From an uncultured Phycisphaerales bacterium (GTDB lineage: Bacteria; Planctomycetota; Phycisphaerae; Tepidisphaerales; Tepidisphaeraceae), in NCBI GenBank assembly GCA_963758525.1, contig CAVWVQ010000001.1:320001-384000 (forward strand): a stretch of 64,000 nucleotides of DNA, given 5' to 3'. Position 1 is the stretch's first letter. Each line of letters starts with the position of its first letter. Positions 1-64,000 of the stretch are shown here, in pieces. The translations under genes and the position numbers were made by a program. The notes under the pieces are model-generated. The model searched no databases. It saw only the letters and a list, made by a program, of their open reading frames with translations, and was not told the origin of the DNA.

Positions 1-43
1 GGAGGAAAATCCGCTGAAAGCACGGTCGGGCTCGGAAAATAAT

Positions 44-83
44 GTGCCATTTCGTGCCATTTCGTGCCATTTCGTGCCACTTT
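44..83. repeat. Tandem 10-bp repeat (GTGCCATTTC)x3 plus one degenerate copy
   Basis: Directly visible: 44-53, 54-63 and 64-73 are perfect copies; 74-83 is GTGCCACTTT. Confidence 0.95.
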
Positions 84-175
84 ACGGGCAAAGCTGGGGT
101 CTGGACGTTCTGATTGCAAATTCGGGCGACAGTAAACGTCGCATTGCAGACGGGGGATTTCGTAGTTTCAACGTT

Positions 176-655
176 ATGGACCAAAACATTCAAAATACCG
201 AGGCACATAGGCACGAAGGCACGCAGGCACGAAGTGATGGAGTTCCGGAAGTGGGAGCGATCGAATACCCAGCTGGATTCTCCGAGGAGCAGAAGCGGGC
301 ACTGACGGCGATGGTGCAGGGGGCGAGCATTGCCGCGGCAGCGCGGATGGCGGGGGTGCATCGGGCGACGGTGAGCCGGTGGGTGAACGAAGGGGGCGAG
401 TTTCATCGGGTACTGCGGACCGAGCAGGCGAAGAGACTGGCGGCGGTGCGCCGCGAAGCGCGGTCCATCGGCGAGCAGGCGGCCAATGTGGTGGCTGATG
501 CGATCCGGGCGGGCGATGCGTCGGTGGCGATGGCGGTGCTCAAAGCACTTGGGGTTTTCGCCGAGCCGGAGTGGACACAGCCTTGGGGCGAAGATACAGC
601 GGAGGGCAATCAATGTCGCGGCGGGTCGAGCCAACATGATACGGTGACGCAATGA
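176..655 (+). CDS. Helix-turn-helix protein (phBC6A51/terminase-small-subunit-like HTH), paralog 1
   Basis: FSEEQKRALTAMVQGASIAAAARMAGVHRATVSRW is an HTH. ATG 176 preferred because the ORF-track start lies in the tandem repeat. Confidence 0.7.
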   Translation: MDQNIQNTEAHRHEGTQARSDGVPEVGAIEYPAGFSEEQKRALTAMVQGASIAAAARMAGVHRATVSRWVNEGGEFHRVLRTEQAKRLAAVRREARSIGEQAANVVADAIRAGDASVAMAVLKALGVFAEPEWTQPWGEDTAEGNQCRGGSSQHDTVTQ

Positions 656-1026
656 CTATGGATTTACCGGGACCGGTGGCAGGGATGATTCACGGAGGCG
701 GCGCGGAACTCCCGCGGCAGCAGGCCATCGCGTTGATGCACCTGGCGGCGGGACAGAACGTGGAGTCGGCGGCGCAGGGCGCGGGCGTCAGCCGGGGAAC
801 GGTGTATCGATGGCTGCAGCGGGATGAGGCGTTCGCCCGCGGACTCCGCGACGCGCGGCACGCCGGGTGCGCCGCGGCCCGGCAGCAGATCGTCGCGGTG
901 GCGCCAGCCGCTTTGGAACTGGTGCGCGGAACGGTGCAGGACGGCGACGTTTCGGTCTCCATGGCCGTCGTGCGAGCCATGAAGTTGCTGTCGCGGCTGG
1001 AAACCGCCGAAGCAGGTGCAGCGTGA
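652..1026 (+). CDS. Helix-turn-helix protein, paralog 2
   Basis: QQAIALMHLAAGQNVESAAQGAGVSRGTVYRWLQRDEAF; ATGA overlap with the upstream gene; both share a C-terminal GDxSVxMAV motif. Confidence 0.75.
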   Translation: MTMDLPGPVAGMIHGGGAELPRQQAIALMHLAAGQNVESAAQGAGVSRGTVYRWLQRDEAFARGLRDARHAGCAAARQQIVAVAPAALELVRGTVQDGDVSVSMAVVRAMKLLSRLETAEAGAA

Positions 1027-1821
1027 CCCGCCGGCGTTTCGGATGCCGCGTTTTTAGCAAACGGCGCGCAACTGTTGCGCGCGGTGTCGCGCCGGGCCGG
1101 AGAGCATCCCGCGGCAGGGCAAGGAGTTGGACGACGGGTGCGACATGCGGCGCTGCAAAATCTGTCGCGCGATGTCGCATGAACGGGAAGAAGGCATGGA
1201 AGCAGGAAGGCCGCGTTTTTGAGCGTAATTCGGGGTTTCGGGAACTTGCAGGAGGTGCGCTACTCCTGTGCGCCGCGCTGCGCAGCGGGCCGATGTCGCT
1301 TTCTGGACTTTCCCCTCCCCCGGCGTGTCAACGAATGCAAAGCGGCGCAGCGCTGGCGGCAACTTGAAGACGGCGGCCGGACGCCCCGTATCAGACATCG
1401 GGCTGCGGTCGAGGCGCAGATCAATTCCGGCGGACCTCAGTCGGCTTTGGGAGATTCACAATCAAGGTGGATTGGGATGTGCGAAATCCGTTAGAGACTC
1501 ATTGAGTGGACGGTTCACCATGGACAGTGGAGAGCGTCGTCAGGCATTCGCGCGGGCGTCGCGGGAATGGTCCGCATGGCGGCTCGGCGCTTTCGGCCAT
1601 TCGAGGCGTACACGAGAGCCGCCAAGCGGACCCTACGGCTGTGGAACAGACGGAATCGTCGGCGGAGCAGAAACCGGCGACTAATCAATGTCGCACGGGG
1701 GCGAGCGAAAAGGATACGTGAGGCATTGGGCAACAGATCCGCTGGGACAACCGCAGGTTCAGCACCAAGGCGCCCTCCGATTGACGGCGCACGCAGACCA
1801 TGGCCGAGCGCGTTGGAATCA

Positions 1822-1970
1822 AAGAGCGAATGGCCACGAAAAAACTCAAAAACACAAAAAAAGGAAATAGAGAGGCGACGCGCAACAGCAGGAAGTGAAT
1901 CGGAAGCTGCTCTCGTGCCAGGGCTCTCTTTTTTTTGTCGTTTACGTTTTTTCGTGGCGATCACTCTCTT
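1822..1970. repeat. Inverted-repeat element with CCACGAAAAAA...TTTTTTCGTGG arms
   Basis: GCCACGAAAAAA at 1833 pairs with TTTTTTCGTGGC ending 1958; A-rich and T-rich arms. Confidence 0.75.
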
Positions 1971-2184
1971 GGGCTATTTGGCGCGAACCCCCAGGAACGT
2001 AAAAATCTGTAAAGTTCTGTAAAGTGGATCACGGTTTGGAGGGTCTGGCGAGGGGCGGGACTCGAACTGTTGCAAAAGGCGCCGAGGAAGCGTCAAGACG
2101 CGGCTGGGTTGCGACAATTACACCGCTCGCGCATCCTATCGGCGTGCCGACTGGCGGCGGCGGAACGCTTAATTGAAGGGATCA

Positions 2185-3598
2185 ATGCGGGACTTCACAA
2201 TTTGTCATTTCAGCGGTGTCGTACTGACGTGTCTTGTTTCGACGGCTGCCGTGTTCGCGCGGGTCGAGTGAAAATCGCGGCGAGCCGTTTCCCAGCGCGA
2301 CGCCGCAAGCGGTTGTCGATGTGGAGGCGCGGATCTTTCCGGCGGTAGTGCGGATCGACGTGGCGCAGGAGATCTACTCCGAGGGGAAGCGGACGGTGCG
2401 GCGCGGCATCGGCTCGGGCGTCATCATCGATGACGACGGGCGAATTCTGACGAACTTCCACGTCGCCGGGCGGGCGGCGGAGCTTCACGTGACGCTCTTC
2501 AACAAGGAACGCGTTCCCGCCCATCTGGTGGGCGACGATCACTGGACGGACCTGGCCGTTGTGCAGATGGACATGGATCACATTCGCGACCAGAAAATTG
2601 AATTCAAGCATGCCGAGCTTGGCGAGAGCAAGACGCTGATCACCGGGCAGGACGTGATGGCGATCGGGACGCCCTTCGGGCTTGCCCGCACGGTGACGCT
2701 GGGGATCGTGTCGAACAACGATCGCACGTTTTATCCGGAGCAGATGCAGATCGATGAGTATGAAACCGGCAATTTTTCGAACTGGATTCAGATGGACACC
2801 CCGATCAACCCCGGCAACAGCGGCGGGCCGCTGGTCGACATGACCGGCAAGGTGGTCGGGATCAACACGCGCGGAGGCGGGCAGAATCTCAATTTTGCCA
2901 TCCCGATTGACACGGCCAAGGCGGTGATTCGTCAGATTCTTGCCAGCGCCAAACCCGACAAGAAAGGGCGCGTCGATCGCAGCGACCTGGGGATCGATCT
3001 CAAGCCGCTGCAGGACCTGGAAACGTTCTACGACATTGACATTAACCGCGGCGTGCTCGTCAACAGCGTCGATCGTAATTCGCCTGCCGAGCGCGCGGGC
3101 GTTCTCACGCAGGACATCCTGCTCGACATCAACGATAAGCCGATCAACGTGCGGTTTCCGGAAGAAGTGGCGGCGGCACGGAAATTCATCGCGGACTTGC
3201 CGATCGGGTCGGACGTGCGTCTGACGCTGAAGCGCGGCAAGCAGACGGTGCACGTGGCCGCGCGCACGCAGAAGCTGCAGGGCGCGGTCGGCGAGGAGAA
3301 GGAATTCAAAGCATGGGGCGTTTCCGTGCGCGAGGTGACGCGAGCGTACGCCAACGAGCAGCAACTGGACGACGATCAAGGCGTGGTGGTTACGACGCTG
3401 AGCCCCGGCTACCCTGCCGCCAAGGCTGAGCTGCAGCCGGGCGACGTGATTCGCACCATCAATCAAGAGCCGATCACGGATCTCGACGAGTTCAAAAAAC
3501 TGTACGACGCGTCGGTGAAAGCGGCGGACCCGGCGGTTCTGCTGGACATTCAGCGCGGGCGCGGCCGTCAGTCGGCCGTGCTCAAAATCACGTACTGA
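2185..3598 (+). CDS. HtrA/DegP-like serine protease with two PDZ domains (apparent frameshift near 2260)
   Basis: Catalytic motifs TNFHV, TDLAV, INPGNSGGPL. A signal-peptide-like MRDFTICHFSGVVLTCLVSTAAVFA starts at ATG 2185 in another frame. Confidence 0.9.
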
Positions 3599-3635
3599 TT
3601 CCGATCATCAGACTGCCAACTCTTCTGGAGCGTTC

Positions 3636-5044
3636 ATGAAGCGAATCGTTGTGTCCCTCTTGTTGTCGGTTGCCGCGGCCGTTCTGGGCTGCGCCACGCG
3701 CCTCCCCCGCCGTCGCGCGCTCCGCTGTCGGCGGACGCGGCGGCGCAGCAATATCAGACCATTACTCCGTCCCTGGTGGCAGTGCAGTATGTGTGGGAGA
3801 GCGAACTGGGGCGTCGGGAGATCATCGGGGCCGGCATCGTCGTCGGTGATGATGGGCTGGTGATGACCTCGATCGCGATGGTCGGATCCCAGTTTCCCGA
3901 CGAGCAGATGAAGGACTTCAAAATCATCGTGCCCAGCGACACGGGAGATCCGCAGGAACTCAAGGCGGTGTTTCAGGGGCGCGACGAGCGGACTGAAATG
4001 GCGTTTGTCAAAACGCTCGAGCCGCAGAAGTGGAAGAGCATCAAGTTTGCGGAGCAGCCGCCCGGCGTGGGCGACTATGTCTACTCCGTCGGATTGATGC
4101 CAAAAGAGGCGGGTTACAAGAGCTATTACATGTCGGGGATCGTTGCGACGACGTTGCGGGGCGAGATGCCGATGATCGCCGTGGACGGCGGACTTGCGGC
4201 GGTGAATTCCCCGGTATTCAACGCGCAGGGACAGGCGATTGGCGTGGTCGCGATCGCGCGGGACGAGCCGCTGTTGCTCAACAACCCGACGGACGCGCTG
4301 CACTCCGTGACGAATCCGCCGAAGCTCTTCACGCCGACGCGTTTTTTCGCTCAGAGCTTGAGCGACCCGCCGACGCCGGGCAAACCGGTCAAGCTTCCGT
4401 GGCTGGGCGTGGTGCAGATGACCGGGCTGACGAAGGACGTCGCGGAGATTTTCAATTTGAAGGGCGAGCCTGCGATTCAGGTTGGCGGAGTGATTCACGA
4501 CATGCCTGCCGACCAGGCGGGACTCAAGCAAGGGGATATTATCGTCAAGCTGAACGGCCAGCCCCTGGAGCGCGGCGACGAGCCCGAAGAACTGCCGATG
4601 ATTTTCAGCCGCAGGCTGATGCGGATGAAAGTTGGAGATGAGGTGGTGCTGTCGGTGTTACGGCGTCGCGGGCAGCCGTTGCAGGACATCAAAGTCACAC
4701 TGGCGGAACAACCGCCGCGTCCGAACACCGCGAAGCGTTACTTTGCCGAGGACCTGGGCTTTGCGGTGCGCGACGCGGTCTTCATCGACACCTACATGCG
4801 GCACCTGCAGGCTGATGCAAAGGGCGTTATCGTGGCAGTGCTGCGGCCACAAAGCTCCGCCGAATCCGGCGGTCTGCATGACGGCGACATGATCCAACGC
4901 CTCAACGGCGAGATCGTGACCAATGTGGACGAGTTTCAGAAAGCGTATGAACAGCTGCGCAAGGACAAGCCAAAGGAAAGCGTTGTGCTGGTTGTATTGC
5001 GCGAAGGGCACGAGGACACGATCCGCATCGAGCCGCCGCAGTAG
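3636..5044 (+). CDS. HtrA-like trypsin plus two PDZ protein, probably catalytically inactive (frameshift near 3700)
   Basis: Signal peptide MKRIVVSLLLSVAAAVLGC; GAGIVVGDDGLVMT; PDZ motifs PADQAGLKQGDIIV and SAESGGLHDGDMI; GNSGG replaced by AAVNSP. Confidence 0.8.
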
Positions 5045-5205
5045 AATGCAGGCGGAACGTATTAAGCGAGTCTGCACCTTCCTTGGGCGGTTCGAAACAG
5101 CCAGGAAGAGCCGGCGGTGACGCCGCTTGCATTGCCGAAATAGGCCGCCGAAGTAAAGGCCTCTTTGCAAACGCCCTGATGTCGCTAAAATGCCGTCGAG
5201 TGTCC

Positions 5206-5278
5206 GGGCAGGTAGCTCAGTTGGTAGAGCAATGGACTGAAAATCCATGTGTCGTGGGTTCGATTCCCACCCTGCCCA
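5206..5278 (+). tRNA. tRNA-Phe (GAA)
   Basis: Acceptor stem GGGCAGG/CCTGCCC, anticodon arm ATGGA-CTGAAAA-TCCAT, T-loop TTCGATT; CCA not encoded. Confidence 0.97.
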
Positions 5279-5292
5279 ATGAGAATTTCCCT

Positions 5293-5348
5293 GTAGCACA
5301 GCCGTCCCGGATGTGATTCAAAACCCACAGCCGGGACGGCTGTGCTAC
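5293..5348. repeat. REP-like inverted doublet (GTAG type)
   Basis: GTAGCACAGCCGTCCCGG ... CCGGGACGGCTGTGCTAC, perfect 18-bp arms. Confidence 0.9.
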
Positions 5349-5475
5349 GGATCGCGTTTCGACAGGAGGGGGCGGGGCATGGCCGCTTTATTTCAGGCGG
5401 AAATTGCGGATCGGAATCATGACTCGCCTTTACATGCCACAGGTGCGCATTAGAATTCTGCCACCTCAAGCAAGG

Positions 5476-6363
5476 ATGCGCGTGGACTATCGGGTTGAAC
5501 TGGACGTCTACAATGGGCCGTTGGATCTGCTGCTCTACCTGATCAAGCGGGATGAGCTGGACATCTACGACATTCCCATCAGCCGAATTCTTGATTCTTA
5601 CATGACATACGTGAGCCTGCTCAAGGGTCTCAAGGAGCAGGAGGGTTTGGACATCAACGTCGCCGGGGAATTCCTCGTGATGGCGGCGACGCTGATGGAG
5701 ATCAAATCGGCAATGCTGCTGCCCAAGGCTCCAGTTGAAGCGAGCAAGGACGGTGCGCCAACCGCCGCGCAGGAATTGGCCGACCCCCGGCAGGAGCTGG
5801 TTCGCCAGCTCCTGGAATATAAACGGCTCAAGGATTCCGCAACGCTTCTGGATCGCAGGCAGAAGGAACATCAGAGCCGGTACCCGAGCGTGCCGGCCGC
5901 GCAGGAAGGAGCGGCTGACGAGCCGCCGCCGGTGGATTTGGAGGAGGTGCAGGTGTGGGACCTGCTGTCGGCATTTGACCGGCTGATGCGGGAAGTCGGG
6001 ACGCGCAAGCCCAAGTATCATGAGGTTGTTTACGACGACACCCCGATCGATCTCCACGCTGCTGACATCGAAGATCGCCTCAAACGCGAAGGGCCGCTCA
6101 CGTTGCGGGCGTTGATCGTCGGCCGCAAGAGCCGAAGTGAAATGATCGGCGTGTTTCTGGCGCTGCTGGAACTGATCAGGGAGAAGAAGATCCTCGTGAA
6201 ACAGGAGTCGGCGCTGGACGATCTGGAAATCACTGCCGCGCCGGAGGAGCATCGTAAACAGTATGCGCACGCGTCTCTGCATCTGGCGGAGGAAACGCCC
6301 GAACCATCGGAATCGCCGCGCGAACCGGTCGCGCCGCCGATGGATGCGGCGGAGATTGCCTGA
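5476..6363 (+). CDS. scpA: Segregation/condensation protein A
   Basis: YNGPLDLLLYLIKRDELDIYDIPISRI, AGEFLVMAATLMEIKS, FLALLELIRE. Confidence 0.95.
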   Translation: MRVDYRVELDVYNGPLDLLLYLIKRDELDIYDIPISRILDSYMTYVSLLKGLKEQEGLDINVAGEFLVMAATLMEIKSAMLLPKAPVEASKDGAPTAAQELADPRQELVRQLLEYKRLKDSATLLDRRQKEHQSRYPSVPAAQEGAADEPPPVDLEEVQVWDLLSAFDRLMREVGTRKPKYHEVVYDDTPIDLHAADIEDRLKREGPLTLRALIVGRKSRSEMIGVFLALLELIREKKILVKQESALDDLEITAAPEEHRKQYAHASLHLAEETPEPSESPREPVAPPMDAAEIA

Positions 6364-6381
6364 AATGCTGGTTGGGTTGGC

Positions 6382-6488
6382 GTGGCACGGGCATCTTGCC
6401 CGTGCAGATGGCGTTGGAACTGCGAATGCTTTGATATCATGGCTTTTCTACTACAACGCACTCAACACGGGCAAGATGCCCGTGCCAT
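6382..6488. repeat. REP-like inverted doublet (GTGGCACGGGCATC family)
   Basis: GTGGCACGGGCATCTTGCCCGTG ... CACGGGCAAGATGCCCGTGCCAT; same family at 54241-54467. Confidence 0.9.
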
Positions 6489-6500
6489 GGGGAACGTTGA

Positions 6501-6959
6501 ATGCTTGCTGAGAAACTGAAGTCGCTGGGAGTCGAGTTGCCCACGGTATCGGGGCCGTTTGGAGCGTACGTTCCGGCGCGGCGCATCGGAAATCTGATTT
6601 ACATAGCGGGGCAGTTGCCGATGAAAGACGGCAAGCTCCTCGCGACCGGCCCGGTGCCTTCGAGGACATCGGTTGAGCAGGCGCAGCTCGCGGCGCGGCA
6701 ATGTGTGATCAACGCGATCGCGGCGATCGGAACTGTTTGCGATTCGATCGACATCATCGCCGGCGTGGTGCGGGTTGGGGTGTTCGTGAGTTCAGATGCG
6801 GGATTCACTCAGCAGCCGAAGGTGGCGAACGGAGCGAGCGAATTGCTGCTGGAGCTTTTCGGCGACGCGGGACGGCACGTGCGGGCGGCGGTGGGAGTCA
6901 ATGTTTTACCTTTGGACGCGTCGGTTGAGATTGAGTTTATTTTCGAGGTGGCATCGTAA
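6501..6959 (+). CDS. RidA/YjgF family protein
   Basis: YVPARRIGNLIYIAGQLP, QPKVANGASELL, GRHVRAAVGVNVLPLDASVEIE. Confidence 0.92.
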   Translation: MLAEKLKSLGVELPTVSGPFGAYVPARRIGNLIYIAGQLPMKDGKLLATGPVPSRTSVEQAQLAARQCVINAIAAIGTVCDSIDIIAGVVRVGVFVSSDAGFTQQPKVANGASELLLELFGDAGRHVRAAVGVNVLPLDASVEIEFIFEVAS

Positions 6960-7037
6960 CTTGGTGCGACTTGGTGTTACGTGGCTAGAGGTTCCTGCGA
7001 CGAATCCTGTTTCTGTTGCTATGATTCTCCGAAAGCA

Positions 7038-7571
7038 ATGATCCGCCCCGCCACAATTCATGACGTTCCGCACATTGAGGAGATCATCAACAGCCATGCC
7101 GGGCTGGGGAAGATGCTCTTCAAGAGCTACGCGCAGTTGTACGAGGACCTCCGCGACTTCGGGGTTTACGAAGAAGACGGTCAGGTTGTCGGCTGCTGCG
7201 CGGTGACGATTCTTTGGGCCGACCTGGCGGAGATCCGCTCCCTGGCAGTGGACGAAGAGCATATTGGCCGAGGCATCGGTCGTCGGCTGATCGAATGGAG
7301 CATTGATGAAGGCCGCCGGCTCGGCATTCGCCGCCTGATGGCCCTGACGTATGAGCAGGCGTTTTTTGAGAAACTCGGGTTCGATGTCGTCGCCAAGGAA
7401 ACGCTGCCGCTCAAAGTGTGGAGCGACTGCGTGCGGTGTCCGAAGCGGGACAAATGCGATGAGATTGCGGTGGTGCTTACGCTGCATGAAGTTCCGGAAA
7501 ACGATCAGCCCGCCGCCGCGCCGACTCCCCGGGGCGTGTCGATTCCGGTGCTGGAATTTAGTGAGGATTGA
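7038..7571 (+). CDS. GNAT N-acetyltransferase, short ArgA (N-acetylglutamate synthase)-like
   Basis: WADLAEIRSLAV, GRGIGRRLI, LTYEQAFFEKLGF, LPLKVWSDCVRCPKRDKCDEIA. Confidence 0.85.
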   Translation: MIRPATIHDVPHIEEIINSHAGLGKMLFKSYAQLYEDLRDFGVYEEDGQVVGCCAVTILWADLAEIRSLAVDEEHIGRGIGRRLIEWSIDEGRRLGIRRLMALTYEQAFFEKLGFDVVAKETLPLKVWSDCVRCPKRDKCDEIAVVLTLHEVPENDQPAAAPTPRGVSIPVLEFSED

Positions 7572-7580
7572 GAGGTGGGC

Positions 7581-7612
7581 GAGGCACGAAGGCACGGAGG
7601 CACGAAGGGAAG
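7581..7612 (+). repeat. Single arm of the GGCACGAA/GGCACGGA octamer repeat
   Basis: GAGGCACGAAGGCACGGAGGCACGAAGGGAAG just after the stop codon of the acetyltransferase gene. Confidence 0.85.
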
Positions 7613-7790
7613 GACGCGCCTGAGGGCGCGAGCTTTTTGGGTTTGGTTCATTCGATGTTCGACATTCGATCTGCGATCTTCATTGGAGCATGCGAGCGTG
7701 TCATTTGGATTTCGGGCGTTCGCTGATTGCTCTGCCTTCTGATTGCTCTGCCTTCTGGCTCCTGACTTCTTCTTCTGCTACGCTCTTCCC

Positions 7791-8907
7791 ATGATTCACG
7801 AGAACCTCTCGCAATCGATCGAAGACCTTTCATCCCGGATCATTGCCATCCGGGACTCTCTTTGACTTCCCCACCAAACTCGCTCGACGCAAAGCACTGG
7901 AAGACAAGATGGGGGATGCCGGGTTTTGGAATGACCCTGAGGGGGCGAAGTCCGTCGTCGCGGAGATGAAAACGATCAAGGGGGTCGTCGAGCCGGTGCA
8001 GGCGCTGCTGGAGGCGATCGACGACGTCCGTGCAATGTATCAGCTTGGCGAGGAAGCTGGGGATGCCGACACGCTGGCCGAGGCGGATCAAACGCTGGCA
8101 GCATTGGAGAAGCGCGGCCAGAAGGTGGAGCTGCAGTCGCTGCTCGACGGGAAAAACGATCCCCGCAATTGCTTCCTGCAAATCCATGCCGGCGCCGGCG
8201 GCACCGAGGCGCAGGACTGGGCGGAGATGCTGCTGCGGATGTACCTCTATTTCTTCGAGAATCGCGGGTGGGATGTCAGCGAAGTGGACCGGACCCTGGG
8301 GGAACAGGCCGGGATCAAGGACGTCGTGCTGCTCGTCAAAGGGGAATACGCCTACGGGTATTTGCGTGCAGAGGCAGGGGTTCACCGGCTGGTTCGTCCC
8401 AGCCCGTTTAATGCGCAGGGGAAACGGCAAACGAGTTTTGCGTCGGTCGACGTCGTCCCAGATTTCGAGGACGAGGGGGGCGATCTGGAGGTTCCCGAGG
8501 CGGACATGGAAATCGTTGCCTTCGTGCGCGCATCCGGCCCGGGCGGACAGAACGTGAACAAGGTCGCGTCGGCTGTGCGGATCACGCACATACCAACGGG
8601 GTTGCAGGTCACCTGCTCGGTCGAACGCAGCCAGCAGCAGAACAAGCGGCTGGCAATCGCCCTGCTCAGAGGCCGTCTGGAGCTTCTCGAACAGGCCAAG
8701 CGTGACGAAGAGTTGAAGAAGATGTATGGCGAAAAGGGCGCGATCGCCTGGGGAAATCAGATTCGCAGCTACGTATTGGATGATCGCCGGGTGAAGGATC
8801 ACCGGACGATGGTAGAGACGAGCAACGTCGAGAGCGTGCTGGATCGGGGGGAACTGGACGGCTTCATCGATGCCGAATTGCGGCGGCGTAAGAAGGAGAA
8901 GAAGTAA
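7791..8907 (+). CDS. prfB: Peptide chain release factor 2 with programmed +1 frameshift
   Basis: ATG 7791 reads 24 codons to CTT TGA C (7860-7866), then DFPTK in the +1 frame. SPF specificity motif, GGQ motif and WGNQIRSYV present. Confidence 0.96.
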
Positions 8908-9142
8908 GGGGAAGGCGCGAAGGCACGGAGGCACGAAGGCACGAAGGCACGGAGGCACGAAGGGAAGGAAGGGAGAGAGGGGCAAAACGGGGGGATCGGC
9001 TCCTCGGGGTACCGCAAACCGGGTGTTACGCATTTTCTACCGTGCCTGTGCGTCTCCCTTCCCTCTCCGTCTCCCATCCCCTTCCTCACCCTTCGTGCCT
9101 TCGTGCCTCCGTGCCTTCGTGCCTTTCCCACCCGTGCCTTCC
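8908..9142. repeat. Long palindromic element with tandem GGCACGAA/GGCACGGA arms
   Basis: Left arm about 8908-8982, inverted TTCGTGCC/TCCGTGCC arm about 9056-9142, directly after the prfB stop. Confidence 0.9.
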
Positions 9143-9373
9143 GCAGTCCCTTTCCCGACAAACACTTACCAATCATTCAAGCCATTCCTGTGTTCGGTCC
9201 GATAACTTTGTGGCTGGTTTCGCAGCTGACGGATGCCCGGCCTCCGATTGACCTGCCGACAAAACTTCATAGACTTTCGTCCGTTATCGGGCTGGGCAGC
9301 ATTGAAGCAGGTCAACGGAGTGGCGACTGTTTGCACGGCCGTTCCGCAGTGTTGCTTTTGAGCTGTAATAATT

Positions 9374-10253
9374 ATGATCGTTGATTGTCATACGCACATC
9401 TGGCAGTCCCCTGACCAACTGGGTCAGCTCGACTTGGGTAACTCGTCGCCTCCATCGGCGCGTCGGCCCCTGCGCGTTTCGGCGCATCGAACCGTTTGGC
9501 GCTCCGCCGTCCCCGCGGCCGACCCGGATTATCATTGGGCTCAGAGCGGTACCGTGGACAAATCAATTGTCCTGGGTTTCAAGAGCCGGTACCTTCGCGC
9601 GGAAATCCCCAATCGTTTCGTATCTGACTACGTGAATCGCTTTCCGCAGAAGTTAATCGGCTTTGCCGGGATCGATCCGACCGAACGCTCGGCAGTTGCC
9701 GAGGTGCAGACGGCCAAGGAAGATCTCCTGCTGCGCGGGCTGACCGTTTCTCCAGCGAACCAGGACTTTCATCCAACCGATACCCGGGCCATGGCGGTCT
9801 ATGCCGAAGCGGAGCGGCTGGGAATGCCGATCCTCATTCATCCCAGCGGCCAATTCACCGAACAGAGCAAGCTTGAATACGGCCGGCCCTATCTGCTGGA
9901 CGAGATCGCCCGCACGTTTCCGAAGCTGCGGATTGTCATCGCCCAACTCGGCCAGCCGTGGATCGACGAGACCATCTGCATGTTGGGAAAGCATCAGCAT
10001 GTTTATGCTGATATGAGCGGCCTGTTGATGCGTCCGTGGCAGGCGTATAACGCGCTGGTGCTGGTCCATCAGCATGGCGTAATCGACAAGCTCCTGTTCG
10101 GCAGCGACTTCCCATATACCAGCGCGACGGAGTGCATCGAATCGCTCTACAGCATCAACCAGTTCGCGCAGGGAACCAACCTCCCCCTGGTTCCGCGAGG
10201 CGCTTCGCGGCATCGTCGAGCGCGACACGCTGGGCCTGCTGGGTCTGGAGTAA
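9374..10253 (+). CDS. Amidohydrolase family protein (Amidohydro_2; frameshift near 10199)
   Basis: IVDCHTH, PILIH, VYADMSG, KLLFGSDFPY; the C-terminus EALRGIVERDTLGLLGLE* lies in a shifted frame. Confidence 0.88.
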
Positions 10254-10281
10254 ACCCCCGAGTTTTGACGAAAGGGTGCCC

Positions 10282-10905
10282 GTGAAACCGATTGCCAGGA
10301 AGATTCTCTCACTCTCGATCACGATCGCAGCCGCATCGCTTTCCACGGGGTGCGCGGGCCATGCGGGCGGCATCACGCTGACTTCCATGCGCACGCATGA
10401 GAAGTTCGACCAGGGATTTTCCGATGCCTACCTGAGCCATAATGCGAACGGGGATCTGGATGTCGTGCTGATCGACTCGGCGACTGCCGACGCGCTCGCC
10501 GGGCATCGGTCGAAATCGCCAATTCAGCAGATTCTTCACCTTCGCGTGCTTTGGCAGCCGGAGCGCGATCTGAAGGTAACCGACGCGGCAGCGTGCAACG
10601 CTTCGGTTCATTGGTATGTGATGGGCGGCAATCCCAAGGGAATGCTTGAATACACCGGCACCGCGTTTGTTTCGACCACGTCCTTCAGCGATCTGGTGCG
10701 CGTGCATGTGCAAAACGCACAGGTGCGTCCGCTGCCGACCTCGGCCGGCCTGCAGGATCCGGTCGGCCCGTCCAAGCTCGAAGGCGCTGTCTTCGCCCAC
10801 GAGGACGCGCGGGTCGTCAGCCAGTTACTGAACGAAGTGAACACCCCCTTGGCGTACGCCGCCGAGGCCGGACGCGCCGGTGTGCAAAACAGCATCGCAC
10901 GGTAG
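10282..10905 (+). CDS. Putative lipoprotein, hypothetical
   Basis: GTG start; hydrophobic leader ending LSTGC (lipobox-like); coding-like composition. Confidence 0.7.
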   Translation: MKPIARKILSLSITIAAASLSTGCAGHAGGITLTSMRTHEKFDQGFSDAYLSHNANGDLDVVLIDSATADALAGHRSKSPIQQILHLRVLWQPERDLKVTDAAACNASVHWYVMGGNPKGMLEYTGTAFVSTTSFSDLVRVHVQNAQVRPLPTSAGLQDPVGPSKLEGAVFAHEDARVVSQLLNEVNTPLAYAAEAGRAGVQNSIAR

Positions 10906-11055
10906 CAGCCCGTGGTTAAAGTCGCGCGGCCGTTGTTTGGGTCCTCGTGCCGGGCTCTTCGTTGTCGAGACTTGCTAGCCTGCATCACAACGCCACATCA
11001 ACCTGAAAACGGTTCTCACTCGCGGGAGTCGGTGCGGATAACGGACGGAGACTGC

Positions 11056-12381
11056 ATGACCGCGCCGTCGAATCAATCCACAGGCGAGACAAATGCTCAA
11101 TCGCCGTGCCTATTCAGCTCGCTGAGTCCGCCGCCTCGATTCCTGGTCCCCTGCCTCACGCACGCATTGCCAGGTTTGGCCGCCGACGTCGTCCGCGTGC
11201 GTCCGCCCGGCACGCAGGTCCTGGCGGGCGAACCGCTGGTCGAGCCGCATCCGGCATTGCGCTACACACCGCTCGCCCCCGCGCAGGGGACGATCATCGG
11301 AATGCAGGCGGCGCCGATTCTCCGTGGGTATGAGGTTCCCGCCGTTTTACTCCAGACCGCGCCGCGACCGCTCCCGCTGGCGGAGGATCCGCCTGCCGGG
11401 GATGTCGTCGCGCGCATGCGCCAGGCGAGCTTTTCCGAATGGATCGACCGCCTGCGGAGCAGTGCCCTCTGGACGGCCCGCTGGGCCTGCCCGGATTTGA
11501 TCGAGCAGCTCCATCGCTGCCTGACGCGCCCGGTCGACACCGTTATCTGCAGCGTGATCGATCTCGATATGGCCCTTCCCGTCCAGGCGATGATCGCGTC
11601 GACCTGGGCCGACGATCTGGCTGCCGGAATGCACGCGCTGGCGAGCCTCACCGGGGCGGGACGCGCCTGGATTGTTGTGCCGGAGAGTCTTCCGCAAGGC
11701 TGCTACGCCCGCCTGGAAAAGGCCATTGAGGGGACCGACCTCAAGCTGATACCCATCCAAAACCGCTATCCGACCGCCCACCCTTCCCTGCTGTTGCAGG
11801 GTTTGACCGGGCGGCTGGTTCGCTTCGGAAATCTGCCGGTCGAGCAGGGCATCCTGTTGCTCGACGCCGCCGCCGCTCGCAGCGCCGGGCGCCTCTTCCT
11901 CCGCAACGCTCCGACGCTCGAGCTTCCGATGGGAATCTACGATCAGAGCACGCGCCGCGCGCACTACGTGTTGGCGCCGATCGGCACGCCGTTGGAGTAT
12001 CTGCTGGAGCGGGCGGGCGTCGCAACAACGTTCTGCGTTCTCTCCGCCGGCACCCCGCTGCATCAGCAGGTGCTCTCGCGCGATTGCGTCGTGGGCGGAG
12101 CGAGCATGACGATCTACGCTTCGCCGCCGATCCGCGAGCTGAATCCAGAGCCATGCATCCGCTGCGGCTGGTGCATCGAAGCGTGCCCGGTTCACATTCA
12201 ACCTGCCGCACTCCTCGAAGCCGCACAGACGCACGATGCGCACATGGCCGACGCATACGGGCTTCCCGCCTGCATCGAATGCGGCATCTGCACGTATGTG
12301 TGCCCGTCCTATCTGCCGCTGCTGCATGGAATCCGGACGCTGAGAGCGGGATCGCACGCAGAAGCCCAGAGCCTGGAGTAA
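11056..12381 (+). CDS. RnfC-like protein with 2x[4Fe-4S] dicluster, divergent
   Basis: CIRCGWCIEACP and CIECGICTYVCPS; RYPTAHPSLLLQGLTG and APIGTPLEYLL align to RnfC; start codon uncertain. Confidence 0.8.
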   Translation: MTAPSNQSTGETNAQSPCLFSSLSPPPRFLVPCLTHALPGLAADVVRVRPPGTQVLAGEPLVEPHPALRYTPLAPAQGTIIGMQAAPILRGYEVPAVLLQTAPRPLPLAEDPPAGDVVARMRQASFSEWIDRLRSSALWTARWACPDLIEQLHRCLTRPVDTVICSVIDLDMALPVQAMIASTWADDLAAGMHALASLTGAGRAWIVVPESLPQGCYARLEKAIEGTDLKLIPIQNRYPTAHPSLLLQGLTGRLVRFGNLPVEQGILLLDAAAARSAGRLFLRNAPTLELPMGIYDQSTRRAHYVLAPIGTPLEYLLERAGVATTFCVLSAGTPLHQQVLSRDCVVGGASMTIYASPPIRELNPEPCIRCGWCIEACPVHIQPAALLEAAQTHDAHMADAYGLPACIECGICTYVCPSYLPLLHGIRTLRAGSHAEAQSLE

Positions 12382-12456
12382 GAAAATGGGGAGCAAAGAG
12401 TTGCAACCGGCGTTTGCGTCCCCGCCTTTCACACCGCACAATTCGCGGCGATCCCG

Positions 12457-13641
12457 ATGAATCGCTCCTTTGCCCTCCGCCCTGCTTCCGTGACCCCGCT
12501 CTCACACAGCGGCATCACCGTAGCCGGTTTTTACTCAATGCATCTGCTCGGCATCGCGCTCCCGCTGACCGCCGGCGTGCTCCTCTACGGCTGGAGAGCC
12601 TTGATCGTGATCGGCGGCGTGCTCGCTTCGACGCTGGCCGCGGTAGCCGTCTGGCGTCGAATCGGAACGCGCGGACCCCAATTGCGGTACTCGCACGCGG
12701 CGTGGCTTGCCACGCTGCTCGCTCTCATGCTCCCGGCGCACTTGGCGACGAGCGTTCCTGACTCTCACGGCGAAGTCCCGTGGCTGATCCTTCCCGCTGC
12801 CGGAATGAGCCTTGCCATCATCATGTGGTTCATCGGCGGCCTGGGCGCGGGCAGGATTCATCCCACCCTGGTCACGTTTCTTCTGCTGGCCGCTTTGTTT
12901 GGCGACATGCTCGCCCCCCGCTACGTGCTGCGCCGCGATCACCTCTTCACCGGCGATCTGCTCAAAGCCGCCGCGCCCGATCAGCGAATCGACCACGGCG
13001 ATTCCTGGATCACCCGCAAACCCGCCGGCGATCAGGACGCCGAGAGGGTCGAACCCGCCGCCACCGCCCTGATTCAATACACCACGGGCCGCGAGAGACC
13101 CGCACGCGGATGGCTTCCCGTGCAGGGACTTCTCCGCGACAGCATGCCTCCGCTGGAGGATCTCATCATCGGCGGACACCCCGGCCCCATCGGCATCAGC
13201 AGCCGGGTCACCGTCATCGTCGGCGGGCTTTTCCTCCTCTACCGCGGGCTCATCGACATTCGCATTCCCCTGATCATCTGGCTCATCGAATTCGCCGCGC
13301 TGCTGATCCTCCCCATCCCCAGCGTGATCGCCAAACACCCGCAGTGGCACTGGCTCGCCCTGCGCGACCCCAACGTTGGCGTCGCCACCGCCATCACTCT
13401 CGCCAACTACGAGATCATGGTCTCCCCCGTCTTATTCATGGCCTTCTTCATCGCCACGTCCCCGTCGATCCGTCCCATGACACGCGACGCGCGCACAGTC
13501 TACGCCGCCATCATCGGCCTGCTCTGCGCGTGCTCGCAGCTCTATGTATCCGTCGACTTCGGCCCCTACGTCGCCCTGCTGATCGCCAGTCTGTTCACCC
13601 CCGCGCTCGATTGGCTGTTCCGTCCGCGCCCGCTGATCTAA
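12457..13641 (+). CDS. RnfD/NqrB-family membrane protein, divergent
   Basis: YGWRAL, IGGLG, DLIIGGHPGPIG, GGLFLLYRGLIDIRIP, AFFIAT, LFTPALDWLFRPR; multiple transmembrane segments. Confidence 0.85.
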   Translation: MNRSFALRPASVTPLSHSGITVAGFYSMHLLGIALPLTAGVLLYGWRALIVIGGVLASTLAAVAVWRRIGTRGPQLRYSHAAWLATLLALMLPAHLATSVPDSHGEVPWLILPAAGMSLAIIMWFIGGLGAGRIHPTLVTFLLLAALFGDMLAPRYVLRRDHLFTGDLLKAAAPDQRIDHGDSWITRKPAGDQDAERVEPAATALIQYTTGRERPARGWLPVQGLLRDSMPPLEDLIIGGHPGPIGISSRVTVIVGGLFLLYRGLIDIRIPLIIWLIEFAALLILPIPSVIAKHPQWHWLALRDPNVGVATAITLANYEIMVSPVLFMAFFIATSPSIRPMTRDARTVYAAIIGLLCACSQLYVSVDFGPYVALLIASLFTPALDWLFRPRPLI

Positions 13642-13730
13642 AGAGAAAGCTGGAATCGTCAGCGTCCTGGAGTAGAATCGCGACGAGCGATGATGGAACA
13701 CGCCCCCGAGGCTTGCTCCTCACGCAGAAC

Positions 13731-13813
13731 GGCCTCTTGGCGGAATTGGCAGACGCGATGGATTCAAAATCCATTTCCCAAAAGGAGTATCGGTTCGACT
13801 CCGATAGAGGCCA
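13731..13813 (+). tRNA. tRNA-Leu (CAA)
   Basis: GGCCTCT/AGAGGCC acceptor stem, anticodon arm ATGGA-TTCAAAA-TCCAT, long variable arm, T-loop TTCGACT. Confidence 0.95.
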
Positions 13814-13830
13814 GTTGACTCGGGATGTTG

Positions 13831-14617
13831 CTAAGCATTGGGCGTTGCCCATTGCTTCGTTTCTGGCATCTCTTTTCGGGGCAGTGCCGACGAATCAGAT
13901 GTTTCGGAAGGTGATTCTGCTGGTGAATTGAGCAGTGCGCTCCGCAGAAACTGCTCAATCTCACGCCAACAGTCAGCCGGACGGGCTTGAAGAAGCATAT
14001 GGGGTCCAGGGAGCCGACGGACGCGGGCATCAGGGCGGGCGGCCAGGATTGATTCAAGCGCCTGGCGGGGAATCAGGCGATCTTCGTTTCCGATGAGATA
14101 GAGCACCGGCATCTGGCAGCGGGCCAGCGTGTCGGAGCAATCGACGCGGAATGATTCGCGCAGGCGCAAGAAGAACCTTCGGTCGCGATTGGCGGAGCGA
14201 CTGGCGGACAGTGAGCAAGACCTCACGCGCCGCCTCCGACCCCATGAGATAGCGGCGCAGCGCGGCAAGCGAAATCGGCAGTCGAAAGAGAATCGGCGCC
14301 AGCAGCCGCTCATACCACGGGGGCAGCGGGAGGCGCACGAAGCTGGCGCACAGCACGACCGCGCGGACGCGCCGCGGATGCGCGGCCGCGAAACGAACGG
14401 CAAGCGGGCCGGAGAAGGATTCGGCGATCAGCACGAGCGATCGCTCGGCTTTCAGCTCCTCTTCGAGCCGCGTGAGCAGTTGATCGTACGGAAGATATTG
14501 CTCCGTTGGATATGAAATGGCCTGGCGCGGAAACTCAGCAGGCACTACTTTGAGAAATGCCTCGAAGAGATCGGCTGTACCGTGCAGGCCGGGGAGGAGG
14601 ATGAGCGTCGGGGGCAT
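13831..14617 (-). CDS. Alpha/beta hydrolase (frameshift near 14170)
   Basis: LILLPGLHGTADLF and IAESFSG nucleophile elbow, then PVLYLIGNEDRLIP and LPGPHMLLQ in a second frame. Confidence 0.85.
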
Positions 14618-14744
14618 AAATTCGGCGAAGTGTAGCAGGGGCAAGACGGACTTGTGATCTCTGCGTGCTGGGGATGGGCCGCAGAACAATTGGATACGAC
14701 CGCTGGCGGGTGGAATCGAATCAACAAGCCAAAGTTCAGTCTGT

Positions 14745-14800
14745 TGTGGTGCAGACTTCCAGCCTGCCATCTGAGAAGCAGGTTGGAAGCCTGCACCACA
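14745..14800. repeat. REP-like inverted doublet (TGTGGTGCAGGCTTCCAGCCTGC family)
   Basis: Inverted arms; further copies at 21051-21109, 36663-36718 and 54297-54355. Confidence 0.9.
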
Positions 14801-14860
14801 AATGTGCCATTGACGTTCAATTCAATCGCCGGGGACTGTTTGGGAGGCAAAAGCGGTTCG

Positions 14861-14883
14861 CACGGGTTGGAAACCCGTGGTAC
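14861..14883. repeat. Single REP-like palindrome CACGGGTTGGAAACCCGTGGTAC
   Basis: Short hairpin just upstream of coaX. Confidence 0.6.
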
Positions 14884-14894
14884 GTTGGCGGGGT

Positions 14895-15662
14895 ATGGAA
14901 ATTAATCTGTTGGTTTTGAATGTTGGGAACTCGCGCATTGCCTGCGGAACGTTCGTCGCGGGAGAATTGAGAGGAGTGACCCGGCACCGGATCGATGAAC
15001 GTGCTGCCTGGCAGAAAGCGATCGTTGACGCGTGGGCGAGCCTGGACGGACGCGATGCCGCCGTTGTCGCGGCCACGGTGAATCCGCCGTTGATCGAGGC
15101 GATTGAGCATGTCGTCGATCTGGCGATCGGACGCAACGTTGTATGGGTGGGAAAGAGCCTGGACCTGCCAATTCGAGTGTTGACGGACAAGCCTGCGGAG
15201 ACGGGAGTCGACCGCGTTCTCAATGTGGCAGCCGCTCACGAGCAAATCGAATCGGCATGCGTCGTGGTCGATGCCGGCAGCGCGGTGACGGTTGACTGCT
15301 GCAACGACGGCGGAGATTTCATTGGAGGCGCCATCCTGCCCGGCGCTGCGATGATGCTCGCGGCACTGCATGCACACACGGCAAAGCTTCCCGAAGTCAC
15401 GCTAGCGGTTCCGCAAGGCCCGGTCGGGAAAAACACCGAGCAGGCGATGCTTCATGGCGTATATCACGGAATACGCGGAGCGGTGAAAGAACTGGTCGAA
15501 ATCTACGCGACGGATCTGGGCCGCTGGCCGGAAGTCATCGCGACAGGCGGCGATGCGAAACTGCTGTTTGATGGATGGGAGCTGATTCACGCGATCGCGC
15601 CGGATCTCACGCTGTATGGCATCGCGCTGGCGTATACGAATCATCATTTGACGGATGAGTAG
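14895..15662 (+). CDS. coaX: Type III pantothenate kinase
   Basis: LNVGNSRI, TGVDR, VVDAGSAVTVD, FIGGAILPG, IATGGDA. Confidence 0.93.
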   Translation: MEINLLVLNVGNSRIACGTFVAGELRGVTRHRIDERAAWQKAIVDAWASLDGRDAAVVAATVNPPLIEAIEHVVDLAIGRNVVWVGKSLDLPIRVLTDKPAETGVDRVLNVAAAHEQIESACVVVDAGSAVTVDCCNDGGDFIGGAILPGAAMMLAALHAHTAKLPEVTLAVPQGPVGKNTEQAMLHGVYHGIRGAVKELVEIYATDLGRWPEVIATGGDAKLLFDGWELIHAIAPDLTLYGIALAYTNHHLTDE

Positions 15663-15736
15663 GGCATCATGTGGGGAACCTCTTCCGTCTCACTTCTAGA
15701 GGATTCTAGAAAGAGCCTGCACCGCGATGAATTCGC

Positions 15737-15804
15737 AATCACCCTCACCCCAGCCCTCTCCCGGAGTACGATTCGACAACCCTCATCGCAGGCCGGGCGA
15801 GGGG
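15737..15804. repeat. CCCTCACCC..CCCTCTCCCGGAGTAC repeat family copy with a short insertion
   Basis: AATCACCCTCACCCCAGCCCTCTCCCGGAGTAC closely matches 41462-41494. Confidence 0.8.
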
Positions 15805-15825
15805 GCCGGAAGCGCAACTGACGGA

Positions 15826-16866
15826 ATGGGCCAGAGAGCAACTGAAGCACGCGGCAACATCGTGTTGCCGCTGACGGGTGCAGGGATGGCGGCTGTCGCG
15901 GTCGTGCGAGTCAGCGGCGCGCTGTCGGCCGATTTTCTCCGAATCCACTTTTCCAAGCTTGCGCGGAGCGGACGCTGCGTTCACGGCGAGGTGCGCGACG
16001 AAGGTGCCGTGATCGATGACGCGGTGGTCGTCCTGTCGGAGGATCAGCAACAGGCTGATATCAATCTGCATGGGTCGTCGTGGACCGTTGCGCGGGTGAT
16101 CGAGCTGGCGAAGAAATTCGGTTTTCGCGCTGTCGACGATGCGGGCGAGCAGTTTCTGTTTGGCGCTGATGGGGACACGCCATTGGAACGGGAGGTGACG
16201 GCATGGCTGCCTCTGGCGCGGAGCGAGCTTGCGATGCGCATGCTGGCAGCTCAAGTTGACGCATGGAACACATTGCGTGAGACGATGCCCGAGCCGGAGC
16301 GATTGAAGGAAATCGGCGCCGACACGGCACTGTGGCGGATGCTGCATCCGCCTTGCCTGGCAATCGTGGGTCGGCCGAACGTTGGCAAATCGACTCTCGC
16401 AAATCGGCTATTCGGGCAGGAACGTTCGATCACCGCCCACCTGGCGGGGACCACGCGCGACTGGGTCGGCGACTACGCAAATATCGATGGGCTGCCGATC
16501 ATGCTGATCGATACGCCTGGGGTCCGGGAGACAGAGGATCGGATCGAAGCCGACGCGATCGACGCCTCGCGGGAGCAGATCGCCGGCGCCGATCTTGTGC
16601 TTTGGGTGGTGGATGCGGCGCAGGCCAATTTCGACGTTCCGCAATTCCCCAAAGCGATCCGGGTATTCAACAAATGTGATTTGAATGAAAACAACGCGAT
16701 CGGCGCGGCGGAGGGGTTGCGTGTTTCAGCAAAGACCGGCGCGGGAATCGATGGCCTGCGACAAGCGATCGTGGAGTTCTTCGGATGCGGGCAGATCGAC
16801 GTGAACGAGGCGCGATGGTGGACCCAGCGACAGAGAGAAGTGCTGGAGCGGGGATCGATTCCGTAA
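15826..16866 (+). CDS. MnmE/TrmE-like GTPase, shortened
   Basis: N-terminal AAVAVVRVSG, IDDAVV, INLHGS; G1 GRPNVGKS, G2 GTTRD, G3 DTPG, G4 NKCD, G5 VSAKTG. Confidence 0.85.
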   Translation: MGQRATEARGNIVLPLTGAGMAAVAVVRVSGALSADFLRIHFSKLARSGRCVHGEVRDEGAVIDDAVVVLSEDQQQADINLHGSSWTVARVIELAKKFGFRAVDDAGEQFLFGADGDTPLEREVTAWLPLARSELAMRMLAAQVDAWNTLRETMPEPERLKEIGADTALWRMLHPPCLAIVGRPNVGKSTLANRLFGQERSITAHLAGTTRDWVGDYANIDGLPIMLIDTPGVRETEDRIEADAIDASREQIAGADLVLWVVDAAQANFDVPQFPKAIRVFNKCDLNENNAIGAAEGLRVSAKTGAGIDGLRQAIVEFFGCGQIDVNEARWWTQRQREVLERGSIP

Positions 16867-16889
16867 GCAAGGCGTTTACACCTTCGGTC

Positions 16890-18963
16890 TCACAACCACC
16901 TAACGATATCGTGGTAGGTTACGAAGACGAAGACGCCGACCAGAAATGCGAGTCCGACATACTGCGCGATCGCCTGCGTGCGCGGCGACAGGGGCTTGCC
17001 TTGCAGCTTCTCCAGGATGAGGAAGGTGAACAGGCCGCCGTCCACGATCGGGATGGGGAGGAAGTTCACGACGGCCAGATTGGCGCTGATCATGGAAAGA
17101 AACCAGATCAGCCAATCGAACCCTTTGAACGCGAGCTTCTTGCCGGCGATGAAGATGCCGACGGGGCCCATCATGTTGGCGGGGCTGAGGTTTCCTTCGA
17201 ACATCCGCCGGAGCGTGAGATAAAACTGCAGGGTGAAATCGCGGGTTTCGGTGATGCCCCAACCAGCGGCCTGCCAGATGCTGTTGGCTTTGCGGATGGC
17301 ATTGCTCGGATCGGCCAGCGAAAGAAAGGTGACATAGCGCACCGCGTGAATGGCGGCTTCCTGAGCCGCGTCGATCACGATCTTGGTTTTCACATTCTCG
17401 CCGGAGGGGTTGATAAACTCGATCGGCACCGCAGTGTCTGGCGCGACATCCAGCAGGACCCGATGCACGTCGTACCAGGAGGAGACCTTGTGCCCGTCGA
17501 TTGAGGTGATCGTCGCCCCGCGCGGAATGGAAGCGCACCCGGCAGGAGTGTCCTTGAGCACCTGCGCGGCCACGGCGTGATTTTCGTCGTAGCCCAGCAC
17601 GATGCCCAGGCCGCGGCCCCCGCCCTCTAGTTTCATTCCTGTCTGCAGATCTTTCACATGAATGAGTTGATCGACGCCGTTGACCCGGCGAACGACGTCC
17701 ATCGACACCATTTGACGTTTGTCGCCGGCGTCTTTGAGGAAGCTGGTCAGCTCTTCGCGTGTCGGAGGAGCGGCCACAGCATCATTGTTGGCATAAAAAC
17801 CCGCCTGGATGACGTCGCCGGGGAGGAGCTTGCCGCGGGCAGGAGAATCCGGAAGCACGTTTTCGACCGCAGCGCGGGGAACCATGCCGATCAGGTGGAA
17901 CGAGCCAGCCGAAAACGGATCGGCAAAATGACCGTGAATCGTTTCCTGGCGGACAGCACCGTCGGCGGAAGTGACGGTCAGCACAATCGGCTTGCCGAAT
18001 GAGTTCTGGACGATCGAATCGAATTTTTCATAGTCATCCGGCGCGATCGGCCGCCCGTCCACCGCGGTGATGAGCTCGCCAGGCTTGACGGCAAGAGATT
18101 CGAGGAGCACGCGTTCACTGAGCTTTGGATCGTTCTCCACGACGGCGTCGGCGAGGCCGCGAAGATCGTGATAGGGTTCGATTCCCAGTGCCACGAACTC
18201 CTTCGGTTCGCCCTTGAATCGCTCGGGGGTGATTTCCAGATGAATATGCTTTCCGTCGCGAATCACGTCGATCGGGACGGTGACGTCCGGCTCCAACAGT
18301 GCTGCGTTGAGCCCGATCTTGGTGAAGTCGTACTGCTTTTTGCCGTCGAGCGTGTCGACGTAATCCCCAACTTGCAGCCCCGCGCTGCGCCGGGGAGTCG
18401 GGGAACAAGCCGCCCACCCTGGCCGGCGGAACGTGAAAGCCCATTCGGAAGACGATCATGAATCCGATGGCGGCAAGAATGATGTTCATGATCACGCCGG
18501 CCGAAACCACCGCCATGCGGGCGGGAATCGACTTGCGGTTGTAGGCGCGGGGATCGTCGGCCTGGGAGTTGGGATTCAGATCGTCCTGTCCGAGCATCTT
18601 CACGTAGCCGCCAAGAGGGATCCAATTCAGACGATATTCAGTGTCGCCCAACCCCAGAGCGGCCGCCGCCTGATCGATCTGCGCGTCGCTGAATCCATCG
18701 ACCGTTTCATGCAGTTGCAGCTCCGAGCTTTTCTGTGTTTCGAGATACGCTTCGGCGCGCTTGCGGTATTCGTTATTGGTGGTGCCGACACGGAAGCCGA
18801 TCCCCTTGCGCCAAGCGACAATGGCCTGGCCGAAACCGACGGCAAACTGTTCGACCTTGATCCCCACCCATTTGGCGGCGAGGAAATGGCCGAGCTCGTG
18901 GAAGAAAATGACAAAACCAAACCCCAGGATCAGCAGGGTGATCGTCAGCGCGTCGTTGGGCAT
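16890..18963 (-). CDS. rseP: RseP-like site-2 metalloprotease with several PDZ domains (frameshifts about 18300-18390)
   Basis: HELGH, IPLGGYVKM, NFLPIPIVDGG; follows dxr as in the conserved dxr-rseP arrangement. Confidence 0.9.
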
Positions 18964-18967
18964 GCGT

Positions 18968-20137
18968 TCAATTCCGAAGTTTCGACTCCGCCAGGAGTGC
19001 GGTCACATGTTGCCGGGCCCAGCGATCCGCCCCAAGGAGATCGTCCAAAGTCGGGTGCGTCTGGAGCCGATGTGCGTCAATTGTAAGCTCCACCGCCCGC
19101 GAAATCCCGCCGAACGAGATTTTCCCGCCGCAGAACGCCTCCACGGCGGCCTCTTTCGCGGCGTTCATCACGGCGCCCAGCGTTCCTCCCCTGGCGGCCA
19201 CGTCGTAGGCGATCCGCAGCGCGGGAAAACGATCGAAGTCGGGAGGCTCAAAATGGAGCTTGAAAGCCTGCTTCAGATCCAGCAGCGGAGTCGATCCGGC
19301 AAGCCGATGCGGATAGGTGAAAGCATACTGAATCGGCGTCCGCATATCGGGCGGCGAAAGCTGCGCCAGCACCGAACCATCCACGAACTCGACCATCGAA
19401 TGGACGATCGACTCGGGATGCACGACCACCTCGATCCGGTCCGGCGGTAGGTCGAACAGCCAGCAGGCTTCGATGATCTCCAATCCTTTGTTGAACATCG
19501 TGGCCGAGTCGATGGTGATCTTATCCCCCATGCGCCACGTCGGATGCCGCAGGGCGTCCTGAAGAGTGGCGTTCTGAATCTGCTCTCGCGTCGCGTTGCG
19601 GAATGGTCCGCCGCTGGCGGTGAGAATGACTCGCTGAATCTCATGTCCGCGTCCGCATTGCATTGCCTGGAAGACCGCGGAGTGTTCGGAATCCACCGGG
19701 AGAATCGTGATGCCCCGCCGTTTCGCTTCAGGAATCACCAGCGCTCCGGCGATGACCAGCGACTCCTTATTGGCCAGCGCCAACCGCTTGCCCGCGCCGA
19801 TCGCCGCGATCACCGCCGGCAACCCTGCCGCGCCGACCACGGCGGCCAGCACCGTATCGACGTCCGGCCGCTGCACGATCTGCGTCATGCCGTCGGCCCC
19901 GCGGTAAATCTCAACGCCCAGGTCGCGGATCTGCTGCAGCGTCGCCCGATCGCAATCGTCATCGGTGATCACGACCGCCGAAGGGCGATGACGCTGCACC
20001 TGCTTGAGCAGCTTGTCGGCGTTGCGATGAGCGCCCAGCGCGACAGCTTCGTACGGCCGACCGAGGTGTTCGATCACCTGCAGCGCGCTGCACCCGATGG
20101 ACCCCGTCGACCCGAGAATGGCGATGCGATGACTCAA
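18968..20137 (-). CDS. dxr: 1-deoxy-D-xylulose-5-phosphate reductoisomerase
   Basis: ILGSTGSIG, LALANKESL, LPVDSEH, LTASGGPF, HPTWRMGDKITIDSATM. Confidence 0.97.
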   Translation of the reverse strand: MSHRIAILGSTGSIGCSALQVIEHLGRPYEAVALGAHRNADKLLKQVQRHRPSAVVITDDDCDRATLQQIRDLGVEIYRGADGMTQIVQRPDVDTVLAAVVGAAGLPAVIAAIGAGKRLALANKESLVIAGALVIPEAKRRGITILPVDSEHSAVFQAMQCGRGHEIQRVILTASGGPFRNATREQIQNATLQDALRHPTWRMGDKITIDSATMFNKGLEIIEACWLFDLPPDRIEVVVHPESIVHSMVEFVDGSVLAQLSPPDMRTPIQYAFTYPHRLAGSTPLLDLKQAFKLHFEPPDFDRFPALRIAYDVAARGGTLGAVMNAAKEAAVEAFCGGKISFGGISRAVELTIDAHRLQTHPTLDDLLGADRWARQHVTALLAESKLRN

Positions 20138-20219
20138 CCCGATAGAAGCTAAGCGCGGGCGGGGAAAAAGAAAAGCCGACGACTAGTGGTCAGGGTTCAG
20201 GGTTCGGGGAACCCACGTC

Positions 20220-20957
20220 TCACTTCGGCTTCTCGAAGATCATCACATGCTGCTGCGGCAGATCGTCGATCGTCTTCACATGCTTGAGTCCGACGGCGGA
20301 CATTTCCTTGATCGCCTGCGCTTCGGTCATCTTGTGATGCGGAAGAATCTGCACATTCGGATCCTCGGCCTTGTATTCCACATCGATCACCCGCCCGCCG
20401 GGTTTGAGGGAAGCCAGAATCGCCTCCATCATCTCGCGCGGATGATCGAATTCGTGATACGAGTCCACGAACAGAACCACATCCACGCCCGCCGCCGGCA
20501 GCTTCGGATCGGTCACCGTTCCCAACACCGGCTCGACATTTTCAATCCCTTTTTCCTTGCTCCGTTTGCGGAGGATTGCCAGCATCTGCGGCTGAATATC
20601 CTCGGCCAGCACTTTCCCCTTCGGGACCAATGGCGCGATGCGAAAACTGAAATACCCCGTGCCCGCCCCAATGTCCGCGACCACCTCGTCCCCCTTCAGC
20701 TCCATCGCCTCGGTCACCTTGTGCGGCTGCTCCTCCTGCTCCCGACCCGGTCGATCGAGCCACCAGGCGGCCAGATGACCCATGACGTTGGCGATCTCCC
20801 TCCCCATGTAGACTTTGCCGATGCCGTCCGGGCTCGGAGGACAATCGGTATAGAGCGGCTCGGTCGTCGGCGGCGCATCAGCGCGCGATGCACCGCTCCG
20901 GAAAGTCAGCACGATCGCGACGAGAACGAGAAAGAGCGTTTGACGACCGCGTGTCAT
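20220..20957 (-). CDS. Class I SAM-dependent methyltransferase with signal peptide
   Basis: VVADIGAGTGYF, YMGREIANVMGH, VDSYHEFDHP. Confidence 0.88.
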   Translation of the reverse strand: MTRGRQTLFLVLVAIVLTFRSGASRADAPPTTEPLYTDCPPSPDGIGKVYMGREIANVMGHLAAWWLDRPGREQEEQPHKVTEAMELKGDEVVADIGAGTGYFSFRIAPLVPKGKVLAEDIQPQMLAILRKRSKEKGIENVEPVLGTVTDPKLPAAGVDVVLFVDSYHEFDHPREMMEAILASLKPGGRVIDVEYKAEDPNVQILPHHKMTEAQAIKEMSAVGLKHVKTIDDLPQQHVMIFEKPK

Positions 20958-21050
20958 GTTTGTCTCCGGCAAGAGGGTAACCGCTGCGTGAACGCTGACG
21001 AAGCACTACTCAGCATGGCCGCCTCCCCGGGGAAAATCGCATGCGCCCTT

Positions 21051-21109
21051 TGTGGTGCAGGCTTGCAGCCTGCCGGCGTTTTGGAAGCAGGCTGGAAGCC
21101 TGCACCGCA
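21051..21109. repeat. REP-like doublet, TGTGGTGCAGG family
   Basis: TGTGGTGCAGGCTTGCAGCCTGC ... GCAGGCTGGAAGCCTGCACCGCA. Confidence 0.88.
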
Positions 21110-21249
21110 ACGCAAGTCATGCCAATAAGTGGCACATGGGATTGTGCCCGGCCGCACCCCGTTTCTCTGCTGCCTGCGTTCCAGTTTTCCCAGCTACCCG
21201 GTACCATCCAGTGTCGATTCACCAAGGGGCGGTCATCCGGAGGCCGATC

Positions 21250-22092
21250 ATGAAACACGACATTTTCCATCGATGTTCCCGCAGGCCAATTTTGATTCGC
21301 ATGGCCTGCGCGCTTGCAGTCCTTTTCATTGCTGGTTTGGGGCGAAACGCGGGCGTCGCCCTGGCAGACGACGCCTCGGACGCGCAGCATGTTCAACAGA
21401 TGATGGAGGGCATGCATGGACAGCTTGCGGAACTGACGGAGTCGTTAGGCGGATTCTCCGACGAGCAGAAACAGAAACTGACTGCGCTCGAATCCTCAAT
21501 GGCCGACAAACTCAAGGCGAATCCGAAGATGGAGCCTCGCGACGTGCGCGATCAGGCGATGGCGGGCTTTCGGGAAATTCTCACGCCCGATCAGCAGAAG
21601 AAATTTGACAACATGCTGGCGGAAAGCGCCCGGATGATGGCCTCAATTGTGACCGGCTCGCATCTGAAATTGATCGGCGTGGCGCTGATGTCTTTTGCCA
21701 ACGATCATCAGGGGAAGCTTCCGGGAAATCTCGGCGCGCTGGCGGATCAGAAGCTTGATCCAAAGACATATCTCACCGGTGATTCCAAAACAACGGTACC
21801 CGCGGATTTCGACAAACTCGAGGCGGATCAAAAAGCCGAATGGATCGACGCGAAAACTGGATTCACGTTCATCGCCGGCGGAAAGGATTTGAGCAAGCTT
21901 GGCCCGGCTGTGATCGCCTACGTGAAGCCGCGCGCGGCCGCGGGCCCCAATAACTTTTTGCTCGCCGACGGCAGCGTCCTGGCGGAGGATGCCGTCACGT
22001 CGGAAAAGATCATCACGGAGTTGAAGGACGGCAAAAATCCCCCGCCGTCGCTGGACATGCGTCTGCCCGGCCCACCCGGCCTGGCGAGGTAA
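21250..22092 (+). CDS. Secreted hypothetical protein with an LTxxQ-like helical region and a DUF1559/H-X9-DG-like C-terminal region
   Basis: Signal peptide ending ALA-DD; ILTPDQQKKF; SHLKLIGVALMSFANDHQGKLP; NNFLLADGSV. Confidence 0.7.
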   Translation: MKHDIFHRCSRRPILIRMACALAVLFIAGLGRNAGVALADDASDAQHVQQMMEGMHGQLAELTESLGGFSDEQKQKLTALESSMADKLKANPKMEPRDVRDQAMAGFREILTPDQQKKFDNMLAESARMMASIVTGSHLKLIGVALMSFANDHQGKLPGNLGALADQKLDPKTYLTGDSKTTVPADFDKLEADQKAEWIDAKTGFTFIAGGKDLSKLGPAVIAYVKPRAAAGPNNFLLADGSVLAEDAVTSEKIITELKDGKNPPPSLDMRLPGPPGLAR

Positions 22093-22101
22093 CGCCCGTG
22101 C

Positions 22102-22413
22102 TTAAGTCTCGCCTTTGAGCCCCAACTCCGCCCGCAACTCGGCCTCGGCTTCCCGCCAGTTGTGATCGGAGTGGTTCGTGTATGTCTTTCGTTCCCAGAT
22201 CAAAAACGCGCGTTGTGCAATCATCTCATAGCTGATCGCGATCTGAGGCCCCGGCAACTGGACTGCCACGGCCACGGGCGCTGACGCCAGCCGTCGCGGA
22301 GCAACCGCGGCAGCTCTCTTCTTCGGCTTCGAAGAGTTCTTCGTTTTCTTTGCAGTACGTTCTTTGGGGAGAGTTTTCGGTTTCCTGGTGATCTTTTTCT
22401 TTTTCGCAGCCAT
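22102..22413 (-). CDS. DUF2934-like protein with a Lys-rich N-terminus
   Basis: IAQRAFLIWER...HNWREAEAEL. Confidence 0.75.
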   Translation of the reverse strand: MAAKKKKITRKPKTLPKERTAKKTKNSSKPKKRAAAVAPRRLASAPVAVAVQLPGPQIAISYEMIAQRAFLIWERKTYTNHSDHNWREAEAELRAELGLKGET

Positions 22414-22480
22414 CGGCAAATCCTCGGCGCGTTGGTCCCGACGATCGTGCTGGATGCTGTACCAGATAGCCCGCGGCGGT

Positions 22481-23464
22481 TCAATGCAGCGACCGGCTGA
22501 TCAGCGGCGAGGTGCGATTCCCGTAGCACGGCCGTCTCGGCTGTGATTTGGGGCCACAGCCCAGACGGCCGCGCCACGTCACCGCGTCATTTGAAGCCTC
22601 GAAGTTGACCAGGCTATTTGTGCGCGAGCCCTCAGGCGCAAGCGCGCTGGAATGCGTGGCTGGAATATGCGCATGCGCGTTGATGTGATTGATGCAATAG
22701 CACGGCGTCCCGGCGCACTGGGGACAATAGCGAAACTCCATCTTCCGGTCGCTCCTCTCCGTGACACCGCATGCCGTGCAGCGATGGAACGGTTCGATGG
22801 CCAGTGCCGTGGATTGGGCCCTGACAAGCATGCGCCGGTGTCCTCCTCTAACACGTTGCAGCAGCTCCCTGTGAAAGAAGAGCAGGAAGTTCGCAATGGC
22901 TGCCACGATCAATGCCTTATCCAACCAGGTGCCGACGCAGAATTGGAGGATGTAGAGTATCCACGTCAGCAGTGCCAACCACTTCACCTTGATCGGGAGA
23001 ACGAAGAAGAGATAGATGACAAACTCTGGAAAGAGAAACGCGAACGCTAGAAAGATCGATTCCATCAGGTAGGCGTTGGTGGCCGGCAGCATCGGCAGCG
23101 CCAGCGACACCGCCACGCTTGCGACCCATCCGACGAGCAGGAAGAGATTGAAGCGGACGGTGCCCCAATGGTTTTCCAAGGCCATTCCCATCAGATACAA
23201 AAAGTACATGGAGAAAAAGAAGAAGATCGGGTTCGTGGTTGGCGGGATGACAACGAACGTGAACAGCCGCCAGACCTCGCCGTGACGAACGAGCGATCCC
23301 ACGAGCACGAGCCGCGACAGAAAATCCTCCGCCCCTTCCCCCTGCCGCGCCTGCGACGCCATCCAGAGGACGTACGCCAGGCTCTGCAGGAAAATGATAT
23401 AGATCGTGATTCGCGGGATCGCGTAGCGCCCCAGCAATCGTTCCAGTCGGGCCAGCAGTTTCAT
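22481..23464 (-). CDS. Rhomboid-like membrane protein with C-terminal Cys/His zinc-binding motif
   Basis: GEVWRLFTFV, ALENHWG, PIKVKWLA, HRCTACG...FRYCPQC...CYCINH. Confidence 0.8.
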   Translation of the reverse strand: MKLLARLERLLGRYAIPRITIYIIFLQSLAYVLWMASQARQGEGAEDFLSRLVLVGSLVRHGEVWRLFTFVVIPPTTNPIFFFFSMYFLYLMGMALENHWGTVRFNLFLLVGWVASVAVSLALPMLPATNAYLMESIFLAFAFLFPEFVIYLFFVLPIKVKWLALLTWILYILQFCVGTWLDKALIVAAIANFLLFFHRELLQRVRGGHRRMLVRAQSTALAIEPFHRCTACGVTERSDRKMEFRYCPQCAGTPCYCINHINAHAHIPATHSSALAPEGSRTNSLVNFEASNDAVTWRGRLGCGPKSQPRRPCYGNRTSPLISRSLH

Positions 23465-23498
23465 GTGGATGGCTTTGTATCAAGTTCATGGATCGTCT

Positions 23499-23810
23499 TC
23501 ATATCTCATCTTCCAAAACGTTCTCAATATCCCGCGCACCATGCAGTACGGTAAGAATCTCAATTCCGCCGTCGAACGGCCGGTAGAAAATGAGGTGATT
23601 GCGAAACCCCTTCACGGACCACACCCGGATCCTAGCGAGCCTGGCATTCGCTGACGCGTAGAGGCGACCCATCCCCGGCATTCTCTCAAGCTGTTTGAAA
23701 GTTTCTTCCGTCGAGATCAAGAAGCGTTCGGCCGCCGAGGCACTGTCGACCGCGATGTACTCGGCGAGTTGAATAATCGCCTCGACAGCCCTTGGTTGCC
23801 GTCGGATCAT
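23499..23810 (-). CDS. Type II toxin, RelE/ParE family
   Basis: AEYIAVDSASAAERF, MPGMGR, VKGFRNHLIFYR, VLHGARDI; ATGA overlap with the antitoxin gene. Confidence 0.9.
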   Translation of the reverse strand: MIRRQPRAVEAIIQLAEYIAVDSASAAERFLISTEETFKQLERMPGMGRLYASANARLARIRVWSVKGFRNHLIFYRPFDGGIEILTVLHGARDIENVLEDEI

Positions 23811-24079
23811 TCGCCCTTCGCCTTGGCGGCGAGCCGCTCGCGAACCGTCTGCCTGATTTGGTCCCAATCGCGCGAGGTCATCTCCACCGCGTCACCGCTA
23901 TCGAGCGCTTCGATGAGCTTGCAATCGAGTTGTTCGCGTGCTCTGCGTTTTTGCTCTTCACGTACGAGCGAACGAAAAAATTCGCTCACGGTCCCAAACC
24001 CGTCTGTCTCCACGCGGTCTTCCACCCATCGACGCATGGTGTCGGGTAATGAAATGTTCATGCTGCTCTGGCTTGCCAT
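23807..24079 (-). CDS. ParD-family ribbon-helix-helix antitoxin
   Basis: MNISLPDTMRRWVEDRVETDGFGTVSEFFRSLVRE, LIEALDSG. Confidence 0.9.
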   Translation of the reverse strand: MASQSSMNISLPDTMRRWVEDRVETDGFGTVSEFFRSLVREEQKRRAREQLDCKLIEALDSGDAVEMTSRDWDQIRQTVRERLAAKAKGE

Positions 24080-24166
24080 CCCCTGATAATAGTCGGAATG
24101 GCAGAATATGGCAAATCTCGCCATCAATCGGCGCCATAACCGCGGTTTCTCGCGTTCAGGCTGGTT

Positions 24167-24832
24167 TCATCTCGTCACTCCCATTACAAGCCCGTCGTAT
24201 CCTTTCGTGCCGACGCTCTGTATCAACGTGGCGGAGAAGCGAGGCTCTTTGCTCATCGCTTCGACGCATCGACGCACACCGATAACGTCTTCGTCCGCGC
24301 TCTTCGCGTCAACAACCGCCCCCTTGCGAACGACGTTGTCGACGATGATCAGGCTCCCCGGCCGGGAGAGCTTCATGGCCCAGGCGAAATAGTCGGCATT
24401 GGAGGGCTTGTCGGCATCAATGAAAAACAGATCGAACGGACCGGCGCCCGAGCTCGAAAGTTTGGGGAGCGTCTCCAGCGCCGGCCCGAGGATCACCTCG
24501 ACCTTGTCCGACAGGCCGGCCCGCGCGAGATTGGAGCGGGCGACGCCGGCATGCTTTTCATCTACCTCGAGCGTCAAAAGCTTTCCATCCGGCGGCAGCG
24601 CCCTCCCAAGCCAGATGGTGCTGAAGCCGCCCAGCGTGCCAATCTCCAGGATCTTCTTCGCGCCCATGGCCCGCGCCAGCAGGTGCAGCAGTTTGCCCTG
24701 TACAGCGGAGACTGCAATCGGGGGAAGCTTTGCGTCAACGCTTGCCTTGACCGCCGCGTCGAGTGCCGGGTCATTCGGCAACAACATCTGCTCGAAATAC
24801 CGATCCACCGACGTCCAAGTGTCCTGGCTCAT
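24167..24832 (-). CDS. O-methyltransferase (Methyltransf_3 type)
   Basis: ILEIGTLGGFSTIW, FDLFFIDADK, IIVDNVVRKG, KGYDG. Confidence 0.93.
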   Translation of the reverse strand: MSQDTWTSVDRYFEQMLLPNDPALDAAVKASVDAKLPPIAVSAVQGKLLHLLARAMGAKKILEIGTLGGFSTIWLGRALPPDGKLLTLEVDEKHAGVARSNLARAGLSDKVEVILGPALETLPKLSSSGAGPFDLFFIDADKPSNADYFAWAMKLSRPGSLIIVDNVVRKGAVVDAKSADEDVIGVRRCVEAMSKEPRFSATLIQSVGTKGYDGLVMGVTR

Positions 24833-24902
24833 GGTTCCTGCTCCCAGTCTGAAAACAGATCTCGAGACGGCGCGCTGCCGGCCAGCTAAGATTATGCCAG
24901 AT

Positions 24903-25258
24903 GAAAGGGACGGAGGGGAAGAGAGGGACGAAGGGACAGAGGGGAGAGGCACGAAGGCACGAAGGCACGGAGGCACGGAGGCACGGAGGGGAGGACGCTT
25001 CGCGGCAGAGTTAGAGCAGGGCTCTGCCGACTCTGCTGCTGGTTGGCGGGTTACGCGGGTCCCTGTTCTTGCGACTACCGCGCTCGCGACTCAGCATTAT
25101 TATCTGCCGTCGCGAAGCGTCCTCCCCTTCGTGCCTCCGTGCCTCCGTGCCTCCGTGCCTTCGTGCCTTCGTGCCTTCGTGCCTCCGTGCCTCCGTGCCT
25201 CTCCCCTTCGTCCCTTTGTCCCTTTGTCCCTTTGTCCCTTCCCGTCCCTTCCTCCCCC
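24903..25258. repeat. Long palindromic element with octamer-repeat arms (GGCACGAA/GGCACGGA and GGGACxAA variants)
   Basis: Left arm about 24903-25003 ends GGAGGACGCTTCGC; right arm starts GCGAAGCGTCCTCC near 25112 and continues with multiple GTGCC and TGTCCCTT units. Confidence 0.92.
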
Positions 25259-25267
25259 TATCATTCA

Positions 25268-25297
25268 TTGACACCACCGCCCCTCCGGCGCTAAATT
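25268..25297 (+). promoter_or_regulatory. Sigma70-type promoter of tRNA-Leu(TAG)
   Basis: TTGACA-N18-TAAATT, about 30 nt upstream of the tRNA. Confidence 0.55.
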
Positions 25298-25329
25298 GCG
25301 GTGCGAGGCTCTCTCTGAGACAATGCTCG

Positions 25330-25411
25330 GCAGGAGTGGCGGAATTGGCAGACGCGCAGGACTTAGGATCCTGTACCGAAAGGTGTAGGGGTTCGACCCC
25401 CCTCTCCTGCA
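25330..25411 (+). tRNA. tRNA-Leu (TAG)
   Basis: GCAGGAG/CTCCTGC acceptor stem, anticodon arm CAGGA-CTTAGGA-TCCTG, variable arm TACCGAAAGGTG. Confidence 0.96.
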
Positions 25412-25449
25412 TCGAAATCCACCCCGAAGGCGGAAAGGATCGGAACATC

Positions 25450-26600
25450 ATGCTCAACCCACAACCCTCCCGCTTCCGTTCTTCCCTCATCACGGCCCTG
25501 CTGGCCGTCATCACACTGCCGGTCGCCGCGGCTTCGGCGGACACGGTCTGGCATAAATCCGCGGGCGCGAAGAAGGCGCTGATGTATCAAAACGTGAAAG
25601 TTGAAAAAGTCGACGGCGACGATCTGGTCTTCGTCTCCGCAAGCGGCAACGAAACGCGCAAGAAGCTGGCGGAAGTGTCGCGCATTGCGATGGACGATGA
25701 GCCGGCGCTGACGGCGGCGGAGGAAGCGTACGACGGCGGGAACTTCGCCGGAGCGATCGATGGGTATCGCAAAGCCGCAACCGCCAGCGCCCGCGCGTGG
25801 GTGCGGCAGCGAGCGGCGCTGCGGCTGATCGACGCGGGCAACAAGGCGCCCGATTTCGGCGCGGCGGTGGCGGGTTTCGCGGCACTGGCGACGATCGATG
25901 CGGACTCGGCCCAGAAGCAGAAGCCGGTGATTCCACCAGATGCGACCAAATCCGCGCTCACCGCCGCGATCCGCGACGTGCAGAACGCCGAGCAAACCAC
26001 CGGCATCAAAACCGCGCAGATGCGCGTGCTGCTGAATTTTCAGGTCGAGCTGATGAGCGCGGCGCACGATACCGATGGAGCCAGCGCTGCATTGAAACAA
26101 CTGGCAAGGCTGGGCGGCGCCGCCGCTCCGGTTGACGCGACCCCCGGCGCTGCGCCCGCGGACAATGCCGCAATGGCGCGGTCGCGCGCCGAGGAAAAGA
26201 TCAATGAAGCGCGCGTGGCGCTGCGCAGAAGGACTACAAGCACGCCAACGAAGTGCTGATCGCCGCCGGTGATGGGATCGTGGCGCCGGATCAGCAGGAC
26301 GAGGCGATGTTCATGCTGGCCCAGGCCAAGGAGGGGCTCGCCAGTGATGATCCCAAGGCGCTGATGGACGCGGCCATCGCATATATGCGGGTGGTCGCGA
26401 ATTTCGGAAAAACCCCCGACGCTCCGCATATCGCCGAGTCACTGATGAAAACCGCGGCAATTGAAGAGAAGCTTTCCAAGCCCGAGGAAGCGCTGCGGAT
26501 CTACAACGATGTGGCAAGCAATTACAAGGACGCCCCCGCCGCCCAGGACGCTGCCGGCAGCGCCGCCCGCATTTCCGCGGCGATCAAGGCCAAAGGCTGA
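25450..26600 (+). CDS. Secreted TPR-repeat protein (frameshift near 26228)
   Basis: Signal peptide ending ASA-D; TPR-like AEEAYDGGNFAGAIDGY, EAMFMLAQA, AESLMKTAAIEEKL. Confidence 0.75.
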
Positions 26601-26606
26601 TTCTGC

Positions 26607-28619
26607 ATGACAAAATTCATTCGTAAGTACCAGAAGCAGATGCTCGCAGTTTTTGGAGTGGTGCTGATGGTGATCTTCATCATCCCGCCGAGCATGAAAA
26701 GCGGTCGCGAGTTCGTTCGCCGTCCGATCGGACACGTCGGAAGCGAAGCGGTTTACAACGACGACAAGATCCAGGCCCACAACGACTGGCAAGTGCTCAG
26801 TCACGTGCTTGCCCAAATCCCGTTTCTGCCGAGCCGATACAGCTATGATTTGTCGCTCGAGCCGCAACCTGCGCCCTACATCTTCAAGCTCGGATTCGAG
26901 CTGACAACCGCGATTGACAAGAATCCCGACATCTACCTTCTGTTGCAGCAGGAAGCGAAACAGCGCGGCATCGAAGTGTCGGCTGACGAGGTCGGCACCG
27001 TGGTCGCCAATGACCTCTACACGTCAGACTTCCAGAAAGTGTCGCCCGATACGATCGGCAGCCAGGACGCGTATGACAGGCTCACCGCCGCGGTTTCGCG
27101 CTTCTTGCCGGTGCTCACGCTTGTGCGCCAAGTTGAAGCCGATGTGAAGATCACCAAGCCGATGTGGGAGCAGACGCTGGCCAGATCGCAGTTGGTGCGT
27201 CTGGCGATCGTCGAGATGCCGGCTGATCGATTTACGGCCACCGTCGGCATTCCCACGCCCGAGCAGATTCAGGCGCAGTACGACAAATATCGCGACGTCG
27301 TGGCGCAGCCACAGGCCGCGGAAAGCGACGGCATGAACTTCGGCTACAAAGTTCCCGAGCGCGTACGCATCCAATATCTGAAGATTCCGCGCCAGTCGGT
27401 GCTCAACGCCGTCCGCGCCTCGCGATCGGCGTATGACTGGGAAGTCGACGCCCGCGTCTACTATTACGCGCATCAGTCCGAGTTCGTCGGCCTTCCCCCC
27501 GCCACGCAACCAACCACCAAACCCACAACCGGCCCATCGACGGCCACTGCCAGCGCAACCAGCGCGCCCGCCACCGCCCCGGCGACCGCAATGGCTGCAA
27601 CCGCTCCGGCGACTCCCACGACGCGTCCGTTTACTGAAGTGCAGGAACGCGTGATGACCGCCATCCTCGCAGCGCCGGCCGACGAACTGGCGCAGAAGAT
27701 TCAGCTCGCCCTCACCGCCCGGCTCAACGCCGACTTTGCCGCGTTCACTTCCGCGCCGGCGACACAGCCCGCCACCGCACCGACCACTGCGCCAACGAGC
27801 GGCTTTGCATCCAAGGCATATCTTGAGGGCGTCGCGTTGGACATCCAAAAGCAATTCGGCGTGTTTCCCGAAGTGACGCAAACCGGCGACTGGCTTGACG
27901 CCGCTGCCCTCGCCAAGCTCCCCGGCATCGGCTCGGCGTCTTCGGGAACCAGTGAGTTTGCCAGCATCGCAATCCCCGCCACGCAGCCCGCGTCCGGCGG
28001 ATCTTCCGCCGCGCCGCTCGCGCTGCTCCAGCCCTCGGAGCCGTTGAAGGATCCGAATTCAAACATTTACATCTTCCGAATCGAGCAGCGCGAACCAGAG
28101 CACACCCCGCCGCTGAAGGAAATCATCACCACCGTGGCGGCCGACGTTCAAGCCGCGCACCAATATCAAGCCGCCCTCGACGCCGCCAAGGCATTGCTCG
28201 AAGCGTCCCGCAAACACGGGCTTTCCGCCGCTGCCGGCCTGCAGAATCTTCCGGTCATCACAACGTCCACGCCCTTCGCGCCCGGCTCTGCGATCCCCGG
28301 CTACACCGCTTCGCCGGCAGCATCCCGCGCCGTTGGCGCAAAGGCGGGTGAACTGCTCCGCGAGGCGACGGCCGAGAATCCGCATCCACTGGCCATTGTG
28401 GAATTGCCAGCCGACAAAAAAGTGGTGCTGGTGCAACTGATTGACATCGCCGCCCGGATCAAGCCCGACGACATGTATTTCATCCAACTGGTCCGCACCC
28501 GCCAGGAGGACGCCGCCCAGCGGGAAAACATCGCCCGGCAATATTTCAGCTACGACGCGATCAAGAGCCGGATCGACTACGTCCCCGTTAATTCTGACTT
28601 GGGCAAATCGGGTTCGTGA
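26607..28619 (+). CDS. SurA_N/PpiD-like membrane-anchored periplasmic protein with Thr/Pro/Ala-rich inserts
   Basis: MTKFIRKYQKQMLAVFGVVLMVIF anchor; LLLQQEAKQRGIEVS, PTPEQIQAQYDKY, YKVPERVRIQY. Confidence 0.7.
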   Translation: MTKFIRKYQKQMLAVFGVVLMVIFIIPPSMKSGREFVRRPIGHVGSEAVYNDDKIQAHNDWQVLSHVLAQIPFLPSRYSYDLSLEPQPAPYIFKLGFELTTAIDKNPDIYLLLQQEAKQRGIEVSADEVGTVVANDLYTSDFQKVSPDTIGSQDAYDRLTAAVSRFLPVLTLVRQVEADVKITKPMWEQTLARSQLVRLAIVEMPADRFTATVGIPTPEQIQAQYDKYRDVVAQPQAAESDGMNFGYKVPERVRIQYLKIPRQSVLNAVRASRSAYDWEVDARVYYYAHQSEFVGLPPATQPTTKPTTGPSTATASATSAPATAPATAMAATAPATPTTRPFTEVQERVMTAILAAPADELAQKIQLALTARLNADFAAFTSAPATQPATAPTTAPTSGFASKAYLEGVALDIQKQFGVFPEVTQTGDWLDAAALAKLPGIGSASSGTSEFASIAIPATQPASGGSSAAPLALLQPSEPLKDPNSNIYIFRIEQREPEHTPPLKEIITTVAADVQAAHQYQAALDAAKALLEASRKHGLSAAAGLQNLPVITTSTPFAPGSAIPGYTASPAASRAVGAKAGELLREATAENPHPLAIVELPADKKVVLVQLIDIAARIKPDDMYFIQLVRTRQEDAAQRENIARQYFSYDAIKSRIDYVPVNSDLGKSGS

Positions 28620-28637
28620 TCGAGGGCCGTGATTCTC

Positions 28638-28698
28638 GTAGGGCGGGATTGATCCCGCCGCGGTTGACGGTTGCTCGGCGGGATCAATCCCGCCCTAC
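28638..28698. repeat. REP-like inverted doublet (GTAGGGCGGGATT family)
   Basis: GTAGGGCGGGATTGATCCCGCCG ... CGGCGGGATCAATCCCGCCCTAC, perfect 23-bp arms. Confidence 0.92.
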
Positions 28699-28830
28699 TT
28701 TGCCAAGCTCGACGGCGCCAGTGCGGGGCCGAGCAGCTTGTCGCCGGACTCGACTGAACGTGACCGAAAGCGCCAGAACGCCAGCGTACTTGACTGATCG
28801 CCACGAGGTTATATCCTTCCCTCTCCGTTC

Positions 28831-28903
<73 letters not shown>

Positions 28904-28978
28904 TGCGTTTGCCCCGATCCCGACGATTGCAATTTGCAGTTTTGACCGAACCAGACGGCCGCTGCTGCGCTTGAAATC

Positions 28979-29815
28979 ATGTCACCTCTGCGAAGCGGAC
29001 CTGAAATCCCCCTGCCAGCGGACCAGAAGGACATTGGCCGATTCCTCAAGGATGTGCTGCGCCACCCCGCTTATCAGGAGGTTGATAAACGGCTAAAGGG
29101 GCTTGCCGCGAGTTGCCCCAATGGAGAGGCTCAGTACTGGAGCGTTTTCCGGCATAAATCCGACGGAAAATGGAGCGCCGAACGGAGGGCCCTTCACGAA
29201 GCGCTGGTTGCCACCGCCCTCGCCGGCAAGCGGAGAGTGCCGAAGGGAGTCAAGCCCCTCGCGGTCCTTTTGATCGGCACGCCCGGCTCCGGGAAGACGA
29301 GCGAGGGCATGAAACACGTACCTAACTCCAAGGAGGATTTCGTCGTCATTAATGCCGATGATGTGAAGGAGAGTCTACCCGAATATCGCGGCTGGAATGC
29401 AGGCGCTTTGCACGAAGAATCGAGTTACGTCGCGGAGAAGCTCATTTTTTCCGCGGCGGTTGACAATCGTCACCACATCATTTTTGACCTCACCGGGGCC
29501 AATGGGATAAAAATGCTGGGCATGGTGGATGACCTCGATGGGTTGGGATACGAAATTCACGTGATTCTCGTGAAGATTCCCGCTTGGATGGCCGCCGGGC
29601 GAGTCTGGGATCGGTTCTGCAAAGTGCCATTCGACAAAAAATCTCCCAGTTCGATGTCCGGGCGATTCGTTCCCCCGGAATATGCGTATAATATCGTAGA
29701 TGACAGGCCCGCAAACACATACAGCCTGCTGAAGCAACACGAAGCTGTTAAAAGCTGGACCTCAATATCCACGGAAAAGAAACCGGCTCAGGTTTTGGAA
29801 CAGGATACCCGGTGA
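28979..29815 (+). CDS. Zeta-toxin-family P-loop kinase
   Basis: Walker A GTPGSGKT, INADDVKESLPEY, HEESSYVA, IIFDLT, GYEIHVILV, GRFVP. Confidence 0.85.
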   Translation: MSPLRSGPEIPLPADQKDIGRFLKDVLRHPAYQEVDKRLKGLAASCPNGEAQYWSVFRHKSDGKWSAERRALHEALVATALAGKRRVPKGVKPLAVLLIGTPGSGKTSEGMKHVPNSKEDFVVINADDVKESLPEYRGWNAGALHEESSYVAEKLIFSAAVDNRHHIIFDLTGANGIKMLGMVDDLDGLGYEIHVILVKIPAWMAAGRVWDRFCKVPFDKKSPSSMSGRFVPPEYAYNIVDDRPANTYSLLKQHEAVKSWTSISTEKKPAQVLEQDTR

Positions 29816-29818
29816 CGT

Positions 29819-29989
29819 ATGGCGAAAACGTATTTATCCAAGCTCTACGAGAAAATGGAAGAGTCTCGGATGGACCGCCTGAGCGAGACTTCCAAGCGAA
29901 TTTTGGCCAAGCCTAGAAAAAAACAGGTCAAGACGACCAGGCTCCGGCACATGGTTGCGTCGGCGGCTCGCGCCCCCGCAACACCATAA
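29819..29989 (+). CDS. Small basic protein (56 aa), candidate partner of the zeta-like kinase
   Basis: Hand-translated MAKTYLSKLYEKMEESRMDRLSETSKRILAKPRKKQVKTTRLRHMVASAARAPATP*; starts 3 nt after the kinase stop; absent from the ORF track. Confidence 0.6.
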   Translation: MAKTYLSKLYEKMEESRMDRLSETSKRILAKPRKKQVKTTRLRHMVASAARAPATP

Positions 29990-30068
29990 GAGAACTCTTC
30001 GAGTCGAATGATCGAATGCCGAAAAAAAGCGAGGATTCTTGGGTTTTTCGGCGAGCGCAGGCAGCGGT

Positions 30069-30110
30069 TCTTAATCAGCGGGTTCCAGGTTCAAGTCCTG
30101 GATGGCGCAT
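30069..30110 (+). repeat. attR-like duplicate of the tRNA-Lys 3' end
   Basis: TCTTAATCAGCGGGTTCCAGGTTCAAGTCCTGGATGGCGCAT, perfect match to 28863-28904. Confidence 0.95.
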
Positions 30111-30131
30111 TCTTCCACGCTAAGATTCGGT

Positions 30132-30395
30132 ATGGCAGTCGATCCTCATCCATTCCTGCAGATCGAAGGGCAGTGGGAAGAGCTCGTCAGGAATTCCCAC
30201 GAATTCGCCGGCCGGCGCGTCCGGGTGACGGTGCTCTCCGATGACCGCGATGTGAATGTCGGTTTTATCGCCGAACGGCAGCGCTGGATCGCCGAAGGAA
30301 ACGCATTGATCACAACGCCACCGGCCGCCAAAAAGTCCACCCCATTTGGCGACGCCCTAGTCGACAAATTCCGACGGCAAGGATTGGAACTCTGA
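30132..30395 (+). CDS. Small antitoxin-like hypothetical protein
   Basis: IEGQWEEL...FAGRRVRVTVL...LVDKFRRQGLEL; the stop overlaps an ATG (TGATG) leading into a PIN-like fragment. Confidence 0.6.
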   Translation: MAVDPHPFLQIEGQWEELVRNSHEFAGRRVRVTVLSDDRDVNVGFIAERQRWIAEGNALITTPPAAKKSTPFGDALVDKFRRQGLEL

Positions 30396-30480
30396 TGCTG
30401 GGCCGCTGGTGTCATTGTGCGACCGGAATCAAAGCACCCACCCTCGCTGCCAGCTTGTGCTTGACGCCGCCACGGCACCC
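30394..30480 (+). pseudogene. Truncated PIN/VapC toxin N-terminal remnant
   Basis: DAGPLVSLCDRNQSTHPRC resembles the PIN N-terminal motif; out of frame with ATG 30395; similarity ends after about 29 codons. Confidence 0.55.
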
Positions 30481-30694
30481 GGCGTTCGACTATCGGGGGC
30501 TCCGATGCCTCAGTCCCCATGGTGCGTGCAGATATCATTTCCCACCCTCAAGGCTGTGACCGCCCTCACGCCCCCAGCACTTGCTCCGGGGTCCTCTTTC
30601 CGGTCCCCCGACCTGCTCCCTCAAGCCGTGTCGTATCCGCCGTATGCGGTGCAAACAATAACTCCGATCCATTGAGAATAGCACTATTCACACC

Positions 30695-30724
30695 TTGACG
30701 ATATTCGTTATAACGACTATTGTC
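30695..30724 (+). promoter_or_regulatory. Sigma70 promoter with overlapping palindromic operator upstream of the marR-like gene
   Basis: TTGACG-N17-TATTGT; perfect palindrome TCGTTATAACGA (30705-30716) within a 28-bp near-palindrome. Confidence 0.75.
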
Positions 30725-30729
30725 CGTGC

Positions 30730-31223
30730 GTGGCGAAGTTGAAGGACGAGATAGGAAAGGTTCAGCCGTTCGAGTTGATCGAACAGGAGGCTATGCTGAG
30801 CCTGTTGCGCACGGCTGATGCGCTCTCGCGTCCTTTTGAAGAGCTTTCCAAAGGGACCGGCCTCTCGGGGACGCAGTACAACGTGCTGCGCATTCTCGCG
30901 GCGCCGGGGAGGACGGTCTTCCCTGCGGCCAGATCATCGAGCGCATGATCACTCGCGATCCTGACATGACGCGCATGCTCGATCGGCTGGAGAAGCGCCA
31001 CCTGATCGCCAGGTCACGCGATGCCGACGACCGGCGCGTGGTGCGGGCGAGCATCAGCAGGAAAGGGCTCTCGCTTCTGGCCGAGCTGGACGAGCCGGTG
31101 CTGGAAATGCATCGGCGACAACTCGGGCACATGGGAAAAAGCCGGCTGCGGCAACTGATCAAGCTGCTGGAAGAAGCCCGCGGCGACTCGAATGCTCCAC
31201 CGAGTACATGTGATGGTCATTAA
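30730..31223 (+). CDS. MarR-family transcriptional regulator (frameshift near 30903)
   Basis: GLSGTQYNVLRIL, then MITRDPDMTRMLDRLEKRHLIARSRDADDRRVV. Confidence 0.9.
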
Positions 31224-31288
31224 ATGATTTATCGAGCCGGGACGTTCGTCCTGGCACTATTTTTTCTCATGTTTCAAGGAAGGAATGT

Positions 31289-31876
31289 ATGAATTTTCAA
31301 AGACGCCCAATCGTGTTGTCTGCGATCGTTATCGGTTTGCTCGCCGTCGGTCAGGCGCGGGCGGCGGATACGTTTAAGATCGACCCCGTCCACTCGACCG
31401 CGATCTTCCGCATCAGCCATCTCGGATCGAGTTTTGTCTATGGCCGCTTCGATGACGTCGGTGGCACGTTTACGGTGGACGAGCAAAAGGCCGACGACGT
31501 GCACTTTGACGTCAGCATCAAGGCGGACAGCGTCGACACGAACAACGCTGCGCGGGACAAGCATCTGAAGAGCGCCGATTTCTTCTCCGTCAATGAATTC
31601 CCGACGCTCACGTTCAAGAGCACCGCGGTGAAAAGCGATGGCGACAAGAAGTATGACGTTACCGGCGATCTCACGATTCACGGCGTCACCAAGAGCGTAA
31701 ACGCGAAAGTCGATTTCGTCGGCACCGCCGATGCGACGAAAATGAAAATGGGATTCCGGGCCGGGTACGAAGCACACCTGACGATCAAGCGATCCGACTT
31801 CGGCATGGACAAGATGGTTCCCATGATCGGAGATGAAGTGCAGCTCACCGTGAGCCTGGAAGGCGTGAAGGAGTAG
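31289..31876 (+). CDS. YceI family protein
   Basis: FKIDPVHS, GRF, SVDTNNAARDKHLKSADFF, GDLTIHGVTK, IKRSDFG. Confidence 0.95.
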   Translation: MNFQRRPIVLSAIVIGLLAVGQARAADTFKIDPVHSTAIFRISHLGSSFVYGRFDDVGGTFTVDEQKADDVHFDVSIKADSVDTNNAARDKHLKSADFFSVNEFPTLTFKSTAVKSDGDKKYDVTGDLTIHGVTKSVNAKVDFVGTADATKMKMGFRAGYEAHLTIKRSDFGMDKMVPMIGDEVQLTVSLEGVKE

Positions 31877-31882
31877 TGGAGG

Positions 31883-32067
31883 AGGGTTCAGGGTGTCAGG
31901 GTTCAGGGTTCAGGGAAGAATGGATCTCCTGAACCCTGGCACGATAAACCTGAACCTAGCGGAAGAGAGTTGAGGGTGTCAGGGTGTAGGGGTTCAGGGT
32001 TCAGGGTTCAGGGAAGAATGGATCGCCTGAACCCTGACACCCTGAACCCTGAACCCTTACTGAACCT
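31883..32067. repeat. Two tandem hairpins built from AGGGTTC/GAACCCT heptamer arrays
   Basis: Each unit is (AGGGTTC)n-AGGGAAGAATGGATC-(CTGAACC)n; a short single arm also occurs at about 20190-20208. Confidence 0.9.
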
Positions 32068-32090
32068 CATTTGGCCCCAAGCTCTTTCCA

Positions 32091-33080
32091 ATGCTTACAC
32101 CAACAGATCTTCTATACGGCGTGCTCCTTCCGTTCGTGCTGGCGACTGTCATCCTGCTGGTCGCCTGGCGACCCTGGAGAAGAACGGGCAGGGCGCCGAG
32201 CCGTTGGGGCGGACCGCTCGCGGCCGGTATGACGTTCGCCGGGACATTTGCACTGCTGCAGGGGCCACTCCATGTGCTGAGACCGGGCAGCGCAACTATG
32301 TGGCTGTTCTATCTTGACCTGGGATTCATGCTCCTCGGGCTGGCTGATTCGATACTGCAGCTCCCTCACGTCGTACGTGGCATCGTGCTGTTTGGCGGCG
32401 CCGTGGCGGCGGCGGGGTTGCTGCTGAAATTCAACTTCTCCAATCAGACGTGGGATGCGTTGCACGGCGCTCTGTGGCTCGGCGGGATCGCCGCGATCAC
32501 GCTGTTGTGGTGGGCATCGTTTGAGCAAGCAGCCGTCGGAGGCGGGATGACCGCTCCGCTCGCGATGGCGGCCGTCAGCGGCGTCAGCGCGCTGATCATT
32601 GCGGTACTTGTCGAACAGACCACCGGGCAGGCACTGGGGGCGATGGCGGTTGCGTTGACGGTTGCAGTCGTTCTGGCGGCGTGGGCGCGGCGCGCTTCCG
32701 TCGAGCGTGGAACAGCAATGGTGGTCGCCGGCATCGGCGTCAGCGCGCTGGCGGCGGCGTACTTCATTTCATCGCTGCCGGTTCAATACGTTTTGATTCT
32801 CGCGACCGCTCCGGTAACACTTTGGGTCGGCCGAATTCCCGCCATTCGCCGATTGCGCCCGTGGCCGCGCGTCATGGTTCTCATCGGATTGCTGCTCATC
32901 CCCCTTGGAATCGCCGCAGGGCTGGCAATCGCCCAGGCGAAACGTGACGCGACACTGAATGGCGACCAATATTCGTTCGATTCCTTCTCTCCTTACTATT
33001 CACAGTGCGCTGGGCACTTGGGAGGAAGTTTTTCGGATTTGCCGTTAATGCCGAATTTAACGACGCTGTCGACGCACTAA
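32091..33080 (+). CDS. Hypothetical multi-pass membrane protein
   Basis: About 10 hydrophobic segments; no family recognised. Confidence 0.75.
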   Translation: MLTPTDLLYGVLLPFVLATVILLVAWRPWRRTGRAPSRWGGPLAAGMTFAGTFALLQGPLHVLRPGSATMWLFYLDLGFMLLGLADSILQLPHVVRGIVLFGGAVAAAGLLLKFNFSNQTWDALHGALWLGGIAAITLLWWASFEQAAVGGGMTAPLAMAAVSGVSALIIAVLVEQTTGQALGAMAVALTVAVVLAAWARRASVERGTAMVVAGIGVSALAAAYFISSLPVQYVLILATAPVTLWVGRIPAIRRLRPWPRVMVLIGLLLIPLGIAAGLAIAQAKRDATLNGDQYSFDSFSPYYSQCAGHLGGSFSDLPLMPNLTTLSTH

Positions 33081-33390
33081 GGTTCGTTTACCCGGCTGAG
33101 ACGCAGCGCGCTTGAGCGTCATCTCACACCCGAGGAACGAGCGCATTCTTGGACGTCTTGCGGTGATCGACCCTCTGCCGATAATGAAATGAATCGCGCG
33201 ATGACGCGCCCTTGCGGAAAATCGCCTGTTCTCGGGGCAGCCGCTCAACGAGTTTCGGAAGCGCGGAATCACGGAAGTTTTTGACCGCCATATCGTACTG
33301 TATCTATATCCAGACGCCGCGCCCGGGAGTCCCGGAAAGTCGCCGAGCGGGGATTCGGGGCGTGTTCTTAACCAACTTTGAGGTGCTGAA

Positions 33391-34038
33391 ATGTTCGTGG
33401 AATTGCTTGAAGGTCGTACTCTGATGTCAGTCACACCGGTCAACACAACGGTGAAGATCGACCGGCTGGAAGTGAAGGCGGATCTGCTCAAGTTTCGCTC
33501 CGACCTCGCTTCCACCAGTGCGACGACTCTCGCTGACGTTGACACGCTGCGCAATGACGGGCTGAAAAATGACGCAGCTCTGAAGCCGCTGTTCAAGACG
33601 TTCCGGTCCGACGTGAAGAAGATGCATATGGCCTTGTTCTCTGACAATCTGAATGAGAGGGTCAACGTTTTGACGGATCAACTGGCGATCGTCAGAGAGC
33701 AAATTCAGATCCTCAGGGATCATGGGAATTCGACCGCGCTGACCGCCGATCGCGCGAGCTTGCTGGCCGATCGCGTGAAATTGCAGACCGACGAAATCGC
33801 GGGTCTCGACTCGCGCATCACCACCCGGCAAACGTTCTTCACAACTTTGTCGAACGACATCAATAATCTGGTCACCGCCGCCGAATCCGATCCCAACGCG
33901 TCGCCGCAGTTGCAGACGGATATTTCCAAGTTCGCGACCGATCGCAGCGCTACGTTGGCAACGCTGAGCGATGATCTGTCAACCATCGCTTCCGCCCGCA
34001 CGCAGCTTGCGGGAGACCTGATGGCGCTGGAAACCTGA
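33391..34038 (+). CDS. Planctomycete LEPRxLL-type leader protein with helical/coiled-coil body
   Basis: Starts MFVELLEGRTLMS after a GAGGTG Shine-Dalgarno-like site; D/L/T-rich heptads. Confidence 0.8.
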   Translation: MFVELLEGRTLMSVTPVNTTVKIDRLEVKADLLKFRSDLASTSATTLADVDTLRNDGLKNDAALKPLFKTFRSDVKKMHMALFSDNLNERVNVLTDQLAIVREQIQILRDHGNSTALTADRASLLADRVKLQTDEIAGLDSRITTRQTFFTTLSNDINNLVTAAESDPNASPQLQTDISKFATDRSATLATLSDDLSTIASARTQLAGDLMALET

Positions 34039-34262
34039 TCGCCAACGGCGGTTTTCGACGTTTAGTGAAGGCCAAGCGGCATCCATCGTGATCGACCATT
34101 GCGTCGGCGCGATGGATGCCGGCATTTTCGGCCTATCCCATTTCGATCTCCGTCACGACGGGTGCGTTCTCCGCCGCTCAAATCCGCATGAGGGGCGCCT
34201 CCACAAAAGCGCGCGGAGATGCAAAGTTGCCAAGCACTGGCTCCTGGATTTAAGCTTCCGGC

Positions 34263-35699
34263 ATGGCAATTGACTTTAGCGCTCTTCGCAAACAACTCGT
34301 CGCGGCCGGGCAGGAGCAGGTGCTGCGATTCACGGACCAACTGGATCATGCGGGGCAGGCACAGCTTGCCGCGCAGTTGATGGCGTTGGAGCTGCCGCGG
34401 ATCGCGGAATTGGCTGACGCTTACGTTCGGCAGAAGCCGGAGGTGAAGCTGCCAGTGAAGATGGATCCGGTCGATGTCTACCCGCGCGAGCCGGGGGAGA
34501 AGCATCGCGCGCTCTATGCCGACGCGCGGAAGAAGGGTGAGGAACTGCTGCGGGCGGGGAAGATCGCCGCGTTTCTGGTGGCCGGGGGACAGGGGACTCG
34601 GCTGGGGTACGACGGGCCCAAGGGGGAGTATCCGGTCACGCCGATCAAGAGCAAGCCGCTGTTCATGGTGTTTGCCGAGCAGTTGCTGAACCACGAGCGG
34701 ACCTATGGCAGGCGCGTGCCGTGGTACGTGATGACCAGCGATGTGAACGACGCGCCGACGCGGGCATTTTTCAAGAAGAACGCCTACTTCGGCTATTCGC
34801 CGGACGATGTGATTTTTTTCCAGCAGGGAATGATGCCGGCCTTTTCGATGGACGGGAAAATGCTCCTGGGGGCGAAGGACTCGCTGGCGCTCTCCCCCGA
34901 CGGGCACGGCGGAAGCCTGCGGGCGTTGCAGCGCAGCGGAGCACTGGCCGACATGCGGCGTCGGGGCGTGGAGCATCTTTCGTATTTTCAGGTCGACAAC
35001 CCGATGGTCTATTGCATCGATCCGCTCTTCATGGGCCTGCACGCGCTGACGGGCAGCGAAATGAGCAGCAAGATGGTTCCCAAGGTGGGACCGCTGGAAA
35101 AGGTCGGCAACTTTGTCTTCGCGGACGGCTCCGTGCAGGTGATCGAATACAGCGATTTGCCCGACTCGTTTGCGAAGCAGACGAATCCCGATGGGAGCCT
35201 GCGATTCGACGCCGGGTCGATCGCGATTCATGCGCTGGCCGTCTCGTTTGTCGAGCGGTTGAACACCGGCGGCGATCTGAAGCTCCCCTGGCATCGCGCG
35301 GAGAAGAAGGTTTCGCATGTCGACGAGAAGGGGCAGATGATCAAGCCGGACAAGGTGAACGCGGTGAAGCTGGAGCAGTTTGTTTTCGACGCGATCCCGC
35401 TGGCGAAGAACGCGATCGTGTACGCGACGGAGCGCGCGGAGGAATTTTCGCCGGTGAAAAACGCCGAGGGAGTCGACTCCCCCGCCACCTGCCGGCGGGA
35501 TCAGATCCGTCGCGCGGCGCGCTGGCTGAAATCCGCCGGCGTAAGCATCCCCGAGGAGAACAACGAGCCGGCCGCGACGATTGAAATTTCGCCGCTGTAT
35601 GCGGTGAGTCCGGAGCAGGTCCGGCAGCGCACCGGCAAGGTGGAGGTGAAGGCGGGATCGGTTATTTATTTCGGAGGCAACGGGGTGGAGCAGGCGTGA
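34263..35699 (+). CDS. UDPGP type 1 family nucleotidyltransferase (UAP1-like UDP-GlcNAc pyrophosphorylase)
   Basis: VAGGQGTRLGYDGPKG, YVMTS, FQQG, SPDGHGG, QVDN, EKVG, VIEYSD, KLEQFVFD, EEFSPVKN. Confidence 0.92.
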   Translation: MAIDFSALRKQLVAAGQEQVLRFTDQLDHAGQAQLAAQLMALELPRIAELADAYVRQKPEVKLPVKMDPVDVYPREPGEKHRALYADARKKGEELLRAGKIAAFLVAGGQGTRLGYDGPKGEYPVTPIKSKPLFMVFAEQLLNHERTYGRRVPWYVMTSDVNDAPTRAFFKKNAYFGYSPDDVIFFQQGMMPAFSMDGKMLLGAKDSLALSPDGHGGSLRALQRSGALADMRRRGVEHLSYFQVDNPMVYCIDPLFMGLHALTGSEMSSKMVPKVGPLEKVGNFVFADGSVQVIEYSDLPDSFAKQTNPDGSLRFDAGSIAIHALAVSFVERLNTGGDLKLPWHRAEKKVSHVDEKGQMIKPDKVNAVKLEQFVFDAIPLAKNAIVYATERAEEFSPVKNAEGVDSPATCRRDQIRRAARWLKSAGVSIPEENNEPAATIEISPLYAVSPEQVRQRTGKVEVKAGSVIYFGGNGVEQA

Positions 35700-35732
35700 C
35701 GCAAGTCGCGACGCGAAGCTCGAAGGAGTGCT

Positions 35733-36202
35733 TCAACGCGCTGGCGCCGGATACAGCCGATCGAACACGGCTCGATCCGATGGATCATCCAATCGCTCAG
35801 CGGCCGACTCGGCGAGCTGATACTGGGCGCGTGCTTCGTCGATCCGCCCGACGGCAGCGTAAGCCGCTGAGGCGCAGCCATGCGCGGTCGCCCGGTCAAA
35901 CGCGGTTTGGGCGTCGCCAGCGTTGCGACTCAGGGCGAGGCACCGCTCCGCGTGCCGAACGGCGGCTTCGCCCAGACCGGCCCTGGCATATGCGGTGGCC
36001 AACAGACATTGGGCTCGCAAGTGGTTCAGAAGACCGCCTGCTTCGAGCCAATGAAAGCAGGCTCCGTGGGCGGCGTGGATCATGCGTTCGGCATCCTCTG
36101 CCGACCGTTGCTCCGCCTCCGCCAAGCTCCAGGCAATATATTGTTCAGCTCAACGGCGAACCATCGGTGAGCGGTTTTCAGATCGAAGGGTGGTTTGGCC
36201 AT
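35733..36202 (-). CDS. Conserved-looking TPR-like hypothetical protein (frameshift near 36140)
   Basis: MAKPPFDLKTAHRWFAVELNN joins IAWSLAEAEQRS...MIHAAHGACFHW if 2 extra nt are removed. Confidence 0.65.
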
Positions 36203-36225
36203 AGCACGCGCTCTGATTGGCAATT

Positions 36226-36552
36226 TCAAAGGTTCGCAATCGCCTGTAGCGTCTCGCGGGTCTTCGGGCCGAAACGCGAGATCTCTTCATCGGTGAGCAG
36301 CTGCAGCCAATGCATCCGCGCAAGCTGCACCATCGCCGTGGAACGGCGCGGATTGTTAAAGGAATTTGCGATCTCGTCGTCACCGAGATGCAAATGCTTG
36401 AAAACAGCCAGGTATCGCTCGTGGCTCGATTGCTGCGATTGCGAGGCAATTGATGTCATCTCCGACAGAATGCCTTCGCAGAGACGCTCCAAGGCAATCG
36501 CCCGCAACTGGCGGAAGATCTTCCAATCGGATTCAGGCATTTCGAGCGACAT
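36226..36552 (-). CDS. Hypothetical protein
   Basis: ESDWKIFRQLRAIALERLC...SHERYL...FNNPRRS; coding-like, function unknown. Confidence 0.75.
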   Translation of the reverse strand: MSLEMPESDWKIFRQLRAIALERLCEGILSEMTSIASQSQQSSHERYLAVFKHLHLGDDEIANSFNNPRRSTAMVQLARMHWLQLLTDEEISRFGPKTRETLQAIANL

Positions 36553-36662
36553 GTGAGGGAAACGCTGCCGGACTGCGACCCGGATGAAATATCACTCCGA
36601 ATGAATGAGTGTGACCACCCGAACCAATGGGCGAGGCGACCATCATGGAGCGTCTTGCGCAT

Positions 36663-36718
36663 TGTGGTGCAGGCTTCCAGCATGCCCTTTAAGAAGCAGG
36701 CTGGAAGGCTGCACCACA
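36663..36718. repeat. REP-like doublet, TGTGGTGCAGG family
   Basis: Inverted arms as at 14745. Confidence 0.88.
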
Positions 36719-36884
36719 ACAAGACGAAGATGCCTCGTACACTCGACTTGGGCCCACGCCCGCGTGTGCATTCAATTGCGTCGCACGCGAACCGATCCGC
36801 GTTCCAATTTCACGGCCGCTTTCTCCTTGCGACCCGTTGCGATCGCGGGGATGCTCCGTCCCAACGATCGCGGTACCGAATCCA

Positions 36885-38198
36885 ATGGCAAATCCACAAC
36901 CGTCGCTAGATGCGGCTAAAAATGCAGATTTGGACGGCCCGGCACTCGCCTGGTGGACCGGCACGCCGCTGTATCTGCGGATCCTTGCCGGGCTGGCGCT
37001 CGGCGTGGTCGTCGGGATGCTCGTGAAGCATCACAATCAGGCGTATGGCATCGCGCCTGACGACAGCCGACTGCTCGCAATCCTCTATCAGCCCAGCACC
37101 TTAATCCTGAAGGCGCTGGGCGCGCTCGCTCCGCCGCTGATCCTCGTGGCGGTGCTCGACACGCTGATCAAAGCGCGCCTTGCCGGAGGCGTGGCGCGGC
37201 GGATGGCGTTCCTGCTCGTGCTCAATACGGTCATGGCGATCCTGATCGGCCTGCTCGTGGCCAACGTGATCCGGCCGGGAGCCTGGTCGAAGATCGATCT
37301 GCCGACCAAGGCAGCGGCCGTGCAAACCGGGCACCACGTCGACCCCGTGGCAGAACTGCTGAAGAACGTCCCCGAAAGCCTGCTCGAGCCGCTCGTCAAC
37401 AACAATGTGATCGGGATCATTCTCATCGGCATTGCCTTCGGCGTCGCGCTGCGGCGTCTGCCGGCGGAGGACCGGGCGACGGCCGAGAGCATGGTGGGGG
37501 TCGCGTTCAAGGCGATTGTCATCGTGCTGCACTGGGTGATCGAACTGGTGCCAATCGGCGTTTTCGGCATCGTCAGCCATGTGGTCGGCACTGCTGGATT
37601 CGCGCCGTTCAAGGCGCTGGGCGCGTTTGTTCTGGCGGTATTGATCGGGCTGTTTCTGCAGCTCGGATGGTATCTGACCCGCATCGGCCTGGGCACCTGG
37701 CTCCGGCCGGCGCGAGTGCTGGCCGGGATGAAAGACGCGATCGTCATGGCGTTTTCCACCGACAGTTCCACCGCCACGATGCCCGTCACGTACGCCTGCC
37801 TCAAAAATAACGTCGGCATCCGCGAGGAATCGGCCCGCATCGGCGCGCTGGTCGGCACGAATTTCAATAACGACGGCACCGCCCTCTACGAGGCCATGGC
37901 CGCCCTTTTCGTCTCGCAACTGATCGGAATGCATCTGGGGCTCTGGCCTCAGGTCCTGGTGGTGCTCACGAGCATCGTCGCCAGCATCGGCGCGGCAGGC
38001 ATTCCCGAAGCCGGGCTGGTGACGATGACACTGGTGTTCGGTGCCGTCGGCCTCCCTCCGGAATACATCGGCATGCTGTTGACGGTCGACTGGTTTCTCG
38101 ACCGGAGCCGAACCGTCGTGAACATGATGGGCGACGTAAACGTCAGTTGCATGCTGGACGGGAAAACGCCGCCGGGGGAAAGCGTCATCCCCGGTTAG
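36885..38198 (+). CDS. Dicarboxylate/amino acid:cation symporter (DAACS/GltP family)
   Basis: AFSTDSSTATMP, GTNFNNDGTALYE, SIGAAGIP, VDWFLDRSRTVVN. Confidence 0.95.
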   Translation: MANPQPSLDAAKNADLDGPALAWWTGTPLYLRILAGLALGVVVGMLVKHHNQAYGIAPDDSRLLAILYQPSTLILKALGALAPPLILVAVLDTLIKARLAGGVARRMAFLLVLNTVMAILIGLLVANVIRPGAWSKIDLPTKAAAVQTGHHVDPVAELLKNVPESLLEPLVNNNVIGIILIGIAFGVALRRLPAEDRATAESMVGVAFKAIVIVLHWVIELVPIGVFGIVSHVVGTAGFAPFKALGAFVLAVLIGLFLQLGWYLTRIGLGTWLRPARVLAGMKDAIVMAFSTDSSTATMPVTYACLKNNVGIREESARIGALVGTNFNNDGTALYEAMAALFVSQLIGMHLGLWPQVLVVLTSIVASIGAAGIPEAGLVTMTLVFGAVGLPPEYIGMLLTVDWFLDRSRTVVNMMGDVNVSCMLDGKTPPGESVIPG

Positions 38199-38303
38199 CC
38201 GCGACGCGAAGCGGAGCGTGTCCAGTGGTGCGCGCTTATATCTTCATGCGCGAGGCGCGAAAACGCGCCGTTGGACACGCTCCGCTGCGCGTCGCGGCTA
38301 ACC
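38193..38303. repeat. Inverted doublet GGTTAGCCGCGACGCG(C/A)AGCGGAGCG family
   Basis: About 31-bp arms; overlaps the symporter TAG stop; further copies at 50695-50803 and 53190-53217. Confidence 0.9.
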
Positions 38304-38382
38304 GCAGCGAAACAAGCGAGTGAGGGGCACGCAGGATCCGCGGGTATTCATCCGACAGTTACCGTCCCGCGTTTGCGCTGCT

Positions 38383-38485
38383 TCCCCCTCCCCTGGTACG
38401 CCGGGGGAGGGTTGGGGTGGGGGTTCGTCCGTCCGGCGGGCCATCGGGCGATTGAGGAGTCCCCGCCTGAAACCTCCCCCCAGCC
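38383..38485. repeat. CCCCTCCCC..TAC..GGGGAGGG repeat family, degenerate copy
   Basis: CCCCCTCCCCTGGTACGCCGGGGGAGGGTTGGGGTGGGGG ... CCTCCCCCCAGCC. Confidence 0.7.
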
Positions 38486-38524
38486 GATTTCATCTGCTAT
38501 AGTCCCTGCTCACGAGAGGAGCCC

Positions 38525-39085
38525 ATGGAGACTGTGATTCGCGGCAAGGCGTATGTGTTGGGCGATAATATCGACACCGACCAGATCATTCCGGCCAAGT
38601 ATCTGTCGTTTGATCCTTCGCTGCCGGACGAGCGGAAGTATTTTGGCATGTATGCGATGAGCAGCGTGCCGAACGGGCAGATGGGGCTGCCGCGGGGAGA
38701 CATCCCCTTCGTGCGGGAAAACGAATTCAAGAGCGATTACCGAATCATCGTTGGCGGCAAGAACTTTGGGTGCGGGTCCAGCCGCGAGCACGCGCCGCTG
38801 GCGTTGGCCGAGGCGGGCGTGCCGTGCGTCATCGCCGAGTTCTACGCGCGCATCTTCTTCCGCAACAGCGTCAACGGCGGATATCTGGTTCCGCTGGAGT
38901 CGGTCGAACGACTCGTTTCCAAGGTCCATACCGGCGACGAGCTGGAAGTGCACGTCATCGACGGATATGCGGTCAATCTGACCAGGAACGAACGCTACGT
39001 GCTGCGCCCGCCGGGCGAAGTGCTGCCGATCATCGAGGCCGGCGACGTTTTCAAATATGCGAAGCTGGCCGGGATGCTGAAATAA
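38525..39085 (+). CDS. leuD: 3-isopropylmalate dehydratase small subunit (LeuD-type)
   Basis: GDNIDTDQIIPAKYL, GKNFGCGSSREHAP, YARIFFRNSVNGG. Confidence 0.88.
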   Translation: METVIRGKAYVLGDNIDTDQIIPAKYLSFDPSLPDERKYFGMYAMSSVPNGQMGLPRGDIPFVRENEFKSDYRIIVGGKNFGCGSSREHAPLALAEAGVPCVIAEFYARIFFRNSVNGGYLVPLESVERLVSKVHTGDELEVHVIDGYAVNLTRNERYVLRPPGEVLPIIEAGDVFKYAKLAGMLK

Positions 39086-39090
39086 TTCGC

Positions 39091-39723
39091 ATGTCTGGAC
39101 CCGACGTCATCCTGATTGAGCACCCGGTCATCGCCACCAAGCTCGCGGAGTTGCGGGACGCCACCACCGACCATCGGCGGTTTCGATCACTGCTCGACGA
39201 GATCGCCACGCTGATGGTCTACGATGTGACGCGCGACTGGCCGACTCGGCCGCAGCCGATCCAGACGCCGCTCGAACCCACCATCGCCCACGTGCTGGCC
39301 CGCGATGTCACGATCGTTCCCATCCTCCGCGCGGGCCTGGGCATGTCCGACGGCGTCCTCCGCATTCTTCCCGAGGCGCGCGTCGGCCACATCGGAGTCT
39401 ATCGGGATGAACGGACCCTCCAGGCCGTCACCTACCTTCAAAAGCTTCCGCCGGACATTGCATCCACCGAAGTGATTTTGCTGGACCCGATGCTCGCCAC
39501 CGGCGGCAGCGCCTCTGTCGCGATCGCTCTGCTGAAGAAGGCCGGCGTGCAGGCGCTTCGTTTTGTCTGTCTCGTGGCCGCCCCGGAAGGAATCACGGCG
39601 GTCCGCGCCGCTCATCCGGACGTGCCGATCTACTGCGCCGCGATCGACCGGCAGCTCAACGAGAAGGGCTACATTCTGCCAGGGCTGGGAGACGCGGGGG
39701 ATCGGTTGTTTGGAACGCAGTGA
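39091..39723 (+). CDS. upp: Uracil phosphoribosyltransferase
   Basis: VPILRAGLGM, LLDPMLATGGS, GYILPGLGDAGDRLFGT. Confidence 0.97.
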   Translation: MSGPDVILIEHPVIATKLAELRDATTDHRRFRSLLDEIATLMVYDVTRDWPTRPQPIQTPLEPTIAHVLARDVTIVPILRAGLGMSDGVLRILPEARVGHIGVYRDERTLQAVTYLQKLPPDIASTEVILLDPMLATGGSASVAIALLKKAGVQALRFVCLVAAPEGITAVRAAHPDVPIYCAAIDRQLNEKGYILPGLGDAGDRLFGTQ

Positions 39724-39791
39724 GGACGGGAAAGGTTGCGTGGGAGGAGCGAGTAACGGCGATGCGAAGCGGCAAGGCGCGGGGCGCGGAC

Positions 39792-40062
39792 TAGGCTCTG
39801 TCTGAAAACCCTAAGTCCTCACGACGGCTCAGAATGGCTTTGGCCGCTAGGCGCCCTGGCGACATCAGGGTCCGTAGACCCTTTGAGCCGGGGCAACGAC
39901 GCGGACGAAGCCATTCTGAGCCGCCTCCGGTGGGCCGGATTCGATCCGCCTGCTTCGTTGTCGCCCCTTGATGGCTCTACGGAGCCGGACTGCGGGGCGA
40001 CGCCTCGCAGTCGAATCGAATCCGGCCCATCGTGAGGGCTTGGGGTTTTCAGACAGAGCCTA
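39792..40062. mobile_element. MITE-like non-autonomous element with about 35-bp terminal inverted repeats and TA ends
   Basis: TAGGCTCTGTCTGAAAACCC ... GGGTTTTCAGACAGAGCCTA (20 bp perfect, extends imperfectly); no credible ORF inside. Confidence 0.75.
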
Positions 40063-41278
40063 ATACGCCCGCACCAGCCGAGAGCCCGGATACGCCGTTG
40101 TCGCGATGACTTCGTGGCGGATCCCTCGCGTCGCTTCGGTTTCCGCGCACCACTGGCATAACCCCACGCCGTGACCGAAGCCATGGCCGTCAATGAGGCG
40201 GATCGTGGAGACTTCATTCACGGGCTTGAAAAAGCTGCTGTAGATGGTCGGGCCGGTGCCGGCTTCGGTGTTGAAAGCCTGGCGGAAATCTTCGCCGGCG
40301 AGGCTGAAGCGCATGCCATGTGAATCGGTGACGACAAATCGCACGGGCCGACCCCACCTGTTCTCGAACTGAGTGTCGACGCGCACCACATCGCCGATGG
40401 CGCGTTCCGCTTGATTGTGAAAAGCGCCCAGGCGCGGATGCGGCGGCCCAGTTCGACTTTGGCAATCACCACCGGGCCCCAGTTGAAGTGCGGAGAGTCG
40501 GCACAGCGAGGACCGATGAGCTGATCTGAAAGGGGCGGGGTTGCGGGATCGCCGAAAGCGTCGGCCGCTGACTGCGTGATTCCGCCGCAGCAGGAGCTGA
40601 AGTACGCCTTGAAGATGCGCTCGTGTCCCGGCGCGCCGTAGCCGAGCACGATTCCCATCGTTGCATCGACGGCCTCGCGCAATTTGGCGCTTTCCGCCGA
40701 GATCCCGCCATAAACCTGGCTGCGCTGATCGCAAAAGAGGTCGAACTCGTGCCCGAGACCGGTCATGCGCGCTTCGTAGAGGGCGTACGTGCGCGCTACG
40801 ATCGCCTGGGCTTTGTACGCTTCTTCGTGCCAGCTGGGATATAGCTCGCGCGAGGACGCCCTTGAGGTAATCCTCGATGTTGACTTCGTTGACGACGTCG
40901 AAGTGATCGTTGCTGACGGGAACGAGGCGAAACTTGCCGTGATACGGCTGATCGTTGACTCTGACGGACCCATCGACGGCCGGCGCAAGGGTCAGGGATG
41001 CGCGGAAGCGTCAGTGTGCCGATCGTCCAGCCGGCGGGCGTCAAGGCGACCGGCACGCTGCCGCTTCCCGGGAAATTCATCCGCTGCGCGGGGCCGTCGC
41101 CAATGTGAACTGTCGGTGATTCGGATGCGCTCAACCGAGTCTGCAGGCGGTTCTCACCAATGAGCACGCGGACGACAGGGGTGCCTGCAGGCACATGCGA
41201 CGGTTCGGGCCCCTCGCCGCAGCCCAGCAGCAGCGAGCAGACAATCAACAGCGGCAGAGTGAGTCGTCCCATCGGCAT
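40060..41278 (-). CDS. SpoIID/LytB domain lipoprotein (several frameshifts)
   Basis: Lipobox LLGC; ELYPSWHEEAYKAQAIVARTYA, SQVYGG, YFSSCCGG, GHGFGHGVGLCQW, YPG spread over three ORFs. Confidence 0.88.
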
Positions 41279-41385
41279 CCGTGCCCTCGGGGAAAGCCTG
41301 TCTCGTGCTCAATCGAGCTTCCGCAAGAATCCGAGCCTTCGGAGCACCTCAGACTCGGCGTGGCAGGCGATCTGAGCTCCGCAAT

Positions 41386-41508
41386 TTACTCCCTCTCCTG
41401 GTACTCCGGGAGAGGGTTGGGGTGAGGGTGATTTCGAGCACCAGCGGCGCCAGGCGCTCAAAATCACCCTCACCCCCGCCCTCTCCCGGAGTACCAGGAG
41501 AGGGGTAA
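41386..41508. repeat. Long inverted doublet CCCTCTCC..GTAC..GGAGAGGG..GGGTGAGGG family
   Basis: About 54-bp near-perfect arms; single-arm or degenerate copies at 15737, 38383, 47544 and 51749. Confidence 0.92.
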
Positions 41509-41559
41509 GCTGCTCGCAATTCCGAATCGAATTCTAAAATAAATCGGGAGCAAAAATTA

Positions 41560-42479
41560 CTACGGAACCTCTTCCTCCAGCTTGCGCAGCGACATGCCGA
41601 AGTTGCCGAGCTGTTGCTTGATTTCATTGAGGCTCGTCTGTCCGAAATTCTTGCAGCCGAGCAGTTCGTCTTCGGTGCGGCTCGAGAGTTCGGCGAGGCT
41701 GTTGATGTTGAGCCGCTGCAGGGCCTTGCGCGAGCGAACGGAAAGCTCCAGATCCGCAACGCTCTTGGCGAGCACTTCCGGCGCGACATTGCCGGGGGCA
41801 GCGGCCGCCACGGGGCGGCGAATCGCGATCTTGCTTTCATCGGCAACCTGCCCCAGCCGCAGACCCTTCTGGGCCAGCAACGATTTGATTTCGTTCAGGC
41901 TGGTCTCGCCGAAGTTCTTGTACGCCAGCAGATCCGCCTCGGTGGTCTTGAGCAGATCGCCGACGGTGCGGAGATTCATCTTCTTGAGACAGTTGCGGCT
42001 GCGGACCGACAGCTCGAAATCGGTGATCGGAATTTCGAGCACGGCGCTGCGGCGATCGCCGCGGCGATCCGAGTCCTCGTCGTAGTACATCGAGCGGGCC
42101 GACTCCACGTCCTTCATGTAGAGGCGGGCTCGCGCGTGGTTCGGGTTGGTGCGCAGGACCGCGTCGAGGCAGCGGTGCGCCTCGTCGTAGTGATTGTTGT
42201 CCTCGTACAAGACCGCAAGATTCATCAGGGCGTTGAGATGAACCGGGGGGCTGGTGCAGACGCGTTCGTACAGCTCGATCGCACGCGCATCCTCGGCGCA
42301 CGGTCGTACAGAATCGCCAGCGCGAAGCACGCCTTCTCATTGTCAGGGTTTTCCCCGAGCGCGCGCTCGTAATATTCGGCGGCCTTTTCAGGCAGCCCGT
42401 GCTGCTCGGCCTCGTGGCCTCGGCGGAAATATTCTTCACTTGCACGATCGTTGATGGAGGAGACGGAAAGTTCGTTCAT
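41560..42479 (-). CDS. TPR plus tandem RNA polymerase alpha-CTD protein (frameshift near 42300)
   Basis: TPR helices, then ITDFELSVRSRNCL...YKNFGETSLNEIK and VADLELSVRSRKAL...CKNFGQTSLNEIK. Confidence 0.9.
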
Positions 42480-42614
42480 AGGATGAATCTGTGATAGCCT
42501 GTGGTTTTGACGAATATCTGCCCTGGACGCACTCCGCTGCAGATAACTGACCCTGTATTCTGAGGAATCTGCGACGCGTGTCAATGATCCTGCATCACAC
42601 CCCGGCCAGTCAAT

Positions 42615-42914
42615 ATGAAGTTCGGCCGCATCAAACGACAGCATGGCCGCGTGGGAGGGTTGGACAAGATCCTCGACCGGATCGTGCGCGATTGTCCCCA
42701 TGTCTCGCGCATCGTACCAGGACGCATCAAGGTGCGCCGCGGGCATTCGCCGGCGTCGCTGAAGGTCCAATATCCAACAGGCGCCGGCCTGAAATGCATT
42801 TTCACCGGTACGGGAACGGCGCAGGAGGTGTTCCTCATCTGTTCCGACGCGGCGGCGGCACATCGCTGGCTGCTCGATCAGAACATCGCGACGCAGGGGG
42901 AAGGCCGTGAGTGA
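42615..42914 (+). CDS. DUF2103-like small protein
   Basis: IKRQHG, VSRIVPGRI, TGAGLKCI, AQEVFL; overlaps the sua5 start. Confidence 0.65.
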   Translation: MKFGRIKRQHGRVGGLDKILDRIVRDCPHVSRIVPGRIKVRRGHSPASLKVQYPTGAGLKCIFTGTGTAQEVFLICSDAAAAHRWLLDQNIATQGEGRE

Positions 42915-43919
42915 AGTCGATCCGGTTGCAATCGGCGCCGCAGTACAGGTGCTGCGCGACGGCGGCCTTGTGGCGTTTGCGACGGAAACGGTTTACGGCC
43001 TCGGGGCGGACGCAACAAATCCGGCCGCCATCGCGCGGATTTATCAGGCGAAAGGAAGGCCGCCGACCAACCCGCTGATCGTCCATGTAAGCGATGAGGC
43101 AATGGCGCAAAATACACGGCGCGCTGGCCGGCCGCAGCTCAGACACTGGCTCGGGCATTCTGGCCGGGGCCGCTGACGCTGGTCGTTCCGCGCGCTCCCA
43201 CGATCGCTCCACAGGTGAGCGCGGGGCTCGAGACGATTGGCGTGCGGGCGCCAAATCACCCGCTTGCCCAGATGTTGCTCCGCGCTTTCGACGGCCCGAT
43301 CGCCGCGCCCAGCGCGAACCGCAGCACCCGGATCAGCCCCACAACCGCTGCGCATGTGCGCGCGGAATTCGGAGAAGCAGTCGGCATGATTCTCGACGGG
43401 GGCGCGTGCCAGGTGGGAATTGAGTCAACCGTGATTGATGTCAGCGGGCCATCCGCAAGAATCCTGCGGCCCGGAAGCATCACGAGCAAGCAGATTGCCG
43501 ATCTGATCGGGGAAGTGGGAAGCGTCTGCATCGGAAGCGACGCGTCACAACCGGCATTAAGCCCCGGCCAACAATCGGTTCACTACGCGCCAAGCACGCC
43601 GGCGTACCGCGTCCCGGGCGAGCAGCTTGAGCGGGTGCTACGCGAGTCGGACGGGAACGACCGCAGGCGCGCCGCGGTCCTGCTGATGGAAGGCTCGCAA
43701 TCGATCTCCGTTGCTTGGCAGCACTCGGCTGGCTCGCATCGCGTCGTCACCCTGCCCCGCGATCCTCGGGACTACGCGAGAATGCTCTATGCTGCGTTGC
43801 GCGATTTGGATGCTGGCGGGTTTAGCGCAATCTGGATCGAACTTCCGCCGGAGCGGCCCGAGTGGGTTGCGGTTCGAGACCGCATCATTCGGGCGACGGC
43901 GGTCTATCCGGCGCGCTGA
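42907..43919 (+). CDS. sua5: L-threonylcarbamoyladenylate synthase, Sua5-type (frameshift about 43110-43160)
   Basis: VAFATETVYGLGADA, AKGRPPTNPLIVH, WPGPLT, AAPSANRS, GIESTV, SPGQQSVHYAP, LYAALRDLD. Confidence 0.93.
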
Positions 43920-43941
43920 TTCGCCCTGTTCTCGGCAATCG

Positions 43942-44388
43942 TCAGGCCCGGCGCGACTGGACGATCTTTGCGAATTCCGCCGCCACGGCCTGCTCTTCCA
44001 CGACCACCTCATTGGCCCCGGCCCGATGCGCCTGCATCCCGCTGGAGATAAAGCGACAGCGCGCGATAATGTGAATCGCCGGATTCAGGCGGCGGGCGAT
44101 CGTGATCGCCTGCAGGACCGCCCCATCGCTTGGCACCGTAATCGCGAACAGCCAGCTTCGCTCGATGCCGGCGCGGCGCAAAGTCTCCTCTTCGACGACA
44201 TCGCCCTCGATGATTGGAACCACGTGCTCGCATCGCCGAACTGTGTCGGCGTTGAGCTCGATCACGCAGAATGGAACATTGCGTTCGCGCAGCAGATCCC
44301 CCACCGCCCGGCCCGGCAAGCCGTAACCGGCAATGACGGCGTGCCCGCTGAGTGACTCCGCATCGACTTGTTCCTGCGTTGCATTCAT
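43942..44388 (-). CDS. Stand-alone TrkA-N (RCK_N) NAD-binding protein
   Basis: HAVIAGYGLPGRAV, IEGD, LRRAGIE, ARRLNP..HIIAR, GANEVV. Confidence 0.85.
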   Translation of the reverse strand: MNATQEQVDAESLSGHAVIAGYGLPGRAVGDLLRERNVPFCVIELNADTVRRCEHVVPIIEGDVVEEETLRRAGIERSWLFAITVPSDGAVLQAITIARRLNPAIHIIARCRFISSGMQAHRAGANEVVVEEQAVAAEFAKIVQSRRA

Positions 44389-44506
44389 TTCGCGATCGAT
44401 ACGCCCTTTGCGATATGCAGCAGACCGGGCTCGCCCGATGCTCGAGCAACCCGTGCAAATTCTATATCGTACGGCCCGGCGTGACCATCGCGCGGCAGCA
44501 CGACCA

Positions 44507-44944
44507 TTACGAGTGCGCGGGCTGCGCAGCCAACCAGGCCCCGAATGCGATGAACACGATGCCCATCCAATTGATCCCCGAAGGGCGTTCCCCCAGAAAG
44601 ATGACCGCAAGGACCGCCGCCAGCGGGACGCTGAGTTTATCGATCGGCGCCACCTGCGAGACGCGGGCGATGTTGAGCGCTTCGAATCCGAAGAGCCAGC
44701 TCGTCGCCCCGGCGATCCCTGAGAGCACGATCATCAGCAGCGCCGTGGCATGCAGTTGCGGAACATGCGCCCATCTTTTTTGGACCGTACAGACGACGAG
44801 CATGAAGGCCATCATCACCACGCTTCGCAGCGCCGTTGCGAGGACGGGATTCACTTCCTTCATTCCGACTTTTCCGAGGATGCCGACGACCGCCGCGCTG
44901 GCTGCGGCCAGGACAGCGTAGAGAAACCATTTTTCAGCAAACAT
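44507..44944 (-). CDS. EamA family (single-repeat) transporter
   Basis: ILGKVGMKEVNPVLATALR, VSQVAPIDKLSV, FLGE. Confidence 0.9.
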   Translation of the reverse strand: MFAEKWFLYAVLAAASAAVVGILGKVGMKEVNPVLATALRSVVMMAFMLVVCTVQKRWAHVPQLHATALLMIVLSGIAGATSWLFGFEALNIARVSQVAPIDKLSVPLAAVLAVIFLGERPSGINWMGIVFIAFGAWLAAQPAHS

Positions 44945-44969
44945 GGCGGAAGTATAGTCCAATCTGCTT

Positions 44970-45022
44970 AATCTGTTTCGTGAAGATTCGTGCGTAATTT
45001 CGTGTCGATTCGTGTTCAGCAT
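44970..45022 (-). repeat. CACGAA-unit repeat arm
   Basis: Its reverse complement nearly matches 62724-62775. Confidence 0.85.
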
Positions 45023-45212
45023 TTTGGGTCACTCGGAACCGGGCAGGATCGCACGCAGCCATCGAACCAGTGGGAACTACCATTACGACAGTTTGGCCCG
45101 CTCGTGACAGCATTCCGCGGCCAATCGTCACGGAGGCGGTTGAGTTCGCCCAATAATCTCGTTTTTGTCGAGCGTTGCAGAGTTTGGTATGGCCCATGCT
45201 CTTATGCACGGC

Positions 45213-45404
45213 ATGAAATACCTCACTACTCTCACACTCGGAATGGCGTTGTTCGGCTTTGGCTTCACCAGCGGGTGCACTGTGCATCATGAAGATACGG
45301 ATAAACAGGGCCTGCTGGGCGGCGAGACGCACGAATCGAAGACCACCGTTCAGGACCCAGGCGGAAATACCGTCTACAAGAGCGACTCGAAGACGAGCAA
45401 CTAA
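45213..45404 (+). CDS. Small putative lipoprotein
   Basis: MKYLTTLTLGMALFGFGFTSGC lipobox-like leader and a short polar tail. Confidence 0.65.
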   Translation: MKYLTTLTLGMALFGFGFTSGCTVHHEDTDKQGLLGGETHESKTTVQDPGGNTVYKSDSKTSN

Positions 45405-45477
45405 CCGGGCAGCCTTCGTGAACTGCAGATGGCGCCGGGAACTCATTCCCGGCGCTACTGCGGTTTTGTGCGCAGCC

Positions 45478-46443
45478 CTAAGTGTGCCAGAAACTGAGCA
45501 GGCCGCGCGTCAGGAAAAACCAGAGTGCGGCTGCTTTGGTACCGTATCTTTCCGCGCCTTCGCGATCCCCCGTGACTCGGCTGACGAATGTTTTCAGAAG
45601 CAGCGGAAGCAGCCGGATGGGGGCATCGATCGTGATTCCTGTCTTGTAGACCAGCGCAGCCCAGCGGCTGCGATGGTGCTTTGCAAAATAGCGCACGAAA
45701 CCGCATAGATACCCCTGCAAGACCCAGCCGCGATTGAGGTGTGAACTCACCCGGCCCAGATGCGTGATCGATATCTCCGCGAGATAGTAGATTGACCCGA
45801 AGGCCCCCAGACGCACGCACAGATCCACATCCTCCACGCCAAACTTGAATCCTTCATCCCACTGTCCGCACTGAAAAAACGGCTCGCGCCGCACCAGCAG
45901 CGCGGCTGCCGCCAATTGCGGCACCGCCGCGCTTCGCTCGGCGTCGAAGGCGTGCCGATATTCGCGATACTGCTTTGAAAAGAGATTGGTCCATCGAACC
46001 GGCAACACCGCCTGGTGCAGGATCGCGCGGAGCGTGATGGCATTGCGACCGGTCCGCTGCGGCATTCCATCGGAGCCGATCAGCTTCGGTCCCACGGCAA
46101 CCACTTCCGAATGCTCATCGAGAAACGTCGCCAGCCCCAGCAAACTCCCCGGCGGAACAACCGTGTCGTTATTCAGAAAGAAAAGATATCGCCCCGAAGC
46201 GATTGCTGCGGCCTGGTTGTTCGCCGCCGCGAAACCGCGATTGGTGTTATTGCGAATCAGGGCGACGTCCGGGAAGTCGGTTGGAATGATGTCGGCCGAG
46301 CCATCCGTTGAATCGTTGTCGACGACAATAACCTGCGTCGTCACGCCCTCATGCCCATCCCGCAATGATTGCAGGCAATTGCGCAAAACTCGCTGCCCGT
46401 TCCAATTGACGATCAGAATCGAGACCACGGGTTGCACGTTCAT
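45478..46443 (-). CDS. Glycosyltransferase family 2
   Basis: VSILIVNWN, VVDNDSTDGS, NRGFAAANN, FLNNDT, EDVDLC. Confidence 0.93.
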   Translation of the reverse strand: MNVQPVVSILIVNWNGQRVLRNCLQSLRDGHEGVTTQVIVVDNDSTDGSADIIPTDFPDVALIRNNTNRGFAAANNQAAAIASGRYLFFLNNDTVVPPGSLLGLATFLDEHSEVVAVGPKLIGSDGMPQRTGRNAITLRAILHQAVLPVRWTNLFSKQYREYRHAFDAERSAAVPQLAAAALLVRREPFFQCGQWDEGFKFGVEDVDLCVRLGAFGSIYYLAEISITHLGRVSSHLNRGWVLQGYLCGFVRYFAKHHRSRWAALVYKTGITIDAPIRLLPLLLKTFVSRVTGDREGAERYGTKAAALWFFLTRGLLSFWHT

Positions 46444-47324
46444 CCGCCGTACCCGTAATGGGTCATCCAGGATGTGTTGCGGACGCGATCGTAAAATTCG
46501 CGCACGGCCGGATCACCTTCAAAGGCGTTTGCCCGCCCGGTATTGAGGCCGACATTCGCAACGGCGTCGCGGAGCGTTCCGTCACTCGCTTGCAAGTCGC
46601 AAAATGCTGCCAGTTCCTTGAGGGGCAAGATCGGCTCGGCGAGGAACGTCTCGAAGCGAATGACTATTTGCGGGTTGGGCGTCTGCTTCAATGCGCGTGC
46701 CGCCTGGGCGATGTATTGCTCCCAGACCGCAAAGCCGCCTTCCAGCGTCAGGCAACGTGCCGAACCCTTGAAACCCGCGCGTTGCAGCCGAAATCGTCCG
46801 CCCGCGGCCCGCTTACCGTCAAATTCTTTTCGCCGGCGTTCCAGTTCGCGCATTTCGCGCATGCGCAGGCTGCTGGCAACGTCAACGCCATTGCGCACGA
46901 TGTAGATCAGCTTCGCGCCGGGAAACAACTTGAGCCACAACGGCAGCGTGAACAGCGTCCGCGGATCTTTCCATCCCCACGGCCGATCGAACGACAGCAG
47001 CGCGCCGCCCTTGAGCGACCATTTCTTTCCCAGAAATTCGCGCGTGCGGCTGGAAGAAAGATCATCCTCCAGACATCGCAGGGTGAGATCGAACGCGTCG
47101 GCATTTGCGAGGAAACCAAGAACCGGCTCGGGGTTATCCCACGCGGCATTCACCCGGCGCAACAACAGATCGTTCAGTTCCAGGAACCACGTCGACTCAT
47201 GGTCTTCCTGCAACTCGCTCCCCTGGAACAGCCCCAGCGCGTCGAGCAGCCGGGCAATCATGGCCGTGCCGGAGCGATGCATCCCAAGGAGAATCACCGG
47301 CTGCCGGACGGACGAAAGAGCCAT
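46440..47324 (-). CDS. Sulfotransferase family protein
   Basis: ILLGMHRSGT (5'-PSB motif), WGWKDPR, IVRNGVDVASS (3'-PB motif). Confidence 0.9.
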   Translation of the reverse strand: MALSSVRQPVILLGMHRSGTAMIARLLDALGLFQGSELQEDHESTWFLELNDLLLRRVNAAWDNPEPVLGFLANADAFDLTLRCLEDDLSSSRTREFLGKKWSLKGGALLSFDRPWGWKDPRTLFTLPLWLKLFPGAKLIYIVRNGVDVASSLRMREMRELERRRKEFDGKRAAGGRFRLQRAGFKGSARCLTLEGGFAVWEQYIAQAARALKQTPNPQIVIRFETFLAEPILPLKELAAFCDLQASDGTLRDAVANVGLNTGRANAFEGDPAVREFYDRVRNTSWMTHYGYGG

Positions 47325-47386
47325 GAGGGCCACGATACTTCCCGATTGCCTCTGAGAGAAGCGATGCCAGAGACGAAGAGACGAAG

Positions 47387-47498
47387 AAATGACTAATGTC
47401 CAATGGCCAACAAAATCCCAAGCCACAATGACCAATGCGAGAACCAAGCTTGGGCCTTGGGGTTTGGTGCTTTGTTGGCCATTGGGCCTTGGACATTT
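47387..47498. repeat. AATGACC/AATGTCC-unit inverted repeat element
   Basis: AAATGACTAATGTCCAATGGCCAACAAA ... TTTGTTGGCCATTGGGCCTTGGACATTT. Confidence 0.8.
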
Positions 47499-47543
47499 CT
47501 GCCGCTTCCCGAGTCGACTCTCAGTTGCCAGGATTCGCCGCTC

Positions 47544-47594
47544 TTACCCCCTCTCCCGGTACTCCGGAGAGGGTCGGGGTGAGGGTGATTTTTG
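47544..47594. repeat. Single arm of the CCCTCTCCCGG..GAGAGGG family
   Basis: Similar to 41386-41437. Confidence 0.85.
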
Positions 47595-47620
47595 AACGCA
47601 GAAGGTCTCTCGTATCCGCA

Positions 47621-48256
47621 TCACATCACTGCTTGCAACTCGGCGTAGAGCGACACGTATGCAGACTTCAACTGCTCGATCGCACTGGCCGTCGCCTCCG
47701 CGCCGCCCTCGGCCGGCACGTGAATCAGCTCGCCGTAATTGATCCCCTGCTTCCAAAGCTTCAGCGGAATCCAACGGCTCGGGCGAGAGTAATTTCCCGC
47801 TCCGAGCACGACGCACGGCAGGATCGGGACGCCGGCCAGTTGGGCGAGCCGAACGACTCCGGGACGAAAATTGCCGCCGTGGACAACTGAATCTTCCTCC
47901 TCGCGGATGTGGCCCTCGGGAAACATGGCGATCACTCTGCCGTTGCGCAGCCGGCGCTGCATTTCACGGACGGACGGATTATCGCGACGGGCGCGATCGA
48001 CGAAGATGCAGTTCATGTTGCGAAAAAACGGGCCGACCCACGGCTTGCGCTGCATCTCGACAATGCTGACGAAATCCAGGTGCCGTCTGGTCGAAAGGAT
48101 CAGCACCGCGGTGTCATAGGGACTCAGATGATTAGGCGCGAGAATGAACGGCCCTTCCCGGGGAACTCGATCGCGATGCAGCAGCACCCTTCGCGAGGCG
48201 GCCCACATCGGCGGCCCGCAGATCATCCAGATCGCCGTGTAATACCGATCGCTCAT
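47621..48256 (-). CDS. Lysophospholipid acyltransferase (PlsC family)
   Basis: NHLSPYD (HX4D), FVDR, MFPEG. Confidence 0.92.
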   Translation of the reverse strand: MSDRYYTAIWMICGPPMWAASRRVLLHRDRVPREGPFILAPNHLSPYDTAVLILSTRRHLDFVSIVEMQRKPWVGPFFRNMNCIFVDRARRDNPSVREMQRRLRNGRVIAMFPEGHIREEEDSVVHGGNFRPGVVRLAQLAGVPILPCVVLGAGNYSRPSRWIPLKLWKQGINYGELIHVPAEGGAEATASAIEQLKSAYVSLYAELQAVM

Positions 48257-48977
48257 TCAAGGCACCGCCCCGTCAGGGAGCCGGTGCGCGTCAATCAGCT
48301 CACGGCAGAGCGCCACGCATGCGCGTTCCAGCGCCTCGGCCATCTGCTGGCGCGGGCCGCGGCAAAAGCGTCTGATCCGACCAGATCGGTTCTCCAAATG
48401 CGATCCACACCCGCGCTCGCCGAAACGGCAGCCAGGGACCGACGGTGTTCAGACATCCGGTGCCAAGCGCCACGCACGGAATGATCGGCACGTTGGCGCG
48501 GTAAGCAATCAGGCAGACGCCGCGTTTAATCTTCGCGCCTCGACAGACGGAGTTGAGTCCCGAAGCGACGCCGCCTTCGGGGAAGATCCCGACGACGCGC
48601 CCGGCGACCGCGCGACGGATCGCGGTGCGGATCGTGCTGACCGGCACTCCCTGGCGGTTCACGGGGAACGCCCCGATCAGGTTCAAAAACGTCCACGACC
48701 ACCATCGGCCGTAAAACTCGATGCGCGCCATGAAATCGACGTGTCTGTCGACCATCAGCCCGATGATGAATGGCTCGAGATGGCTCAGATGCGTGCAGGC
48801 GAGGAGATACCCGCCTTCTCGCTCAGGGATTTGCCTTCCGGTCACCTTGGCGCGAACCGTCAGAAACAAGATCAGCCGACCAGTGGCTTGGAAGATGAAA
48901 TAGACAACCGGGCTCCACCATCGCAATTGCGCCTGTTGACGATGCGCTGGTATCGGGAGATCGGGCCGCCTCGGCAT
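48257..48977 (-). CDS. Lysophospholipid acyltransferase (PlsC family), HX4E variant (frameshift near 48360)
   Basis: THLSHLE, GAFPVNR, GIFPEGG, FGEPI. Confidence 0.88.
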
Positions 48978-49020
48978 GCTGCGGATCGCACCTGCCGCGA
49001 GGGTTCGGCCAGCAGCGGGT

Positions 49021-49833
49021 TCATTCAGCGGCTCCGGGCAGCGGCAGCAATGGGCGGATGGCGGACTCACGGTCGCCTCGCCCGCGGTCGGCGCGACGCG
49101 AGCGTTCGCTCATCGCGTCGGCAATCAGCCGGGCGTGCATCGACACGGCACGGAAGCTGTCGCGCCATGGCCGGAAATGACTCACGCGCGTGCCAGCGGG
49201 AAAGTATCGGCACGTCACCGGCAGGCTCATCACCGTCGCGCCGGCCCAGGCCAGGCGAACGATGATCTCTGTCTCAAAACCAAAATGCCCTGCCCGGCAT
49301 TTGGCCGCCGCCACAACGTCCAGCGGGTAGACGCGCAAGCCGCATTGACTGTCTGCAACGCGCTGGCCGCATTCCCAGCGAACCAGAAGATTGGAGACTC
49401 TGCGCCCCAGCAGGCTCCGGGCCGGATATTCGGCGGCGTGCTCATCGCGCGCGCCCAGCACCAACGCCGCGGGCGCCGCCGCCGCGGCGGCTATCAAAAG
49501 AGGGATATCCTCGGGCGCCAATTGACCGTCGGTATCGATCGATACGGCGTGCGAAAATCCCGCGGCGCGGGCGGCTTCGAAGCCGGTTAACAAAGCCGCC
49601 GCCTTGCCAAGATTCGTCGCATGGGTGCGGATGTAACGATTATGCCGGTCGTGCTGCCACTCGCTCAAGATCGACGACGTCTGATCGGATGAGCCATCAT
49701 CAATGGCGAATACCGGCAATCCCGCGGTTTCCAGGCGTTTCAACACGTCCCGCAGGGTTGAGGCATTGTTGTAGGTCGGCGCGACGACGGCCGGCCGGAA
49801 CAGAGAAGGCGAGTTGATCGCGGGATTTGCCAT
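49021..49833 (-). CDS. Glycosyltransferase family 2 (DPM-synthase-like)
   Basis: PTYNNA, IDDGSSD, NLGKAAAL, IDTDGQ, DSQCGLRVYP, VSHFRPWRD. Confidence 0.92.
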   Translation of the reverse strand: MANPAINSPSLFRPAVVAPTYNNASTLRDVLKRLETAGLPVFAIDDGSSDQTSSILSEWQHDRHNRYIRTHATNLGKAAALLTGFEAARAAGFSHAVSIDTDGQLAPEDIPLLIAAAAAAPAALVLGARDEHAAEYPARSLLGRRVSNLLVRWECGQRVADSQCGLRVYPLDVVAAAKCRAGHFGFETEIIVRLAWAGATVMSLPVTCRYFPAGTRVSHFRPWRDSFRAVSMHARLIADAMSERSRRADRGRGDRESAIRPLLPLPGAAE

Positions 49834-49925
49834 GATGCGGGGAGCCGAGGCCGATTTCGGGGGCGATCTTATCCAAAACGTTTTGGTATGCTACCGCTTC
49901 GTGCCCTTCGCGGGAGCGTTGAAAC

Positions 49926-50666
49926 ATGAGTCACCAAACCGAAGCGATGGTTAGGCGAGCGTCGTTCATATCAGCGCTCCTCTTCGCATTGAGCCTGGCG
50001 TCCGGCGTCGCCAAGGGAAGCTCCGGCATTCCGCGGGAGACGCGCAAACTGCTCGTGCTTGCGCCGATCGTCGCGAATCCCGACCCGCAATTCAACTGGC
50101 TCGGCGTTGCCATTCAGCAGAGCCTGGCAACTGATCTGACCCGGCAACTTCCCGTGCAGGTCGATGCCAGCGCCAGCTCAGCGAACGATGCCGCCGAGGC
50201 TGCAATCCTGGCGAAGAATGCCGGGGCTCAAAGGGTCATCATCAGCACGATTCAAGTTGCCGGCGATCAGATCCGAATCACCGGGCAAATCATCGACTCC
50301 GCAAATCAGCGAGTGCTGCTGGCGCTCAAAGCGACCGGCCGGCTCGACGATCTGTTCGAGATGGAAGATCAGCTTTCGGGGCAGGCCGCGCGCGGGCTGA
50401 TCCCGGCGCGCCCGCTGTCGAAGCAAGCTTCGCCAGCCGCGATCGCGCCTTCCGGCGCGCTTCGCCTCAACTACGCCACGGCCGACGCGCAGGCTGGCCT
50501 GCAATACGCGAGGCCCTACGAGAACAATCGTTTTCAAGCTGCGGAAGATCGTTACTTCTTCGGCTCCTCGTACGGCTCCAACTGGTGTTTCGGAGGCTGG
50601 TACGGCCTGGGCTTGGGGTGGGGTTACAGCACCTATCATCCCGCCGCACCGGGATGGGCGTGGTAA
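49926..50666 (+). CDS. Secreted TolB-N/FlgO-like protein with a Gly/Tyr/Trp-rich tail
   Basis: WLGVAIQQSLATDL, QVAGDQIRITGQIID, DLFEMEDQL. Confidence 0.7.
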   Translation: MSHQTEAMVRRASFISALLFALSLASGVAKGSSGIPRETRKLLVLAPIVANPDPQFNWLGVAIQQSLATDLTRQLPVQVDASASSANDAAEAAILAKNAGAQRVIISTIQVAGDQIRITGQIIDSANQRVLLALKATGRLDDLFEMEDQLSGQAARGLIPARPLSKQASPAAIAPSGALRLNYATADAQAGLQYARPYENNRFQAAEDRYFFGSSYGSNWCFGGWYGLGLGWGYSTYHPAAPGWAW

Positions 50667-50694
50667 GCACACTCGCGGTAATGAGCGAAGATGT

Positions 50695-50803
50695 GGTTAG
50701 CCGCGACGCGCAGCGGAGCGCGTATTTTTGGGAGTTGCGAGGGGCGAGGTAATAGCGCTGCTTCTCGTTCGAATACGCGCTCCGCTGCGCGTCGCGGCTA
50801 ACC
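50695..50803. repeat. GGTTAGCCGCGACGCG family inverted doublet
   Basis: GGTTAGCCGCGACGCGCAGCGGAGCGCGTATT ... AATACGCGCTCCGCTGCGCGTCGCGGCTAACC. Confidence 0.92.
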
Positions 50804-50862
50804 TCAGCTCACCTTCGATCCTATCGTCAGTCAAAGCGAACAGAACTCTCTCGCTCCGGCTC

Positions 50863-51666
50863 TCACTTCACACCGCTCAGCAGTTCCCTCGCGTATGCAG
50901 CAGACAGGCTGGCGAGATCTTTGGGGCTCCGGCCCGGATTCGCGTTCACGACTTTGACGAACGCGCTTCCGACGATCGCGCCGTCGGCCAATCCCTGTAA
51001 TTGTGCAAGATGGCGCGGCTTGGAAATACCAAAGCCGACGCAGATCGGCCGGTCGGTCAGGCCCTTGAGCTGGCGGATCCCGTCGGCCAGATCGGCAGGG
51101 AGATTTTCGCGCTCACCGGTCACGCCGGACAGTGAAAGGTAGTAGACGAATCCGCTGCAAAGCCGGGCAATTTCGCGGCGGCGTTCGATGGTCGTGGTCG
51201 GAGCCACCAGCAGGACCGTGTCGAGGCCCCCGCCGCGAATGACATCGCAGACTCGCTGCGCTTCAGGCGGCGGAAGGTCCGGAATGATCAGCGCATCAAA
51301 CCCCGACGACTTGGCCGTCGAGACGAAACGCTCCAGCCCGTATCGATACACGATGCTGTAACTCACCATCGCCAGAAGCGGAATCGAAACCTTCGCGCGA
51401 GCGGCAGCGACTGCATTGAACACATCCGCAACCTTGAGCCCTTTGGCAAGCGCAAGCGTAAACGCCTCCTGGATCGTCGGGCCGTCGGCGATCGGATCGG
51501 AGAACGGGAAACCCACTTCGATCGCGCTGGCCCCGGCGGCATCGAGCGCGACGATGGTTTCGGTGGTCGTCGCGACGTCCGGGAAGCCCGCCGCGATAAA
51601 CGGCAAAAGCCCAATGCGCTCCCGGGAACGCAAATCGTCAAATACGCTGCTGATCGTCTGTCGCAT
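50863..51666 (-). CDS. trpA: Tryptophan synthase alpha chain
   Basis: IEVGFPFSDPIADGPTIQ, IPDLP, LVAPTT, GFVYYLS..GVTG, VGFGIS, DGAIVGSA. Confidence 0.96.
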   Translation of the reverse strand: MRQTISSVFDDLRSRERIGLLPFIAAGFPDVATTTETIVALDAAGASAIEVGFPFSDPIADGPTIQEAFTLALAKGLKVADVFNAVAAARAKVSIPLLAMVSYSIVYRYGLERFVSTAKSSGFDALIIPDLPPPEAQRVCDVIRGGGLDTVLLVAPTTTIERRREIARLCSGFVYYLSLSGVTGERENLPADLADGIRQLKGLTDRPICVGFGISKPRHLAQLQGLADGAIVGSAFVKVVNANPGRSPKDLASLSAAYARELLSGVK

Positions 51667-51748
51667 CAGGTTCTGTCTAATTTGAATGGCGCGCCCGGAT
51701 GAGGTCGTCACGGCGCTGCGGGCTAAGACACGCTTTAGGAATTCGCTT

Positions 51749-51876
51749 CTCCCCTCCCCTGGGACTCCGGGGGAAGATCAGGGTGGGGGCGGCGGTCGAG
51801 GAAAAGTTGCAAATATTCTTCACTGCGGAGCAAAACGCCCCAATCCCAGCCCTCTCCGCAGTATCAGGGGAGTGGG
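51749..51876. repeat. Degenerate CCCCTCCCC..GGGG family doublet between trpB and trpA
   Basis: CCCCTCCCCTGGGACTCCGGGGGAAG ... CCCAGCCCTCTCCGCAGTATCAGGGGAG. Confidence 0.65.
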
Positions 51877-51896
51877 CAAGGCATCTGACAACGATG

Positions 51897-53117
51897 TCAC
51901 GGACCTGGCGCAGCGATAAGCCGCGCGACTTCCTGACAATCCTTATCCCCCCGCCCGGAGAGATTGATCACGACGATCTGATCGCGGCTCATCTTCGGTG
52001 CAATCTTCGCGACGTACGCGATGGCGTGGGCGGTTTCCAGCGCCGGCAGAATCCCCTCCAGCCGCGCCAGCAGTTGGAACGCATCCAGCGCCTCGGCGTC
52101 GCTGATCGTCACATACTCTACGCGCCCCAAGTCTTTCCAATAGGCATGCTCCGGACCAACGCCGGGATAGTCCAGTCCGGCGCTGACGGAATGCACATCG
52201 GCAGTTTGCCCATCGTCATTCTGCAGGACATACGAGAGCGACCCATGCAGCACGCCGGGCTTGCCGGACGAGAGAGCGGCCGCGTGCAGGCCCAGCGCCG
52301 ACCCGCGCCCGCCGGCTTCAACGCCGATCAGTTTCACCGATGCATCCGGCGCAAACGGCGCGAAGATGCCGGCGGCGTTCGAGCCGCCGCCGACGCATGC
52401 GACGACCAGATCGGGCAGCCGGCCTTCGAGGGCCAGACACTGCTCGCGCGTTTCCCGTCCGATCATCGCCTGGAACTCACGCACGATCATGGGAAACGGA
52501 TGCGGCCCGACGACCGAGCCGATGATGTAATGCGTCTGCTCGACGCTGCCCATCCAGTCGCGCATCGCCTGGTTCGTGGCATCCTTCAGCGTCCTGGAGC
52601 CGCTGGTCACTTCGATCACCCGCGCGCCCATCAGCTTCATGCGAAAGACATTGAGCGTTTGCCGGCGGATATCTTCAGAGCCCATGTACACATCGCACTC
52701 GAGCCCGAATAGTGCGGCCGCGGTCGCGGTGGCGACGCCGTGCTGCCCGGCGCCGGTTTCGGCGATCAATCGCTTCTTGCCCATCCGCAAGGTGAGCAGG
52801 GCCTGGCCGATGGTGTTGTTGATCTTGTGAGCGCCGGTGTGATTGAGGTCTTCGCGCTTGAGATAGATTTTTGCGCCGCCAAGCTTTTCAGTGAGCCGCT
52901 TGGCGAAATAGAAACGGCTGGGTCTGCCGACAAACTCCCGGAGGTAGTAGTCAAATTCGCGATGAAACGATTCATCAGCAATGGCCCGCCGATACTCCGC
53001 TTCCAGTTGCTGCAACGCGAGGATCAGTGTTTCGGGAACGAAAACGCCGCCGTAGGGACCAAAATGACCGCTGGCGTCGGGAAGCGTTGGCGAGCTTTTT
53101 GCCACAGTGGAAGACAT
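51897..53117 (-). CDS. trpB: Tryptophan synthase beta chain
   Basis: [55 protein letters not shown]. Confidence 0.98.
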
Positions 53118-53240
53118 CGGACGCGATGGTAAGGGAGCGACCAAGCAAACTGCAACAGGAGAAGGGTTTGATCCCCGCAGCTTGATTGGGGTTAGCCGCG
53201 ACGCGCAGCGGAGCGCGTCCGAACGCGCTCTGAATCTCTC

Positions 53241-54131
53241 CTACGACTTTGCCGGGGACGCGGATTCCACCGCCGCCGGCTGATCCTCCACTGCGTCTTC
53301 AGTGTCAGGAATGCTCATCCAATATCCGAGCAGCGCGCCGAACATTCCAGCGCTCGCATAATCGAGGGGGAGAGGGCGCGCCAGCGGAGCCCAGAAGCCG
53401 TCGAGCTCGCGCGAGCCGGTGTTCCAACCCTGGCTCTGGATCGCGGCCAGCAGGTAGCCGATGACTCCGACCGCGATCGGAGCGATCCAATACCATCGTC
53501 CGGCTTGCGGCGTGGGGGAGTTTGACTGCATCACGCTGGAGCCGACGAGGCCGGCGATGAAGACCGCGGCCACGCATTGCTTCTTGGCGTCGGTCTGTGC
53601 CAGGATGAGCACGACGATTGCCATCAGAACGGTTTGCAGAGCGACGGACGTGAGAATTTTAGAAAGTTGGGGCGGCTCCGCCTCGAGGCTCGGCTCCTCC
53701 CAGAGGAAGAGCCAGATTGCGGCAATCGTCGCACCCAGGAGAGCCAGTTCGACTGCCAGTTGAGTGAAGACGCTCGCGCTGGGCGCGTAGAGGAGCACTT
53801 CGTGCATGGGGCCGCCGCGCATCGACCAGGCGCTCATGCCGGCCGAGGCCGCGCTGAGCGAGGCCAGAAACCACCTCCCGCGGAGAAAAGCGCTGGCCAG
53901 CAGCGTGCATCCGATCAGCAGCACGATGAGAGTGAAGAGCGAGAGTACGGCTGCTCCAAGGGTCGGCTGCCGCAGCAAGCTTCCGCCATGGCGGTACTCC
54001 GCGGGGATACGCAGGAGGGCGCCGGCGTACCAGAAAATCAGAAAGCAGCCCAGCGCGGTGCCGGTGAACAGCACTTGCGTTACTCGATACGACCAGCGAA
54101 CTCCCGGTTCAACGTCGTCTTGTTCATCCAT
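53241..54131 (-). CDS. Hypothetical multi-pass membrane protein
   Basis: About 8 hydrophobic segments; LARPLPLDYAS motif; family not recognised. Confidence 0.75.
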   Translation of the reverse strand: MDEQDDVEPGVRWSYRVTQVLFTGTALGCFLIFWYAGALLRIPAEYRHGGSLLRQPTLGAAVLSLFTLIVLLIGCTLLASAFLRGRWFLASLSAASAGMSAWSMRGGPMHEVLLYAPSASVFTQLAVELALLGATIAAIWLFLWEEPSLEAEPPQLSKILTSVALQTVLMAIVVLILAQTDAKKQCVAAVFIAGLVGSSVMQSNSPTPQAGRWYWIAPIAVGVIGYLLAAIQSQGWNTGSRELDGFWAPLARPLPLDYASAGMFGALLGYWMSIPDTEDAVEDQPAAVESASPAKS

Positions 54132-54240
54132 GAGATTTAACTCGAGCTGGCAGCCCTAACGCTATGCTAACTGCCACTCGGCTCCTATGATGAAAGAACC
54201 GTAACAGAAGTGCGGCGGATGTGCTAATAGGCCGCTGCAT

Positions 54241-54467
54241 GTGGCACGGGCATCGAAACGCAATCGCAAGTGGCGCCGTTGTGCGCGAATCGCAATTGTG
54301 GTGCAGGCTTCCAGCCTGCTTTTGCGACCGTGGCAGGCTGGAAGCCTCCACCACAACGGGACTGCGATTGCCTGACATTCGGTGTCACGTGTGTCGTGCT
54401 TAAGCGACTTTGGTAATCAATCTCTCTTTGCTCCGCGCCGCTAACACGGGCAGGATGCCCGTGCCAC
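54241..54467. repeat. Nested REP-like elements (TGTGGTGCAGG doublet inside a GTGGCACGGG doublet)
   Basis: Outer arms 54241-54254 and 54445-54467; inner doublet 54297-54355. Confidence 0.85.
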
Positions 54468-54475
54468 GGGCAAAA

Positions 54476-57041
<2,566 letters not shown>

Positions 57042-57048
57042 GGGATTC

Positions 57049-57702
57049 ATGTGCGGCCGTTACCGGTTGATGAAGCTGAATCTGCTGCTGCACGCGTTTC
57101 CCTGGATTACCGGCTTGCCGTTCGATGAATCGCAGGGCGAGGACATCGCGCCGACGCAGCCGGTGTTGGTCATCTCCAATGACAAGCCCGACGCGTTCGA
57201 TCTCTATCGCTGGGGGCTGGTGCCCGCATGGGCAAAGGACATGTCCGTCGGCAACCGCATGTTCAACGCGCGTGCCGAGACGCTTGCTGAAAAGTCCGCT
57301 TTCAAAACAGCGCTTCGCAAGCGGCGCTGCCTGATTCCCGCGGACGGTTTCTACGAATGGAAGGCTGAGCCGGGCAGCAAGCGGAAGACGAAAGTGCTGT
57401 TTGAGCTGGCAACGGGCGAGCCATTTGCATTTGCCGGCTTGTGGGATGTTTGGCGCGACCCCGAGGGGAAGTCGGTTCGCTCATGCACCATGATCACGAC
57501 GACGCCAAATGAACTTGTGGCGCCGGTGCATAATCGCATGCCGGCGATTGTGCGTGCGGAGGAGTACCGAAAGTGGATTGGGGAGGGCGACATTCCGCAG
57601 GAAGAGTTGGGGAAACTGCTGTCGCCCTACCCGGCCGACCAGATGCGGGCCGCGCCGATTGAACCACCCGAACTACCACGCATACGCACGCTGTTCGATT
57701 GA
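57049..57702 (+). CDS. SOS response-associated peptidase (SRAP/YedK)
   Basis: MCGRY start, WGLVP, NARAET, RCLIPADGFYEW, HNRMP. Confidence 0.95.
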   Translation: MCGRYRLMKLNLLLHAFPWITGLPFDESQGEDIAPTQPVLVISNDKPDAFDLYRWGLVPAWAKDMSVGNRMFNARAETLAEKSAFKTALRKRRCLIPADGFYEWKAEPGSKRKTKVLFELATGEPFAFAGLWDVWRDPEGKSVRSCTMITTTPNELVAPVHNRMPAIVRAEEYRKWIGEGDIPQEELGKLLSPYPADQMRAAPIEPPELPRIRTLFD

Positions 57703-57739
57703 CGAAGCGCGTCCGACTCCATCTGCTAGAATCGCAACC

Positions 57740-58684
57740 ATGACCGCGGATGAGAACACGCTGCTCGGCATTGAGATCGGCGGAACGAAGCTGCAAGTGG
57801 TGCTCGGAAGCGCGACGGGGCACGTTCTGCGCCGCTGGCGCGGCACAGTCGCTCGCGAACACGGCAGGGCTGGAATCTGCGAGCAACTGCGCATCGCCGT
57901 GCGGGAGCTACTTTGCGGAGCGCGCCCGTCAGCCGTGGGAGCGGGCTTCGGCGGCCCAGTCGACTGGCGCAACGGCCGGGTCTGCAAATCGCATCAGATC
58001 TCCGGATGGGAAGGATTCGAACTGTCGCAGTTCCTCAGCGAGATCACGGGCGCACAGGCTTATGCCGACAACGATGCGAATGTCGCCGCGCTGGGTGAAG
58101 CGATCGTTGGGGCGGGACGCAGCTTGGATCCTGTGTTCTACGTGACGCTCGGGAGCGGCGTGGGCGGAGGACTGGTTATCGAGCGAACGATTTATCACGG
58201 GGCGCCGCCCGGGGAAGCCGAGTTTGGACATCTTCTTCTGGACCGAGAGGGCGCCAATGTTGAATCGCGCTGCTCGGGATGGGCCGTCGACCGGCGTATC
58301 CGCGCTGCGATCGCGGCCGACCCGCGGTGCATGCTGGCTCGTCTCGCTGGAACAGGGAGCGGGGCCGAGTCACACCATCTCCCGGCAGCGTTGCTATCGG
58401 ACGATGTGATTGCCAGAGAAATCCTCGATTCGCTCGCCGCTGATCTGGGCTTTGCGCTCTGCCATGTGGCGCACCTGCTTCACCCGCGCGTCATCATTCT
58501 CGGCGGCGGACTTTCGCTGATTGGCGAGCCGCTTCGGGCAGCCGTGACGAAGGAGCTTGCCAAACATATCATGGCGGCGTTCGCACCGGGGCCGCAAGTG
58601 AAGCTGGCGGAATTGGGCGAAGACGCGGTGCCGGTCGGGGCACTGATTCTCGCCGCACAATGTCACGAATCCGCACGCGCGTAA
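57740..58684 (+). CDS. ROK family sugar kinase
   Basis: GIEIGGTK, DNDANVAALGE, TLGSGVGGG, EFGH, ILGGG. Confidence 0.92.
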   Translation: MTADENTLLGIEIGGTKLQVVLGSATGHVLRRWRGTVAREHGRAGICEQLRIAVRELLCGARPSAVGAGFGGPVDWRNGRVCKSHQISGWEGFELSQFLSEITGAQAYADNDANVAALGEAIVGAGRSLDPVFYVTLGSGVGGGLVIERTIYHGAPPGEAEFGHLLLDREGANVESRCSGWAVDRRIRAAIAADPRCMLARLAGTGSGAESHHLPAALLSDDVIAREILDSLAADLGFALCHVAHLLHPRVIILGGGLSLIGEPLRAAVTKELAKHIMAAFAPGPQVKLAELGEDAVPVGALILAAQCHESARA

Positions 58685-58717
58685 CGCGCCGCAGTCGTTT
58701 CCGACGGAGGTTGATTC

Positions 58718-59338
58718 ATGGCCGCAGAGCAGGATGCGCAGAGCACGTCGAAAACCGCAGCCAGGTTTGGCGCCTGGATCGAGCAGTATCGAACCGCACA
58801 GAATGCCGCCACGACATCGATTCCCATCGATGCCGTCGCGCGTTTGATCGCGCGTTTGCGGACGCTGCTGGCGGAGGACCGGCAGCTCTTTGTCTTCGGC
58901 AATGGAGGCAGCGGATCCAACGCGTCGCATTTCGCGACCGATCTCGGGAAAGGCGCTTCCGACAAGCTCGGCAAACGCTTCCGAGTGCTCTGCCTCAACG
59001 ACAACGTGAGCTGGATGACGGCCATCGCAAACGACCGCGCGTATGACGAAGTCTTCAGCCGGCAACTGATGAATTATGCGCGTGCCGGTGACATGGTGCT
59101 GGTGCTCAGTGTGAGCGGCAGCTCCCCAAATGTGGTCAAGGCGGTCGAGTGGGCCAAATCGCATTCGGTCTTTACCGCCGCACTGATCGGCGGCAAGCGC
59201 GGCCGGCTCGCGGAAATCTGCGATGAAGCGATTGTGATCGATTCCACTCATTACGGCCGTGTCGAAGACGCGCAGATGTCCATTGCTCACATGCTTTGCT
59301 ATGCCTTCATCGAAAATCCTGGGTGGGAACAGTCGTAG
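58718..59338 (+). CDS. SIS-domain sugar-phosphate isomerase (GmhA-like)
   Basis: FGNGGSGSNASHF, TAIAND, SVSGSSPNVV, VEDAQ. Confidence 0.9.
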   Translation: MAAEQDAQSTSKTAARFGAWIEQYRTAQNAATTSIPIDAVARLIARLRTLLAEDRQLFVFGNGGSGSNASHFATDLGKGASDKLGKRFRVLCLNDNVSWMTAIANDRAYDEVFSRQLMNYARAGDMVLVLSVSGSSPNVVKAVEWAKSHSVFTAALIGGKRGRLAEICDEAIVIDSTHYGRVEDAQMSIAHMLCYAFIENPGWEQS

Positions 59339-59413
59339 CCGCGGTGGGCGCCCGGATCACACCATATAGCTTGCTGTGCGAGGCTCTTTATTCTTGCGAG
59401 CATCTCATCAAGC

Positions 59414-59447
59414 AGAAAACCCACGGAGCAAGCTCCGTGGGTTTTCT
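59414..59447. terminator. Bidirectional intrinsic terminator between convergent gmhA-like and groEL genes
   Basis: AGAAAACCCACGGAGC-AA-GCTCCGTGGGTTTTCT perfect hairpin with T-tracts on both strands. Confidence 0.85.
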
Positions 59448-59480
59448 CAAAAAATCCTGATCGCGAAATCGCGGGAATGA

Positions 59481-61145
<1,665 letters not shown>

Positions 61146-61252
61146 TTAAAACGGTGACGTTCAGTTCGCCGTATGCGAAAACAAATGAAACGTGAAGAGG
61201 CTCAGACATCGGTCTTTGTCACGGTCCACGTTTCACGTTCCACTTGCGGTCG

Positions 61253-61543
61253 TTATTCAACGACCGCAAGAATGTCGTCCTCACCCAGAATCATGAGCTC
61301 TTCGCCGTCGAGCTTGATCTCGGTGCCGGCATAGCTGGCGAAGATGACTTCGTCGCCTTTCTTGACGCTCAGCGGGGCGCGCTCGCCCGTGTCGAGACGC
61401 TTGCCGTCTCCGACGCTGAGGATCTTCCCTCGCTTGGGCTTTTCCTTCGCCGAATCCGGCAACACAATTCCGCTCTTGGTCTTGGTCTCGGCTTCAACCC
61501 GCTTGATGAGAATCTTGTCTCCGAGAGGACGCAGCTTGGCCAT
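61253..61543 (-). CDS. groS: Co-chaperonin GroES
   Basis: LRPLGDKILIK, TKSGIVLPDSAKEKP, YAGTE, EDDILAV. Confidence 0.98.
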   Translation of the reverse strand: MAKLRPLGDKILIKRVEAETKTKSGIVLPDSAKEKPKRGKILSVGDGKRLDTGERAPLSVKKGDEVIFASYAGTEIKLDGEELMILGEDDILAVVE

Positions 61544-61644
61544 CTGAACACACTCCTTAAAAGGTGAAAGTAATGAAGTCTCGTTTCCGCGAGAGTTTTT
61601 CGTCTTGGTTTTCAGTTTTTGGTCTTCGGTTTTGATTTTTCGCT

Positions 61645-62079
61645 TTACTCTTGCTTTTCAACCGCCGGCACCGATCCGGGCCAGCGGCTTTCGTAATGTC
61701 TTCGCAGCACTCGCGCCAGCACGTCGAGCAAGACGTTGAAGTCAACCGGCTTGCCGAGAACGCTGAACACATGCATTCCCAGCGCTTCCCGCAGCAGCGT
61801 GCTGCTCATATCGTTGGCCAGGAGAATCGCGGGCGGCGCGTTGTTCATTTCCCGCATCATCCGAATCACCTGCAGGCCCCCAAGCTGGGGCATCTGCTGG
61901 TCGAGCACCGCAACATGCACCGGCGTGGACTCCATCAGCCTCAGCGCCTCGCGGCCGCTGTGAGCGGAAAGCGTCTGCACGCCCTGCGGCTGCAGAAGCC
62001 GGGTAATTGTCTGATGCCAACCCTCCTGCTCGTTAGCCAAGAGAACGGTCAACCGATTTGTATGGCTCGCCTGCATCAT
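61645..62079 (-). CDS. Single-domain response regulator receiver protein
   Basis: SGREAL, VAVLDQQMPQLGGLQVI, VLGKPVD. Confidence 0.88.
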   Translation of the reverse strand: MMQASHTNRLTVLLANEQEGWHQTITRLLQPQGVQTLSAHSGREALRLMESTPVHVAVLDQQMPQLGGLQVIRMMREMNNAPPAILLANDMSSTLLREALGMHVFSVLGKPVDFNVLLDVLARVLRRHYESRWPGSVPAVEKQE

Positions 62080-62308
62080 GGTGGCTGAGTCTGTACACGG
62101 TGCCTTCCCAACAGTCTCCTTAACAACCTCCGTGCCGGAAAGAAGAGAGTGCTCTCTGCGACCTTAGTGCTTGCCATTGAGCGGGTTAGAAGACTTGGGG
62201 ACAGGAGATTTTCGCCGCGGCACCGACGATGTTCTGCCAAAGTTGGGATCGCTGGCGAACGCGCTGCCAGAGTGGCAGCGGTGAATCGACGCGGATACAG
62301 TTCGTGGC

Positions 62309-62682
62309 ATGGCGACGATTCGAGTGGAACGGATGGATCATGTGGCGATCGACGTCACGGACATGGGATGCGCGCGGGAGTTCTATGTTGGGCTGCTGGG
62401 GCTGCGCGAAGTCCCCCGGCCGATCAGCTTCGACTTTCCCGGCGCCTGGTTCGAAACCGGATCGGCCCTCCTCCACATCGTCTCGCGCCGCAGCGCGACG
62501 CCGACGGGCGGAGGCATCTCTGCTTTTTCGTCGCCGACCTGCACCAGGCGATGGAAGCGGTGCAATCGGCCGGTTTTCCGGTCACCGACGACGGACGCGG
62601 CACCATCCCCGGGATCGAAAGGTTTTACACGATGGATCCGGATGGGAACCGGATCGAGATTCAGGCGGCTGCGTCCCGCTAA
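62309..62682 (+). CDS. VOC/glyoxalase family protein (frameshift near 62510)
   Basis: MDHVAIDV, FYVGLLGL, RPISFDFPGAWF, then RHLCF...DPDGNRIE. Confidence 0.88.
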
Positions 62683-62730
62683 ATAGCTGTGCGCGCTCCC
62701 GCCCGGTCCGGAGTGACCGATCAATGCAGA

Positions 62731-62827
62731 ACACGAATCGACACGAATTTCACACGAATCTTCACGAAACAGATTTCCTTCGCATTCATTCGTGGCGATT
62801 CGTGGGCCATTCGTGCAGATTCGTGTT
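62731..62827. repeat. CACGAAT/ATTCGTG-unit inverted repeat element
   Basis: Four CACGAA units at about 10-11 bp spacing followed by four inverted TTCGTG units. Confidence 0.88.
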
Positions 62828-62901
62828 TCCTCTTCACGGATTGGCGCGGGACCTCGGAGATTGACGGCGAGCCTTCGCGCAAGGTCACAGGGGTGCCGCG
62901 A

Positions 62902-64000
62902 TCATCGCGCGTCTGAAGGCGTGGTCGTCGGCGCGCTCGCTGGAGCAACCGCCCCAACCGTCGGCGTCGTTGGATTCTTCAACAGGGCCGGCTCGATCCA
63001 ATTCAGCCGGGCGCGAGTGTCCATTCGGTTGCCAAAATCGACCTCGAGCGTCAGCGACCTGGCGTTTTCAAGTTGCTGCACGATCACCGGCGAAAGAATT
63101 CCGCCGTGAACGTGCGGCTGCTCGTAGACCACCTTCCCGTCGAGCTTGAGGCGAACCGTGACATCCGCCGCGACGGCATCGGCGCTGTCGCCGTCGATCG
63201 CGTACTGGGTGCGAAATGCGGTCCAGCTTCCGTCGAGCGGCCAGGTAAGCCGGGAGAACGCGTGCACGCCGATGCCATGCGCGAAGGTTGCGTCCCGGAA
63301 CCGCAATACGTCGCCCGTGACGGAGCGATCCATCTGCGCGGGCCAGGACTGGCCGGGGGAAATGAACGGCACGTAGACGCTCTCCGATGGCGGACGAACG
63401 GAGAGCCAACTCACCGGACCGTTGATCTGCTCGATGGCGCAAACGCGCGCCAGGTCAATGGAACTGGGCGCATTTCCCGGGATCGTGAAGCGCAATGCGT
63501 TGCCGTCAAGCGCGAGCGATTGGGCGGCGATCGCAGTTCCATCATCGAGCCGCACGCGAAAAGACTGCCGCGGCTGGCGCTTGCCGGCGGGGGCGGCGAA
63601 TGAAATCAATCTGATTGCAGCGAGCGGAAGATCCGTATTCCCGTTCTGGGTCTGCACGGTGATTTTCCCGCCGCCGATGGCGGTGACAATTCCGTGCACC
63701 TGGTCGTTGTTGGCCAGCGTTACCGCATCGTCGCTGCCTCGCTGTTCGGGGGCGGTTGCGCCGCCGGCACCGATCGCAACCAGATCGCGCAGCGGGAGAC
63801 GAATTTCTCCCAGCGTCGGGCTATGCCATTGCATCTGCTCGCCGGTCATCGCCGCAGGCTCGCCACCGACGCGGTCGCCCCCTTGCAGGAAGAGCGTGAA
63901 CGGTCCGGCATCGGCACGTGGCGGAAGAACCCGGGAAATTTCCAGCAACTGCGTCAGCGGCACATCACGACCCTCGCCGGCAGGAGTGAGGCCGTGAACG
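62902..64000 (-). CDS. NPCBM/NEW2-domain protein (5' end outside the window)
   Basis: SWLS, MDRSVTG, FAHGIGVHAFSRL, DGKVV, LTLEVDFG, NWIEPAL. Confidence 0.8.
   Translation of the reverse strand, partial: VHGLTPAGEGRDVPLTQLLEISRVLPPRADAGPFTLFLQGGDRVGGEPAAMTGEQMQWHSPTLGEIRLPLRDLVAIGAGGATAPEQRGSDDAVTLANNDQVHGIVTAIGGGKITVQTQNGNTDLPLAAIRLISFAAPAGKRQPRQSFRVRLDDGTAIAAQSLALDGNALRFTIPGNAPSSIDLARVCAIEQINGPVSWLSVRPPSESVYVPFISPGQSWPAQMDRSVTGDVLRFRDATFAHGIGVHAFSRLTWPLDGSWTAFRTQYAIDGDSADAVAADVTVRLKLDGKVVYEQPHVHGGILSPVIVQQLENARSLTLEVDFGNRMDTRARLNWIEPALLKNPTTPTVGAVAPASAPTTTPSDAR

Follow-up and report, generated by a model that had tools for sequence, protein, structure and literature searches.

The rnfC-like and rnfD-like gene pair

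Within the window (the whole stretch of DNA analysed, 64,000 nucleotides long), an rnfC-like gene and an rnfD-like gene, here called C and D, lie on the same strand with a gap of 75 nt and are followed by a tRNA-Leu gene (Table 1). The original prediction had described such an orphan pair ahead of a tRNA-Leu, and both open reading frames and the tRNA gene were recovered where it had placed them. GGAG precedes the ATG start of C.

Table 1. Features of the C-D locus (positions in the window)
Feature	Position	Strand	Remark
RnfC-like soluble subunit (C)	11056..12381	+	441 aa, ORF intact
A137-P146 (ALWTARWACP)	11464..11493	+	in place of the GxGGAxFP FMN/NADH loop (alignment)
S166-A173 (SVIDLDMA)	11551..11574	+	in place of NGxECEPY (alignment)
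First CxxCxxCxxxCP motif, C367-P378	12154..12189	+	with family-typical Trp372
Second CxxCxxCxxxCP motif, C406-P417	12271..12306	+	
RnfD-like membrane subunit (D)	12457..13641	+	394 aa, ORF intact
G132-P136 (GRIHP)	12850..12864	+	His135 at riboflavin-binding Asn site (N123, A. woodii)
D194-P200	13036..13056	+	Glu199 at site of FMN-carrying Thr
A333-P336 (ATSP)	13453..13464	+	Ser335 at riboflavin-binding Asp site (D249)
tRNA-Leu(CAA)	13731-13813		3' of D gene

The C protein consists of a beta-sandwich, NuoF-like domains and a C-terminal 2x[4Fe-4S] ferredoxin domain. It scores 132.8 bits against TIGR01945 (rnfC), below the NCBIfam cut-off of 245.95. Its AlphaFold (AF2) model, built from the family alignment, has a pLDDT of 91.4 and as a prediction most resembles RnfC (9eri_C; TM 0.82, 19% identity). 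The sole domain match in D is PF03116 (108.9 bits), and TIGR01946 (rnfD) gives 44.7 bits, again below the NCBIfam cut-off (207.05). The corresponding D model (pLDDT 89.1) is closest to RnfD (8ahx_D; TM 0.71). The fold search with D also matches urea transporters (best E 9.5e-4, TM 0.32), and an atlas search returned RnfD-family clusters only. Two loops of D are enlarged (about residues 150-230 and 286-310), and by alignment they correspond to the extracytoplasmic side of RnfD; L158, G166, W184, P286 and W299 are near-invariant in these loops across the family.

Loss of the cofactor motifs

In alignments to RnfC of A. woodii and A. vinelandii, ALWTARWACP falls on the GIVGLGGA(T/I)FP loop and SVIDLDMA on NG(A/S)ECEPY, in agreement with the original prediction. 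The family consensus at the site of the glycine loop is G-V-W-A-D-R-x-x-S-P, in which R142 is invariant. The glycine loop is found in none of the 82 family C proteins vs 14 of the 17 comparison proteins, and the ECEP motif likewise in 0/82. Both CxxCxxCxxxCP motifs, also noticed originally, are present in 81 of the 82 family proteins; of the 120 closest homologues in databases, 118 have both. Note that nine frameshifted or truncated loci and open reading frames shorter than 280 aa were removed before motifs were counted. The cleft of Tepidisphaerales C has acquired new conserved residues (R142, D147, Q151, D169, Y238, and D270), of which D169 reaches at least 90% conservation in the Tepidisphaerales-type alignment.

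In RnfD, Thr153 is reported to carry FMN, with Asn124 and Asp248 flanking riboflavin (PMC9588780). For A. woodii RnfD, it is reported that T156 is flavinylated, that N123 and D249 bind riboflavin, and that the N123A and D249A variants are inactive (bioRxiv 2024.06.21.599731). When D is aligned to the solved subunits, GRIHP falls on the xxINP motif and ATSP corresponds to FF(M/I)ATD, so the replacement of NxFNP and ATDP read from the sequence alone is confirmed. The flavinylation motif is also lost as proposed, but PAAT, which had been taken to stand in its place, lies three to four residues off. In the family alignment P200 is the proline that follows the flavinylated Thr (D-x-x-T-x-A-T-P), which puts E199 at the Thr site; T203 of PAAT is not conserved.

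The [ST]xA[ST]P pattern occurs anywhere in D in 4 of 108 family proteins vs 20 of 22 comparison proteins, and NxxNP in 2/108 vs 22/22. Of the 69 Tepidisphaerales D proteins, 65 have lost the riboflavin Asp, mostly in favour of Ala or Ser, and 59 have His at the Asn position. New conserved polar residues (H29, E319, Q361, and Y363) appear in D of the same order. Erosion is graded among Phycisphaerae families, being partial in f2 and f4 and full in f1 and f5. At the riboflavin-Asn position of D, Gln is found in 6/8 f4 and 14/16 f2 proteins, and at the riboflavin-Asp (D249) position all f4 (8/8) and f2 (16/16) proteins have Asp or Glu. ExEP/ExQP-like motifs are found in C in 7/8 of f4 and 12/16 of f2.

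Sequencing error and pseudogene formation are ruled out, since the same changes are seen in 120 intact homologues of each gene. A rough dN/dS estimate, based on comparison with a single genome of the same genus, gives 0.29 for D and 0.47 for C. Inside Tepidisphaerales, branches are long and identity is 37-60%. Judged from the alignments, the loss of the C glycine loop and of the flavinylated Thr of D is a property of the whole family and not decay.

Distribution and absence of other Rnf genes

A profile search of the host genome (90.9% complete, 6.1% contaminated) gave no match anywhere to PF02508 (rnfA/E), PF04205 (rnfG-type) or PF04060 (rnfB-type). D is its one PF03116 gene, and apbE is present as a single copy on a different contig from the pair. 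Two further weak rnfC matches are NuoF-like and NuoI-like proteins, not RnfC. The orphan state proposed for the pair from the window therefore holds for the genome: no match to the remaining rnf genes was found elsewhere in it, nor is RnfA/E found elsewhere in the order.

All 122 Tepidisphaerales genomes at least 80% complete, including the unpublished genome G056, were surveyed; none of the conclusions depends on G056 by itself. D is present in 115 and C in 105. Of the 122 genomes, 103 carry both genes, 12 carry D alone, two carry C alone, and five carry neither. The genomes without a C match are drafts, 80-95% complete, and five D-only genomes searched again at E 0.01 gave no full C. RnfA/E (PF02508) is found in 0/122. 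PF04205 is found in 15/122 genomes only, in frames of 323-531 aa, and an RnfG-like partner acting in trans is rejected on this count.

When a class sample, 251 genomes of Phycisphaerae, was searched with a broad D profile, matches were found in f1 (40/40), f2 (38/38), f4 (10/10), f5 (27/29), f7 (4/12), f17 (2/2), and four single-genome families. There is nearly always one strong match per genome, so the gene is mostly single-copy. No match was found in the genomes of f12 (13), f21 (8), f22 (8), or f10 (4), and weak matches in f13, f16, f8, and f14 (E 1e-30 to 1e-40) are interpreted as ordinary RnfD picked up by the profile. In the same sample, RnfA/E (PF02508) is found in f1 0/40, f4 1/10, f5 1/29, f7 0/12, and f2 35/38. 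From its absence in f1 and its presence in most of f2, it follows that the pair occurs both without Rnf and beside complete operons. The degenerate form was not found outside Phycisphaerae among the 251 phylum-sample genomes searched: there were 18 matches outside the class, and all 17 that were fetched have intact C motifs and NxxNP in D. The C-D pair is a distinct paralogue in many Phycisphaerae families.

Probable origin from a split Rnf operon

The phylogenies set degenerate C and degenerate D each apart. In three D trees (85, 67, and 53 rows, each a subset of the fetched loci) and in a C tree of 47 rows, the degenerate proteins form one side of a branch with SH-aLRT 100; all trees are unrooted, come from quick searches and carry SH-aLRT support only. 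In these trees the subgroups of degenerate proteins mostly track host families. A 59-row C tree places four other loop-less C proteins, from operons without rnfB, among degenerate C at an open fork; these four and two long-branch rows were excluded from the 47-row tree.

RnfD proteins of f3 and f11 score much better with the broad D profile (mostly E 1e-61 to 1e-82) than other ordinary RnfD do. These proteins have intact cofactor motifs and are encoded in C-D-G modules. Their rnf genes are split, with rnfA/E elsewhere in 5/5 genomes and rnfB elsewhere at 4/4 loci checked. Among intact groups, split-operon RnfD lies nearest to degenerate D in both D trees, with support of 96 and 92. A sister relationship between split-operon Rnf and degenerate C is not resolved in the C trees. 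Signatures common to f3/f11 RnfD and degenerate D are W-x-P-A-L-V-G-R, P-V-L-x-x-x-H-x-x-G-D, and an ATDM-like motif; for example, P-V-L-x-x-x-H-F-x-G-D in split-operon RnfD is matched by V-L-R-R-D-H-L-F-T-G-D in D of the window. Origin by duplication of a co-resident full-operon RnfD is rejected marginally only (p-AU 0.046). On these sequence comparisons, the module likely descends from a planctomycete Rnf that was split into rnfCDG and rnfEAB, and loss of G, E, A, and B would then have left the C-D module.

Gene neighbourhood

Neighbourhoods were compared at 146 loci, of which 30 have 1.5-kb flanks only and 57 Tepidisphaerales loci have at least 2.6 kb upstream of D. C is immediately 5' of D at 38/40 non-Tepidisphaerales and 48/77 Tepidisphaerales loci. 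No third gene is conserved across families at the C-D loci, and no electron donor or acceptor was found this way. The upstream amidohydrolase and lipoprotein genes, which had been suggested as partners, recur in 1/146 loci (L058) and are rejected. The downstream tRNA-Leu is found at one other locus among the 146.

A gene of the PF01261 (sugar-phosphate isomerase-like) family is upstream in 46/77 Tepidisphaerales loci. It is not so placed in other families, and in the host genome it lies on a different contig from the pair. This neighbour reflects either inertia of gene order or a loose link. At eight loci the upstream gene is directly 5' of D, with C absent between them. Other neighbours are restricted to families: dxr after D at 12 loci, lpxA before C at seven f4 loci, queE after the pair at seven f2 loci, and a globin gene before it at five f5 loci. 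A link to menaquinone is not supported by the futalosine gene PF02621, found in 18/35 f2 genomes against 38/38 for the pair; PF02621 is also found in 12/12 genomes of f12, a family without the pair. A promoter and terminator scan gave results at chance level. Listeria EetB was considered as an RnfD homologue and rejected, EetB being reported as an ECF-S subunit (PMC9973259).

Fusions and the predicted complex

C and D are also found as a single chain. Among the best 150 matches in a representative library, five are C-D fusions of 792-856 aa, in each of which a C half with two cluster motifs but no glycine loop is joined to a D half. The nearest family is f2 for one of them and f4 for the other four, and two of the clusters have 4 and 6 members.

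The structure of the C-D complex was predicted, as had been proposed. The model scores 0.63 and the best of three controls 0.00; the mark for this score is reached by 116/157 solved pairs and 2/215 mismatched pairs. At least 76% of the contacts agree between runs, and the pLDDT of the partners is at least 75. In the model, C residues 365-427 lie on D residues 9-25, 129-131, 336-342, and 389-394. Residues 365-371 of C (first cluster motif) are predicted to contact D, and residues 413-419 (second cluster motif) to contact the N-terminal arm of D. Note that the model resembles solved Rnf, so its high score may reflect structures already known to the prediction method. The fusions and the predicted complex support the view that C and D act as one functional unit.

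Comparison with known systems

The pair has the same folds, the same C-D order and the same two 4Fe-4S motifs as Rnf (RnfABCDGE; 9ERI, 8AHX, 7ZC6), and in the predicted complex the N- and C-terminal loops of D mediate docking, as is reported for A. woodii Rnf (bioRxiv 2024.06.21.599731). It differs from Rnf in lacking RnfA/B/E/G, the glycine loop and the flavinylated Thr, in its changed riboflavin Asn and Asp, in the enlarged outer loops of D, and in the existence of natural C-D fusions. The split-operon Rnf of f3 and f11, in contrast, retains all cofactor motifs and rnfG.

In Na+-NQR, NqrA is, like C, an RnfC homologue without the FMN/NADH site that works beside an RnfD homologue. The C model has a TM of 0.65 to NqrA, and the D model 0.55-0.62 to NqrB. 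NqrA is reported to lack clusters, however, while NqrB carries both flavins and NqrC-F are required (PMC12174285). The definition of Na+-NQR (NqrC-F present, cluster-less NqrA, and flavinylated NqrB) does not describe the pair, judged from the PF02508 and PF04205 searches and the motif counts. Another two-gene system in which the RnfD-like protein lacks the flavinylated Thr is the 'Nqr/Rnf-like' complex of Meheust 2021 and Huang 2024 (PMC8238504; bioRxiv 2024.03.13.584918). As reported there, its D is fused to the NAD-binding domain PF00175, its partner is an RnfG-like flavoprotein, and it is near apbE. In the C-D pair, by contrast, the partner is RnfC-like, D has no PF00175 fusion, and the host genome has no PF04205. 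The pair fails to fit the definition of Rnf, Nqr or 'Nqr/Rnf-like'.

No description of it was found in the literature within reach, which excludes most subscription journals, on RnfC/RnfD in Phycisphaerae and Planctomycetes or on rnf of Tepidisphaerales. There was also none among the matches listed for partial Rnf; alignments and distribution tables in supplements could bear on novelty. The present analysis contributes a census of the whole order, the C-D fusions, the gradation of the erosion, the relative with a split operon, and the lineages with D alone.

Possible function

The original prediction was of a repurposed membrane redox or sensing module rather than an ion pump. Its stand-alone, non-pumping character is upheld by the order-wide absence of RnfA/E and by the family-wide loss of the glycine loop; 'redox or sensing' stays inferential. 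In the reading preferred here, to which an even chance is given, C and D form a membrane-docked Fe-S one-electron relay or redox sensor that works without NADH oxidation or ion pumping. The sodium path of A. woodii Rnf reportedly runs via RnfA/E and not RnfD (bioRxiv 2024.06.21.599731); with RnfA/E missing, this path is missing too. Since the glycine loop is lost, NADH chemistry is unlikely, and with neither FMN on D nor RnfG the flavin chain across the membrane is cut. NqrA, a cofactor-free RnfC homologue, is reported to have lost its cysteines (PMC12174285; PMC4014512). Because C retains them, its clusters are read as redox-active.

In such a relay, the two iron-sulfur clusters of C would sit against the membrane subunit D. 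The ferredoxin domain is predicted to dock on the N-terminal arm, loops 129-131/336-342 and the C-terminus of D, a place that in the model is the mouth of the former riboflavin pocket. Electrons would pass between a soluble partner and the outer cluster by way of the emptied flavin cleft, and would be exchanged with a loosely bound cofactor in the D pocket, which would be lined by Gln and Asp/Glu in f2 and f4 and by His and Ala/Ser in Tepidisphaerales.

Several observations speak against a relay. D occurs without a detected C in 12 of the 115 D-bearing genomes and so apparently persists without clusters. In Tepidisphaerales, given the inactive D249A variant, loss of the riboflavin Asp means that the pocket may hold no redox cofactor. 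The neighbourhoods point to no donor or acceptor, and the pair does not track menaquinone genes.

A possible but clearly less probable alternative centres on D, which would itself do the work as a channel, transporter or signal transducer, with C gating it as an Fe-S sensor of redox state or oxygen. D would then use its urea/ammonium-transporter-like fold and enlarged outer loops. The census (D retained in more genomes than C), the slower evolution of D by the rough dN/dS, the eight loci where the upstream gene directly precedes D, and the new polar residues of Tepidisphaerales D fit this explanation. In addition, the docking arm is altered or unaligned in 6/6 D proteins from genomes without a C match, all of which retain the LRD-x-PPLED core, while 5/6 comparison rows retain the arm (a small sample, with some rows cut by contig ends). 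The urea transporters in the fold search point the same way, and their kinship to this fold is stated in PMC12174285. This likeness, however, is common to all RnfD/NqrB; simulations are reported to show RnfD dry, with no ion path (bioRxiv 2024.06.21.599731); no substrate-related gene is conserved nearby; and the genomes without C are incomplete drafts. It is unlikely that the pair is still a flavin enzyme, in which C would bind a flavin or small substrate in a remodelled cleft and pass electrons via the clusters to a flavin on D. The new conserved cleft residues of Tepidisphaerales C and the motifs retained in f4 and f2 (ExEP/ExQP-like motifs and an acid at the D249 position) could be read in this way. 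Bulky, unrelated residues replace the glycine loop in every family, however, and they differ among families, which fits loss better than one new site.

Long branches within one order, and the complete absence of the pair from f12 (0/13), f21 (0/8), and f22 (0/8), could indicate a non-catalytic relic, a scaffold like NqrA in which the clusters only stabilise the fold. This is improbable: nothing is left to scaffold where PF02508 is absent or rare (f1, f4, and f5), and all eight cysteines that NqrA lost are retained. Least probable is that C and D are alternative subunits serving an rnfABEG encoded elsewhere. The RnfA/E genes of f2 and the split rnf operons of the class would allow such a role, but the census refutes it for Tepidisphaerales. 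Moreover, in the seven genomes from which both kinds of protein were fetched, an RnfD distinct from D lies in rnf-type operons, and electrons from RnfG have no route onward if D carries no FMN.

Implications

As these proteins are labelled RnfC and RnfD in databases, metabolic reconstructions may attribute to Tepidisphaerales an ion-pumping Rnf that their lack of RnfA/E contradicts. Retention of both genes in 103 of the 122 genomes, together with their presence in further families and the fusions, indicates a general role that is not yet described. Intact split operons, part-eroded pairs in f2 and f4, fully eroded pairs in f1 and f5, and D alone form a natural deletion series of Rnf, which makes the role of RnfC and RnfD without flavins directly testable in a cultured strain. 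A bolder and rather doubtful proposal sees in the pair an ancient part of Rnf that is autonomous and has a second role of its own, as a membrane sensor or transporter gated by Fe-S clusters and held since early Phycisphaerae. If the two subunits, with these losses, had also been retained independently in other phyla, this would expose a function of RnfC and RnfD hidden inside ordinary Rnf.

Subunit composition of rnf-type operons

In four loci (L156, L163, L193, and L194) rnf-type genes form an operon in the order C-D-G-E-A, and no match to rnfB is found in the fetched stretches. The C subunit of all four lacks the glycine loop (GxGGAxFP, the FMN/NADH motif of RnfC), and both cluster motifs are retained in C of L193 and L194. 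These operons resemble the B-less precursor of Nqr that is proposed in PMC4014512. Seven loci of another planctomycete family, f54 (L211, L213, L217, L218, L219, L222, and L224), have operons in the order E-A-B-C-D with intact motifs, and rnfG has no match in the fetched stretches. The genome of the window has an apbE gene on another contig and no PF04205 protein, and its RnfD is without the flavinylated Thr.

Gene neighborhood of the C-D pair

Features around the C-D pair and apbE (window positions unless a contig is named)
Feature	Position	Strand
prfB (release factor 2) ORF	7843-8907	
Short repeated elements, some inverted, between prfB and amidohydrolase	8900-9200	
Amidohydrolase ORF	9374-10285	
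dxr-rseP-mnmE block	14877-20137	
RseP-like protease	16890-18963	-
apbE (L002)	G000:C3:3438307-3439158	

In 12 relatives the dxr-rseP-mnmE block, which includes a probable pantothenate kinase gene, lies 3' of D and is encoded on the strand of D. In the window its orientation is inverted relative to these, and tRNA-Leu and an alpha/beta hydrolase gene stand between D and the block. This inversion and displacement suggests a rearrangement near tRNA-Leu.

The RseP-like protease is apparently split across two overlapping frames. Its relatives are encoded by a single gene of ~690 aa, and the split is likely another indel besides the probable one in the amidohydrolase ORF upstream of the pair. The reading frame of that ORF appears to shift around position 10190. 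A sequence that could plausibly be its C-terminus is found in a different frame, and the match to the relative in L058 falls in two pieces; this shift is probably an assembly indel.

The prfB ORF starts with TTG and lacks the normal N-terminus, as expected from the programmed frameshift for which prfB is known. The elements following it are visible as repeats within ORF translations.

In five loci (L138-L142) of f5, a family within Phycisphaerae, a bacterial globin gene (PF01152) exists immediately 5' of C. The C-D pair of this family may be linked to oxygen or nitric oxide.
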